53,926 bases of DNA from Deltaproteobacteria bacterium (GCA_030262715.1 JAJSZR010000003.1:1-53926); one strand, 5' to 3'; shown: positions 1 to 53,926, counted from the first letter of the stretch. Numbers and translations are program-made. Notes: a model not told the origin generated them from the sequence alone.

Positions 1-1
1 T

Positions 2-1093
2 CTTCTCAGCTTAAGCGTAAATGCAGCCGGTGATGTAATATTCGAAGAAGGTCCCGGAAAGTCATGCCTTACTTCGCAGCATATCCTGCCGGTTCCCCGG
101 ATATCCCGGCCCTGTTTCACTGCTTATGCCGTATCATCAAGTAAGTTCAATCAGAAAAATGTTGGGGGCAAATCCATCAACCTGAGGCACCTGCAGGGCA
201 AGTTGCCGGAATGGATATGTATTCCCAATTCAGTGGCCATGCCGTTCGGGGTTTTTGAAAAGGTGCTTGCCGGGAAAAACAACAAGGAAATTGCCGGGCA
301 TTATAATGAACTGATACTGCGAATAGACAAAAAGGCCGAAAAGGTGGATGTAGGGGTACTGAGTGAACTCCATAAGACCATCCTGGGTCTCAAGGCACCG
401 GATGATCTGGTCTCTGGCCTTCATAGGGTGATGGATGAGGCAGGGCTACCGTGGCCCTCAAACTGGGAAGATGCCTGGACATGTATCAAGGGTGTATGGG
501 GCTCCAAATGGAACGAGAGGGCACATCTAAGCCGCAGGACAAGAGGGATCCCCCATGCGGATCTCTTCATGGCGGTGCTCATTCAAGAGGTAGTCGAGGC
601 CGATTACAGTTTTGTGATCCACACTGTTAATCCCTCTACGGGCAACCAGGATGAGATCTATGCCGAGGTGGTCCCGGGCCTTGGGGAGACATTGGTCGGC
701 AATTATCCCGGAAAGGCCTTCAGCTTCACCTGCAGGAAGGGAAAAGATGAACCACAGCTTCTGGCTTTCCCGAGCAAGAGCGTTGCCCTTTTCGGCAGCG
801 GCCTGATCTTCCGTTCGGATTCCAATGGGGAAGACCTGGCTGGTTATGCTGGTGCCGGCCTTTACGACAGCATAATGTTGGAGCCGTCAGTCAAGGTTTC
901 CCTGGATTACACACGCGAATTGCTCGTGTGGAATGAGGATTTTCGAAAGGACTTTTTAGTCACTGTAGCCAATATCGGCACAGTTATTGAGAAAGCCATG
1001 GGCTCTGCCCAGGATATTGAAGGCGCTTACTCGAAAGGTCAATATTACGTTGTACAGACACGCCCGCAGGTAGGGATTGAAGATGGTATTTAA
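2..1093 (+). CDS. alpha-glucan,water dikinase (GWD)-like protein, C-terminal ATP-grasp nucleotide-binding domain; 5'-partial (runs off the left edge)
   Basis: Frame 2 has no stop from nt 2 to the TTG the ORF track used at 203, so the gene is truncated by the window. Upstream translation ends '...YAVSSSKFNQKNVGGKSINLRHLQGKLPEW', the canonical start of the PPDK_N-type ATP-grasp domain. Later blocks are 'WGSKWNERAHLSRR', 'FRSDSNGEDLAGYAGAGLYDS' and 'DIEGAYSKGQYYVVQTRPQV'. The sequence is collinear with the C-terminus of plant GWD as I recall it. Confidence 0.85.
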   Translation, partial: LLSLSVNAAGDVIFEEGPGKSCLTSQHILPVPRISRPCFTAYAVSSSKFNQKNVGGKSINLRHLQGKLPEWICIPNSVAMPFGVFEKVLAGKNNKEIAGHYNELILRIDKKAEKVDVGVLSELHKTILGLKAPDDLVSGLHRVMDEAGLPWPSNWEDAWTCIKGVWGSKWNERAHLSRRTRGIPHADLFMAVLIQEVVEADYSFVIHTVNPSTGNQDEIYAEVVPGLGETLVGNYPGKAFSFTCRKGKDEPQLLAFPSKSVALFGSGLIFRSDSNGEDLAGYAGAGLYDSIMLEPSVKVSLDYTRELLVWNEDFRKDFLVTVANIGTVIEKAMGSAQDIEGAYSKGQYYVVQTRPQVGIEDGI

Positions 1094-1151
1094 TCATGAG
1101 GTGGCCATCCGTTTTTTGAAAAAGAAAAAAGTGTAAACCGATAAATGAAGG

Positions 1152-4100
1152 ATGCCCCAAATGCATATCCGGATCGGCAATCAGAGCGCCTTCTCGGCCT
1201 CAACAGTGATACAACCCTTTGAGTATGCTGTGGCTAACGGTTTTGATGCCTTTGAGTGGTTTCCCGACAAAAAGGAATCAGGGGAAGGCTGGGCAGAAAT
1301 CGATATTGCTGAAGAGCAACGTGCCTTTATTAAGAAAACCGCCCTTGTCCATGACATATGCCTCTCGGTCCATGCCCCCTGGCAGGCAAATCCTTTAAGG
1401 CCGGAAAGTCGTGACATCTTCCTCAAAAATATTGAGTTTGCACAGGATATAGGCGCATCGCTCATCAATATACACCTTTATACTGATGAAGGTATTGCCT
1501 CCTATGTCCAGGCCATTGTTCCCCTGATAAAAGATCTGGCAAAGGCCGGGATTAAGCTTTCTATAGAAAATACACCCATTACCGGACCGCAGGATTTTAA
1601 TGAGTTGTTCAGGCAGCTTCTAGACCTCGACTCAACAGATATCGCTCATGTGGGAATGTGCCTGGACCTGGGACACGCCAACCTGTGCGAGGCAACCCTT
1701 AATGACTACCTCAAATTCATCGACCTGCTCGATTCCAGGGTCCCTATCATCCATATTCACCTGCATGAAAACTATGGAGACTACGACAGCCACCTGCCCC
1801 TGTTCACCGGCCCTGCAGGAAAAAATGACTTAGGCATAAAGGGGTTTATAGAGCGGATGGAAAGGCGCAACTTTTCAGGATGCATTATCTTCGAGCAGTG
1901 GCCGGAACCACCCGGTCTGCTCAATGATGCCCGCAACAGGCTGCTTAAGATGATCGGTATTTCAGAAAGACCCGCTATTGAGCCTAGCATGGCCCCTGGG
2001 AATGACTTTGTTAATATGATTGCCGGGGCGGACCGGAAGTGCCGAAGCTGGAGGGAGAAACTCAGCTGGATTGATCACTTGCTCTCTGATGACACATTTG
2101 AGCTTAACACAGAGCAACTCATTTACATGGCGATCTATCTCCGTTTCATAGGGACAGGTAAAATACCCTGTACTGAGGATGGGCGGCACTTTCGCCCATC
2201 TCATCATGCAAGGATGGCTCATCATATAGAGGACCATCTGTACAAAATTACCACCCCGGAAAATGTATTTATCATCAGGAGAATTTATCCATGGCTTCCA
2301 TCCTTTACCAGCAGCTTTACCAGGAAGGAACCGCTCACACGAATACGGGATATTGCTCACAGAAACGATATCCCCAAGGAGCTCAAGAAGGAGATCAAGA
2401 ATACGCTCCAGAACAAGCTGCACCGGTGCGCCGGCCCTGAGGACCTTGCCACCTCGGCGGCCCTGCTTAAAAGGATAACGGCCCCGGGTGCCGGTTATTC
2501 ACCCGATTTCATAAAGGAGTTCAGGGAGTTCCACAAGGAACTCAAGGAGTTTTTCAATGCCCGCTCTTTAGAGGAACAACTTGAAGCAATGCTCAGGGAG
2601 GGTAGCGCTAATTCCCATACGCTCGAGTTAATTCACAAATTCCTTAAAGCCAAAGAAAAAGCACATACACCCAAGGAGATGGTAACCAGTTTCGAGCTCT
2701 TGACAATGCTTCGCAGTCAATTCAGTGAAAAACTTAAAGAGAAAACCAGTTCCGAAGGACAAAAGCTCCAATTGACCGATATCAAGCTGGAGGACTTTTC
2801 TTTTGTCCTCTTGAGCCAACTGATCAACCTCTTTGATGCCTTGGGGAAAGAAATAAGCTGGTCGCCGGCCCTGCGCTGCCTGGAGCTTGCAATTGAAAAC
2901 TTGCGCCTCAGCGGCTTTGATACCGGAGAATGCCAGGCAATAGAATCCGAACTGGAGGCTTGGAGCAAAGATTTCAAACCTCGAGACCGTGAGCACCTTA
3001 TTCGGCTCAAAGCCACAATTGATCGATGCCGACGGCTGGTAGAAGTCTACTGTAATAGAATCCTATCCCTGTTTCCTGAAAAGGTCGAAAGACTTGGACA
3101 GGCACTGGGTGTGGCAAGACACAAGATAAAGATCTTCTGTGAGGTGGATATTCGAAGCCACCTGGTCTTCCAGCTCTCAAAACTTATTGTTCTGCTTTTA
3201 AAAGGCATCCGGAGGCTCGCTGCCTTGCCCCCATGGGATGTGATCGTACCGGGCAAGACCTCCGGCCGCCTGGTAGAGGCCGCATGCCTTGATGATTTAC
3301 CAAGTCCTTTTGACAAAGCGATCGTAGTTCTTATGGAAAAGGTGGAAGGCGATGAGGAGATCCCTGCAGGGGTGGTCGGCCTGATTGTTGCCCATGGAAC
3401 ACCTCTTCTTTCACACCTTGCGGTTCGGGCCAGACAGGGGGAAATCGTATTTATAGTATGCGAAGATGCAGATCGCTATGCAGAATTAAAAAATTCCCTT
3501 GGAAAGCAGCTCGTCCTGGATGTCTCTGCTGAAGAGGTGAGTCTGGGATTTTTCTCCGGCCCTGAGCAAGAAGCAGTGACTGAGAGAGAAAGGGAGGTCC
3601 GGCGGAAACGGGTTTGGGTACCTGATGTGCTCCTGTCCCCTGATCGCAAATTGTTGCCGTTGGATCAGGTAAGACCTGCAAATGGAGGCAGCAAGGCAGC
3701 AGCAGTAAGGCGGCTTGAAGAACTGTCGCAAATTGAGGAGGCAGGCTTTGTGACACCCCCTGGAGTTGTAGTTCCTTTTGGTGTCATGGAAGAGTCACTA
3801 CATAAGGCATCGGTCCTTGAACAAGAGTACCGGATGTTGGTCAGCCGGTTGAATAAACTGCCACAAAGTGATTTCTTTGAGGCCTTAAGGAAATTACAAG
3901 GTATTATCAGGCAGCTTGACGTACCCGATGAGACCGTCTCGGGAGTGATGGAAAAATTTCCACGAAATGAACGGCTGATGGTACGTTCCAGTGCAAACTG
4001 CGAGGATCTGGAAGGCCTGTCTGGGGCCGGGCTTTACGATTCAATTGCCAATGTGTCGCCACCTGAGGTAGCCCAGGCAGTGAGCAAGGTCTGGTCATCA

Positions 4101-4595
4101 CTGTGGACCAGGCGCGCGGCATTGAGCAGGAGAAAGCTCGGTATCCCTCATGACAGGGCCCACATGGCTGTGCTCATCCAGCAGATGATCGTCCCGGAAA
4201 TTTCATTCGTTATGCATACTCTCAATCCTGTAGCTCAACACCTGGATGAAGTTTATGTGGAACTGGCAGCAGGCCTGGGTGAAGCGTTGACTTCCGGCAG
4301 GACGCCGGGTGTTCCTTATCGAATGGTCTGCAATAAGCATACAGGAAGGGTGCGTATGCTGGCCTTTGCGAGTTTCAGTTATGCAATATGGCCCGGCCCT
4401 TCGGGGAGTCTTATCCAAAAAACAGTGGATTATTCCGGAATAGGGCTGTCAAAAGATAAAGTTTTTAGAAACCGCTTGGGAGGACATTTGGGGGCAATCG
4501 GCCGATTTGTGGAAGATTCAGTGGGAATGCCTCAGGATATTGAGGGACTTGTTCTGGAAGACAAGATCTATCTGGTTCAATCACGTCCGCAGTAA
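1152..4595 (+). CDS. fusion protein: N-terminal xylose-isomerase-like TIM barrel (AP_endonuc_2 type) + GWD-like helical region + phosphohistidine swivel domain + C-terminal ATP-grasp nucleotide-binding domain
   Basis: 1147-aa ORF. aa ~1-270 carry TIM-barrel metal-site blocks ('SVHAPW', 'LSIENTP', 'CLDLGHAN', 'IHIHLHENYGDYDSHLP', 'IIFEQW'). The middle has 'RIRDIAHRNDIPKELKKEIKNTLQNKLHRCAGPEDL...FHKELKEFFNA', which I recognise as a GWD signature. The His domain is 'GLIVAHGTPLLSHLAVRARQGEIVFIVCED'. The C-terminus has 'GGSKAAAVRRLEEL', 'MVRSSANCEDLEGLSGAGLYDS' and 'DIEGLVLEDKIYLVQSRPQ'. The ATG at 1161 has better spacing from the GAAGGA at 1146-1151 and may be the true start. Confidence 0.85.
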   Translation: MPQMHIRIGNQSAFSASTVIQPFEYAVANGFDAFEWFPDKKESGEGWAEIDIAEEQRAFIKKTALVHDICLSVHAPWQANPLRPESRDIFLKNIEFAQDIGASLINIHLYTDEGIASYVQAIVPLIKDLAKAGIKLSIENTPITGPQDFNELFRQLLDLDSTDIAHVGMCLDLGHANLCEATLNDYLKFIDLLDSRVPIIHIHLHENYGDYDSHLPLFTGPAGKNDLGIKGFIERMERRNFSGCIIFEQWPEPPGLLNDARNRLLKMIGISERPAIEPSMAPGNDFVNMIAGADRKCRSWREKLSWIDHLLSDDTFELNTEQLIYMAIYLRFIGTGKIPCTEDGRHFRPSHHARMAHHIEDHLYKITTPENVFIIRRIYPWLPSFTSSFTRKEPLTRIRDIAHRNDIPKELKKEIKNTLQNKLHRCAGPEDLATSAALLKRITAPGAGYSPDFIKEFREFHKELKEFFNARSLEEQLEAMLREGSANSHTLELIHKFLKAKEKAHTPKEMVTSFELLTMLRSQFSEKLKEKTSSEGQKLQLTDIKLEDFSFVLLSQLINLFDALGKEISWSPALRCLELAIENLRLSGFDTGECQAIESELEAWSKDFKPRDREHLIRLKATIDRCRRLVEVYCNRILSLFPEKVERLGQALGVARHKIKIFCEVDIRSHLVFQLSKLIVLLLKGIRRLAALPPWDVIVPGKTSGRLVEAACLDDLPSPFDKAIVVLMEKVEGDEEIPAGVVGLIVAHGTPLLSHLAVRARQGEIVFIVCEDADRYAELKNSLGKQLVLDVSAEEVSLGFFSGPEQEAVTEREREVRRKRVWVPDVLLSPDRKLLPLDQVRPANGGSKAAAVRRLEELSQIEEAGFVTPPGVVVPFGVMEESLHKASVLEQEYRMLVSRLNKLPQSDFFEALRKLQGIIRQLDVPDETVSGVMEKFPRNERLMVRSSANCEDLEGLSGAGLYDSIANVSPPEVAQAVSKVWSSLWTRRAALSRRKLGIPHDRAHMAVLIQQMIVPEISFVMHTLNPVAQHLDEVYVELAAGLGEALTSGRTPGVPYRMVCNKHTGRVRMLAFASFSYAIWPGPSGSLIQKTVDYSGIGLSKDKVFRNRLGGHLGAIGRFVEDSVGMPQDIEGLVLEDKIYLVQSRPQ

Positions 4596-4610
4596 GGAGT
4601 GTTTTAAAAA

Positions 4611-4887
4611 AACCGTTCAGGGGTTCAAAGGGTCAAGTGACAAGAAAAAAATGAACATCGAACATCGAACGTCCAACATCGAATTTTGAATGGGAAAAGA
4701 TGAAGAAACAGACTTATGACCTGGAAGAAAGGCTACTTATTAAAAAATCTGAACTACTAAATGATATTCTAGAGGAAACAGAAATAGCCGTTGAATGTTC
4801 GGTATCGGATATTTGTTTTTCGTTCGATGTTGGACGTTCGATGTTCGATGTTCGACGTTCATCTTTTAATGTAACCTGTGAACGGTT
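4611..4887. mobile_element. intergenic inverted-repeat element (MITE/IVS-like) carrying a remnant of a four-helix-bundle (23S rRNA intervening-sequence protein family) gene
   Basis: Termini are AACCGTTCA (4611-4619) and its complement TGAACGGTT (4879-4887). The left arm 4651-4683 (ATGAACA TCGAACA TCGAACG TCCAACA TCGAA) is complementary to the right arm 4823-4862, which holds one extra TCGAACA heptamer. The interior encodes 'KKQTYDLEERLL...' (ORF 4700..4906), an N-terminal fragment typical of that family. Confidence 0.6.
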
Positions 4888-4902
4888 ACAAAAATATCAG
4901 AC

Positions 4903-5958
4903 ATGAAAAACAATAGTCCTTTCCCGTGCCCGCCGTTGCTTGCACTTTTTCAGAAAAGGATTGATGGCGATGACGCCCTTCTGCATTTGGCCAATTTACG
5001 CTTTAAAGAGGCAGGTCTTGGGACCGAATTTTATGCAACAACACCAGTGGAGCTGGACTGGCTGCTGGAATTCAAGCCCAGGCCTGAAACCCCTGCAGTG
5101 GCTCATTTGCGCAGAGATATAAATCTGTTTGAGGAAGAAGGCCGCAACCTGGTCATGGATTTTGCCACAAAATTCAAAGACCAGATCTTTGGGCTGGTCA
5201 TCCATGATCAAACCGAAATCACAACCCGTCTTGACGATTATTTGGCCGCATTGCAGGAGATAGAGTCAAGATCGAAAAAGGTCCCGGGAAGCCCTTATCT
5301 TTTTGTAGAATATGCCGCAGGCCTGGAACCTGATTTCTTTATTGAAATCTTTAAGGCGGTACGAGATCTTGAACATGTAAGCGCCTGTATTGATATAGGC
5401 CATATCGGCATATGGCAAACAAGATCTGCCTATTCACTCAACCATCCGGGAAAGGAGGTGTGCGCCATCACGCCGAATGATCCTGAACTGCCGGAGGTGA
5501 TCAGAGATGTCCAGAGTGCGGTTGATTCCGGATTAGACGCAGTGCTTCATGTAATTCGGGCCCTTGGCCGCTTAGAAAAACCATTGCATTTTCATTTGCA
5601 TGATGGACATCCGCTTTCCACCTTCAGTCCCTTTGGGATCTCTGACCACCTGAGTTTCCTGGTTGAAATTCCGATACCTTTTGAATACAAAGGCAGAAGA
5701 TCTCTTGATCCGATGTTCGGACCTTCAGGTCTTTCAAGGATAGTCACTGAATCATTGCAACTGCTGGGTCCGGATCGAGTTTCTTTTACACTTGAGATTC
5801 ATCCAACAGAAGGAAGGCTTCCTCTTGCTAATGCTTCTTACCTGTTTAATCACTGGAGAGACAAAACAAATGCGGAAAGGATGAACTATTGGCTGTCGAT
5901 TCTTGCTCAAAATCATAAACTGCTATTTGATATAGCCGTAAAAAGGATAGCGCTGTGA
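4903..5958 (+). CDS. xylose-isomerase-like TIM barrel protein (sugar phosphate isomerase/epimerase / AP_endonuc_2 superfamily), function unknown
   Basis: 351-aa ORF. Blocks 'FGLVIHDQ', 'LFVEYAAG', 'ACIDIGHIGIW' and 'LHFHLHDGHPLS...SDHLSF' parallel the metal-ligand blocks of the TIM-barrel domain in 1152..4595. Its stop overlaps the GTG start of the next gene (GTGA at 5955-5958). Confidence 0.55.
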   Translation: MKNNSPFPCPPLLALFQKRIDGDDALLHLANLRFKEAGLGTEFYATTPVELDWLLEFKPRPETPAVAHLRRDINLFEEEGRNLVMDFATKFKDQIFGLVIHDQTEITTRLDDYLAALQEIESRSKKVPGSPYLFVEYAAGLEPDFFIEIFKAVRDLEHVSACIDIGHIGIWQTRSAYSLNHPGKEVCAITPNDPELPEVIRDVQSAVDSGLDAVLHVIRALGRLEKPLHFHLHDGHPLSTFSPFGISDHLSFLVEIPIPFEYKGRRSLDPMFGPSGLSRIVTESLQLLGPDRVSFTLEIHPTEGRLPLANASYLFNHWRDKTNAERMNYWLSILAQNHKLLFDIAVKRIAL

Positions 5959-7259
5959 AAAAACCTGAAAAGATGATCATCTATAACCTGTTTCCCTTAT
6001 TGGCCGGAAAGTTCACAGACTGGGAAAGGCATTTATTGAGGGCATCTGAAATGGGCTTCAATTGGGTCTTTGTCAATCCCATTCAGCGTCCAGGTGAGTC
6101 GGGCAGCCTTTACTCAATAATGGATTATTATGATTTCAACCCTGTTTTAGTTGACCAAAAAAGTAAAAAAGCACCTCAGGAACAGGCAAAAGAGGCGATC
6201 AAGACCGCAAAAAAACTAGGTCTCAATGCAATGGTTGACCTGGTAATCAACCACTGTTCTGTAGATTCGGACCTGATTAAATCACACCCCGAATGGTTTC
6301 TATGGGAGTCCAGGGGTCACGTGGCCCATCCCTTCTGTGATGAAGACGGAAAAAAGGTGGTCTGGAAAGACCTGGCAAAATTCGATCACAGAGATACAAT
6401 GGATAAAGAGGGACTTTTTCAATACTTTCTCAATATAGTGAAATTCTTGATTGAATTGGGTTTTAGGGGATTTCGCTGTGACGCCGCTTATCAGGTCCCC
6501 AAAAGGCTGTGGGAAAGGCTCATTAAGGAGATAAAAAAGGGTCATCCTGAGATCGTCTTTTTTGCGGAGACACTCGGTTGCCCGTCAGACCAGACCAGAA
6601 GGACCGCCAGCGCCGGTTTTGATTATATATTCAATAGCTCCAAATGGTGGGATTTCAACAGCCCGTGGTTGATGGCACAATATGCCCTTACGCGAGAAGT
6701 TGTCCCTTCTATCAGCTTTCCTGAAAGCCACGATACTGTGAGACTCTGCGAGGAACTTCATGGCAACATCGAAGGGCTTAAACAACGCTATCTGTTTTCA
6801 GCCCTGTTTTCAGCGGGTGTCATGATGCCCATGGGATTTGAATTCGGTTTTTGTAAAAGGTTTCATGTGGTGAAAACCAGACCGGAAGATTGGGAAGAAA
6901 CAGACATTGATCTGGCCGCTTTCATTACTGAGGTCAACAAGTTGAAGTCGAATCAGGCAATCTTTCAGGAAGAGGCCCCTACAGAGATATTGTATGCCGG
7001 CAATCCAAATATCCTGCTCATGTGGAAGGCATCCATCAATGATCAAGAAGAGGCATTGCTGATTCTCAACAAGGACATTTATAACAAACAGCATTTTTAT
7101 GCGGAAAGCCTGCAGGAATTTATCCAGGCAGGAGCCCCGCTCAGTGATCTCTCTCCAGAATACCCAATGGAGTATATCCCGGTGCCATTTTCATACGATC
7201 TCCGGCCGGGACAAGGGATCGTACTGATCACTTCAAGAGATTTGATTCAGGATGATTGA
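5955..7259 (+). CDS. GH13 alpha-amylase-family catalytic-domain protein (GlgE-like sequence blocks)
   Basis: GH13 regions are present: I 'DLVINHCS', II 'GFRGFRCDAAYQVP', III 'VFFAETLG', IV 'SFPESHDT'. The N-terminal 'IYNLFPLLAG...MGFNWVFVNPIQRPGESGSLYS' and 'HPEWF' blocks resemble GlgE-type maltosyltransferases as I recall them. Confidence 0.8.
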   Translation: MKKPEKMIIYNLFPLLAGKFTDWERHLLRASEMGFNWVFVNPIQRPGESGSLYSIMDYYDFNPVLVDQKSKKAPQEQAKEAIKTAKKLGLNAMVDLVINHCSVDSDLIKSHPEWFLWESRGHVAHPFCDEDGKKVVWKDLAKFDHRDTMDKEGLFQYFLNIVKFLIELGFRGFRCDAAYQVPKRLWERLIKEIKKGHPEIVFFAETLGCPSDQTRRTASAGFDYIFNSSKWWDFNSPWLMAQYALTREVVPSISFPESHDTVRLCEELHGNIEGLKQRYLFSALFSAGVMMPMGFEFGFCKRFHVVKTRPEDWEETDIDLAAFITEVNKLKSNQAIFQEEAPTEILYAGNPNILLMWKASINDQEEALLILNKDIYNKQHFYAESLQEFIQAGAPLSDLSPEYPMEYIPVPFSYDLRPGQGIVLITSRDLIQDD

Positions 7260-7393
7260 ATCAATAGTAATTGAGTTTTCCCTGGATTTTTTGTAACCTT
7301 GGCCGGTGTGTCTTTATTCATTATGGTGGTTTTACACCGAGAGCTAAGGAGTTGTCCATATAAGCCAAGCAGTGGCTGGCGAAAGAGGGCGAA

Positions 7394-8122
7394 TTGATAA
7401 AGTCAATAGAAAGCAAAGACATCGAAAGGCCGAAATCCTACAATCCAGGATCTGAGAAACAGGAAAAAGCAAAACAATCAGATTTTGAAGCTTCCCAGGA
7501 TACCCAAGGACTCACCCGGGATTCCATAGATTTTCGCAACCTGTACGAAGAATACTGCGAAAGCCGGGTCGTTTTGCTTCCTGTGGAGCCCTACCTGATC
7601 CATGCCTACTGGGATGTTACCCATAACGACATCGAGAAGGCGAAACAGCGGCTGGGTGATGACTATAGAAAATCACAGGCCATCTTGAGATTCTATGATG
7701 TCACTAACATCATTTATGACGGTACAAATGCCCATGGTTTTTTCGACGTGGATATAGATCTTCAATCCCAAAACTGGTACGTAGATCTCTGGAGCCCGGA
7801 TAAATCATACTTTGTTGATTTAGGATTTAAGACCGGAGATGGTTTCTTCCTCCCGGTAACCCGGTCAAGTGTTGCCAGGACACCTTGTGCCTGGCCTGCC
7901 CCCAAAGCTGACGAACACTACATGTCCGTGGCAGAGGATGAAGAAGGCCTGTCAAAAATCGAAGTTCCTGAAAAACCTTTGCCTCAAAGCATTCAAGCTC
8001 GATATGAAAAACGAGTAGATTTTGATCTCACGGAAATGAGCGAGAAAGCATTCACACTTGGCATATCCTCAGAATTTATCTCGTCGACACAGGGAAAGAA
8101 CGATTCTGCTGACAGGCTTTGA
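7394..8122 (+). CDS. DUF4912 domain protein (usual partner of GH57 branching enzymes)
   Basis: 'VVLLPVEPYLIHAYWDV' is the characteristic DUF4912 opening. Its stop overlaps the start of the GH57 gene (8119-8122). Confidence 0.6.
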   Translation: MIKSIESKDIERPKSYNPGSEKQEKAKQSDFEASQDTQGLTRDSIDFRNLYEEYCESRVVLLPVEPYLIHAYWDVTHNDIEKAKQRLGDDYRKSQAILRFYDVTNIIYDGTNAHGFFDVDIDLQSQNWYVDLWSPDKSYFVDLGFKTGDGFFLPVTRSSVARTPCAWPAPKADEHYMSVAEDEEGLSKIEVPEKPLPQSIQARYEKRVDFDLTEMSEKAFTLGISSEFISSTQGKNDSADRL

Positions 8123-9705
8123 AGATGGAAAAAGGTTATTTAGCGATAGTCCTTCATGCACACCTCCCTTTTGTGAGGCACCCTGAACATGTGGATTCCC
8201 TGGAAGAAAACTGGGTTTTCGAAGCCATTACCGATACGTACATCCCTCTCCTTTCCGTACTGGATGGTCTTGTAGAAGATGGGATTGACTTTCGATTGAC
8301 CTTGTCAATCACACCCACTCTTGCCTCAATGTTCGCCGATCCGTTCTTGCAGTCCCGTTATCTGGACAGACTTGAACGACTGATAGAGCTGGGCAAGAAA
8401 GAAGTCAAACGAACAAGATACCACCACGAGTTTAATATACTGGCTCTGATGTATCACAGACGCCTTTTAAAAGTGCGTAAAGCATTCCTTAACCGTTATA
8501 ATCTGAACCTGGTTCAGGCCTTTAAACGCTTACAGGAGCTTGGGAAGGTAGAAATCATCGCCAGCGCTGCCACTCACGGATACCTTCCACTGCTTTCTGT
8601 TAATACATCGGCTGTTCGAGCACAAATTCGGGTCGGAATCAAAAATTATAAACAGGTATTCGGTCGAAATCCCAAGGGCTTCTGGTTACCCGAATGCGGC
8701 TATTATCCCGGAGTTGACGAGCTTCTCAGGCAAGATGGCATTCGCTACACTATTTTAGAGACTCACGGTATCACTCGTGCTGGACCAAGACCAAAATATG
8801 GTGTGTACGCACCGATCTATTGTCCATCAGGAGTAGCTGCCTTCGGGCGTGATCCTGAATCGTCCAAGCAGGTCTGGAGTTCAATAGAAGGATATCCAGG
8901 AGATTATGATTACCGGGAATTCTATCGTGACATCGCCTACGATCTGGATCTTGATTATATCAAGCCCTATATTCATAGAGACGGCATCCGAGTGGACACC
9001 GGCTTCAAGTACTTCCGCGTCACCGGCAAAAACAATCATAAAGAGGTCTATGTTCCCAAAAGGGCAAAGAGAAAAGCCGAGATCCACGCAGGGGATTTCA
9101 TGTTTAACAGGGAAAAACAGATTGAATATCTGGCTTCGGTCATGAATCGCAAGCCCATAATTGTGGCACCTTACGATGCTGAACTGTTCGGCCATTGGTG
9201 GTTTGAAGGCCCTGACTGGCTTAATCGCCTGATTCGTAAGATCGACTCGGAACAAAAAACGTTCCGGCTTATTACCCTTTCCGAATATCTGGAAGAATAC
9301 CCGATCAGTCAGGTTTCAGCACCTTCCACTTCCAGTTGGGGATACAAGGGCTTTCACGAAACCTGGCTCAATGGGACAAACGACTGGATCTACCGCCAAC
9401 TGCATCAGGGGGCGCAGTTTATGGAGAGGCTGGCAACGAATCATCCCACAGCCGAGGGCCTCACTCTGAGGGCGCTCAATCAAGCGGCAAGAGAGCTGCT
9501 GGTAGCACAGGCGAGTGACTGGGCCTTTATGATCAACTCGGGCGCTATGGCAGAGTATGGGACTCGACGGACAAAGACGCACCTCTTGCGACTGGGCAGG
9601 CTCATGAGAGAAATTGAAGACCGGAAGATAGATGAAGGCTGGCTTTCAATGATTGAGAGCCAGGATAACATTTTTCCACAGATTGATTACCGCTCTTATG
9701 CCTAA
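8119..9705 (+). CDS. GH57-family 1,4-alpha-glucan branching enzyme (GH57 N-domain + DUF1957 C-domain)
   Basis: 'GYLAIVLHAHLPFVRHPE', 'TPTLASM', 'HGYLPLL', 'GFWLPECGY' and 'PYDAELFGHWWFEG' are GH57 branching-enzyme signatures. Confidence 0.85.
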   Translation: MKMEKGYLAIVLHAHLPFVRHPEHVDSLEENWVFEAITDTYIPLLSVLDGLVEDGIDFRLTLSITPTLASMFADPFLQSRYLDRLERLIELGKKEVKRTRYHHEFNILALMYHRRLLKVRKAFLNRYNLNLVQAFKRLQELGKVEIIASAATHGYLPLLSVNTSAVRAQIRVGIKNYKQVFGRNPKGFWLPECGYYPGVDELLRQDGIRYTILETHGITRAGPRPKYGVYAPIYCPSGVAAFGRDPESSKQVWSSIEGYPGDYDYREFYRDIAYDLDLDYIKPYIHRDGIRVDTGFKYFRVTGKNNHKEVYVPKRAKRKAEIHAGDFMFNREKQIEYLASVMNRKPIIVAPYDAELFGHWWFEGPDWLNRLIRKIDSEQKTFRLITLSEYLEEYPISQVSAPSTSSWGYKGFHETWLNGTNDWIYRQLHQGAQFMERLATNHPTAEGLTLRALNQAARELLVAQASDWAFMINSGAMAEYGTRRTKTHLLRLGRLMREIEDRKIDEGWLSMIESQDNIFPQIDYRSYA

Positions 9706-9712
9706 ATTGAGC

Positions 9713-9740
9713 AATTAGCTGTTAGCCATTAGCGTTTAGC
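9713..9740. repeat. 4 x 7-bp periodic tract (AATTAGC TGTTAGC CATTAGC GTTTAGC), solo arm-like sequence
   Basis: Read directly. It lies 8 nt after the GH57 stop, between the GH57 gene and glgA. It has the same 7-bp periodicity as the arms of the two inverted-repeat elements, but no complementary partner lies nearby. Confidence 0.6.
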
Positions 9741-9826
9741 TTTGGAAAGAGGGACTTTCGTTTTATGAAGGATGCCGAATTCATCAATGATCGAGTGGTA
9801 ATATCCGGAAACAGAGGTCTAATGGC

Positions 9827-11293
9827 ATGTATGTCGTGATGATTACTCCAGAGTGCGCTCCGGTTGCGAAAGTTGGGGGTTTGGGCGACGTTGTTCAGGG
9901 TCTTTCCCATGAGCTCGCAATACGGGGGAATACTGTAGAGATTATCCTCCCTAAATACGATTGCATGCGGTACGATCTAATTTTCGGTCTCCATAAGACA
10001 TACTCTGATCTCAGGGTCCCTTACCATGATCAACATTTTTATTGCGATGTATATTTTGGTTTTGTGGATGGGCTAAAATGCTTCTTTATTGAATCCCACT
10101 CTTTTAAGAATTTCTTCAATCGGGGCATATTTTACGGACATCATGATGATCCTGAACGTTTTGCCTTTTTTTGCCGGGCAGCATTGGAGTTTATGCTAAA
10201 GACGAACAAGCATCCTGAAATTATCCATTGCCATGATTGGCAGACCGGACTTGTGCCGGTACTTCTGTTTGATATGTATAAATATTTGGGAATGACCCAC
10301 CCCAGGGTCTGCTATACCTTGCACAATCTTAAACATCAGGGTGTCACAGGGGAACACATACTCAGGCAGGTCGGCCTGAATCCTGCCAAGTATATCACTC
10401 CGGACCGGCTTCAGGATAACTTTAACCACAGTGCTATCAACTTCATGAAGGGAGGAATTGTCTATTCTAACTTTGTGACAACTGTTTCTCCCCGATATGC
10501 CAGGGAGATAAAAAATTCAGACCTTGGCTTTGGGCTCCAGCATACCCTTCATGTGCATAGCATTAAATTTGGAGGGGTCTTGAACGGAATTGATTACAAT
10601 GTATGGAATCCTGAAATCGATCCATATATATCGTGTCGGTATACAATTGATAGCATTAATGATAAATACAAAAATAAAGAGGCCCTCCGTAATAGACTAT
10701 GGCTAAGACACGACTTCAAACCGATTGTCTCTGTGATAGGTCGATTAGATCATCAAAAAGGTGTTGATTTAATACGGCATGGTATTTTTTATTCTTTGGC
10801 AAACGGTTGCCAGTTTGTCCTGTTAGGGTCGAGTCCTGAACCAGCTACCAATAATGATTTTTGGGGGCTAAAGCACTATTTGAATGATAACCCGGACTGC
10901 CACCTTGAAATCTCATACAATGAGGAATTAGCCCATCTGATTTATGCAGGTGCCGACATGATTCTCATACCAAGCGCATTTGAACCGTGCGGCCTGACAC
11001 AGATGATCGCCATGAAATGCGGAACAGTTCCCATTGTTCGAAATACCGGTGGATTGGCAGACACAGTCTTTGACGCAGATTATGCCCAAAAACCATATCA
11101 TGAACGTAATGGCTATGTGTTTAATGATTTTGATAATGAAGGCCTCGAGTCTGCTCTGAAACGGGCTATAGGCCTGTGGTATATCTATCCCAAATATTTT
11201 AGGGAACTGATGATTAATGGGATGCGATATGACTATTCCTGGAACCATCCTGCAGGACATTATCTAAATATTTACAATTATATCAGGGAGTAA
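9827..11293 (+). CDS. glgA: glycogen/starch synthase (GT5)
   Basis: The N-terminal 'ECAPVAKVGGLGDVV' (KxGGL motif), 'HCHDWQTGL' and 'IPSAFEPCGLTQM' are canonical GlgA blocks. Confidence 0.9.
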   Translation: MYVVMITPECAPVAKVGGLGDVVQGLSHELAIRGNTVEIILPKYDCMRYDLIFGLHKTYSDLRVPYHDQHFYCDVYFGFVDGLKCFFIESHSFKNFFNRGIFYGHHDDPERFAFFCRAALEFMLKTNKHPEIIHCHDWQTGLVPVLLFDMYKYLGMTHPRVCYTLHNLKHQGVTGEHILRQVGLNPAKYITPDRLQDNFNHSAINFMKGGIVYSNFVTTVSPRYAREIKNSDLGFGLQHTLHVHSIKFGGVLNGIDYNVWNPEIDPYISCRYTIDSINDKYKNKEALRNRLWLRHDFKPIVSVIGRLDHQKGVDLIRHGIFYSLANGCQFVLLGSSPEPATNNDFWGLKHYLNDNPDCHLEISYNEELAHLIYAGADMILIPSAFEPCGLTQMIAMKCGTVPIVRNTGGLADTVFDADYAQKPYHERNGYVFNDFDNEGLESALKRAIGLWYIYPKYFRELMINGMRYDYSWNHPAGHYLNIYNYIRE

Positions 11294-11302
11294 AAAATAG
11301 GG

Positions 11303-12856
11303 CTATCCCTTCATCATCTCATCCACGGAGGGGAATCTGGTAAGATCGGTATGGGGAAGAAAAAGGGCCCCGGTTAGCTGGTTCATAAAATCTTTGCGCA
11401 CATTCATCTCGAGATAAGTTATCTTGTCGCAGATCTCCTCTACCTCTTTTCTGGCTTTTCTCCACGTAAGGGCCTCAATCGCCCCGGTACCTGCGGCATT
11501 TCTCAGGCCCTCAAAGCGCTCAAGAGGCACATCAGGCAACATCCCAATTATTATGGCCTTTTTGGGATCTATATAATTGCCAAAGGCACCCGCAACATAA
11601 AACCTCTCGATATCCTCAAACCCGATACCAACGCTCTGGATTACCACGTTCAGTATAGTGTGCATGGCCCCTTTTGAACGAATCAGGTTTTTTATATCGC
11701 TCTGACTGATATAGACCGGCTCCCCATGGCCTGTCTCATGAGGACCTGCCACAACATAGACCCATTCCCCACCTATCCGTTGCATCCTGGCACTATCCCG
11801 ATCCACCACAAGCTTTCCGGTTGGGTCCACCAGTCCTGCAACAAACATGGCTGCCAGGAGATCTATTATTCCTGAACCACACAATCCCTCCGGGGCCTTG
11901 CCGTCTATGGTACGATATCTGACTGTCAAAAGAGTTCGGTCTATGTCCAACCGGTCTATGGCCCCTGGCTTTGCCATCATACCACAGGAGGAAATTCCCC
12001 CTTCAAGTGCCGGGCCGGCCGCCCCTGCACAGGCCACGAGCCAGTCCCTGTTTCCCAGCACTACCTCTGCATTGGTGCCAACATCCACGAGCATGGAGAT
12101 CTCCTCCTTGAGGTGCATGCCAGAGGCCAGGATGCCTGCCAGAAGATCACCGCCAAAGTAACTCCCCACGTTTGGAAAACAATAGAGCCATGCCTGAGGA
12201 TGGACATTTATTCCTAATTCCCAGGGCCGGATCAGATCAAAGCGGTTAACCACGGGAATGTATGGTTCCCGGCAGATATGGCCTGGATCAAGACCTAAAA
12301 AGAAGTGGCACATAGTGGTGTTGCCGGCCAATGCAATAAAGGATATATCCTCCGGGCTCATGCCTCCTCCTGCCGTAATCTCCTGTACAGAGGAATTAAA
12401 AAGGCCAACGACCTCAGACTGTAGTGTCTCCAATCCATTGCCTTGCCCAGCAAAGAGGATCCTTTCCAGGATGTCCTCACCGTGGACCCTTTGCGGGTTG
12501 GGTTTTGATAGAGTAGAAACGGTCTCGCCTGAACCAAGGTCTACCAGGTAAAATACCACGGTGGTGCTTCCAAGGTCCACAGCCAGTCCGTAAGGCGACA
12601 GAGATTTGCTTTTAACGCTGACCTGGGCGACCTCCCAGCCGGAAGGTCCATCCAGCACCAATGTTTGCACCTTGTAGTCAGAGGAGGGGAGAATGTCAGG
12701 CAGGCATTTGCAGATCTTTAAAGGGAACAGAGGTGGTTGCCCCAGGATAGGCTCCAAGGCCGCTCTTACACGTGACTCGTGACTGCGGTTGTCGCTAAGA
12801 GACGGGCTGGGGAGATCCAGGCTGATTGCGCGGCATACAGGGTCAAAACGGTCCAT
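11303..12856 (-). CDS. ASKHA-fold ATPase, DUF4445 / RACo-like (corrinoid-protein reductive-activase family) without an obvious N-terminal ferredoxin domain
   Basis: 'LAVDLGSTTVVFYLVDL', 'IALAGNTTMCHFFLGLDP', 'LVDVGTNAEVVLGN' and 'CAGAAGPALEGG' are DUF4445/ASKHA phosphate-binding motifs. Confidence 0.7.
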   Translation of the reverse strand: MDRFDPVCRAISLDLPSPSLSDNRSHESRVRAALEPILGQPPLFPLKICKCLPDILPSSDYKVQTLVLDGPSGWEVAQVSVKSKSLSPYGLAVDLGSTTVVFYLVDLGSGETVSTLSKPNPQRVHGEDILERILFAGQGNGLETLQSEVVGLFNSSVQEITAGGGMSPEDISFIALAGNTTMCHFFLGLDPGHICREPYIPVVNRFDLIRPWELGINVHPQAWLYCFPNVGSYFGGDLLAGILASGMHLKEEISMLVDVGTNAEVVLGNRDWLVACAGAAGPALEGGISSCGMMAKPGAIDRLDIDRTLLTVRYRTIDGKAPEGLCGSGIIDLLAAMFVAGLVDPTGKLVVDRDSARMQRIGGEWVYVVAGPHETGHGEPVYISQSDIKNLIRSKGAMHTILNVVIQSVGIGFEDIERFYVAGAFGNYIDPKKAIIIGMLPDVPLERFEGLRNAAGTGAIEALTWRKARKEVEEICDKITYLEMNVRKDFMNQLTGALFLPHTDLTRFPSVDEMMKG

Positions 12857-12874
12857 TCCAATTTATAAAACGTC

Positions 12875-13174
12875 CTACTGATCTCTTTCCCGTTCGGTCT
12901 GGTCCGGAGTCACATCTATAATAAGTGAGCTTGCGTCCAGATCACTATTGGTATCACTACGCCTGGTACATTCTTTCTCAAACTGCCGCATGACCTTGCG
13001 AACACGCCATGCCATGTAGCTGGCTGCAATAGCAAAGACTACCACAGCGCCCAAAAACAGCGGCAGGGCCAGAAAAAAGGCGGCCACGGCAAGCAGTCCC
13101 AACCCCAATAGGGTCAGTGGAGAGACATTAGTGGATTTGTAGTATATTCTGCGTTGTGTCATTTTAGTCCTCAT
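12875..13174 (-). CDS. small membrane protein (two predicted TM helices)
   Basis: 99-aa ORF with the hydrophobic stretch 'LTLLGLGLLAVAAFFLALPLFLGAVVVFAIAASYMAW'. Its start overlaps the PilZ gene stop by 1 nt (TAATG). Confidence 0.4.
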   Translation of the reverse strand: MRTKMTQRRIYYKSTNVSPLTLLGLGLLAVAAFFLALPLFLGAVVVFAIAASYMAWRVRKVMRQFEKECTRRSDTNSDLDASSLIIDVTPDQTERERDQ

Positions 13175-13503
13175 TAGTTTTCGTTCAGGATATCCTTCAA
13201 TGAAAAAAATGAGTCGAGATCCATCTCCTCAAACCGGATTCCCATCCCGCTGTTATCCGTGCGAATTACACGTCCTTTAAAAAAGAGCACGAGCTTCGAA
13301 TTGGTATGTGTAAGATGTAATTCCATTTCACATGAAGTGCCGACAGAAAGCTTGATATCACTATAACAGTAAATTCCTTTCAAACTAATATCTTTTGTCT
13401 GATCGCAACGTATCTCCTTAGCATCCTGTTTAAGAGACCAAAGGCATGCCACGGCCTTGAAAGGGACCCGAAAATTTTTGCGTTGCTCATTATCTGCTAT
13501 CAT
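13174..13503 (-). CDS. PilZ domain protein (putative c-di-GMP receptor)
   Basis: It has both PilZ signature motifs: RxxxR ('RKNFR') and D/NxSxxG ('DISLKG'). Confidence 0.65.
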   Translation of the reverse strand: MIADNEQRKNFRVPFKAVACLWSLKQDAKEIRCDQTKDISLKGIYCYSDIKLSVGTSCEMELHLTHTNSKLVLFFKGRVIRTDNSGMGIRFEEMDLDSFFSLKDILNEN

Positions 13504-13515
13504 AATACTGTTTCC

Positions 13516-14724
13516 TCAAGATTTTTCCACCATGGACCTGATCTTAAGACGCAGGCCCTGAAGCCTTATGAACCCTTCGGCATCTGCCTGGCTGTAAACA
13601 TCATCCTCCTCGAAGGTAGCAAACTCCGGCCGGTATAAGGATTTTTCCGCTTTTCTTCCCACAACCTGGCAATTTCCTTTATAGATCTTGAGTCGAACCC
13701 TTCCGTTCACATTGACTTGGGATTCGTCTATGAGCTTCTGGATCAGCTCCCGTTCGGGTGAAAACCAGAAACCGTAATATATCAGTTCTGAATAACGTGA
13801 AACCAGGCTATCCCGCAAGTGCATAACCTCCCTGTCCATGGTTATGGACTCAAGGGCCATGTGGGCTGCACGAAGAATAGAACCGCCAGGCGTCTCATAG
13901 ACCCCTCTTGATTTCATCCCGACAAAACGGTTCTCAACCAGATCCACTCGACCGATCCCGTTATGGGCACCTATGAGGTTCAGCCTTGACAAGAATTCTG
14001 CTGCAGAAAGCAGCTCACCGTCAAGGGCCACCGGATCTCCCTGCTCAAAATCGATCTCCACATAAGATGGTTCATCAGGGGCATTTTCAGGACTCCTTGT
14101 CCATATAAACATGTCTTCATCGGGTTCTGCCCACGGGTCTTCCAGAATCCCGCCCTCATAACTTATGTGTAAGAGGTTTGCGTCCATACTGTAAGGTTTT
14201 GCCTTTGTGACCGGTACTGGTATATTATGAATTTTGGCGAAGTCTACGAGCTTCTTCCTGGAATTGAGGTCCCAAATGCGCCAGGGGGCTATGATCTTGA
14301 GGTCAGGACCAAGGGCCATGAAGGAAAGCTCGAAACGGACCTGGTCATTTCCCTTACCAGTGGCCCCGTGGCTGACTGCGCTGGCCCCAACTTCCCTGGC
14401 AACACGTACCTGTTCTCTGGCAATAAGGGGCCTTGCGATGGATGTACCCAGCAGATAAGTACCCTCATAAATGGCATTTGCCCTGAACATGGGAAAGACA
14501 AAGTCCTGAACAAACTCCTCTTTGAGGTCCCTTATCAGCACCTCCGAGGCCCCTGTATCCAGGGCCTTCTGCTTCACAGCTTTCCAGTTTTCTTCCTGAC
14601 CTATATCTGCAGAATAAGCCACTACAGGACAGTGATAGATCTCCTGTAGCCATTTGAGAATGACGGATGTGTCGAGTCCGCCTGAGTAGGCAAGGACTAT
14701 TTTGTTTATTTTTTGTCTCTGCAT
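13516..14724 (-). CDS. argG: argininosuccinate synthase
   Basis: '[14 protein letters not shown]', '[15 protein letters not shown]' and '[15 protein letters not shown]' are canonical ArgG blocks. Confidence 0.95.
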
Positions 14725-14832
14725 ATGGAATTCAATTAATTATTTCAATACATACTCTATCAAAAAATAATACTCTTTACAATGGAGCAGGAATTCTCTA
14801 CATCAGGCGGGGGATTTACAATCTCCCAACCG

Positions 14833-16182
14833 TTAAATATTTTTCCTCCAACGGGGATGTTTGATACCTAGTTTTTTAATCCTATAGTTTATTGTCCTTT
14901 TGCTTATACCAAGTTTTTCTGCTGCATCCTTTTGAATCCATAGACATTTATCTAATGCTTTTATGATAGCTTTTCTCTCAGTATCTGCCAATGACTCGGT
15001 TTTGGGAAGTTCAGTGTGCTCAAATGGAATAATATCGTTTCCCAAGACTATATTATGCTTTTTAATTATTTTATCTTCGCTGAGCAATATGCCTCTTTCG
15101 ATAACATTAGAAAGCTCACGAATGTTACCTGGCCAGTGATAGTGCTTAAACATTTCCAATATATCAGGATGGAATCCCCGGATATCCTTTTTTATATCTC
15201 GACAGTGCCTTTTCAGGAAATAGGATGTCAGTTCTTCTATATCTTCCATCCGTTCTTCTAAAGGAGGCAAAAAGATATTTATTACGTTAATCCTATAGTA
15301 AAGATCTTCTCTAAACCCTCCTGAATGGATCTCTTGTTCTAAATTCTTGTTAGTAGCAGCTATAATTCGAACGTCAGAATTGATAGTTTTACTTCCTCCT
15401 AACCTTTCAAATGTCCTATTTTCCAAAAAGTGTAAAAACTTCGATTGCAAGGCGGGGCTGAGGTCCCCAATTTCATCCAAAAAAACAGTTCCTCCGTTTG
15501 CTTGTTCAAATCTGCCTATCCTGGCTTTCGTAGCTCCGGTGAAAGCCCCTTTTTCATGCCCAAATAATTCACTTTCTAATAAGGTCTCAGGAATATTTGC
15601 ACAGCTTATATGAACAAAAGGTCTTTTTTTACGATGGCTGTTAAAATGGATTGCTCCGGCTAAAAAACTTTTTCCTGTGCCTGTTTCTCCTCCTATTAAA
15701 ATGGTAGAATTCGTTTTACAAACCTTCTTTATCGTATTAATTACCCTTCTTATACTAGGAGCTTTGGCAACAACACTATCAAGGTCATAAATAACATCTT
15801 GTTGTCGTCTCAAATAGTCAATTTCGTATTTTAGGCTTCGACCTTCCAGGGCTTTTTCAACAGTATTTTTTATTTTTTCCTCAGAAACCGGTTTTGCAAT
15901 AAAATCATAAGCTCCCTTTTTAATTGCTTCTACCGCTTGTTCTGTTCGATTGTCGCCGATGGCAAGCACAGGGGTAGTTGGTATAGATTTGGTAGATTCC
16001 AGCAACTCCATTCCATTGGCCAATTCCATATCTATAACAATCAAGTCATAAATTATCTTTTCTAATTTTTGAGAGATGTTGCCTTTATTAGGCCAAAACT
16101 CAAGGGCATACTTCGCTGCCAATGCGTTCTTTGAAAGATTCTTCAAAGCCGATTCCTGTGTAACTATTAAAAATCTAGGCAT
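14833..16182 (-). CDS. sigma-54-dependent transcriptional activator (NtrC family: receiver-like domain + AAA+ + Fis-type HTH)
   Basis: It has Walker A 'GETGTGKS', the sigma-54 contact loop 'EKGAFTGA', and the C-terminal HTH 'AAEKLGISKRTINYRIKKLGI'. The receiver-like N-terminus keeps D ('VIDMEL') and K ('IAKP'), but reads 'LIVTQES' where 'DD' is expected. Confidence 0.9.
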   Translation of the reverse strand: MPRFLIVTQESALKNLSKNALAAKYALEFWPNKGNISQKLEKIIYDLIVIDMELANGMELLESTKSIPTTPVLAIGDNRTEQAVEAIKKGAYDFIAKPVSEEKIKNTVEKALEGRSLKYEIDYLRRQQDVIYDLDSVVAKAPSIRRVINTIKKVCKTNSTILIGGETGTGKSFLAGAIHFNSHRKKRPFVHISCANIPETLLESELFGHEKGAFTGATKARIGRFEQANGGTVFLDEIGDLSPALQSKFLHFLENRTFERLGGSKTINSDVRIIAATNKNLEQEIHSGGFREDLYYRINVINIFLPPLEERMEDIEELTSYFLKRHCRDIKKDIRGFHPDILEMFKHYHWPGNIRELSNVIERGILLSEDKIIKKHNIVLGNDIIPFEHTELPKTESLADTERKAIIKALDKCLWIQKDAAEKLGISKRTINYRIKKLGIKHPRWRKNI

Positions 16183-16307
16183 ATTACATTCCTGAAACTT
16201 GAATTACAATTTAGTTATTATAATACTATAGGTCTTTTTTTCAACTAAATTTTCATGAATTCCTCCCTATTTACCGCAGAAAATCTATTTTCCCATAATG
16301 GTGTAAA

Positions 16308-16323
16308 TGGCATGAACATTGCT
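16308..16323 (+). promoter_or_regulatory. sigma-54 (-24/-12) promoter
   Basis: TGGCAT-GAACA-TTGCT matches the TGGCAC-N5-TTGCW consensus with correct spacing. It is divergent from the sigma-54 activator gene and about 170 nt upstream of the 16493 start. Confidence 0.6.
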
Positions 16324-16344
16324 GTTAGCATAAGTAGCAACGTT

Positions 16345-16432
16345 TGAAAAAGGCAAACCATTCGAAAGAATGGAACGCAAAGGCACCGGCCTAAATCCTT
16401 GGGTTGCAGGATACGGCAGCGGGTCTGCCGGA
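16345..16432 (+). promoter_or_regulatory. c-di-GMP-I (GEMM-I) riboswitch aptamer
   Basis: The sequence is AAAAAGGCAAACC-ATTC-GAAA-GAAT-GGAACGCAAAGGCACCGGCCTAAATCC...GGCAGCGGGTCTGCCG. It contains the conserved GEMM-I blocks: GGCAAACC, a GNRA (GAAA) loop closing CCATTC/GAATGG, ACGCAAAG, CCGGCCTAAA and AGCGGG..GCCG. These are nearly collinear with the V. cholerae Vc2 aptamer as I recall it. Confidence 0.8.
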
Positions 16433-16437
16433 CGAAA

Positions 16438-16489
16438 ACACCTCCTAGATGATCTAGGTGCACTTCGTACCGGGTAACAAGGGAGGTGT
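16438..16489 (+). promoter_or_regulatory. riboswitch expression platform: anti-SD/SD helix
   Basis: ACACCTCC (16438-16445) is the perfect complement of GGAGGTGT (16482-16489). The latter is the Shine-Dalgarno sequence 4 nt upstream of the ATG at 16493. A small palindrome CTAGA-TGA-TCTAG sits inside the loop. No U-tract follows, so translational rather than terminator control is suggested. Confidence 0.5.
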
Positions 16490-16492
16490 GTT

Positions 16493-17704
16493 ATGAAAGA
16501 GCCGCGAATTTCCCATATACTGTCATTTTGTATATTTTTCATTTTTCTTATAATTCCATTTTTAGCTAGTGCGGCTGTGCTTAAGCTGGCCTGGGATCCC
16601 AGTACTGAACAAAATTTGGCAGGGTATAAGATATACTACGGCTATGCCAGTGGAGATTATGATACTTCTATAGATGTAGGCAATACCACAACCTTTCAAA
16701 TTACAGACCTGGAGTATGATCAAACCTATTATTTTGCCACAACTGCCTACGATACTTCAGGTTTAGAAAGCGATTATTCTAATGAGATAAGCTGTACAAT
16801 CCCAAAATCAGATTCAGACAGAGATGATTTAACAGAGGAAGACGAGATCAATATCTATGGGACAGACCCCAACAGCCCTGATACCGATAAAGATGCTATC
16901 AATGATGGGGATGAAGTAGCCTTTTGGGGATATAATTGGGATATGGATTATGATAACGATGGTATTATCAATCTTTTAGATCCAGATTCTGACAATGATG
17001 GTTTTTTAGATGGTCTAGAGACCATTTACGGATTTGATCCCTCTGATCCATACTCCAGACCCCCGTCTCAAAGTGATGGCCTATTCGTTTGTGATGCGGA
17101 AGAAGGTGATAATTCCGATTTTGATGGAACCTTCACACAAGGTTTAAATACATTTACTGCGACTGAAAGCGCAAAAAATAATGGTAATTACGGATATGCC
17201 GCAGGCTTTGACGGTTCAAGTGACGAAGTCTATGCGTATAAGGACTTTTCGGATCAAAGCGATGTCTATGCCAGGTTCTACTTCAAGATCACAAATGATT
17301 TTCACCTGGAAGGTGATTGGGTAAAAATACCGGTATTTCAGTTAATGGATGGGGGCACCTCTTTAGTTATTTTCTATTTATTAGAGGCTAATTCAGGAGA
17401 ATATGGATGGAGTGCTGAATTGTGGAATCCTTATGCGCCCATAGCAGGTGAGTGGCGTGGTCTTAGGGCTAATAGATGGTATATGATCGAAATCAGATGG
17501 AAACAAGATCCCTTGGAGGGTGGAGCTGAAATTTGGATAGACGATGTGCCTATGGGCAGCGTTTATACAGAAGATACATCCATGCAAAATGCCAATAGTA
17601 TCCAAGTTGGAAGAGGCTATTCAGGTGACGGCGATCCGGGTGTTCTTGTAACCTCAGGCGCTATATATTTCGATGATGTAAGGGTTGATACTTCACATAA
17701 GTAG
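16493..17704 (+). CDS. secreted protein: signal peptide + FN3-like domain + thrombospondin-type-3-like Ca-binding repeats + C-terminal LamG/concanavalin-like domain
   Basis: The signal peptide is 'ILSFCIFFIFLIIPFLASAA'. 'LAWDPSTEQNLAGYKIYYG...YYFATTAYDTSGLESDYSNE' is FN3-like. The D-rich repeats are 'GTDPNSPDTDKDAINDGDE' and 'DYDNDGIINLLDPDSDNDGFLDGLE'. The tail '...IWIDDVPMG...IYFDDVRVD' is typical of LamG-like beta-sandwiches. Confidence 0.7.
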   Translation: MKEPRISHILSFCIFFIFLIIPFLASAAVLKLAWDPSTEQNLAGYKIYYGYASGDYDTSIDVGNTTTFQITDLEYDQTYYFATTAYDTSGLESDYSNEISCTIPKSDSDRDDLTEEDEINIYGTDPNSPDTDKDAINDGDEVAFWGYNWDMDYDNDGIINLLDPDSDNDGFLDGLETIYGFDPSDPYSRPPSQSDGLFVCDAEEGDNSDFDGTFTQGLNTFTATESAKNNGNYGYAAGFDGSSDEVYAYKDFSDQSDVYARFYFKITNDFHLEGDWVKIPVFQLMDGGTSLVIFYLLEANSGEYGWSAELWNPYAPIAGEWRGLRANRWYMIEIRWKQDPLEGGAEIWIDDVPMGSVYTEDTSMQNANSIQVGRGYSGDGDPGVLVTSGAIYFDDVRVDTSHK

Positions 17705-17769
17705 GTGAATATTCGATACATAAAAATAAATTAATGAATAACTAATTCTCTGAGCTGAGGAATAAAATA

Positions 17770-19461
17770 ATGAATTTTACTAAATTTATGTATAGGACTC
17801 AAGTGCTAATATTGGCAACTTTGGCCATTTTTGTCATGGCCTCGGCAACTTGGGCAAAGACCTATTATGTAGATGCAACAAGGGGCAATGACAAAAAAAG
17901 CGGACAGTCATTATCGGCTGCCTGGAAAACCATAGCAAAGGTTAATGCCTCAAGTTTTAATCCTGGAGACCAGATTTTATTCAAAAGAGGGGAAATATGG
18001 CGGGAAACACTTATTGCGCCATCATGTGGCTCATCTGGCAATCCGATAACGTTTGGTGCTTATGGTAGTAATAATAATAAACCAATAATTTCAGGAGCAG
18101 ATGACCTTACTATAAGCAGCTATAAATGGGCGCCTTCAATTAAAGGCACTAATGAGTATTATCTTAAAAAGTCTTCCGGAGGTAATCCTGGTATAATCAA
18201 ACCTCTTCTGGTCTGGATGGACCAAGACTGTTTAACCAAAGGCAAAGTAGGTTCTCTTTCCGATCATCAGTGGGCTTGGGGAGACATTGATAGGCTTGGA
18301 TATAATACCGTTTATATCCGTGATGATTCCGGAAATCCTGATATTTCGGGAGTGCTAATCGAGGCGGGCAATAGGGACACCATTTTAGAAATTGGCGATA
18401 GATCTTATCTGAATTTTACGGACTTGGAATTGAGGCAATCAGATGCGATGTGGGGAGGAGTGATTCATATCTATGATAGTTATAATATAAGTTTTGAGAA
18501 TTGCATTATACATGATGGGCATTATGCTGTTTTTTATGCGTACCATAGTGATGCAGATCCTCCCAGCGGAATTACGATTGATTCAAGCATCATATACGGA
18601 TGCAGAAGGACTGATAGTCCTTATGGCGCAATTATTAAGTTAGATGGATGTAATAATACTATCATAAAAAATAGTAAGATTTATGAAAGCAACGATGCCA
18701 CTTTGGCAGATGCCATTTTTATATATAACTCAGATAACAATATAATAGAACATAATCACATATATGGTCCAGCAGGAAACCTTTTATACATAAAGGAAAA
18801 TTCTGATTTTAACATTGTCAGGTATAATAAATTCCATGATGGATACATGGGGATTCAAATAAGGGTTGGTTCGAATGATAATAAAGTTTTTTATAATGTA
18901 ATATATAATATGTATGGAGGACCAGCTATACAATCTGATGGCGATGTACCAATTCATGGGACTAAGATTTACAACAACATTATTTATACAACCGGGAACA
19001 ACCATAATGGGATTTCTATTCACAATACAAATACTAACTGCGAGGTCAAAAACAACTTAGTATATGTAGGAGAGTATTCTTTTGCTTTACATATTCATAA
19101 AAATAGCAGAAATGGGGTAATTAGTGATTATAATTTGCTGAGGAATGTATCTGGTGCCCTCATAACGTGGGCAGGTACCCCCTATACAATGTCTCAATTT
19201 TCGGATTATCAAAATACAGCCGGTCAGGATTCACATTCAAAAACTGATGATCCTAAATTTGTAAATTCTGAAAACCATGATTTTAAACTCCGGTCTACTT
19301 CTCCCTGTATCAATACTGGTACGTATATCGATCTTTCTGAGGATTTTGAAGGAACTTCAGTCCCCCAAGGAGGTAAGGTAGATATGGGGTCATTCGAATT
19401 CAAATATGTAGAAGGAATTATACCACCAAAAAATTTGCGAATTATTATGTCTTCATCATAA
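17770..19461 (+). CDS. secreted right-handed parallel beta-helix repeat protein (pectate-lyase fold; possible EPS lyase/epimerase/hydrolase)
   Basis: It has a signal peptide. 'KTYYVDATRGNDKKSGQSLSAAWKTIAKVN' is the typical beta-helix family opening. Repeated 'NN.I..N.I' coils run through aa 250-450. Confidence 0.75.
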   Translation: MNFTKFMYRTQVLILATLAIFVMASATWAKTYYVDATRGNDKKSGQSLSAAWKTIAKVNASSFNPGDQILFKRGEIWRETLIAPSCGSSGNPITFGAYGSNNNKPIISGADDLTISSYKWAPSIKGTNEYYLKKSSGGNPGIIKPLLVWMDQDCLTKGKVGSLSDHQWAWGDIDRLGYNTVYIRDDSGNPDISGVLIEAGNRDTILEIGDRSYLNFTDLELRQSDAMWGGVIHIYDSYNISFENCIIHDGHYAVFYAYHSDADPPSGITIDSSIIYGCRRTDSPYGAIIKLDGCNNTIIKNSKIYESNDATLADAIFIYNSDNNIIEHNHIYGPAGNLLYIKENSDFNIVRYNKFHDGYMGIQIRVGSNDNKVFYNVIYNMYGGPAIQSDGDVPIHGTKIYNNIIYTTGNNHNGISIHNTNTNCEVKNNLVYVGEYSFALHIHKNSRNGVISDYNLLRNVSGALITWAGTPYTMSQFSDYQNTAGQDSHSKTDDPKFVNSENHDFKLRSTSPCINTGTYIDLSEDFEGTSVPQGGKVDMGSFEFKYVEGIIPPKNLRIIMSSS

Positions 19462-19562
19462 CATCAAGAGGGGAAATACCATAGACAGACTTAAGAAATT
19501 ATCACATGGCCCCGCTTTATTGTCCAGAATCTCTGCATGTTGGAGCAATCATTTGGGTATGG

Positions 19563-20639
19563 CTAAATAGATGCTTGGCGTATTCTGTTGAGCAGGGGTT
19601 TTAATTTTCGGGAAGTCATCATCATCTGGTTGCCAGCCTTAACTAAAAAGGAACTAACCAAACTTTCACATGATTCGAAGCAGCCGAGGTGTTTCACATC
19701 GGCTCCGCCAAGCCCCGCCTTAAAGTGATAGACTCCCGGATTTCCGTCGGGATCAATCCCACCCAAATCGTACCAGCGAGCGCCATGCTCCTTCAGCCAC
19801 TGGATCATTCGCCATTGCAACAAATAAGAACCTTTTAGCTTCAGCCCTTTGTCGCTGGTTGCTCCAAGGAGATATATCCCCCTGTTTCCTATCAATGAGC
19901 CAACCAGGGCAGAGACTGGTTCTTCTTCAAACTCACAAATCATGATCCTCATTTTCAGATCATAAGATAGATCTTTTTGAATTTTTCTAAATTCATTGAT
20001 ATCAACTCCAGGGCTAAATCCTTTGCGGGTAAGCATTTCATTGTACAAGACACTGAATTCTTCATATAATTTATCCTCGGTCCCTTCGATCAATTTCAAT
20101 CCGTTCTTTTCGGCACGGTTCAATTGATTTCGCCACTTTTGACGAAGACCTTTGCGCAAAATCTCTAATGAAGGCTTCAGATCTAGCAGGAAACTTCGAT
20201 AAGAGTCTGATCGCCAGCGGAACCCTTCCATTTCAAAAATAGAACGTATTACATTGTCATCTCCCTCAATTTCATTAGAAAGCACTCTGACAAGAAGGCT
20301 ACGATGGAATACATACTCTTCTAATAAAGCCCTGGTCATCTGGCGTAAATTTTCCAGGTTGGTTTTTTTTCCGCATAACCGCCAAAGAGGTCCCCACCTG
20401 ATATGGGCTATTCCTCGCTTTAGAACGGGCAGCCTTACAATCCGTAACTGAGCTGCCCCTACAATAAAGCCATCTTTTTTGAGTATCACATGGCTTAAAT
20501 TATTCTCACCGCAGCGAATCGATGCATAGGACCAGGTTTGATAAATATTTGCATCGTCGAATAACTGTATTATTTCTGACCACTCGGCTTCCCCAACTTG
20601 GTCGATCTCAGCACTATAACCGGAAGCCAGCATTTTCAT
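19563..20639 (-). CDS. FemAB-family / GNAT-fold (aminoacyl)transferase-like protein
   Basis: 358 aa. The N-terminal 'WSEIIQLFDDANIYQTWSYA' and C-terminal 'GARWYDLGGIDP...GVYHFKAGLGG' resemble the FemAB-related proteins found in EPS loci. Confidence 0.6.
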   Translation of the reverse strand: MKMLASGYSAEIDQVGEAEWSEIIQLFDDANIYQTWSYASIRCGENNLSHVILKKDGFIVGAAQLRIVRLPVLKRGIAHIRWGPLWRLCGKKTNLENLRQMTRALLEEYVFHRSLLVRVLSNEIEGDDNVIRSIFEMEGFRWRSDSYRSFLLDLKPSLEILRKGLRQKWRNQLNRAEKNGLKLIEGTEDKLYEEFSVLYNEMLTRKGFSPGVDINEFRKIQKDLSYDLKMRIMICEFEEEPVSALVGSLIGNRGIYLLGATSDKGLKLKGSYLLQWRMIQWLKEHGARWYDLGGIDPDGNPGVYHFKAGLGGADVKHLGCFESCESLVSSFLVKAGNQMMMTSRKLKPLLNRIRQASI

Positions 20640-20696
20640 TTTCGATTTACTTTCTCTTAATAGATATTTTTCCCGCTCTGGCCAGCAACCAGAGCA

Positions 20697-21524
20697 TCAG
20701 CGCGGCAAGAACTTGCTTATCATAAGACGCATTTTACGCTTAAGGGCAAATGCTAGAGGAAGCCAGCAATAGGCACCAAGCAATTTCAGGCGGAATTCCA
20801 AACGCCAGTCCGTTGGTGTCACCATGATTCTACCAGTAACATACTCTTCTGGTTCCGAAAATGCGAGTATGGGTAAAATTGTAAAAACACGCTTGTAGCC
20901 TGCTTGCCGGGACCATTCTATCAATACCCGGTTATATTCTCCGTAAGGAAAACTAAAAAGTTTGGTGCCGCATCCTAATATAGACTCTAATTCCTGTCGG
21001 GATTCAACGAGTTCCCTTCTAGCCTCTTCTTCTCCAAGGAGAGGAAGTCTATGATGCGTTACCGTATGAGAGCCTATGGAAACCAAATCTGATGGAAGTT
21101 TTCGTAATTGATCGACTGTCATAATCTTTTCATGGCAGTCTTGGGATTCCGGATCGATGTCCCATTCAGCATGCCGGCCAAGATAGCCGGTCGGAATGAA
21201 TATTGTTGAAGGAATCTTCCGCTGGATTAGTTCGGGAAGCGCATTTTCAAGTACGCTTTGAAATCCGTCATCAAAAGTGACAACTGCATGATGGACGCCA
21301 CTCTCCAATGGATTCGTGGTGTCAGCCAGTACAGGTTTTGCCCATCGGATTAGGTCATCCATCTGGCGAGCAAATTTGCTGCGTTGCTTTGAAGTGACTG
21401 CATGGTAGTACAAAACAACGCAAGTACCAGGTAATTTCTTTCTCTTTATTCTACAGTTCCAACTCCAAATACGACAGCCTATATAGAAACCCATGCTTAT
21501 AACTAATTTGAGTATGCGAACCAT
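20697..21524 (-). CDS. polysaccharide deacetylase (NodB/CE4 family)
   Basis: NodB motifs are present: 'VTFDDGFQSV' (TFDD) and 'SHTVTHHRL' (H-x-x-x-H). Confidence 0.8.
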   Translation of the reverse strand: MVRILKLVISMGFYIGCRIWSWNCRIKRKKLPGTCVVLYYHAVTSKQRSKFARQMDDLIRWAKPVLADTTNPLESGVHHAVVTFDDGFQSVLENALPELIQRKIPSTIFIPTGYLGRHAEWDIDPESQDCHEKIMTVDQLRKLPSDLVSIGSHTVTHHRLPLLGEEEARRELVESRQELESILGCGTKLFSFPYGEYNRVLIEWSRQAGYKRVFTILPILAFSEPEEYVTGRIMVTPTDWRLEFRLKLLGAYCWLPLAFALKRKMRLMISKFLPR

Positions 21525-21566
21525 ATTACTAAAGCATCTTTAATTCATACAGTTTTTTGGATCACC

Positions 21567-22451
21567 TCATAACTTTTTCGGTATATAAAAAATACTTTTT
21601 AACCTGTACATCTGCTCCTGTCTGAGATAGTTGACGAATTCATCGGAAACTACTCTTTTTTCTCTTTTATAATATGCCCTGATAAACCCACACATCCTAA
21701 GAAGAGCACCTACCACATAGGGTTTTTCCTTAACTCGGCGGAGACACTTAAAAATCTCAAATAGTGGATGACTACCAAAGGAAAAATCCTTCAGTCCTTC
21801 TCGAAAACATTTCCGAAAGACCCCTCCCTCTGGAGTTCCAGTGTGCCTATGATGAAAAATTCTAATTTCTGGGAATGCCTCAACCTGCCATCCGTTTATC
21901 CGTGCTATCACTTCTGCACACCAATCCTCGCCTCCTATTTCTATTGGAAAATAGCCCTCGATGGCTTCATAGCATTCATAGCGAAAGAGTTGAATAGCAC
22001 CAGCGACCGATCTAGTGGAGTTGCTTGAACGGCTTTTAAATTTTTCATTATACCTCTCAAAGATAAATCCGCCTGCTATTCCCAGCCGGGCATTTCGTTG
22101 AAACTTTTCCAGAATACTCTCATAATAATTGCTATTGAATGAAACATCAGCATCCAGATTACCTATGAACTCATAGTCTATGTGTTTTAACTGCTTATAG
22201 CCTGTATTAATAGCATCCACCTTTGATCGGAAATTCCGTCGGCGCTTTTCGCTAATACGCAAAAGCCGGATGAAATCATGTTTTGCAGCATATTTACTTA
22301 CTATCTGCTCAGTGCGATCAATAGAACCGTCACTAACAATAACCCATTTTCTTGGTAATATAGTCTGCGAAATGACAGATTTTATAGTCTCTTCAATATA
22401 GGCCTCTTCGTTTTTAGCCGGCGTTATTAGTACGTAGGATTTTTTAAACAT
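21567..22451 (-). CDS. family 2 glycosyltransferase
   Basis: 'VLITPAKNEEAYIEETIKSVISQT', 'VSDGSIDRT' and 'LDADV' (DxD) are GT2 blocks. Confidence 0.8.
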   Translation of the reverse strand: MFKKSYVLITPAKNEEAYIEETIKSVISQTILPRKWVIVSDGSIDRTEQIVSKYAAKHDFIRLLRISEKRRRNFRSKVDAINTGYKQLKHIDYEFIGNLDADVSFNSNYYESILEKFQRNARLGIAGGFIFERYNEKFKSRSSNSTRSVAGAIQLFRYECYEAIEGYFPIEIGGEDWCAEVIARINGWQVEAFPEIRIFHHRHTGTPEGGVFRKCFREGLKDFSFGSHPLFEIFKCLRRVKEKPYVVGALLRMCGFIRAYYKREKRVVSDEFVNYLRQEQMYRLKSIFYIPKKL

Positions 22452-22468
22452 ATGAAGAATCCCTTAGG

Positions 22469-23773
22469 CTATGTCCAACCCTGATCAACTATTTTTAAAT
22501 AGTGCCTTCGATCAAGCGCTACGAGATAGAAAAAATATAGAAGCATTACGGGGTCAATTTTACTGGCCAGAGTGATCTCCATAAAAGAATTGAGGAGAAT
22601 CATTGACACAATAGAAACTGCTCGAAGTGTGAATTCAGTTGAAAGATCTTTATGTAGTTGATTAAATTGTGTCAGCCACTTAATACTATAAATAACTAAC
22701 GCCAAAAATGTGACGATACCAAATAACCCAAGAGAAAAAAATATTTCGATAAAGCTGTTGTGGAGATGTGAAATATAGAAATCGGGTCCTCCAGATCCCT
22801 CGTTTAGAACCAACCTGCTAATGCCATAACCATGCCCAAAAAATAAAGAGGCAGGTTCATCAAACACCTTTCTAAAGGCATACGACCAAATTTCAGTACG
22901 TTTTGTTAGAGACATAATAGTATCAATATCCTGACCTCTATTAAAAATGTTAAATGCGGTGGTTGCTCCAGGCAGTTCAAGGGATAACGCTAAAATTGCG
23001 AAAACTACAGCAGCTACTACAAAGCACGGAATCGCTACCCATAGATTTAAATTTTCCCTTTGAATCCCCTGTTGGAACCAAAGCCGGATGACACCCCCAA
23101 AAGCGAAGCATACCATCGAGACACGACTCCCAGAAAGAGCTATAATAAATAGGAACAGAAGCCTGGGTAGCCACAAGAAAAAACTATGTTTTAATTCTTC
23201 TTTCTTAAATGATATCCAAAAAGCAAGGGCCGCCAAGAAACCCATTGTGTTTGCATGCGTAATACCCATGCCAAGTCTAAATGGTCCGCTAATATGATGT
23301 ATCTCTTGTATTTCCGGAAACAATAAAGCGGTTGCCGTATCTTTAAGTAGTAATAGACTAATTGTTAAAAGCCAGACATTTTCAATCTGGCTTAATGCCT
23401 TTTGTGTCTTTACTTGTTGGACAAGACCTATCGTCAACAAGCTAGCTCCAGCTAATAGAATCCAATATCCAAAGACGAGCTTAGTATATGGACTGAAGAC
23501 TGCTGACAGTAGAGATGCAACAACGTATAAAAGAAGTGCTTTTGTCCCAAATCCAAGATCAACATGCCTCCGCATCATTAAAATACCTAATATAGCAGCA
23601 ATGAGACACACAGAAATTTGTGCTGTTATCAACCAATCTACTTCAGGTGCACTCTCCCCAGAACGAATCCGGAAGTAAGTTCCGGTAAGAATCAGTATCC
23701 CAACCCAGGTACCAATCGAGAGTTTGCCAAGCAGACCATACCTGACATCACGATTAGATAATACATGATTCAT
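22469..23773 (-). CDS. O-antigen ligase / Wzy-like polymerase family membrane protein
   Basis: It is a polytopic membrane protein of about 10-12 TM helices. It has 'SGSRVSM' and the large-loop arrangement typical of Wzy_C family proteins. It overlaps the flippase gene stop. Confidence 0.65.
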   Translation of the reverse strand: MNHVLSNRDVRYGLLGKLSIGTWVGILILTGTYFRIRSGESAPEVDWLITAQISVCLIAAILGILMMRRHVDLGFGTKALLLYVVASLLSAVFSPYTKLVFGYWILLAGASLLTIGLVQQVKTQKALSQIENVWLLTISLLLLKDTATALLFPEIQEIHHISGPFRLGMGITHANTMGFLAALAFWISFKKEELKHSFFLWLPRLLFLFIIALSGSRVSMVCFAFGGVIRLWFQQGIQRENLNLWVAIPCFVVAAVVFAILALSLELPGATTAFNIFNRGQDIDTIMSLTKRTEIWSYAFRKVFDEPASLFFGHGYGISRLVLNEGSGGPDFYISHLHNSFIEIFFSLGLFGIVTFLALVIYSIKWLTQFNQLHKDLSTEFTLRAVSIVSMILLNSFMEITLASKIDPVMLLYFFYLVALDRRHYLKIVDQGWT

Positions 23774-25272
23774 GGTCTTACAGGCCCCCTAATTCTGTAT
23801 ATAATTTCTCTGATAGCAAACTTCTCAGTCTTGTCAAAAAAACTACTAAAGTAAAGAAAAACTACACTAAAACATGCAATTAAGGGAATTATACTGTAAA
23901 AAATATGTGCATATGTTTCACGTAAAAGGAAAACTAATAATAGGAATAAAACTAATAATATTCCAGAAATAACTAATCGCTTTCCTTCTAAGGGAATTGG
24001 AAAAGTTTTCATTCCTAGTATCAACAAAAGTACGGCCGTACACATAAGTGTTAAATTAAAAACCACAATTACACCGTACCTCCCATAGAGCGGAATCAGC
24101 AGGTAGTTTAATCCTACGCTTAATATGGTAAAGACAGTAACAATACTTCCCGTAACATACGTTTTCTTCTCAATATAGAGAAGAGACTCTCCAATATAGT
24201 ATATTCCTCTGAAGGCTATTCCAGGAAGTATCAGAAAAATGACTAGATAGGCAGAGAAATATTCCGGTGGCGCAATTATGGAAAGTAATTCCCGGGAAAC
24301 GAAAACAATAATAAGAGCCACAAACGCAAAACCAACCATAAGATAGGTCAATAATTTTGCAATAGTTAAGCGGATGCCCGGCGTATTAATATTAGCATAT
24401 ATAAAGGGCTCATAAGCCAATTGGAAGGGTAATATAAAAGCAACGATGGCTATCTGAGCTATCTTATAGCCAAGTGAGTATATTGCAACGTCCTCAAGGC
24501 TACCAAAATAACTCAAAAGGTACATAGCTGATGCATCTGTAATCAGATCACCTGACATTACAAAAACCAGTGGCAGGCTGAACCGAAGTAGTTTTGATAT
24601 CAACTGTATTGAAATTCCAACACCAATCTTTGAAAAGACATTAAGCGAAACAAGCAGCCATAAGCCACCATAGGTAATAATCTGAGCCATTAATGCACCT
24701 TTAACACCCTGATGGAGTATTAGAAGAAACACTAAGTTCATAAGGATTAAGAGCACCGGAGCTGATCCGCTAGCCAGCATGAACTTAAGGCCTTCATTTT
24801 TTGCTCGGTAATAGGCCAAAATATGAATACACAAGCACTGGCTCATAGCTGCACCACAGGTCAAAATAATATATTCGGAGACATGACCAGAATGCAGAAC
24901 AGCTTGGAAAAAAGGTATAAGAAATAAAATTGATACACCGCTTAATATCAAGCCCCCGACTATGTTTATCAAAACAGAACTGCCCAATAAATGTCCCATT
25001 AGATTCTTGGTCTCATACTCTGCAGCGAAACGCATAAATCCAGTTCGGGTTCCTAAGCCCATAAAAACGATCATGACCTGAATTGTCAGTAGCAATGTGA
25101 TCAGCAATCCATAGTCGCTTATAGAAAGAGAATATGTATAAAGTGGGATAAGCAAGAATGAAGCGGCCCTTAACCCGATACTCCCAATTACATAGATTAC
25201 AGCATTCTTTCCGAAAAGCTTGAGATTCATATAACTATACTGATACCGGGATTCTGCTGGATTGAAGCCCAA
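23770..25272 (-). CDS. oligosaccharide flippase (Wzx, MOP superfamily)
   Basis: It is a protein of about 12-14 TM helices with the typical N-terminus 'LKLFGKNAVIYVIGSIGLRAASFLLIPLYT'. The true start is probably the internal Met ('MNLKLFGKN'). Confidence 0.75.
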   Translation of the reverse strand: MGFNPAESRYQYSYMNLKLFGKNAVIYVIGSIGLRAASFLLIPLYTYSLSISDYGLLITLLLTIQVMIVFMGLGTRTGFMRFAAEYETKNLMGHLLGSSVLINIVGGLILSGVSILFLIPFFQAVLHSGHVSEYIILTCGAAMSQCLCIHILAYYRAKNEGLKFMLASGSAPVLLILMNLVFLLILHQGVKGALMAQIITYGGLWLLVSLNVFSKIGVGISIQLISKLLRFSLPLVFVMSGDLITDASAMYLLSYFGSLEDVAIYSLGYKIAQIAIVAFILPFQLAYEPFIYANINTPGIRLTIAKLLTYLMVGFAFVALIIVFVSRELLSIIAPPEYFSAYLVIFLILPGIAFRGIYYIGESLLYIEKKTYVTGSIVTVFTILSVGLNYLLIPLYGRYGVIVVFNLTLMCTAVLLLILGMKTFPIPLEGKRLVISGILLVLFLLLVFLLRETYAHIFYSIIPLIACFSVVFLYFSSFFDKTEKFAIREIIYRIRGPVRP

Positions 25273-25279
25273 ATTTGGC

Positions 25280-26503
25280 TTATTTCGGTGTAAGGTGACA
25301 TCTCCATTTCTTTTTTATCCACCCTAAAGCTTCAAAACGATTAAGCGCCGTTTTGGCAATTTGAGAAGTAACAACTATTAGGGTTCTTATTGCATTAACT
25401 TGCACGCCTTTGAATGTTGGGGCAAATATATACACGCATGACTCTTGCCAGTTCTGACTGCTATATTGCTTCTTGTATTCTGCATCTCCAAAGCCAAAAT
25501 CTATAGCTTCAATATTTTGTTCATTACAAAACTCTTCAATAATTCTCATAAAAAGAAACATTCCGGGATGATAATACCGATAGTCGAAGTCATATCCTGT
25601 AGTATCAGCAAAAAATGTCCTATTATAGGGATATCCGGTCCAAAACGCACAGGGTTTTTCCTCAAGGTATAATACGTAGACACGATACCGCTGGTGCTCT
25701 GCAGCAAGTATCCATTTACGGCGAGTTTCAGGAGAATTAATAAAACCAACACCAAGGCCGCGCTGGTATGTTTTTGCTGCGATTGTCTCAATATCCCTTA
25801 TGGCCTGGTCGATCGCATCTTTTTCTTGAAAACATCTTATGGAAAGATTCTCTCCATAAGTTTTTTTCATTCGTTTAGCATATTTTCGTATGTTACTTCT
25901 AGAGTTTTTGGACCGTTGTCGATAAAATTCATTAAAACTGTCAGGCAAAGACAATCGCCAGTGCGGGTTTTTGAATGAGGAGTGATCACGGCACAAAAAA
26001 CTCGGCATTTTTTTGGCAACCCGGTATATTGATGAATCACACTTCAGGTGGTTTAAGAAAACAACATCAGCTTCCCCCCGGGCCAGGCAATTCATGAGTT
26101 CTTTAACCAGGGCCATACAATTAGGATAGGAGAGGTCACCCAAAATCCCACCATAAGGAATTTCCAAGGAGCGAGCTGGTGTCTTATACACAATTTTATA
26201 CCCTATTCTCCAATCGAGTGGCACCTCTTGAATTCGCCCGATCATCAGAGCTGATGGTTGCCCGTCCTTGCTGAGCAATATCACATGCGGTCTAGCGAAC
26301 CCCTGATGTGAATCGATGAAGTCAAGATAAAAATCTATATCAGCATCCGGGTGCCATTGCATCTTCTCCCAGAAACCGCGAATCACTTCCAATTCATCAA
26401 TTTTACTAATGACTTTGATTGAGGAATCCTCGGAAAGGTATTTTTCACGGTCTTTTTTCATTATTTGCGCATCTTTAAACTCGGCATTATCTATATACAG
26501 CAC
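25280..26503 (-). CDS. GNAT-fold acyltransferase, CelD/BioF2-like (Acetyltransf_6-type)
   Basis: 'FYRQRSKNSRSNIRK' and 'IEAIDFGFGDAEYKKQY' are typical of CelD-like / FemAB-related GNAT proteins. Confidence 0.55.
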   Translation of the reverse strand: MLYIDNAEFKDAQIMKKDREKYLSEDSSIKVISKIDELEVIRGFWEKMQWHPDADIDFYLDFIDSHQGFARPHVILLSKDGQPSALMIGRIQEVPLDWRIGYKIVYKTPARSLEIPYGGILGDLSYPNCMALVKELMNCLARGEADVVFLNHLKCDSSIYRVAKKMPSFLCRDHSSFKNPHWRLSLPDSFNEFYRQRSKNSRSNIRKYAKRMKKTYGENLSIRCFQEKDAIDQAIRDIETIAAKTYQRGLGVGFINSPETRRKWILAAEHQRYRVYVLYLEEKPCAFWTGYPYNRTFFADTTGYDFDYRYYHPGMFLFMRIIEEFCNEQNIEAIDFGFGDAEYKKQYSSQNWQESCVYIFAPTFKGVQVNAIRTLIVVTSQIAKTALNRFEALGWIKKKWRCHLTPK

Positions 26504-26568
26504 ATTGAGTCCGCTTTTTTCCTCACCTTTGACGTCTCATGCTTAGAATATTTAAAGCATTATGAGCG

Positions 26569-27693
26569 TTATTCTTTAGTTGCAAAAGCATACAATATCC
26601 ACCCTAGATGATAGGGCCGACACTCGAAATTAACGTCTATATCTTTATAGCTGTTTTTTCCCTTAGGAAATCGGAGCAAAAATAATATTTCATCGCAGTA
26701 CATTTTGTATTTCTTGCGATAGAAACTTCTCCAGATTACGTTTTGCGAAGTATCGATCAAATCGCAACCAAGCTCATTGCTTCCGGTAATCCATTCCAGG
26801 CCCTTGTAAATTGGTTCACTGAAGTCTAGCTCGGTAACTTCACCAATTGCTGACAGAGCCATAGGAGCCATGCCATCTTGATGGACGGCATATACGGGAT
26901 ATCGTCCAACCGTCCTTCCAGTCAGAGAGTTGTAATGCCACCACCACTGGCCTAATGGACCCTGGAGACGGCATATCGTCTTTGCACAATCCAAGGCCAT
27001 CTTGAGCGCCTCTTCACTATTATATGCCTGTGCGAACCTTGCCAATGCATAGATAGGATACACCTGGTCAGCAAAGCTACCGATTTGACCTCGTATCATA
27101 CCGGTGAAAGAAGTCCTCTTCAGATGTCTAAAGATTCCTTTACCGCCATAATTATTTTTTAGCAGCCTGTAAGTATTTGCAGTCAAATCTGCTAATCCTA
27201 TAGGTTCATCTTTTTTTAGAACCAATGCAGTGTATGCCAGCCCTGTCAGGAACCAGGACAACTCCACTGTTCTTCCCTGACGGGCATCGCTGTATCGTCT
27301 AAGCGCACTCTTTATGTCTAGCTCAGAATAGATCCGAATAAGCCGCTGGGGCGAAGCCAAGGCGCAAAGCCACAACAACAAACCTATGTCCCCGATATTC
27401 TGGATATTAATGTTATTTTCCAGAAGTTTATCCAGAGCAATTTGAACATTAACAGGAGATTTTATACCTTGAGTTTCAATCCGACGGAGTCCCAGGAGCG
27501 AAATAATCGTATAACGAAAAGAAAATCCTTCTTTCATGACTCCGTAATCGTTTCGTTTTACTCGGAAACAAAAAAGCTGCTTTTCAATATCGAACATTTC
27601 TGCAAGTCCACGGACCGCCAGATTATTGAGCTTCCGCACCATATCCGGATCTACCCGAGATCTTGATGTGAGTTTCAGAACCATGTTATTCAT
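26569..27693 (-). CDS. hypothetical protein (possibly alpha/alpha-toroid fold)
   Basis: It is a 374-aa ORF in operon context. The W/aromatic-rich repeats ('GPLGQWWWHYNSLTG', 'YPVYAVHQDGMAPMAL') are reminiscent of six-hairpin glycosidase/epimerase-like folds. I recognise no family with confidence. Confidence 0.35.
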   Translation of the reverse strand: MNNMVLKLTSRSRVDPDMVRKLNNLAVRGLAEMFDIEKQLFCFRVKRNDYGVMKEGFSFRYTIISLLGLRRIETQGIKSPVNVQIALDKLLENNINIQNIGDIGLLLWLCALASPQRLIRIYSELDIKSALRRYSDARQGRTVELSWFLTGLAYTALVLKKDEPIGLADLTANTYRLLKNNYGGKGIFRHLKRTSFTGMIRGQIGSFADQVYPIYALARFAQAYNSEEALKMALDCAKTICRLQGPLGQWWWHYNSLTGRTVGRYPVYAVHQDGMAPMALSAIGEVTELDFSEPIYKGLEWITGSNELGCDLIDTSQNVIWRSFYRKKYKMYCDEILFLLRFPKGKNSYKDIDVNFECRPYHLGWILYAFATKE

Positions 27694-27726
27694 GATGGAA
27701 TCATAAGGATCTCTGAAGTAAACCGA

Positions 27727-28848
27727 TTAGCCCTCCAGCACTGACACAACCTCATCGATGATTCGTTCCAGAGCGGTACGGTTTGTATGTTCGGGTTTGG
27801 CTGGTCGATGGTATGGAGCTAAGATGATTTTTGTTCGCACATCCTCAACACTCTCTAAAAGGGTGAGCCGGCCGCTATCGGCCAGGTATTTATCAACGGC
27901 CCCGATTTTTCCGCGGAAAATGCTATAGACTGGCACACCCAATGCGGCTGCCTCTCGATTCATGGTGCCACCTCCACTGACTACCAAATCAGAATGCCAT
28001 ATCAGGTTAAGACCATTGACTACCTGTTCAGGAATGATGATTTTGCCGTTATTGCACCACTGGGGCCACATTTGTCTTACCAAAATCATCTGTTTTTCAT
28101 TCCGTGGTAATAAAACCATGTGGAGGTTCGGATTGTGACCCAGAAAATCGATTACTGCCTCAAAGAGTTCTTCGCTCTCAGGATTGTGATAGTGTGCTTC
28201 CGTAGCCGGCGGTCGTATAGTCACCACCAAGGCCTCTCCAGGAATGCCTAGGCCGCTCAGGATACGAGAATCCGGCTTGAAGTTCGGGACATACACGTCT
28301 TCCTTAATTCCCGGATATTTACGGACAAGCCTGCTATGATTCTTCAGGACCGTGTCGGGGATCACCTCAGGCACAATTAACTTGGTCGCACGGATAAACG
28401 GTAGCAACTTGACATGCTCATAGTCGCATATCACTATCCATGGTATGCCCACTACCGAGGCCAATAGCATCTGTGCACGGGAACCGTGAGACAGCGCCAG
28501 GTCTGGCTTTTGTCTCAGCACTATTGGTGCCATTTGTATAGCTCTAATGAACAGCCCAGCAACTTTCAAAGTCTTACTCTTGCCATAGTGACGTCCTATC
28601 CGTTTGTAATGAAGGTTGAAAAGATCGGCCAGTGAGCATACCTGGAAACAGTCACGGGCAGTGAGCATTACTTGATATCCGCGCTTATCGAGTTCTTCGA
28701 TAATTGGTTTGAAGAACATTACATGAGGCGAATTGTCTAGATCGATCCATATCTTTTTTGTGTAAAATAACCCTGAATCATTTCTCATAAATGTTGGAGT
28801 GATTTGAGATCTGGCTTGGTATTTCATAGTGAAAAATTTCCTACCCAC
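27727..28848 (-). CDS. DUF354 family protein (GT-B / UDP-GlcNAc 2-epimerase-like fold)
   Basis: 'IWIDLDNSPHVMFFKPIIEELDKRGYQVMLTARD' is the characteristic DUF354 N-terminus. 'SGGGTMNREAAALGVPV' is a GT-B C-domain motif. Confidence 0.6.
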   Translation of the reverse strand: MGRKFFTMKYQARSQITPTFMRNDSGLFYTKKIWIDLDNSPHVMFFKPIIEELDKRGYQVMLTARDCFQVCSLADLFNLHYKRIGRHYGKSKTLKVAGLFIRAIQMAPIVLRQKPDLALSHGSRAQMLLASVVGIPWIVICDYEHVKLLPFIRATKLIVPEVIPDTVLKNHSRLVRKYPGIKEDVYVPNFKPDSRILSGLGIPGEALVVTIRPPATEAHYHNPESEELFEAVIDFLGHNPNLHMVLLPRNEKQMILVRQMWPQWCNNGKIIIPEQVVNGLNLIWHSDLVVSGGGTMNREAAALGVPVYSIFRGKIGAVDKYLADSGRLTLLESVEDVRTKIILAPYHRPAKPEHTNRTALERIIDEVVSVLEG

Positions 28849-28929
28849 CCCACATTAATTTTTTAAGGGGTAGATGTCTCACTTACATTGATACAGAGGG
28901 TAAGGCGAGACCACTCGGAACATTAAATC

Positions 28930-30036
28930 CTATTGAGCGGTTAAGCTCTTGATTTCTCGAACGACATACTTGGTCTGTTCCTTTGTTAGTTCCGGAAACA
29001 TGGGTAAGGAAATCAATTCTTGTGAATATCTTTCGGCTATCGGGAAACTATTTTTTTCAAGGCCCAAATAACAATAAGCCCCTTGAAGGTGAATAGGTAT
29101 TGGATAGTGAATCCCACATTGAATTCCTTTATCAGCCAGAGCAGTGATAAGTTTATTGCGATTTTGAATGCGAATTGCATATATATGATAAACATGTTTT
29201 GCGTAGTCGGCTTCTTTTGGTGTAACGACACCATCTATGTTGGCAAGCAATTTATCATATACTTTAGCATTATTTCTGCGTGCTTCATTCCATTCTGAAA
29301 GATGCTTTAGTTTTACACTCAAGACCGCTCCCTGTAACCCGTCCATGCGGGCGTTCCAGCCTATCATCATATGCTGATATTTCTCCAGTTGTCCATGGTC
29401 ACGTAATGTTTTAATTTTTTTGGCTAACTCTTGATTATTAGTAACCACGGCCCCGGCCTCTCCATATGCACCCAGATTTTTACCAGGATAAAAACTGAAG
29501 CACACTGCATCTCCTATAGAACCCGCTGGTCTACCTTTGTATTCAGCACCGTGTGCCTGGCAAGAATCCTCAACAACAAATAGCCCATGCGCCTTGGCAA
29601 GTTCCATAATCGGATCCATATCAGCCATTTGGCCAAATAGATGAACGGGAATAATGGCTTTGGTTCTGGGCGTAATATCAGCTTCGAGCAAAACAGGATT
29701 CATAGTGTATGTTTCGTTGTCTATGTCAACAAACACTGGCTTGGCACCACATAAACTAATGGCTTCCGCAGTGGCAATAAAAGTATTAGGCACAGTAATG
29801 ACTTCATCGCCCTTACCGACTCCGAGTGCCAACAGGGTCAACCAGAGTGATTCGGTTCCGCTACCAACTCCGACGGCAAATTGGGATTTACAGAATGAGG
29901 CAAATTCTTTTTCAAACTGAGTAACAAATGGACCTCTCGCAAAGGCACAGCTTTCCAAAACTCGCTGTATTGCAATAGCGATTTCGTCTCGAATGGATTG
30001 ATACTGGGCTCGAAGATCTACAAATGGTACTTTCAT
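28930..30036 (-). CDS. DegT/DnrJ/EryC1/StrS-family PLP-dependent sugar aminotransferase (WbpE-like)
   Basis: 'VPFVDLRAQYQSIRDEI' and 'FSFYPGKNLGAYGEAG' (PLP-Lys) are canonical for the family. Confidence 0.9.
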   Translation of the reverse strand: MKVPFVDLRAQYQSIRDEIAIAIQRVLESCAFARGPFVTQFEKEFASFCKSQFAVGVGSGTESLWLTLLALGVGKGDEVITVPNTFIATAEAISLCGAKPVFVDIDNETYTMNPVLLEADITPRTKAIIPVHLFGQMADMDPIMELAKAHGLFVVEDSCQAHGAEYKGRPAGSIGDAVCFSFYPGKNLGAYGEAGAVVTNNQELAKKIKTLRDHGQLEKYQHMMIGWNARMDGLQGAVLSVKLKHLSEWNEARRNNAKVYDKLLANIDGVVTPKEADYAKHVYHIYAIRIQNRNKLITALADKGIQCGIHYPIPIHLQGAYCYLGLEKNSFPIAERYSQELISLPMFPELTKEQTKYVVREIKSLTAQ

Positions 30037-30066
30037 TGTGTTTTTAAAACTGAGATCCTGATACTT

Positions 30067-30615
30067 CTATTTTTTTATAATTCGCGCAGGATTACCTGCA
30101 ACGATTATGTTTGATGGGACGTCTCTGGTGACCACACTGCCTGCTCCGACAATGGCTTTTTCTCCAATTGTAACGTCGGATAGGATTGTGGAGCCTGACC
30201 CGATGGATGCATCTTTTTTGACTAGTGTTGGCTCTACTTTCCAGTCATCTTCGGTCTGCAGCCGCCCTTTTTCATTTGTTGCCCTTGGATATTTATCGTT
30301 GATAAAGACCACGCCGTGTCCCACGAAAACGTTGTCCTCTACGGTTACACCTTCACATATGAAGGTATGGCTTTGAATCTTGCAGTTTTTTCCTATCTTG
30401 CAGTTTTTTTGGATTTCTACAAAGGTACCAATTTTTGTATTATCGCCTATCTCACACCCATAGAGATTGATGAAATTGGCGATCTTTACATTTTTCCCTA
30501 ATTTGACATCAGGGGCGATCTTTTTGAGGTTATTAGGGTTTATCTTTGGGTTCACTGAGGATGTGAATTCACTGAGCTTGTTGAGCTGGTAAAGTAAAAA
30601 GGGGTGATGAATCAA
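30067..30615 (-). CDS. hexapeptide-repeat (left-handed beta-helix) sugar N-acetyltransferase (WbpD-like)
   Basis: It has repeated [LIV]-G-x-x-x-x hexapeptides ('IGDNTKIGTFVEIQKNCKIGKNCKIQ', 'IGEKAIVGAGSVV'). The ORF-track start overlaps the upstream gene by 47 nt, so the real start may be further in. Confidence 0.8.
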   Translation of the reverse strand: MIHHPFLLYQLNKLSEFTSSVNPKINPNNLKKIAPDVKLGKNVKIANFINLYGCEIGDNTKIGTFVEIQKNCKIGKNCKIQSHTFICEGVTVEDNVFVGHGVVFINDKYPRATNEKGRLQTEDDWKVEPTLVKKDASIGSGSTILSDVTIGEKAIVGAGSVVTRDVPSNIIVAGNPARIIKK

Positions 30616-31657
30616 TAACCATTTTTCTGTACTTAGATATAGGAACTGCCTTACCGCTGTTTTTCAATGATTTATTTGCTGCTTCTAATACAGAGATTAC
30701 CCTTAATCCACTATATCCATCACTTATTGGTTTTTTGTTTTCCCTGATACATTCCAAAAAATGTTTGGCTTCCTTATGCAAAGGCTCATAATCCTCTAAG
30801 CGGGGACTGTAAATATCGCCATATCTGTACGAAAATTGAAATTCACCAAAGGTATTATAGTAGGACGGTGCTTCCACACCTTTATCGTAGATCTTTATTT
30901 TCTCTTGAGGATTCACATCATCATAGACAAGCATCTTTTTGCTTCCCACTATGGTGGTCCTTCTGATTTTGTTGGGATCAAGCCAACTATTATGGATAAA
31001 CGCGATGGTACCGTTGTGGAAATTTAACGTGATGCTTGCCACATCCTCGATTTCAGTTTGATAGTGGGATTTTCCCTGGGCATTCACCGAATTAGGCTCC
31101 ATACCAAGGATATATATGATGATAGAGATGTCGTGAGGGGCCAGGTCCATGACGACATTTATATCCGGTTGAAAGAGCCCTAAGTTTACGCGTGTGCTGG
31201 TTATGTAAAGGATCTCTCCTGTTTCTCCACTTTCTATGATTTCTTTTATTTTGTTCACAGCCGCAGCATATTCAAAAGTATGACCTACCATCAATACTTT
31301 TTGTTGTTCTTCGGATAGGCGTATTAATTCGAGGCATTGTGAAGAGGATGAGACCATAGGTTTTTCCATGAGGACATGTTTTCCATGTAAAATGGATTGC
31401 TTACCTAAATCAAAATGAGTCAAAACTGGAGTGGCTATAGCCACGGCATCGATTTCCGGATCATTGAGGATTTCCATATAATTTTTGGTAGTTCTTATAG
31501 AAGGATATAATTTTCTCATTCGGTCCAATTTACTCTCTATAAGGTCGCAACACATAGACATGCTACAGCTTGAAATTTGATTGAAATTTCTGATTAGATT
31601 GGGCCCCCAATAGCCGCAGCCGATAACCGCAATGTTGATTTTTTCCTTTTGTTTCAT
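30569..31657 (-). CDS. Gfo/Idh/MocA-family NAD-dependent sugar oxidoreductase (WbpB-like)
   Basis: It has the Rossmann motif 'INIAVIGCGYWGPNLIRN' and 'VLMEKP'. It lies directly upstream of the acetyltransferase and aminotransferase genes. Confidence 0.85.
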   Translation of the reverse strand: MKQKEKINIAVIGCGYWGPNLIRNFNQISSCSMSMCCDLIESKLDRMRKLYPSIRTTKNYMEILNDPEIDAVAIATPVLTHFDLGKQSILHGKHVLMEKPMVSSSSQCLELIRLSEEQQKVLMVGHTFEYAAAVNKIKEIIESGETGEILYITSTRVNLGLFQPDINVVMDLAPHDISIIIYILGMEPNSVNAQGKSHYQTEIEDVASITLNFHNGTIAFIHNSWLDPNKIRRTTIVGSKKMLVYDDVNPQEKIKIYDKGVEAPSYYNTFGEFQFSYRYGDIYSPRLEDYEPLHKEAKHFLECIRENKKPISDGYSGLRVISVLEAANKSLKNSGKAVPISKYRKMVIDSSPLFTLPAQQAQ

Positions 31658-31728
31658 ATGAAGTCTCTTATTTTAGGCTCTTCTGTCTCTTCTACTTAAA
31701 ATAGGACCTTTAATGAATGATTAAAGAA

Positions 31729-32933
31729 TCAATATGCTCCTTTGGCTGAAAGGATAGCCAAAATTGTTTTAAAGAGGATTTTAAAGTCCAGCCACAACGA
31801 CCAATTATTGACATATGAGATATCTAAGCGGACCATTTCATTGAAGGTGGTTGAACTTCTTCCCATTACCTGCCACAGACCTGTAATGCCAGGTTTAACT
31901 TCCAGTATCCTTCTTAGATGCCAGTCCTCGTATTGTTTTACTTCATAGGGTATAGGAGGGCGTGGTCCCACTAAACTCATTTCTCCTTTTAATGCATTGA
32001 ACAGTTGAGGTAACTCATCGAGGCTGCTCCTCCTCAGGAATTTTCCAAAGGGAGTTACCCGGGGGTCATCTTTCATTTTATATAAAGGCTTATCCCTTGA
32101 GCTGCAATTAGCTTTATCATTTTTTTTTTGATTAAATCCTTGACATACTCTCTGTGTCTTTTTTCGTCGCAGTTGGCATACATTGAGCGAAACTTCAGGA
32201 AGGTGAATTCCTTGCCCAGAAATCCCATCCTTCTCTGTTTATAGAGAATTGGACCAGGAGAAGTTGATTTTATCAGAATGGCAATGATGAACATAAGGGG
32301 CAAAAAAAGAATAATTCCAATCAGAGAACCGATTATGTCAATGCCCCTTTTTATCGATTTCTGCAATTCATATAAAACGGGCTTCTTCGAAAGATCCAAA
32401 TAAAGTGGGCAAACTAAAGTCATTTGATCATGTGAATTAAATTCCGTGTTCAGAGCCCTTGTATTTTCCCTTTTATTTTCTGGTCTTGTTACTGAATTTC
32501 TAATAATTTCAGGATAGGACGTAATTATTATATTCTTTTTGAGGTCAAAGCTGTTTTTAATGCCAAAAGAGGTCTCTAAAGCATGGCTCACCATTTCCTC
32601 AAGCTTCCCAGCCAGGACATCTGCCCCTGATTTTTCAGTCCCAGGCATGAGAATTTTCAAGGTTTTATGGTCATGCCAGCTTTTGATGTCAATATCACGG
32701 GTACTTTCTCGGACGATGTTAGTTATTACCTTTTTTATTTGATGGATGTTGAACTCTGTCCCATTTTGAAGCGAATCTGTCAAATCCGAAATATCAAGAA
32801 TTAATATTGAAAACGGTGAACCCGACCGTTCGGTTCTATGTCGCTCCTCACATAGACGTATGTCGAAGAATGACGGGCTGTAGAAGCCGGTCTTCATGTC
32901 CACCCTGTAGTTTCTGGATTTAGAGTTTAACAT
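31729..32933 (-). pseudogene. priming polyprenyl-phosphate sugar-phosphate transferase (Bac_transf family) with N-terminal degenerate GGDEF domain; split by a frameshift at an A10 tract
   Basis: ORF 32073..32933 ends inside the catalytic domain ('...FTFLKFRSMYANCDEKRHREYVKDLIKKK'). ORF 31729..32076 carries the rest ('KDDPRVTPFGKFLRRSSLDELPQLFN...LVGPRP'). The downstream frame is open back through the homopolymer and reads 'NDKANCSSRDKPLYKMKDDPRVT'. One extra A in the tract would give a single ORF. Confidence 0.8.
32120..32129. repeat. T10 (A10 on the coding strand) homopolymer at the frameshift site
   Basis: Read directly: 'atcaTTTTTTTTTTgatt'. Confidence 0.9.
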
Positions 32934-32996
32934 TGACTACAAATATTGACTTACCTAAGTTTGTTGGGCCCATTTAGAGTTAATCCATAGTATTTA

Positions 32997-34943
32997 TTAT
33001 TGTATGATTGCATAAACATCATCAAACCAGGCAGTACCCATAGTGTAAGAGAGGAAGCAGTAAGGATGTATCTGTTTTACACCTTTACCAAAGTTGACTT
33101 TACTTTCTATATTTTCCCAATCATGGGTTCCCGGCCTGAACAGAAGATCATCGTAGTACCAGGTTGAATTTCCATCCTCAAACTCTATATAGAAAAGTAT
33201 GGCAAATATGCCGCCTGGAGCTACATCTTCTGTCCTGGCCCAGCCCCCAAGCGTTAAGGTATGAGGATAAGGCTCAGGGAAGGTAACAATCTCCCCATTC
33301 CAGGCGGCATTGTCACCAGTGGTATTTTCAATCTTAATTGAGTAATTCCCACTGTGTGCCACTCCTTTTATCCAACCACTCTCCCGGTCCAAATCATTTC
33401 CATAAGTTTGCCAATACACTGGATAGGTTTCCCCATATTCCATGCCGGGATTATAGATAAGGCTGTCATACATATCTCGAGGTTTGGAATTGGGGTCACC
33501 TGGATCTGTGTGACTATTATATTCTTCGATATTCGTATATCCATCCCCATCCAAATCCTCTACGGCATCATTAACAAGGGGATTCAGGCCATATTTGACC
33601 TCCCATCCATCGGGCATACCATCATAGTCGGTATCAGGGTTATCGGGGTCTGTTCCTATAGCTTGTTCCTCCTCATCATGTAAGCCATCACCATCTCTAT
33701 CACCTTCTAAAGTGGCATAAACATCATCAAACCAGGCAGTACCCATAGTGTAAGAGAGGAAGCAGTAAGGCTGTATCTGTTTCACAGCCTTATCAAAGGT
33801 AACTTTACTTTCCATATTCTCCCAGCCATGGGTTCCCGGCCTGGACAGAAGATCATCGCAGTACCAGGTATGGTTTCCATCCTCAAACTTTACATAGAAG
33901 TCTATGGCAAAGATGCCACCTTCAGCTACATCTTCTGCCTTGGCCCAGCCCCCAAGCGTTAAGGTATAGGGATAAGGCTCAGGGAAGACAACTGTTCCTC
34001 CACACCACTGGGCATCGGTACCAGTGGTATTTTCAATCCTGATTGAATAATTGCCACTGTGTGCCACCCCTTTTATCCAATCAGTTTCTCTATCCAGATC
34101 GGCGCTGTAAGTCCACCAGGACTGTGGATAGGTTTCCCCATATTCCATGCCGGGATTATAGATAAGGCTGTCATACATATCTCGAGGTTTGGAATTGGGG
34201 TCACCTGGATCTGTGTGACTATTATATTCTTCGATATTCGTATATCCATCCCCATCCAAATCCTCTACGGCATCATTAACAAGGGGATTCAGGCCATATT
34301 TGACCTCCCATCCATCGGGCATACCATCATAGTCGGTATCAGGGTTATCGGGGTCTGTTCCTATAGCTTGTTCCTCCTCATCATGTAAGCCATCACCATC
34401 TCTATCACCTTCTAAAGTGGCATAAACATCATCAAACCAGGCAGTACCCATAGTGTAAGAGAGGAAGCAGTAAGGCTGTATCTGTTTCACAGCCTTATCA
34501 AAGGTAACTTTACTTTCCATATTCTCCCAGCCATGGGTTCCCGGCCTGGACAGAAGATCATCGCAGTACCAGGTATGGTTTCCATCCTCAAACTTTACAT
34601 AGAAGTCTATGGCAAAGATGCCACCTTCAGCTACATCTTCTGCCTTGGCCCAGCCCCCAAGCGTTAAGGTATAGGGATAAGGCTCAGGGAAGACAACTGT
34701 TCCTCCACACCACTGGGCATCGGTACCAGTGGTATTTTCAATCCTGATTGAATAATTGCCACTGTGTGCCACCCCTTTTATCCAATCAGTTTCTCTATCC
34801 AGATCGGCGCTGTAAGTCCACCAGGACTGTGGATAGGTTTCCCCATATTCCATGCCGGGATTATAGATAAGGTTATCAGCCCGGCCTGACGATGGAAATG
34901 CAATGAATAAAATAAACAGTATAGTTAGTAACAAATTTGTCAT
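32997..34943 (-). CDS. secreted protein with three CBM-like (CBM4_9-type) beta-sandwich modules joined by thrombospondin-type-3-like Ca-binding linkers
   Basis: It has a signal peptide ('LLLTILFILFIAFPSSGRA'). There are three units that each start 'LIYNPGMEYGETYP...W' and end '...GTAWFDDVYA'. The linkers read 'GDRDGDGLHDEEEQAIGTDPDNPDTDYDGMPDGWEVKYGLNPL...DLDGDGYTNIEEY'. Confidence 0.7.
   Translation of the reverse strand: MTNLLLTILFILFIAFPSSGRADNLIYNPGMEYGETYPQSWWTYSADLDRETDWIKGVAHSGNYSIRIENTTGTDAQWCGGTVVFPEPYPYTLTLGGWAKAEDVAEGGIFAIDFYVKFEDGNHTWYCDDLLSRPGTHGWENMESKVTFDKAVKQIQPYCFLSYTMGTAWFDDVYATLEGDRDGDGLHDEEEQAIGTDPDNPDTDYDGMPDGWEVKYGLNPLVNDAVEDLDGDGYTNIEEYNSHTDPGDPNSKPRDMYDSLIYNPGMEYGETYPQSWWTYSADLDRETDWIKGVAHSGNYSIRIENTTGTDAQWCGGTVVFPEPYPYTLTLGGWAKAEDVAEGGIFAIDFYVKFEDGNHTWYCDDLLSRPGTHGWENMESKVTFDKAVKQIQPYCFLSYTMGTAWFDDVYATLEGDRDGDGLHDEEEQAIGTDPDNPDTDYDGMPDGWEVKYGLNPLVNDAVEDLDGDGYTNIEEYNSHTDPGDPNSKPRDMYDSLIYNPGMEYGETYPVYWQTYGNDLDRESGWIKGVAHSGNYSIKIENTTGDNAAWNGEIVTFPEPYPHTLTLGGWARTEDVAPGGIFAILFYIEFEDGNSTWYYDDLLFRPGTHDWENIESKVNFGKGVKQIHPYCFLSYTMGTAWFDDVYAIIQ
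33421..34872. repeat. tandem direct repeat, 705-bp unit, about 2.06 copies, identical where compared; a third, diverged partial unit lies at 32997-33420
   Basis: 33421-34167 reads the same as 34126-34872 in every stretch I compared. The shadow ORFs 33354..33683 and 34059..34388 are offset by exactly 705 nt. 705 nt = 235 codons, so the reading frame is preserved. Confidence 0.9.
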
Positions 34944-34999
34944 TTTATATTCCCTATTTGATTTGTAAAATGAGGAATTAGTTTTCAGTTTTTTAGTGC

Positions 35000-35779
35000 T
35001 TATAGCCGTTTATAAACAGACTGTGGTATATGGTATTTCCTCTTGTTTAACACACCGCCTAAAATCCTGGCCCCTGCTGCTTTTAGCTTTTCTTTGGCTC
35101 CTTCAGCTACTTCCCATCTTGTCTTCTCTGCCTCCACCACAGAAATCACCCCATCCACCTTAGAACACAGACTTATGGAATCCGAGTATAAGGTAACCGG
35201 AGGGGCGTCTAAGATTACAAAATCAAAACGCTCTTTTAACTGATCAAGGAGTGGCTTCAGCTCCGAGGAATCAAGAATGCTGGCAGAATTGCCATCATTC
35301 TTGCCACCGGTAACCACAAAGAGGTTCTCAATGTCGGTTTTCTTGATAGCTTGTTCTGTGTCACTATCTCCACGTATTATATCTGATAGGCCATTTTTGT
35401 TATCCAGACCAAAAGCTTGATGTAAAGACGAGGATCTTAGATTGCCATCAATCAAAAGTACCTTTATTTTGTCATCACTGGCCAGTGCCCTTGCCAAATT
35501 AACTGCTGTGGTGGTGCAGCCTTCGTTTTCGCTTGAGCTCACAAGCATTATAACTTTATGTTTAAGATCAGGATACCGGTTGAGTAGGCTAGTTTTAAGT
35601 TGCTGATACTGCTCAAAGGATGTAGGCAGAAGGACTTGTTTTTTCTTAGTATCAATTAAGGTTACAGGGTCCTCAGGGTGTGTATCCGTATCCCTTTCTT
35701 TCAATTGAGGTGGAGCCATCGCCTTTTGGGAATCTTTTTCCCTTTTGGCCTGCTCAATGGCTTCAAAGGTCTTTCCCAT
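35000..35779 (-). CDS. BY-kinase-like P-loop protein (CpsD/CapB/EpsG-type) with atypical Walker A
   Basis: It has Walker A' 'KVLLIDGNLR' and Walker B 'FDFVILDAPP'. The Walker A position reads 'SSSENEGCTTTAVNLA', that is G-C-T-T instead of G-K-S/T. Confidence 0.7.
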   Translation of the reverse strand: MGKTFEAIEQAKREKDSQKAMAPPQLKERDTDTHPEDPVTLIDTKKKQVLLPTSFEQYQQLKTSLLNRYPDLKHKVIMLVSSSENEGCTTTAVNLARALASDDKIKVLLIDGNLRSSSLHQAFGLDNKNGLSDIIRGDSDTEQAIKKTDIENLFVVTGGKNDGNSASILDSSELKPLLDQLKERFDFVILDAPPVTLYSDSISLCSKVDGVISVVEAEKTRWEVAEGAKEKLKAAGARILGGVLNKRKYHIPQSVYKRL

Positions 35780-37367
35780 AAAATCCTCCTAATCTTGCTT
35801 CTATTTCCTCTGATGGAGACTGGACAGCAAAATAATCCTCATAAGTATTAAATTCTGACGCAATTTTTATTCCTGTCTCTAATGCCTCCTTTCGCATGGC
35901 ATAAAACCCTACCCTCACCCCATACCAGGTTTCTCCGTCAAGGGTCCCTACAATTAGATATGCTGGAAGGCCTTTATGTTTCAACTGGTCTATGAGGTGC
36001 TTGGCGCATGTAAGGGATCTGATGGAATATACCTGGACCGCCCATGAATGTGAGCTGTCAAGCCCAACACCTCCCTCTCTTAGTTGCTGAATGAGGGACT
36101 CCTCCTTTTTCTCTGCGGGAAGGATTAAAGAGAATTCTTTTGTGTTTTCTTGTGCTTTCTGCTCAATGAGTTTTTTTTCCACCGTTTCCGAAGATTCTTC
36201 TTCTACTGGCGGGACTATGGTAACCTGAATCCTCTTCTTTGATTTCTGGGTAATGGGTTCTTGTTCTTCTGCTTCCAGAGGCCTTTCTTCTCCCGGAATA
36301 ACTGTAGTCTCCCGGGAGTTTTCTCTTACCTTATTTTTAGAAGCTGAAGCCAACATCCCCATCTTAGCTGTGGGTTCCTCAAACCTTGAAAAGTGAGCGC
36401 CAATTCTAGAGTCTCTTTGTATCAAAAAGATCGTAATTGTAAGAAGCATGAGTACACATAATAATATGCCCCCTATCTGTAAGCCTTTTTTCAATGGCCA
36501 AATGTTGGGATAATCAGCAATAGGATGTTCTGCAGCAGGAATCTTTTTTTCAATGGGTTGCTCGATTTTCAGATCAGCCAAGACCTCTTTTATGATTGAT
36601 TCATCAATCTTCCTTTTGTTTAGCCCATAGGCTGTAAGTAAGGAATTATCGCAGAGGATATTGACCATACGTGGAATCCCCTTTGAGTAATGACAGATCA
36701 AATCAAGTGTTCTTTCAGAAAAGAGCTTGAGGTGTCCTTTATATCCCGCCACTTTTAAACGGTGTTCGATATAACTTCGAACCTCCAGGTCACTGAGAGG
36801 TTCAATTTCTCGGCGGATGCTTATGCGCTGCCTGAGTTGCCGTAATTCTGGCCGGTTGAGTTTATTGGATAGCTCCGGCTGCCCTGCAAGGATAATTTGA
36901 AAGAGTTTTTCCTGCGGACTCTCTAAGTTTGAAAGGAGACGCAATTGTTCCAGGACTTCAGGACTCATATTTTGTGCTTCATCAAAAATTAAGGCAACGT
37001 TTCCACCTCTTCGAAATTTATCAATTACAAAGTTGTGAAATTGTAAATATAACTCAAGTTTACTCTTTCCTTCTATATCAATCTCAAATTCCATGAGAAT
37101 ATTTCTAAGCAGATCGGAAAGGGTGCCGCTGGGATAAAAGATGAAAGCAGTTTCAGTTTTGTTATCCAAATTACTGAGAAGTGAATGGATTAAGGTAGTC
37201 TTTCCAGACCCCACCTCTCCCATTATGGCTATAAACCCACGGCGTTGTTCAATGCCATAAGCCATGGATGTCAAGGCCTCCCTATGGCTTTGGCTCAGGT
37301 AAAGAAACTTAGGGTCAGGACTGGGGTTAAATGGAGGCCCTTTAAATCCAAAAAATTTGGTGTACAA
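35763..37367 (-). CDS. ExeA-like AAA ATPase (EPS/PEP-CTERM-locus secretion ATPase type) + TM segment + C-terminal SPOR domain
   Basis: 'FFGFKGPPFNPSPDPKFLYLSQSHREAL...IMGEVGSGKTTL' is the ExeA/GspA-type N-terminus. The TM segment is 'IGGILLCVLMLLTITIFLI'. The C-terminal 'WAVQVYSIRSLTCAKHLIDQLKHKGLPAYLIV...WYGVRVGFY' is SPOR-like. Confidence 0.75.
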   Translation of the reverse strand: MYTKFFGFKGPPFNPSPDPKFLYLSQSHREALTSMAYGIEQRRGFIAIMGEVGSGKTTLIHSLLSNLDNKTETAFIFYPSGTLSDLLRNILMEFEIDIEGKSKLELYLQFHNFVIDKFRRGGNVALIFDEAQNMSPEVLEQLRLLSNLESPQEKLFQIILAGQPELSNKLNRPELRQLRQRISIRREIEPLSDLEVRSYIEHRLKVAGYKGHLKLFSERTLDLICHYSKGIPRMVNILCDNSLLTAYGLNKRKIDESIIKEVLADLKIEQPIEKKIPAAEHPIADYPNIWPLKKGLQIGGILLCVLMLLTITIFLIQRDSRIGAHFSRFEEPTAKMGMLASASKNKVRENSRETTVIPGEERPLEAEEQEPITQKSKKRIQVTIVPPVEEESSETVEKKLIEQKAQENTKEFSLILPAEKKEESLIQQLREGGVGLDSSHSWAVQVYSIRSLTCAKHLIDQLKHKGLPAYLIVGTLDGETWYGVRVGFYAMRKEALETGIKIASEFNTYEDYFAVQSPSEEIEARLGGFYGKDL

Positions 37368-37384
37368 GGGTTTTATAACCTCAT

Positions 37385-38812
37385 TTAGTGCAAAGGTTTG
37401 AATTCCGGTATTGATGCCAGTAGCGGCATATCCAGTTTTTCCTCAAAATCAGTTCCGGTTGTAAAGGAGTGATCCATGAATTCTGAAAAGAAAGCCAGGC
37501 CCAAACTACCTGCTGTACCCAGGATGATAGCTAGGATGATATTCAGCAACTTCTTGGGCTTAACCGGCTTGAGTGGCACCAAGGCTGCCTGGATGACACT
37601 CACATTGGCTATTTTTTCCATATCCATGGTATCTGATATGCGGCTTTCCTCAAGCTTGGTAAGATAAAGCTGATAATTCTTCTCGTCTGTATCGCGCTGG
37701 CGCTTAAAGCGCCTGAGTTGTACCTCAAGGTCATTGAGTTTATTGAGTTCTTTTTGATATCCAGCCAGATGAGTCCTCTGGCTCGCTTCTCTGATCTTTA
37801 GGTCTTTAAGGTCTGCCTGATAGATTTTTAACTCCTCTTTTGCCAAGGTTTTCTTTACCTTGCCAATCTCCATACGCTTATTTTGCACTGTTCGGCTTTG
37901 TTCTCTATATTTGGTGAGGAATTGCTGCTCAGTGCTTTGTAGTTCGATCAGTTTTTCCCTTAAAGAAGCGATGACTTGGGGATTGCGGTCCATTTCCATG
38001 CCAATGGTAATCTCCAGCGGATTTCCAGCAAGCTGTGTTTTGATCTCATTGATTTTGTTTTGAGTTTCATGGATCTGCCTTTGGGTTTTTTCAAGAGCTG
38101 CCTGAAGTTCTGATATTTGCTCCAAGATAAGTGTTTTTTGTTGATCTAAGGAACTAATGCGGTGCTTGTCTTTAAATTTCTCTAGGGCCTTTTCTGAGCT
38201 TTTCAGCTTTTTTTCTGCAAGGGTAACCTGCTCTTTAAAGAACCCATATCCTCCCTGATTCTTGTGAACCTCTAAATGCCGATCTAGATAAAAGTTGACC
38301 AGGGTGTTAACCACATTGGCTGCTATATAAGGGTCATGGTGTTGAAATTTGACATGGATAACATCGGATTTTTTTACTGCTTCAATTTTAAGTTTTTTTT
38401 GGGCCTTAAGCACTGCTTTATCAAAAGGAGTGAGCGTCTCCTTTTTATGACCTGATTTGCTCTTTTTAAACAGCTTTGGATAAATAGTTTTAACTCCCAA
38501 GGCCTTGACAGTTTTTTCAATGAGATTTCGGCTTTTCAAGATCTCGATTTCGGAGTTTATTTCTTCCTGGCGATTGAGGTTCACTATAGGACTGACATGT
38601 TCAGTGGCAGGGATATAGATGTTTTCACGGCCAGACTTGATCAGGATATTGGAGCTTGCTTCATAGGTGGGCTTGATTATAAATGAGGCTACTGTCACTG
38701 TGATCACTGTGCTCAAAAATACAGTAAGGATTTTTGTCTTGTGTTTAAAGACCACGTATAAAAAATCCCTCAGTGATGTGGCTTTATTGCTTTCAGCCAT
38801 AGAGCCCTCCAT
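37385..38812 (-). CDS. polysaccharide chain-length determinant (Wzz/GumC-type polysaccharide co-polymerase)
   Basis: It has an N-terminal TM helix, then 'YEASSNILIK', a long coiled-coil periplasmic region, and a C-terminal TM helix ('LLNIILAIILGTAGSLGLAFF'). Confidence 0.75.
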   Translation of the reverse strand: MEGSMAESNKATSLRDFLYVVFKHKTKILTVFLSTVITVTVASFIIKPTYEASSNILIKSGRENIYIPATEHVSPIVNLNRQEEINSEIEILKSRNLIEKTVKALGVKTIYPKLFKKSKSGHKKETLTPFDKAVLKAQKKLKIEAVKKSDVIHVKFQHHDPYIAANVVNTLVNFYLDRHLEVHKNQGGYGFFKEQVTLAEKKLKSSEKALEKFKDKHRISSLDQQKTLILEQISELQAALEKTQRQIHETQNKINEIKTQLAGNPLEITIGMEMDRNPQVIASLREKLIELQSTEQQFLTKYREQSRTVQNKRMEIGKVKKTLAKEELKIYQADLKDLKIREASQRTHLAGYQKELNKLNDLEVQLRRFKRQRDTDEKNYQLYLTKLEESRISDTMDMEKIANVSVIQAALVPLKPVKPKKLLNIILAIILGTAGSLGLAFFSEFMDHSFTTGTDFEEKLDMPLLASIPEFKPLH

Positions 38813-38824
38813 GGAAATTAAAGA

Positions 38825-39583
38825 TTAATAAGAACCCCAATAATAGCCTACGTTGAAGGGAATAGGAATCATGTTTCGGACATATTTCCTTACCCATTCA
38901 TTGACGTTATCAATTTTAGACTTTGGTATATAAACGATATCAAAGGGCTGAAGACTGATATCCTTCTCCTGGCCTGCCAGCAATCTCTCTAAATTGATTT
39001 TGTATGGAACCGGTTCGTAATCGGACCCTCGATGAATAACTATGATTTCCGTCTTTTTGGCACTTCTTGTTAAACCCCCGGCATCGATTATGGATTGCAT
39101 TACGGTTAGTTCACCTGTTAAAGTGAGGGTCTTTGGAAATTTGACTTCACCTCCCACATAAACTTTTTGTCCACCAAAGGACCGGACAATAACTGCAACC
39201 TCAGGATTTTTTAGCTCTTCTCCATATCTCTCTGTAATTATTTTGTCTAGCTCAGCCGGTGTAAGTCCGGCTATTTTCATTTCCTCCACCAGTTGTAAGG
39301 ATATCTTTCCATCAGGGCGAATGGTCACTGTCTCATTCAGCTCCGGGTCATAAAAGAATTTTATGTCTATTTGATCTCCAGGCTGTAAGTAGTAATTACG
39401 TTCCGGGCTACTTATTATCTGGATCTGTGAAGATTCATCTGGCTTAATGACTGGTGCATTTAAGGCGCAACCCAGTATATTAGCTGCCAACAATGCAAAG
39501 ATTACAAAAATCATAGGAATCTTATTTGCGACAAAAACCTCTTTAAAAGATACCTGAAGCGTCATTATCTCATACCCTTTCAA
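38825..39583 (-). CDS. polysaccharide export lipoprotein (Wza-like: Poly_export + SLBB domains)
   Basis: The lipobox is 'LLAANILGC'. 'YYLQPGDQIDIKFFYDPELNETVTIRPDGKISL' is the Poly_export motif. The ORF-track start at 39583 is a TTG. The ATG at 39565 ('MTLQVSF...') is a more likely start. Confidence 0.8.
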   Translation of the reverse strand: MKGYEIMTLQVSFKEVFVANKIPMIFVIFALLAANILGCALNAPVIKPDESSQIQIISSPERNYYLQPGDQIDIKFFYDPELNETVTIRPDGKISLQLVEEMKIAGLTPAELDKIITERYGEELKNPEVAVIVRSFGGQKVYVGGEVKFPKTLTLTGELTVMQSIIDAGGLTRSAKKTEIIVIHRGSDYEPVPYKINLERLLAGQEKDISLQPFDIVYIPKSKIDNVNEWVRKYVRNMIPIPFNVGYYWGSY

Positions 39584-39584
39584 T

Positions 39585-39645
39585 TTCAGCTTTCAGCTTT
39601 GAGATTATTGAGTTGTTTTGAGCTTTGAACATTGAACTTTCAGCT
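39585..39645. repeat. 7-bp-periodic low-complexity tract (TTTCAGC TTTCAGC TTTGAGA TTATTGA ... TGAACAT TGAACTT TCAGC), solo arm-like
   Basis: Read directly. It sits at the edge of the 331-bp intergenic region where the AT-rich EPS island meets the higher-GC cassette. I found no complementary partner nearby. Confidence 0.55.
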
Positions 39646-39914
39646 AGTCAAATACCACCACAGATGAATCTATCCGAGATTTTCGAATCAGTTACCCCTT
39701 TTTTGCTAATAAGGGAAAAAAATTTGGGATTTGCTACATTATCGGAAAAAACTGAGAAATCCTGAAGTGAATCGGTACTTAAAGCTATGGCCCTCATGCT
39801 TGAAGGGCACGAATCGGAAACTTCCAAGAGTCTATACACAAAGTTCGTCAGCTCCCTGGAATTTCAACCCTGGACCGTTACCCAAAGACCGCAAAAGGAT
39901 TTCTTGCAGTGTAA

Positions 39915-41309
39915 TCATATATGGATTTGAAAAATATTCTTGGAAAACTGATTAGCCTTCACATCCTCAAATCTGTCCAGGTTCCGAAAGAAGCGATTGA
40001 TTCGAGACCTGACTTCATCAACGGATACGCCAGGAAAGCGCTGGCTCAAGTAATCAGGATTGTTGCGGTGTCCGGAGAGCTTTGATTTGATATAGCGTTT
40101 TTTATAACTGCGAATATTCGCCTTGATCCAGCCTTTCAGATATGACCTCAACCCAGGCCATGGCAGCCCGGACAGACTTGCTTCACGCTGTTCAATCACG
40201 TCGATGATCCGATCGCAGGCTAAAGGACCGTCCAGTGCCGATATATAGTAATTGATAAGCTGCCGTCGTTCAACCGTATCGGGAGGGCCGAGTTTGCGGC
40301 TCAGTATCCTTTCGAGGGTTTGACAAAGCTCTTCAAAATCGAAGCATTCATAACTCAGCGAATTGGGCAGGCCTAAATCGTAAATTTTGGCGGTTACCGG
40401 CCGATAAGCAATTGCGGGCAACTTGACAATGAAGGCCTCGATTCCTGTTGTACACCCGTTGTGAATGACCGCCTTGGCCGCTTTCAGCCAGGCGAGAACA
40501 TTGCCCTGGTAGATGACCTTGACGTTGTTGTGCGGCTCGGCAAGCTGATGCCACACATTATGATTTTCCACCGGATGGGGCCGAATTACAATGGTATGGT
40601 CCGGGAAGGCTTTACTCAGTAATGGGATAAGCCGTTTAAAATGCTCGAATATGGCCTGCTTGTGGTTTGCCCAACCCTCCGCAAATTCCGGGGTCAATCC
40701 CCTCGCGGCTGTACCGGCCTGAGTCGGGGCATCGGGCTTGGCTCCCGGGTTGCACAGATTCAGGCTAGGGAGAAAGCCGTTCACCATACTGAAGTTTGTG
40801 TTGATCAAAATGAACTCACCGAACCGTTTGCGAATCGATTCTGCCTCAGGTTCGTAAAAGGGAAGAACTTCAGGGCGCATCATATCTCCACGTGGGTTTC
40901 CGGTGATGTAGATCGGCGTATCTAAATACGCTGGATATTCCTTGAACAGCTCATAGTTTTCTTGACCCCAGGCAAGCAACGCACTCACCTGCTCTAGCGT
41001 CCTGGGATCAAGCCGGCGCCCGTAATACTGTTCCTTGGAATGGTGGACGAGGGCTTCCTCATCCCATACGATAATATCGTGGCCGAGGCTTTTTAAGATG
41101 CCGAACATCTTGATACTTCGCGCCGTCATACTCTTGCCTAAATATATGGATCTGGGAAAAGAGGCAATACGGAGCCCCACTTCTGTTTTCGAACCCAGAA
41201 ATACAGTAAACCCGCGTTCGGCGGCAACACAGGCAAGCAGAAGTTTCGGATCCAGTTCCCTCACCTGGCTTTCCATGGGAATGATCAGCGGTGTTCTTTT
41301 TTCCGTCAT
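39915..41309 (-). CDS. putative surface-carbohydrate biosynthesis protein (candidate nonulosonic-acid transferase), paralogue A
   Basis: 464-aa soluble protein. It is a paralogue of 45507..46874 (46 of the first 86 aligned residues identical by hand count). Shared blocks are 'LIIP.E.QVRE.D.KLLL', 'LGH.I..WDEE', 'ITGNPR.D.MRPE', 'NTNFS.VN', 'RPHP.EN' and 'NGCTT..EA'. It resembles a family I know only by the generic name 'surface carbohydrate biosynthesis protein'. Confidence 0.5.
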   Translation of the reverse strand: MTEKRTPLIIPMESQVRELDPKLLLACVAAERGFTVFLGSKTEVGLRIASFPRSIYLGKSMTARSIKMFGILKSLGHDIIVWDEEALVHHSKEQYYGRRLDPRTLEQVSALLAWGQENYELFKEYPAYLDTPIYITGNPRGDMMRPEVLPFYEPEAESIRKRFGEFILINTNFSMVNGFLPSLNLCNPGAKPDAPTQAGTAARGLTPEFAEGWANHKQAIFEHFKRLIPLLSKAFPDHTIVIRPHPVENHNVWHQLAEPHNNVKVIYQGNVLAWLKAAKAVIHNGCTTGIEAFIVKLPAIAYRPVTAKIYDLGLPNSLSYECFDFEELCQTLERILSRKLGPPDTVERRQLINYYISALDGPLACDRIIDVIEQREASLSGLPWPGLRSYLKGWIKANIRSYKKRYIKSKLSGHRNNPDYLSQRFPGVSVDEVRSRINRFFRNLDRFEDVKANQFSKNIFQIHI

Positions 41310-41406
41310 ATTCTTGATTTGCCTCCGGTCATACCATCAACCTGGCAACCAGGGATGGCCGTGGGTCCAAAAATGGGAGGTCCAAGAGGTCTGATCAAAT
41401 GCACCC

Positions 41407-42138
41407 TTAAACCTTGGATGGTTGCTGACTCGAATTGCCACCCTGCTTAATAACAAATTCAGCCAGTCTTAGATCAAACTCAGTATCAATGTTTGCCATG
41501 ATTTTATTGATTAAAATAAATGATGTCTTATCACCTTTGATGCTTTTTTTATTGATGATACAATCCCGGGTAATGGCGTATGCCACGCCGTTTTTGTGGT
41601 ACACCGGCGTAAGCTGCTGTCTGGCAATTATGTTCGCTCCGGCTGGGTCATAATAATCCAGGTTGTCCTTTCGAATTACAAGCTGTTTCAGGGGATGCGC
41701 CTTGGCGTCTGTCTCGCTGACGGTCCATACGGCATCAAAACCCCCTTTGGTGAGTTTCTCTATGGATGCCGTCACATGGTCTGGTTGACGCAAGGGAGAA
41801 GTCGGCTGCAGCATTACTATGACATCATACTGTCTTCCATCGATTTGTTCGCATTCCAGCAAGGCATGATTGAGCACCTCCCAGTCACCCACAAAATCCC
41901 CAGACAAAGCATTTGGCCGCATAAAGGGCACGTCCAGGCCGTTTTCCTTTGCTATTTGAGCTATTTTTTCATGATCCGTCGAAACGACCGCCCTGTCCAC
42001 ATACGGTAACTGTTTTACCACACGTCCGACAAGGGCAACGAGGGGAACACCGTTCAGTTTGCGGATGTTTTTCAGTTTCATGCCCTTGCTCCCACCGCGT
42101 GCGGGTACTACCACCAGTATGGTCTTGCTTTCAAGCAC
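41407..42138 (-). CDS. neuA: acylneuraminate (nonulosonic acid) cytidylyltransferase, CMP-sugar synthetase
   Basis: 'ILVVVPARGGSKGMKLKNIRKLNGVPLV', 'VSTD' and 'VMLQPTSPLR' are canonical CTP_transf_3 blocks. Confidence 0.85.
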   Translation of the reverse strand: MLESKTILVVVPARGGSKGMKLKNIRKLNGVPLVALVGRVVKQLPYVDRAVVSTDHEKIAQIAKENGLDVPFMRPNALSGDFVGDWEVLNHALLECEQIDGRQYDVIVMLQPTSPLRQPDHVTASIEKLTKGGFDAVWTVSETDAKAHPLKQLVIRKDNLDYYDPAGANIIARQQLTPVYHKNGVAYAITRDCIINKKSIKGDKTSFILINKIMANIDTEFDLRLAEFVIKQGGNSSQQPSKV

Positions 42139-42191
42139 TGATTATCCTTTTGTCTAATTTGATATACTGTGACTGCCAAAGAAACCTGGCC

Positions 42192-42800
42192 TCACAGACC
42201 ATCCATGCCATTCCCGAGATCCTCGAATCGAAACTGTTCGTTAACAAAGAGAAAAGGGCATCCGTTTTTCATCGCTGATTCTCTATCGGATTCCCCATCT
42301 CCCACGACAAGCACCTGAGCGCTTTTCAACCCTTCTAATGCAATGATACGCCGGAGTGTCTCATGCTTTTCATTCGGCCACCCAAACACCCCGCGAAAAT
42401 AATTATCCCACCTTTTGAATCTAATGATCTCTTTCAGACTGGTGTCCGGTGTAGTGGAACTTACGTATAGTCCATATGCCGGCGAAAATTTTCTGAGCGC
42501 CTCTTCCGCTCCTGCCTTCTCCGGGCAGGTTTTTGCCCCTGCCACAACAATTTCGTTGTAAAACCCGGCCAGCTCTTTGACTTTTTCCCTTAAAAGCGCA
42601 TCTTTCCTGTAACCAAGTCTCAGAAGAATCTCTTTCAGGATGACGTAACGACTTTGTTCAAATATTTCAGAAAGGACCACACGAATGATTGTGGCATGGC
42701 GGTCATCTGCGGGGAACAGTTTAAAATAGGCATCGTATTTTAACTGGTTTGAGTCAATAAGTGTTCCGTCAAAGTCAAAGACAATTACTTGTATTCCCAC
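42192..42800 (-). CDS. HAD-superfamily phosphatase
   Basis: HAD motif I is 'VIVFDFDGTLIDS', motif II is 'VSST' and motif IV is 'VGDGESD'. Confidence 0.75.
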   Translation of the reverse strand: MGIQVIVFDFDGTLIDSNQLKYDAYFKLFPADDRHATIIRVVLSEIFEQSRYVILKEILLRLGYRKDALLREKVKELAGFYNEIVVAGAKTCPEKAGAEEALRKFSPAYGLYVSSTTPDTSLKEIIRFKRWDNYFRGVFGWPNEKHETLRRIIALEGLKSAQVLVVGDGESDRESAMKNGCPFLFVNEQFRFEDLGNGMDGL

Positions 42801-42836
42801 ACAACCCTCATTATGAAACGTAGCTAAAAACTCACA

Positions 42837-44405
42837 TCAGGATGCCTGCTTTTCAATTACATTCCAGTTGGAGATGACTGTTTTCCTCGCCTCCCTGGGG
42901 AGTCTTGCTATCCTATCATCCTCATAGAAAGAGTCATTATCAAAGTGGGTTGTGCTCACTTCCTCAAAAATTGCGCCATCAAGGGTATGGAATTTATGCC
43001 ATTCACCAGGTTTTACTAGAATAGTATCCCCTATCTGCGGTTTGATCCTTTTTCCGTCCAGCTCTACCTCCAAATCCCCATATAGCAACTGGAATGTTTC
43101 TTCCTTTTTCTTATGAAAATGATAGGGATGTTTCTGTCTGGGGAGTTGGATGATTAGTTTTTTGCAATACTTGCGGTTGATACAGTTCATGATGACCGCT
43201 CCGAATTCCCTGAACCGCTCAAGACCATAGTGGTGGGACAACTCAATGGAGCTGTCTTTTCCGATATGTATCCTCGCCTTGTGGAGCATCCCTTTTACCT
43301 GAAGCATGATGCGGTAAATTATCTCTTCCGGGGGCAATGCAGTGTTGGCAACAGCCATATTTACAGGCTCGTGCGGAGAATAATCCTTGTCAGCCTCAAT
43401 CCCATCAAACCAGTCGCCACTTGTAAGCTGGCCGTCACTGAGCGGCATTGCAAAATAGACCTTGTCCCTGTTAAGCTTATCACCCTTTTTGATCTCCTTT
43501 TTTGCGAATACCCCCCGCATGAGTGAGCGTAAAGAGGCAATCTCTTCAGGAGAGGCAGGGCTGCGATGCTTTCCGCCACAGGCCGCCACGGCCTGTTTGT
43601 GCGCCTCAATCCATCGCGCGATTTGCTCAGGTCTGGAGGAATATCTGTTTAACTTATGTTCTTCTGTCTCCATTCCTACGTGCCTTTCGAACAGCCTCGC
43701 GCCCTTTCCGTAAGCAATTTGAATGGCCGCATAGTTGTCAGGTTCCTCATGGGTGGAGAACCCTATGGGCACGTCCGGGAATCGCTCTTTCAGCACGTCG
43801 ATCTGATTCAGTCTCAGCTTGTCGTTCGGTGTGGGATAGATGGCCACACAATGCATCAAGGCAAAGTGCATATTTCTTGATTCGAGGAAACTCACCAGCC
43901 TGTCTATCTTGTCCATGCTCAACCCTGCCGTTGAGACAATGACGGGTTTGTTCACCTGGGTAATCCGTTCAATAAGGGGCCTGTCGCTTGCGGAACAACT
44001 GGCCACCTTGATAATTTCAATACCCAGATCAAGGATAACGTCCACGGATTCTTCGTCGAACGGGGTACATATGGTATGCATCCTATTCTTAGTGACGGCC
44101 TTAGTAAGTGTCTCGTATTGCTGTGCGGTCAAGGCCGTTTCCATGAATCTCGGGATATGTTTTACATCCTTTCTCTGTTTGTAATCCAGATGAATAAAGG
44201 TATCCAATTGCCTGAATTGGAACTTGAGAGCGGCACGGACGCCGGCCTTTCTGGTTACATTACCCATTGCATTAATGATGTTGAGGGCATGATTCATATC
44301 GCCCTGGTGGTTGTTGGCAAGATCGAGAATAAACAGATCGTTAAAATCAAAGTTGTGCATAAAATTTACCTCGTTTCCAGACAGGCGCTTATTAGGATAT
44401 CTCAA
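42837..44405 (-). CDS. NeuB-family nonulosonic acid (sialic-acid-type) synthase with SAF domain and an extra C-terminal cupin domain
   Basis: The NeuB TIM-barrel opening is 'LFILDLANNHQGDMNHA'. It also has 'IKVASCSASD' and 'GFSTHE'. The SAF-like segment is 'VFAKKEIKKGDKLNRDKVYF'. The C-terminal cupin is 'HPYHFHKKKEETFQLLYGDLEVELDGK...GDTILVKPGEWHKFHT'. The probable true start is the internal Met at 44360 ('MHNFDFNDLFIL'). Confidence 0.8.
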   Translation of the reverse strand: MRYPNKRLSGNEVNFMHNFDFNDLFILDLANNHQGDMNHALNIINAMGNVTRKAGVRAALKFQFRQLDTFIHLDYKQRKDVKHIPRFMETALTAQQYETLTKAVTKNRMHTICTPFDEESVDVILDLGIEIIKVASCSASDRPLIERITQVNKPVIVSTAGLSMDKIDRLVSFLESRNMHFALMHCVAIYPTPNDKLRLNQIDVLKERFPDVPIGFSTHEEPDNYAAIQIAYGKGARLFERHVGMETEEHKLNRYSSRPEQIARWIEAHKQAVAACGGKHRSPASPEEIASLRSLMRGVFAKKEIKKGDKLNRDKVYFAMPLSDGQLTSGDWFDGIEADKDYSPHEPVNMAVANTALPPEEIIYRIMLQVKGMLHKARIHIGKDSSIELSHHYGLERFREFGAVIMNCINRKYCKKLIIQLPRQKHPYHFHKKKEETFQLLYGDLEVELDGKRIKPQIGDTILVKPGEWHKFHTLDGAIFEEVSTTHFDNDSFYEDDRIARLPREARKTVISNWNVIEKQAS

Positions 44406-45498
44406 AGGCCTCGGGTCCGTATCCCCTATCGTACTTGATCCTCACGGTTCTCTTGTGTCGATGAGAGACATGGGCGGCAGCTATAACCAGCATGGTCTCA
44501 AGCCCTCTCTCAAGCGATATGGGAGCGTCCTCTGGATCCCCCCCGTTCAGGATAGCTTCAATAAAGTCTATCTCTCCTTTGAAGTCGTCGGGACGCGTTT
44601 TTTGAATCGTTTCCTCTATAACCTCTCCTTTTCCATCCCGGTAACACACGGCATCATGTCCGCCATCAAGATTGACAAACCATTCAAGAAAACCGTTGGA
44701 GCCTTGAATTCGCACCTTTTTTTGCGGGGGCTCAGTAACCACATCCTGGGCGATATCTCCCACGAGACCAGCCTGGGTCTTGACATTCAGCAGACAAATC
44801 CGGTCATATTTAACAATACCATCTGTCACCATATCCATTGTGGAGGATACCTCAACGATCCTTCCGGCGTTAACAAGATGGGCAAACCGCTGCCAGATGT
44901 TTATGGCATGAGAATGTTCCCCACTAGCTCCACCTCCACGTTCAGAAAAACCGAGGTAGGTGTCCTTGGGACCGCTCAGCCATGGATGGGCGGTGAAAAT
45001 ACCGCCCCAATGTTCCCTGAAACAGGCGCTGATAGTGATGGGATCGCCAATCGTGTTTTTTGCAAGAATCCGGGCCGCGCGCCTGGAATTCTCGGTCAGG
45101 GTATGGTTATAACCGACTGCAACGAATGTTCCGGTGGCCTTTTTAAGGTCGACAATCCTCTGGACCTCCTCGAGAGAGGGCGTGCACAAAGGCTTCTCAA
45201 TAAGCAATACTTTCGGTGGGTTGTTTTCCAACACCCTGGTTGCCATACTAATATGGGTGTCTGGAGGGGTGCCTATGATGACCATGTCAAAACCCTCATC
45301 TGAGCCAGTATTTGCCCCTGAAAGGCGTATGTCCGGATCCCAGCGTCCGTAGCGGGACGGATATATGTCCTCGCGTGTTCGTTTCAGTGCATCAGGGTCG
45401 ATGTCACATATAAGAACATCCCACCCCTTGGTACGGCAGGCATGTGCCAAATGGTTGCCGATAGAACCGGCGCCGTAGATTTTTACGCTGTACATCAT
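44392..45498 (-). CDS. NAD(P)-binding Rossmann-fold oxidoreductase (Gfo/Idh/MocA-like)
   Basis: It has the N-terminal 'VKIYGAGSIGNHLAHA' dinucleotide-binding motif and 'LLIEKPL'. Confidence 0.65.
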   Translation of the reverse strand: MMYSVKIYGAGSIGNHLAHACRTKGWDVLICDIDPDALKRTREDIYPSRYGRWDPDIRLSGANTGSDEGFDMVIIGTPPDTHISMATRVLENNPPKVLLIEKPLCTPSLEEVQRIVDLKKATGTFVAVGYNHTLTENSRRAARILAKNTIGDPITISACFREHWGGIFTAHPWLSGPKDTYLGFSERGGGASGEHSHAINIWQRFAHLVNAGRIVEVSSTMDMVTDGIVKYDRICLLNVKTQAGLVGDIAQDVVTEPPQKKVRIQGSNGFLEWFVNLDGGHDAVCYRDGKGEVIEETIQKTRPDDFKGEIDFIEAILNGGDPEDAPISLERGLETMLVIAAAHVSHRHKRTVRIKYDRGYGPEAFEIS

Positions 45499-45506
45499 CT
45501 TCTCTC

Positions 45507-46874
45507 CTATCCGCTGATCCTGAATATATGCTTTGATATCTGTGTGACCTTGATGGTCTCGAAACGACTAAGCAGCCTTCCCATGCATTCGATCTTCCTC
45601 ATGATTTCCGGCACAGAAATATCCGGAAAGCGATAGGCATGGTAGGCTAGATTATTTCGATGCCCGGGTCGGTGCATATTGATACGTTTCGATATTGTCC
45701 GCAAGTGGTTTTGGATCCAGCCATGGGCATAAGCGTTCAATGATGTAGCCGGGGGTTGTCTCTTGTTATAGCCTCCGGCCTCCAGGACCTGGACAATCCG
45801 TTCCGCTGCCAAAGGGCCGTCAAGCGCCGCGATGTGCCGGTCCAATATCTTCCTACGCTCAGCATAATCAAGCGGCCCGAGTTTTCCTTTCACGATGGCA
45901 CGGACCGTCGTGCAGAGTTCATCGAGTGAGAAGACACACCGGCTCACCAAACCAGGCAATTCAAAGTCGAACATCTCTGATTGCACTGGCTGGTAATTCA
46001 CAGTCGGCGTGCCGAGCACCGCGGCCTCCACTTGGGTCGTACAGCCATTCGCAATCAATGCCTGTGCTGCCATCAGCCACGGAATGACGCTCCCATCGTT
46101 TGCTATGTGCAGATTGTCACACCGTGCAGCTATGGCATGCCATGGGCCTTGGTTCTCAGCCGGGTGAGGCCGGACGACCACATTAGAGCTGCCCAGCGAC
46201 TCACACAGTGGCGGGAGCATTTCCTGAAAGTGGGTAAAGAGGGCGAGTTTATGCCGGCCCTTACCGATATCAAATTGATTTGCCGCATCGGTGCCCTCTT
46301 TTGCCATTGCCTTCTTAAGTTCACTGAGCTCCGGGTAAAAATGGTTCACCTTGCTAAAGTTTGTGTTGACCAGCACGAAGTCACCGAACCGTTCACGAAT
46401 CGCATCTGCGTCTGACCGGTAAAACTCACGAAGCTCCGGCCGCATCAAGTCGACGCGGGGATTTCCGGTAATATGGATTTCCGCGCCTTGATAGCCGGGA
46501 TATTTGCGGAAGGTGTGCGCGTCATCGGGGCCCCACGCAATCAGGTGGGAGACTTGCCGCATAGTGATAGGTGACAGTCGCCACCGGTAATATTCAGGGT
46601 CTGGTTCACGCAGCAGGCCTTCCTCATCCCACGCAACGATTTCATGGCCAAGCTTGCGCAGGATGTCGAACATACGAATGCTTAACGAACGAATGCTCTT
46701 GGCAAGATAAACGCCCCTTGGAATCGAGTCTACCCGGAAATGGAGAAACGCCCGTGAGCCTATAATGACAGGAAAACCGCTCTCAACCGCAATACAACCC
46801 AAGAGAAGTTTGGCATCCATCTCCCGGACTTGTGTCTCTACCGGAATAATAAGGGTTGAAGGTGAAATGGTCAT
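45507..46874 (-). CDS. putative surface-carbohydrate biosynthesis protein (candidate nonulosonic-acid transferase), paralogue B
   Basis: 455 aa, collinear with 39915..41309 over the full length (see that feature). Confidence 0.5.
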   Translation of the reverse strand: MTISPSTLIIPVETQVREMDAKLLLGCIAVESGFPVIIGSRAFLHFRVDSIPRGVYLAKSIRSLSIRMFDILRKLGHEIVAWDEEGLLREPDPEYYRWRLSPITMRQVSHLIAWGPDDAHTFRKYPGYQGAEIHITGNPRVDLMRPELREFYRSDADAIRERFGDFVLVNTNFSKVNHFYPELSELKKAMAKEGTDAANQFDIGKGRHKLALFTHFQEMLPPLCESLGSSNVVVRPHPAENQGPWHAIAARCDNLHIANDGSVIPWLMAAQALIANGCTTQVEAAVLGTPTVNYQPVQSEMFDFELPGLVSRCVFSLDELCTTVRAIVKGKLGPLDYAERRKILDRHIAALDGPLAAERIVQVLEAGGYNKRQPPATSLNAYAHGWIQNHLRTISKRINMHRPGHRNNLAYHAYRFPDISVPEIMRKIECMGRLLSRFETIKVTQISKHIFRISG

Positions 46875-46885
46875 AACACCTGCTT

Positions 46886-47944
46886 TTAATCCCTGCGAAC
46901 TGCCAAGGCCTCCCAGCGCTTGGCAAACGCATCAAAGAGTTGATCATTGGTGGAAATAGCGCCAATCTCATGATTGAGCCAATAAGATCGGGCTGTCCAG
47001 TTAAAGCTGCCGAACATAACCCAGCGCCGGCCATCCTTCTCCGCAAGCACGAACTTGTTGTGCATCGGGAGGCCCTTAGGATGAATGACGCGCCGGAACA
47101 GAATCCCGGCTTGAATCAGCATCCGCTCTACCTTCACAGGAACCCGCCTCAGGGTTGGTTCAGCCAATATCTTTACTGTTGCGCCACTGTGGACAAGTCG
47201 TATCAAGGCCTTGACGATTGGCGCCCCTTTGATGTGTGACGCAGCAATTCGTATCCGCGCGCCCGCTCCAAGCCGTGAGAGAAACCGTATTACAGGATGC
47301 GGCCGTATCCGCGGCCAGAAATAGATATCGGTGTCCTTCCCTTTCACCGCTTTGTTTGCGGTCAGGGAAAAACGATAGAACATGATACGTTTCGTCTGGT
47401 GGATCCACCGGGCATGTTCAACCAGCCCTTTAACCAGCCTGGGGTCATCAAGCCCAACCAGGACATTGTGACCATGATCTTGGTCACCGATTTCAGATAT
47501 GATAGCCGGGTCATCCCCGGGACTATTTCCAGACGGGTTAAAGGAACCGATAAAGGCAATCGGCCTCGGGTGGGAAAAGCAATAGAGCTTTTCATGCAAA
47601 TGCGGTTTCCAAACTATCCCGGGAGGGGTTGGCACCCGCTGCAGGGACACGGTACGAAACCCTTCGCCTAAACCATTCGAGCCAGACAACATTCCAATTA
47701 CATCCTCATTGGCATGCGCTGTTCGAGGATGACGCTCCAGGGTCACAGTAACCTTGATGCCTTGCCGGTGGGCACGGAGTAATTCCTCGGCCAGCATCCG
47801 GTCACGAAAGTAGTATGTTACCCAATCAATGGTCCCGCCGGGCGGCACCGCAGCGATACGTTCCGCCAGGAGGTCACGCAAGCGGTATGCCGGCATATCA
47901 GGGCCGCCGAAATGGACCTCGCAATTTCCAATGTCCCTTGTCAT
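46886..47944 (-). CDS. phospholipase D-superfamily (two HKD-type motifs) protein
   Basis: Motif 1 is 'HLHEKLYCFS...FIGSFNPS'. Motif 2 is 'MHNKFVLAEKDGRRWVMFGSFNWT'. Confidence 0.7.
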   Translation of the reverse strand: MTRDIGNCEVHFGGPDMPAYRLRDLLAERIAAVPPGGTIDWVTYYFRDRMLAEELLRAHRQGIKVTVTLERHPRTAHANEDVIGMLSGSNGLGEGFRTVSLQRVPTPPGIVWKPHLHEKLYCFSHPRPIAFIGSFNPSGNSPGDDPAIISEIGDQDHGHNVLVGLDDPRLVKGLVEHARWIHQTKRIMFYRFSLTANKAVKGKDTDIYFWPRIRPHPVIRFLSRLGAGARIRIAASHIKGAPIVKALIRLVHSGATVKILAEPTLRRVPVKVERMLIQAGILFRRVIHPKGLPMHNKFVLAEKDGRRWVMFGSFNWTARSYWLNHEIGAISTNDQLFDAFAKRWEALAVRRD

Positions 47945-48290
47945 GAAAGAGCCTTTTCATCCTGCAGGTGGTATGCCCAATCCGCCGCAGTGGTTTTCCC
48001 CGCTCCTGAGTACCTATAATGGCAGTAAAAACCTGTCGGGAACTCAAGAGATGCGTCTTGCAGCACCCACGAGTCTCCATAATTCTCTCGATATCACTTA
48101 ACATTGTTTAGAGTTGAGGTAGGGTACTGTATACTCAAGATTGGACGGTATTACCAGTTCCCTAATACCTCTACAAGCACACTTACCAAAACAGGCATTT
48201 CCAAATATCGGGAGAGATGTGTTTTTGCCTCATGTATATTGACCTTGATCATGTATAATAATTAAGTCGTAAAGTGAACCAGGCCTCGGT

Positions 48291-49565
48291 GTGACTATGC
48301 CTAAAAGAATCGCCTGGCTTGTTCTACTTGCTGCCATTTCGGCCATATGCTGCTGCGGCCCAAGGAAGGACGCGGTTGTCTTCTCCGTGGGTGGCGCGCC
48401 TGCTGAACTGGCCTTCTGGGAAGAGCTCATCCAGGATTTTGAGAAGCAGTCCGGAATTCCGGTCGAGCTATTGCGACAGCCCACTGACACAGACCAGAGG
48501 CGGCAGGGGCTGGTCGTCGCCCTGAGCGCCGGCAAGAGCAACCCTGATGTGTTCCTATTGGACGTGGCATGGCTTGGGTTGTTTACCGCCTCAGAATGGC
48601 TGGAGCCGCTCGGAAGCGATATTGACCAGAGCCCCTTTTTTGCCAGGGTCCTCCAACTGGCCGATATCTACCAGGGAAAGCTCACGGCGCTGCCCGTTTA
48701 CCTGGACGGCGGGCTTTTATACTACCGCAAGGACCTCTTCGAACAGTTCGACCTGCCGGGTCCGCCCAGGACCTGGGAGGAGCTTCTCTCCCATGCCCGA
48801 ACGGTCCAAAGCAAGATGCGCAAAATCAATCCGGACTTTTACGGTTTTGTCTGGCAGGGGGCCCAATATGAAGGGCTTATCTGTAACTTCCTGGAATTCG
48901 CCGGCTCAAACGGCGGGTTCATCAATCAAGAAAATCGGATTTGCCTCAACACCCCTGAAAACCGCAGAGCACTGGCCTTTATGCATGATCTCATCTGGAC
49001 GCACGGCATCTCGCCGCCAAGCACCTACACTGAAATGAAAGAGGAAGAGACCCGCACCTACTTCCAGGCAGGCAACGCCTTGTTCGAGCGCAACTGGCCG
49101 TATGCCTGGGCGCTGCATCAAGGCCCGGAATCAGAGGTCCGGGGCAAGATCGCAGTCGCGCCGCTTCCAGCGCTGCATGATGGTGAGAGTGTCTCCACGC
49201 TGGGTGGTTGGCATATCGGCATCTCAAAATTCTCCGATGTCAGGCCCAAGGCCCTAAAGCTCGTAGAATTCATCACTTCGTACGAAACGCAAAAGAAGCT
49301 TCTTCTGCATCTCGGCTGGAATCCGGGCCGCAAAGACCTTTACTCCGACCCGGAAGTGCTTGAAGTAGCGCCGCACTTAAGGCAGTTGAGAGCTGTTTTT
49401 CAAAACGCCAGGCCAAGACCCATCCTGCCGTACTACACCCAGATCTCGGAGATCGTCCAGCCTCGCATAAACGGCGTACTGGCCGGGAAATATGCGCCTG
49501 AAGAGGCGCTTGCCGCAGCCGAGCAGGAGATTGCAGCCCTCCTGGAGCGCTATGGTACCAGATGA
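48291..49565 (+). CDS. sugar ABC transporter substrate-binding lipoprotein (family 1 solute-binding protein)
   Basis: The lipoprotein signal is 'LVLLAAISAICCCG'. 'YLDGGLLYYRKDLF' and 'GFVWQGAQYEGL' are typical of maltose/trehalose-type binding proteins. The ATG at 48297 is a likely alternative to the GTG at 48291. Confidence 0.85.
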   Translation: MTMPKRIAWLVLLAAISAICCCGPRKDAVVFSVGGAPAELAFWEELIQDFEKQSGIPVELLRQPTDTDQRRQGLVVALSAGKSNPDVFLLDVAWLGLFTASEWLEPLGSDIDQSPFFARVLQLADIYQGKLTALPVYLDGGLLYYRKDLFEQFDLPGPPRTWEELLSHARTVQSKMRKINPDFYGFVWQGAQYEGLICNFLEFAGSNGGFINQENRICLNTPENRRALAFMHDLIWTHGISPPSTYTEMKEEETRTYFQAGNALFERNWPYAWALHQGPESEVRGKIAVAPLPALHDGESVSTLGGWHIGISKFSDVRPKALKLVEFITSYETQKKLLLHLGWNPGRKDLYSDPEVLEVAPHLRQLRAVFQNARPRPILPYYTQISEIVQPRINGVLAGKYAPEEALAAAEQEIAALLERYGTR

Positions 49566-50497
49566 AGACAGAGCGCCTTAAGAAACCCTTATTCCACCTG
49601 CCGGGCAACCTAGCCCGGATGCCTGCACTGGACAGCGAGCGTTGGATTGCCTTTGGGTTCATGGTGCCGCTTCTTCTGTTCGTGGTGTTGTTCATTCTAA
49701 TTCCGGTCCTGGGCACACTGGTGGACAGTTTTTCCCTGGACGTCACCTATCTGCCAAAGAGATTCCTCGGTCTGGAGAATTATGACTGGCTTCTTCGCGA
49801 TCCGGGATTTTGGCAGTCGGTTCGGTTCACATGTCTTTTCGTGGTGGTCTCCGTGCCGCTTGAGATCGCGCTGGGACTCATGATCGCACTTGTGCTCAAT
49901 GAACAGTTACCCATGAGGGGGCTTTTGCGGGCCTGCGTCCTCATACCGTGGGCCATCCCGGCGGCTGTTTCCGGCCGGGTCTTCGAGCTGATTTACAATT
50001 ACAGTTTCGGTGCGGCCAATTATCTGTTCCGCGTGCTGCATCTGACAGATGGGCCGGTCAACTGGCTAGGGAGCGAGGCCGGGGCCTTCCTTGCCCTGGT
50101 GGTGGCAGATAGCTGGAAGACCACGCCGTTTGCGGCCATTATCCTGCTGGCCGGTCTTTCTTCCATCCCGGACGATCTATACCGCCAGGCCAAGGTCGAC
50201 CGGGCCACCTTTATACAAAGGTTCACTAGAATCACTCTGCCCCTACTCAAACCTGTGCTGATCGTGACGTTACTTTTTCGCACCATAGATGCGCTTCGCG
50301 TATTTGACGTGATTTATGTCCTGACAGGCGGCGGTCCGGGTGGAACCACCACATCGCTTTCGCTCTTCGGGTATCATTATTTTTCAGCAGGCGATTTTGG
50401 CTACGGGTCTGCAGCGAGCGTGATATTGTTCCTCCTGGCCTTTGCCTTATCAATAATTTACATCAGGCTGGGGCATTTCGAGCAGGAAGTGGCATGA
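49562..50497 (+). CDS. sugar ABC transporter permease (MalF/ThuF-like)
   Basis: It has six predicted TM segments and the EAA loop 'IPDDLYRQAKVDRATFIQRFTRITLPLLKP'. It overlaps the neighbouring genes (ATGA). Confidence 0.9.
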   Translation: MKTERLKKPLFHLPGNLARMPALDSERWIAFGFMVPLLLFVVLFILIPVLGTLVDSFSLDVTYLPKRFLGLENYDWLLRDPGFWQSVRFTCLFVVVSVPLEIALGLMIALVLNEQLPMRGLLRACVLIPWAIPAAVSGRVFELIYNYSFGAANYLFRVLHLTDGPVNWLGSEAGAFLALVVADSWKTTPFAAIILLAGLSSIPDDLYRQAKVDRATFIQRFTRITLPLLKPVLIVTLLFRTIDALRVFDVIYVLTGGGPGGTTTSLSLFGYHYFSAGDFGYGSAASVILFLLAFALSIIYIRLGHFEQEVA

Positions 50498-51324
50498 AGG
50501 AAGATCGGTTCAAAAAGATATTACTGGCACTCGGCGCCCTGCTGACGGTTCTCTTTTGTCTGTCACCGTTCTTTTACATGGCGCTTACAGGCCTGAGCCT
50601 GCATCCGGACTTTCTTTTGCCTGACAGGCCCTTGTGTATCACCCTTTCACATTTTCACACAGTGGTGGCCTCGGATTCAGTGCATTTTTTAGCGTTCCTG
50701 CGAAACAGTCTGATCATTTCAACAGCAAGCGCGGTCATTTGCGTGTTCATCGCCTCCCTGGCAGCTTACGCCATAACCCGCCTTCCTGTTCCCGGAAAGG
50801 TATTCCTGATGTTCCTGATACTGGCTGTATCCATGTTCCCGCCGGTGAGTCTGGTCAGTTATCTCTTCAAGCTCATGTCTGCGCTCGGCTGGATTAACAC
50901 TTATCAGGGCCTGATCTTCCCTTATGTGGCCTGGACATTGCCCCTTTCGCTGTGGATTCTTATGAGCTATTTTGCACAGGTCCCGAAGGATCTGGACAGG
51001 GCCGGGCTTATCGACGGTTGCTCAAGGCTGCAGATCCTGGTCAAGATCATCTTTCCGGTTGCAGCTCCGGGTATTTTTTCCACAATGCTTTTGGCATTCA
51101 TTTTTGCGTTTAATGAGTTTCTATTTGCCCTGATGCTTACTACGGATCATTCCGCAAGGACGGTTCCGGTGGGTATCGCACTGTTCGAGGGACTGTACGG
51201 TCAGATCCCCTGGGGCGAAATCATGGCAGCAGCAACAATCACCACCATTCCAGTGGTGATCCTGACCCTGATTTTTCAACGCCGCATCATTCAGGGTCTG
51301 ACACGAGGGGCGGTGAAGGGATGA
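50494..51324 (+). CDS. sugar ABC transporter permease (MalG/ThuG-like)
   Basis: The EAA loop is 'VPKDLDRAGLIDGCSRLQILVKIIFPVAAPG'. Confidence 0.9.
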   Translation: MKEDRFKKILLALGALLTVLFCLSPFFYMALTGLSLHPDFLLPDRPLCITLSHFHTVVASDSVHFLAFLRNSLIISTASAVICVFIASLAAYAITRLPVPGKVFLMFLILAVSMFPPVSLVSYLFKLMSALGWINTYQGLIFPYVAWTLPLSLWILMSYFAQVPKDLDRAGLIDGCSRLQILVKIIFPVAAPGIFSTMLLAFIFAFNEFLFALMLTTDHSARTVPVGIALFEGLYGQIPWGEIMAAATITTIPVVILTLIFQRRIIQGLTRGAVKG

Positions 51325-51330
51325 GTAGAG

Positions 51331-51572
51331 CCGTTCACGGCTTGAAACTTGAAATTGGAAAGTAGAAATTTGGGAGAAATGAAACGAGTTTACGAGTTGG
51401 ATGTTTACAAACTGGCAGAAGAGTTATCGGATATGGTCTGGCACGACTTTGATAAGTGGAACAAAAAGGTTCAGAATACCGTGGGCTATCAGATAATACG
51501 ATCATCAACAGTACAAAAGCATGAAGGCCAAATTTCCAATTTCTATTTTCTAATTTCAACGTTCCGTGAACG
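51331..51572. mobile_element. intergenic inverted-repeat element (MITE/IVS-like) carrying a truncated four-helix-bundle (23S rRNA IVS protein family) gene
   Basis: Termini are CCGTTCACGG (51331-51340) and CCGTGAACG (51564-51572). The 7-bp-periodic left arm is CTTGAAA CTTGAAA TTGGAAA GTAGAAA TTTGG (51341-51373). It pairs imperfectly with the right arm 51528-51559: 24 of 32 positions in the ungapped register by hand count. The interior encodes 'MKRVYELDVYKLAEELSDMVWHDFDKWNKKVQNTVGYQIIRSS', about 45 aa of the family N-terminus, then breaks off. Confidence 0.65.
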
Positions 51573-51581
51573 TTTACAGGG

Positions 51582-52688
<1,107 letters not shown>

Positions 52689-52954
52689 TAACGGGGACGA
52701 AAGAAGCATTAGCCCTAAGCCTTGACGCCGAAAGAGAAGCCAAGACACGAGCAAGGCATCCCAAAGGTAGAGATAGGATGCAGGAATCCCTCACCGGGAT
52801 TTTGAAAGCTTGCCTCCTGCGACAGCCCTGGTTTAAATTTAATATTACTAATTAGAAAAATTATAAAAAATCAAAATGGTTTTTCAAAAATGTTTTTAGA
52901 TCTGATATTTAGCCAGAAACTTTAGACTAACTGGCCAGAATTTTAGGAATCGCC

Positions 52955-53557
52955 ATGATAGAAACATCACCAAAACCAATTCGCGGGGAATGGACTTCCG
53001 GGTACGCTTTGGACTTCCATACACTGAGCAGCGAATATATCGGTGATAACGAATATGGCCGCCCCCAGTTCGACACCAAGCATAGTGACATGGGAAAATT
53101 GCTGTATCGACTGAAATATAAATCGGACAAATCAGTTCTTAAAATCATCGTTGACACTGTTACTGAATTCCTCAGCAGCCGCGACTGGCCAGTAGATCTA
53201 ATCATTCCTGTACCCCATCCCGCGTAGGGCGTTCTTTCCAACCTGTGACGGCTGTCGCAAAAGGCATCTCTGGAGTTGTCGGCATACAACTATGTACGGA
53301 CTGCGTTGTTAAGGTCAAGGAAACTACGGAGCTTAAGAACGTGTATGAGTTTGAGAATCGAATGGAGATCCTCAAAGGTGCATACGCTGTTGTTAAGCGC
53401 GAGGTGGCAGGAGGTGGCAGGACGAAACGTCCTTCTTATCGACGACCTCTATCGATCTGGAGCGACTCTTAACGCCGTAACTGTGGCACTGAAAGACAAG
53501 GGAAAAGCAAAAGAAGTATATGTCCTCACACTCACAATGACTCGGAGGAAACGATGA
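52955..53557 (+). pseudogene. ComF-like phosphoribosyltransferase (PRTase), disrupted by two frameshifts
   Basis: Three fragments lie in frames 2/1/2. They read '...DLIIPVPHPA*' (stop at 53225-53227), then 'PSRVGRSFQPVTAVAKGIS...VKREVAGG', then 'GRNVLLIDDLYRSGATLNAV' (PRPP-binding loop). The second shift coincides with a 10-bp tandem duplication. Removing one copy restores 'KREVAGRNVLLIDDLYRSGATLN' in frame. Confidence 0.7.
53401..53420 (+). repeat. 10-bp perfect tandem duplication (GAGGTGGCAG x2) causing a frameshift
   Basis: Read directly at 53401-53410 and 53411-53420. Confidence 0.9.
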
Positions 53558-53926
53558 GCAAGATATTCTGTGGAGGCTCTCGCAAGATAGGACGGTTAAG
53601 CCAAGTGGTAAAAGAACGCACTGACAATATTATTACGAGTGGGTATCTCGTTTTGCTTGGTGATGCGAGCGGCGCTGACAAAGCGATGCAAAGATATCTC
53701 GCCAAGCAAAACTATAGAAAAGTTTTGGTATATTGCATGGGTGAAGCGTGTCGTAATAACATTGGAAAGTGGGAAACACGGAATGTACGTTCGAACAGAA
53801 GCAAGAAGGATTTCAACTATTACAGCACTAAAGATCTCCGTATGAGCGAGGAAGCTGATTATGGATTTATGCTATGGGACGGAAAAAGTAAGGGTACTTT
53901 GAACAATATTTTGAATCTGTGCGAAC
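53554..53926 (+). CDS. SLOG/DprA(Smf)-like Rossmann-fold protein; 3'-partial (runs off the right edge)
   Basis: This ORF is not in the supplied track because it has no stop in the window. The ATG at 53554 overlaps the PRTase stop (ATGA). I translated 124 codons with no stop: 'MSKIFCGGSRKIGRLSQVVKERTDNIITSGYLVLLGDASGADKAMQRYLAKQNYRKVLVYCMG...'. The 'GGSR...(L)LGDASGADKAMQ' pattern is SLOG/DprA-like. Confidence 0.55.
   Translation, partial: MSKIFCGGSRKIGRLSQVVKERTDNIITSGYLVLLGDASGADKAMQRYLAKQNYRKVLVYCMGEACRNNIGKWETRNVRSNRSKKDFNYYSTKDLRMSEEADYGFMLWDGKSKGTLNNILNLCE

Follow-up and report, generated by a model that had tools for sequence, protein, structure and literature searches.

The window analysed here is the whole stretch JAJSZR010000003.1:1-53926, of 53,926 nucleotides, from the genome of Deltaproteobacteria bacterium GCA_030262715.1 (G000), whose assembly comprises 2.62 Mb in 220 contigs with 46.7% GC. 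Between the second permease gene and the ATPase gene of an ABC transporter the window holds an insert of 253 bp at positions 51325-51577. The initial annotation had placed its limits at 51331-51572; the element is longer than that at both ends and is bordered on each side by the same 8 bp, AGGGATGA. The parts of the insert and of its surroundings, named with reference to a full-length master copy elsewhere in the genome (family F2, below), are as follows:

50494-51324: second ABC permease gene (PF00528)
51317-51324 (+): upstream target-site duplication AGGGATGA, an 8-bp direct repeat that includes the permease stop TGA (51322-51324)
51325-51340 (+): left terminal inverted repeat GTAGAGCCGTTCACGG, placed by alignment with the master and sister copies
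51341-51375 (+): left arm of about 5 heptamers, CTTGAAA CTTGAAA TTGGAAA GTAGAAA TTTGGGA
51379-51506 (+): remnant of a PF05635 four-helix-bundle gene, first ~43 codons, MKRVYELDVYKLAEELSDMVWHDFDKWNKKVQNTVGYQIIRSS
51506-51507: internal deletion junction, where master positions about 181-376 (196 nt) are missing
51507-51527 (+): final codons and stop of the master ORF (AACAGTACAAAAGCATGA...), out of frame in the window copy
51528-51563 (+): right arm of inverted heptamers, CCAAATT TCCAATT TCTATTT TCTAATT TCAACGTT
51564-51577 (+): right terminal inverted repeat CCGTGAACGTTTAC (reverse complement GTAAACGTTCACGG; family consensus GTAAGCGTTCACGG)
51578-51585 (+): downstream target-site duplication AGGGATGA, which includes the ATPase ATG (51582-84)
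51582-52688: ATPase gene (PF00005)

The termini described initially (CCGTTCAC) are present as an exact 9-bp inverted repeat, CGTTCACGG at 51332-51340 and CCGTGAACG at 51564-51572, and the inverted repeats reach outward past this core to GTAG.../...TTAC. The left terminal inverted repeat carries a 2-nt AG insertion relative to the F2 consensus GTAGCCGTTCACGG and resembles the ends of IS66-family insertion sequences (IS), for example GTAACCGTTCAC. The arms were said to be 7-bp-periodic and to pair each with its own partner, and indeed positions 51342-51373 and 51528-51559 are 81% complementary over 32 nt in 7-nt units, while the fold of the insert is better than that of 200 out of 200 shuffled sequences (z = -3.5 as RNA and z = -4.0 as DNA). 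A ribosome-binding-site-like GGGAG lies 3' of the left arm and precedes the ATG at 51379. The truncated four-helix-bundle ORF that had been recognised behind it also proved real: 51379-51506 can be aligned with ~43 codons at the start of the intact PF05635 gene on contig C73, and the gene remnant has 97% DNA identity with positions 3-180 of this F2 master. Since the truncated peptides match no Pfam or NCBIfam model when taken alone, their PF05635 homology was shown via the full-length copies. No Rfam family matched the element at E <= 1, and a scan of the element for intrinsic terminators found none. Elsewhere in the window, a c-di-GMP-I-GGC riboswitch aptamer (RF03167; 16343-16433, +; 68.4 bits, E = 3.9e-14) is the sole Rfam match above the gathering score.

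The flanks of the insert, joined through one copy of AGGGATGA, were searched against the 17 other genomes of the genus. In one of these (G008, contig C106) a continuous match to the joined flanks extends over 598 nt with 94% identity; the site reads ...GGTAAAGGGATGAGACTTAC... with one AGGGATGA only, and the permease stop and the ATPase start overlap there in an uninterrupted ATGA. Given this single, uninterrupted copy, the window element is a true insertion, and it duplicated 8 bp of its target. The upstream duplicate provides the permease stop and the downstream duplicate the ATPase start, so that both ABC-transporter genes would have stayed intact after the insertion. The ATPase ATG stands 5 nt past the element, inside the downstream duplicate, and the spacing of 9-15 nt first given for the next start codon is wrong for this copy. 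What the operon appears to have lost is the ATGA translational coupling, replaced by a 261-bp spacer whose predicted RNA fold is a hairpin of about -69 kcal/mol. A remnant ORF of 68 codons (51379-51585), its frame shifted by the 196-nt deletion, runs through the right arm, and its stop TGA (51583-85) overlaps the ATPase ATG in an ATGA overlap such as the permease had before the insertion. If translated, this ORF could restore coupling to the ATPase gene; equally, the arrangement may be due to chance.

Full-length and deleted members of the F2 and F1 families

Six clear PF05635 matches were found in G000. The F2 master, on contig C73, is the sole full-length F2 copy in this genome: it measures 459 bp, shares its ends and TTGAAA-type arms with the window copy and carries an intact gene for a protein of 117 aa that matches PF05635 at E = 5.2e-23. 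The cassette is built as inverted repeat, heptamer array, PF05635 gene, inverted heptamer array and inverted repeat, with consensus ends GTAGCCGTTCACGG / GTAAGCGTTCACGG. A transposase gene is present in neither form, the 253-bp window copy having only its 43-codon remnant and the 459-bp master only its PF05635 ORF. BLAST searches with the master gave about 45 further F2 copies in G000, all of them internally deleted, among which the following classes recur:

Deletion class with master 1-48 + 127-183 + 389-459: about 10 loci
Deletion class with master 1-59 + 395-459: about 7 loci
Deletion class with master 1-180 + 377-459: the window copy, C76:4355-4606 and C10:7495-7743

The breakpoint of the last class (GATCATC/AACAGTAC) is identical at its three loci and lies between two TCATC microhomologies of the master. 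Sharing of one breakpoint by the window copy and two other loci implies that deleted copies went on moving in the manner of MITEs.

Target-site duplications, proposed at the outset as a check on the element, were found and are 8 bp long. We compared the flanking 8-mers of the 18 F2 copies in G000 in which both ends are recognisable. At least 6 of 8 positions matched in 10 of the 18 as anchored by script, and 3 more copies, that of the window included, reached this level after re-anchoring by 1-2 nt by eye (13/18), against 1/72 in offset controls; a clear duplication is absent in 5 of the 18. Full-length F2 copies in other species occupy other sites and are likewise flanked by duplications (AATGTCAG, 8/8; GCAAACTT and ACCTTCAT, 7/8). 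Ten F2 sites of G000 were also checked, as reconstructed empty sites, against the 17 congeners, and presence and absence proved polymorphic, many sites being occupied in only some of the species. At the C130 site, for example, 14 genomes are contiguous and two carry an insert, and the site of the master on C73 is contiguous in five. The family as a whole is present in all 17 congeners (12-56 matches each) and in 0 of 13 genomes outside the genus. Its protein is under purifying selection between species, with pN/pS of 0.13-0.18, and is intact in 4 of 5 full-length copies. Where both neighbouring genes point the same way, as judged from rough stop-to-stop ORF calls, about 20 F2 copies are co-directional with them and 3 are opposite, a bias suggestive of post-insertion selection.

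A second family, F1, includes copy 1 of the initial annotation (window 4609-4889, +), which has undergone two internal deletions and has a related right end CCTGTGAACGGTTAC and a degenerate left end AAAACCGTTCAGGGG. F1 has TCGAACA arms, a master on C202 and about 40 loci in G000; its protein shares only 24% identity with that of F2, and its ends are of the same type. The view that copies 1 and 2 are elements of a single kind, which have their termini in common and self-complementary heptamer arms specific to each family, is borne out, as is the observation that the arms of copy 1 (TCGAACA) are unrelated to those of copy 2 (TTGAAA). The possible master copies envisaged in the initial annotation also exist, with intact genes and the same flanks, on C73 for copy 2 and on C202 for copy 1. 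The copy-1 site is empty in two congeners (G007 and G002) and holds a 34-bp F1 remnant in a third (G015, L137). Its target duplication is ambiguous because the site lies in an A-run. In G014 (C73, L139) the site orthologous to window ~4609 holds a different remnant, of ~50 bp, with CAGGATN heptamers and a GTAAC end. It appears that the copy-1 site was hit more than once.

Some further elements of G000 depart from this plan. Many F1 copies have a further outer inverted repeat, ATAAGCGCTAAGTT / AACTTAGCGCTTAT (C202:1032-1630, C101, C108, C173 and C133:1279-1351), which in C173 and C108 is accompanied by flanking direct repeats of 9-11 bp, offset by 2-3 nt, while at C133:1279-1351 two such outer ends stand almost alone. 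These outer repeats may represent a nested or second element type with a mobiliser of its own. A PF05635 cassette at C35:6271-6988 has an arm unit of 9 nt (TTGGGTTGA / TTGGGTTTA) rather than 7 nt and an in-frame TAG in its gene, and recognisable IS66-type ends are absent from it.

A co-resident IS66-family insertion sequence with the same ends

As summarised in PMC11946415, citing Ross et al. 2021, the inverted repeats of the IS66 family typically start with GTAAGCG and the direct repeats are of 8 bp. A profile search of G000 with the IS66 transposase domain (PF03050) gave no match, the interior of the IS being missing from the assembly; PF03050 matches are present in 9 of the 18 genomes of the genus. 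In G011, G010 and G002 the IS encodes a single protein of 516 aa and both of its ends read GTAACCGTTCACTCCCCCC, and the G011 protein matches PF03050 (DDE_Tnp_IS66) at E = 1.2e-31. In G000 itself 7 contigs end about 109 bp into the IRL (GTAATCATTCACTCCCCCCC...), which leads into the transposase start LYAICVMDHLTKD, and 7 contigs end about 109 bp into the IRR (GTAACCGTTCACTCCCCCCC...), which holds the last 26 transposase codons. The genome has at least 7 copies of the IS, collapsed at contig ends. Its family assignment in G000 rests on the IRR-encoded C-terminus, in which 29 of 30 residues are identical to the G011 protein, on the matching N-terminus and on the copies of the congeners. Four IRL/IRR pairs have perfect 8-bp duplications in G000 (TGTCTTTG, GTTGTTGT, CCGGGTCG and GTAGTGTT, read from reverse-complementary flanks).

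For the assembly, this one IS66-family IS, with its interior absent from the bin, accounts for at least 14 breaks in G000. The contig ends concerned are those of C8, C26, C53, C83, C93, C184 and C195 and of C14, C34, C71, C146, C163, C179 and C206, and the 8-bp duplications make it possible to join contigs through the IS in the pairs C71 with C8, C206 with C49, C146 with C53 and C179 with C71.

Over their first 12 nt the IS inverted repeats agree fully with the F1 consensus ends GTAACCGTTCACAGG, and each F2 end departs from them at one of these 12 positions; sharing goes no further than the first ~12-14 nt. The termini, initially described as conserved together with the hairpin, do not belong to a conserved hairpin and are the inverted repeats of the co-resident, multi-copy IS. 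Two other elements were considered as sources of the ends and rejected: an IS66-like element of G002 (C404), whose own ends GTAAGCACGATG... do not match, and an element of G011 (L045), whose ends GTATCCTATTCAAA and duplication GTCAAATA do not match either. The latter element (L045:2032-4098 on G011:C53; also L046 and L047) has a single ORF of 555 aa that matches PF03050 weakly (E about 1e-6), and with its GTATCCTATTCAAA ends and 8-bp duplication GTCAAATA it is present in three identical copies in G011.

The same IS66-type ends also delimit a third type of MITE, of ~148 bp (L050:769-916, G011:C70), which is without heptamers or gene remnant; at least 18 ends of this type (GTAxxCGTTCAxAGGGCACCGCATCT) were found in G000. 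With ~45 F2 and ~40 F1 copies and these ends, elements of 100-460 bp total roughly 100 in the genome. The degenerate 12-mer GTA[AG][CG]CGTTCA[CGT] occurs 88 times in G000 against about 4 expected by our own estimate.

We consider it very likely that the insert at 51325-51577 is a non-autonomous DNA transposon (MITE), namely an internally deleted form of the 459-bp F2 cassette, moved by an IS66-family transposase acting in trans. A DDE transposase of this family, supplied in trans, would have recognised ends of the form GTA(A/G)(G/C)CGTTCAC and, by a staggered cut, duplicated 8 bp of its target, here AGGGATGA, where the permease stop and the ATPase start overlap. The argument for mobilisation in trans comes from the shared ends and the length of the duplication, and the simplest reading of the sequences would be that one IS66-family transposase mobilises F1, F2 and the 148-bp MITE alike. 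Breakpoints common to separate loci, together with sites that vary between empty and filled, lend this indirect support. The full-length F2 element fits the definition of an IS66-family mobile insertion cassette. The DDE mechanism leaves the orientation bias (~20 against 3) unexplained. The window copy itself is ordinary, and its interest lies in the family that it reveals.

Arm complementarity and alternative explanations

When the left arm is compared with the reverse complement of the right arm, identity peaks 7 nt apart are seen in both the window copy and the master. Successive registers of the window copy have identities of 0.55, 0.67, 0.67, 0.54 and 0.50, and the register adopted in the predicted fold does not surpass the adjacent one. 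Mismatches of the G.U and A.C types are balanced, at 14:23 for F2 and 49:43 for a related subfamily, of which 39 loci were counted, and mini-hairpins of the sense and antisense strands are equally stable (mean -37.7 vs -36.9 kcal/mol). The covariation between arms that had been suggested as a check was not seen, in either a position-specific or an RNA-strand-specific form, and the tests of G.U/A.C asymmetry, of sense and antisense energy and of register gave no evidence of selection on RNA structure. From the equal registers and the balanced mismatches we conclude that the complementarity of the arms is that of one motif arrayed in inverted orientation. Of the two causes originally put forward for the arms, selection on structure is thus not upheld: pairing occurs in registers 7 nt apart and the mismatches carry no bias. 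The other, slippage, stands in part. Heptamer units have been gained, lost and homogenised between sister copies, which fits what slippage is expected to produce; the arms are, however, inherited from the master of each family and not made anew at each propagation, since about 45 F2 copies share the TTGAAA arms.

These data bear on the alternative, roughly that of the initial annotation, that the insert is an RNA element akin to the intervening sequences (IVS) of 23S rRNA, in which a transcript hairpin would be selected as an RNase III substrate, spread would be based on RNA or on recombination, and the termini would be the base of the stem. Such an element would be expected to form a strong hairpin, as this one does (z = -3.5), and several other features are in keeping with it, namely that copies are mostly co-directional with their host operons, that the element is devoid of an intrinsic terminator and that its gene family is found in RNase III-excised 23S rRNA intervening sequences (PMC4990558). 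It would nevertheless leave the termini unaccounted for, because they are IS inverted repeats that also flank the heptamer-free 148-bp MITE, and the duplications, whose fixed length of 8 bp marks a DDE cut. Pairing of the arms in several registers, the balance of G.U and A.C mismatches, which denotes the lack of a strand-specific RNA signal, and the lack of an Rfam match for the element also speak against it, and we regard this explanation as improbable. RNA processing may be a secondary effect of the insert.

Movement of a REP/REPIN-like element by a Y1 (HUH) transposase of the RAYT or IS200-IS605 type, acting on single-stranded DNA hairpins, would suit elements that are intergenic and form hairpins, and four PF01797 (Y1_Tnp) matches occur in G000, one of them (C103:6691-7014) adjoining an F1 copy. 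Y1 transposases make no target duplication, however, whereas 8-bp duplications are the rule in F2 and in the IS. The element ends match a DDE IS while the Y1_Tnp genes share no ends with F2, and no conserved tetranucleotide target was seen, all of which makes this mode of transposition very unlikely. As to the locus itself (C103:6279-7014), the end of the Y1_Tnp gene lies within about 10 nt of the F1 copy, an adjacency that is probably due to chance.

Retro-mobility, whereby an Avd-like four-helix-bundle protein and a reverse transcriptase would copy the transcript into new sites, can draw on the inclusion in PF05635 of Avd, the accessory protein of diversity-generating retroelements (DGR), and on the co-direction of copies with transcription, but it is extremely unlikely, as no PF00078 reverse transcriptase was found in the incomplete assembly of G000, copies without the gene still spread, and terminal inverted repeats with a fixed 8-bp duplication are unexpected from target-primed reverse transcription.

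The PF05635 protein and comparison with known systems

Because F1 and F2 share transposase ends and differ in their units, the units track the passenger protein and not the transposase, and heptamer arrays that differ between families with the same ends are not transposase sites. We take them to be putative binding sites of the cassette's own protein.

To see the arrays beyond the genus, we took the C44-type protein of G000 as query and gathered 80 loci (L056-L135) encoding proteins 67-97% identical to it, from Thermodesulfobacteriota, Nitrospirota, Verrucomicrobiota, Planctomycetota, Acidobacteriota, Chloroflexota, Ignavibacteria, Spirochaetia and others. In 41 of 75 C44-type loci the gene has two or more CTGAAGG-like units on each side, an arrangement present in 0 of 67 control windows, and the heptamer motif looks constrained in this subfamily. 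Synonymous sites of the gene are saturated (median pS 0.80, pN 0.17). The comparison indicates strong purifying selection on a protein that occurs in at least 8 phyla, and the cassette has probably undergone frequent horizontal transfer. A subset of the loci are elements of 446-483 bp with GTAACTACTCAGGT ends on both sides. Their 8-bp duplications match at 8/8 positions in L058 and L112 (Desulfobacterales) and in L127 (Ignavibacteria), at 7/8 in L071 and at 6/8 in L078; in most other C44-type loci one or both ends have been lost. These ends and duplications mean that the link between PF05635 and IS66-type ends is not peculiar to this genus.

To our knowledge PF05635 proteins, which are very common and go by the names '23S rRNA IVS protein', 'four helix bundle protein' or Avd-like, have no known function outside DGRs. 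It is conceivable, though we would put it forward as a tentative idea only, that the PF05635 protein binds its own heptamers in a sequence-specific manner, either aiding parasitism of IS66 or controlling expression, and that the ORF-bearing IVS of 23S rRNA are such cassettes that landed in rDNA. As a helper, the protein bound to both arms could, for example, pair the ends of the element, as TNPA does in En/Spm. Some observations lean towards this idea: the heptamer motif goes with the protein subfamily and not with the inverted repeat that F1 and F2 have in common, CTGAAGG units are retained on either side of C44-type genes whose synonymous sites are saturated, and the F2 protein is under purifying selection.

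The case matters for several reasons. It may show how the puzzling PF05635 gene family spreads, and for annotation it accounts for repeats of 100-460 bp that split operons at stop/start junctions. One lineage holds the IS, a full-length cassette with the same ends, a deletion series that moves, 8-bp duplications and empty sites in sister species. This is an unusually complete case, in which the movement of the cassette and the role of the heptamers become directly addressable questions. The question of the origin of rRNA intervening sequences dates from 1990, and their description as a 'remnant of transposition' in Warrier et al. 2016 is a hypothesis only.

Among known systems, the arms recall by analogy the foldback transposons (Drosophila FB), in which long inverted arms consist of short tandem sub-repeats that vary in number. 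In En/Spm the subterminal repeats of both arms are bound by TNPA, which the element itself encodes, and cutting is left to another protein. In contrast to both, with which it has no homology, the present element is bacterial, its arms are only about 35 nt long, and heptamer binding by the four-helix-bundle protein is our inference. With Avd of the diversity-generating retroelements the F2 protein shares the Pfam family and the form of a small four-helix bundle, the closest solved structure by sequence being XCC0516 (2GSC; E = 2.6e-4). The F2 cassette differs from a DGR in that it is a single ORF and has neither a reverse transcriptase nor a template or variable repeat near it.

The ORF-bearing IVS of 23S rRNA, such as the S23p IVS of Coxiella burnetii and those of Leptospira (PMC4990558), are also comparable. 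In both, a long terminal stem encloses a PF05635 / S23p gene in its loop, the ORF is preceded by tandem heptamers of variable copy number, and it readily suffers large internal deletions. Unlike the IVS, which sit in helix 25 or 45 of 23S rRNA, the F2 copy lies between protein-coding genes, and its inverted repeats, its target duplication and a candidate for its transposase are identified; located in an mRNA operon, the window element is not a 23S rRNA IVS.

The closest counterparts are the MITEs and MICs derived from insertion sequences of the IS66 family (single-ORF type). Like these, the present elements have ends that match those of a co-resident IS exactly or almost exactly, an 8-bp duplication and no internal transposase, and they occur in dozens of copies with a deletion series and with empty and filled sites. 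A full-text literature search returned no paper linking IS66 with PF05635. The full-length F2 element is distinguished from IS66-derived MITEs and MICs by its PF05635 passenger, which is under purifying selection, and by the family-specific inverted heptamer arrays that it carries between the inverted repeats and the gene.
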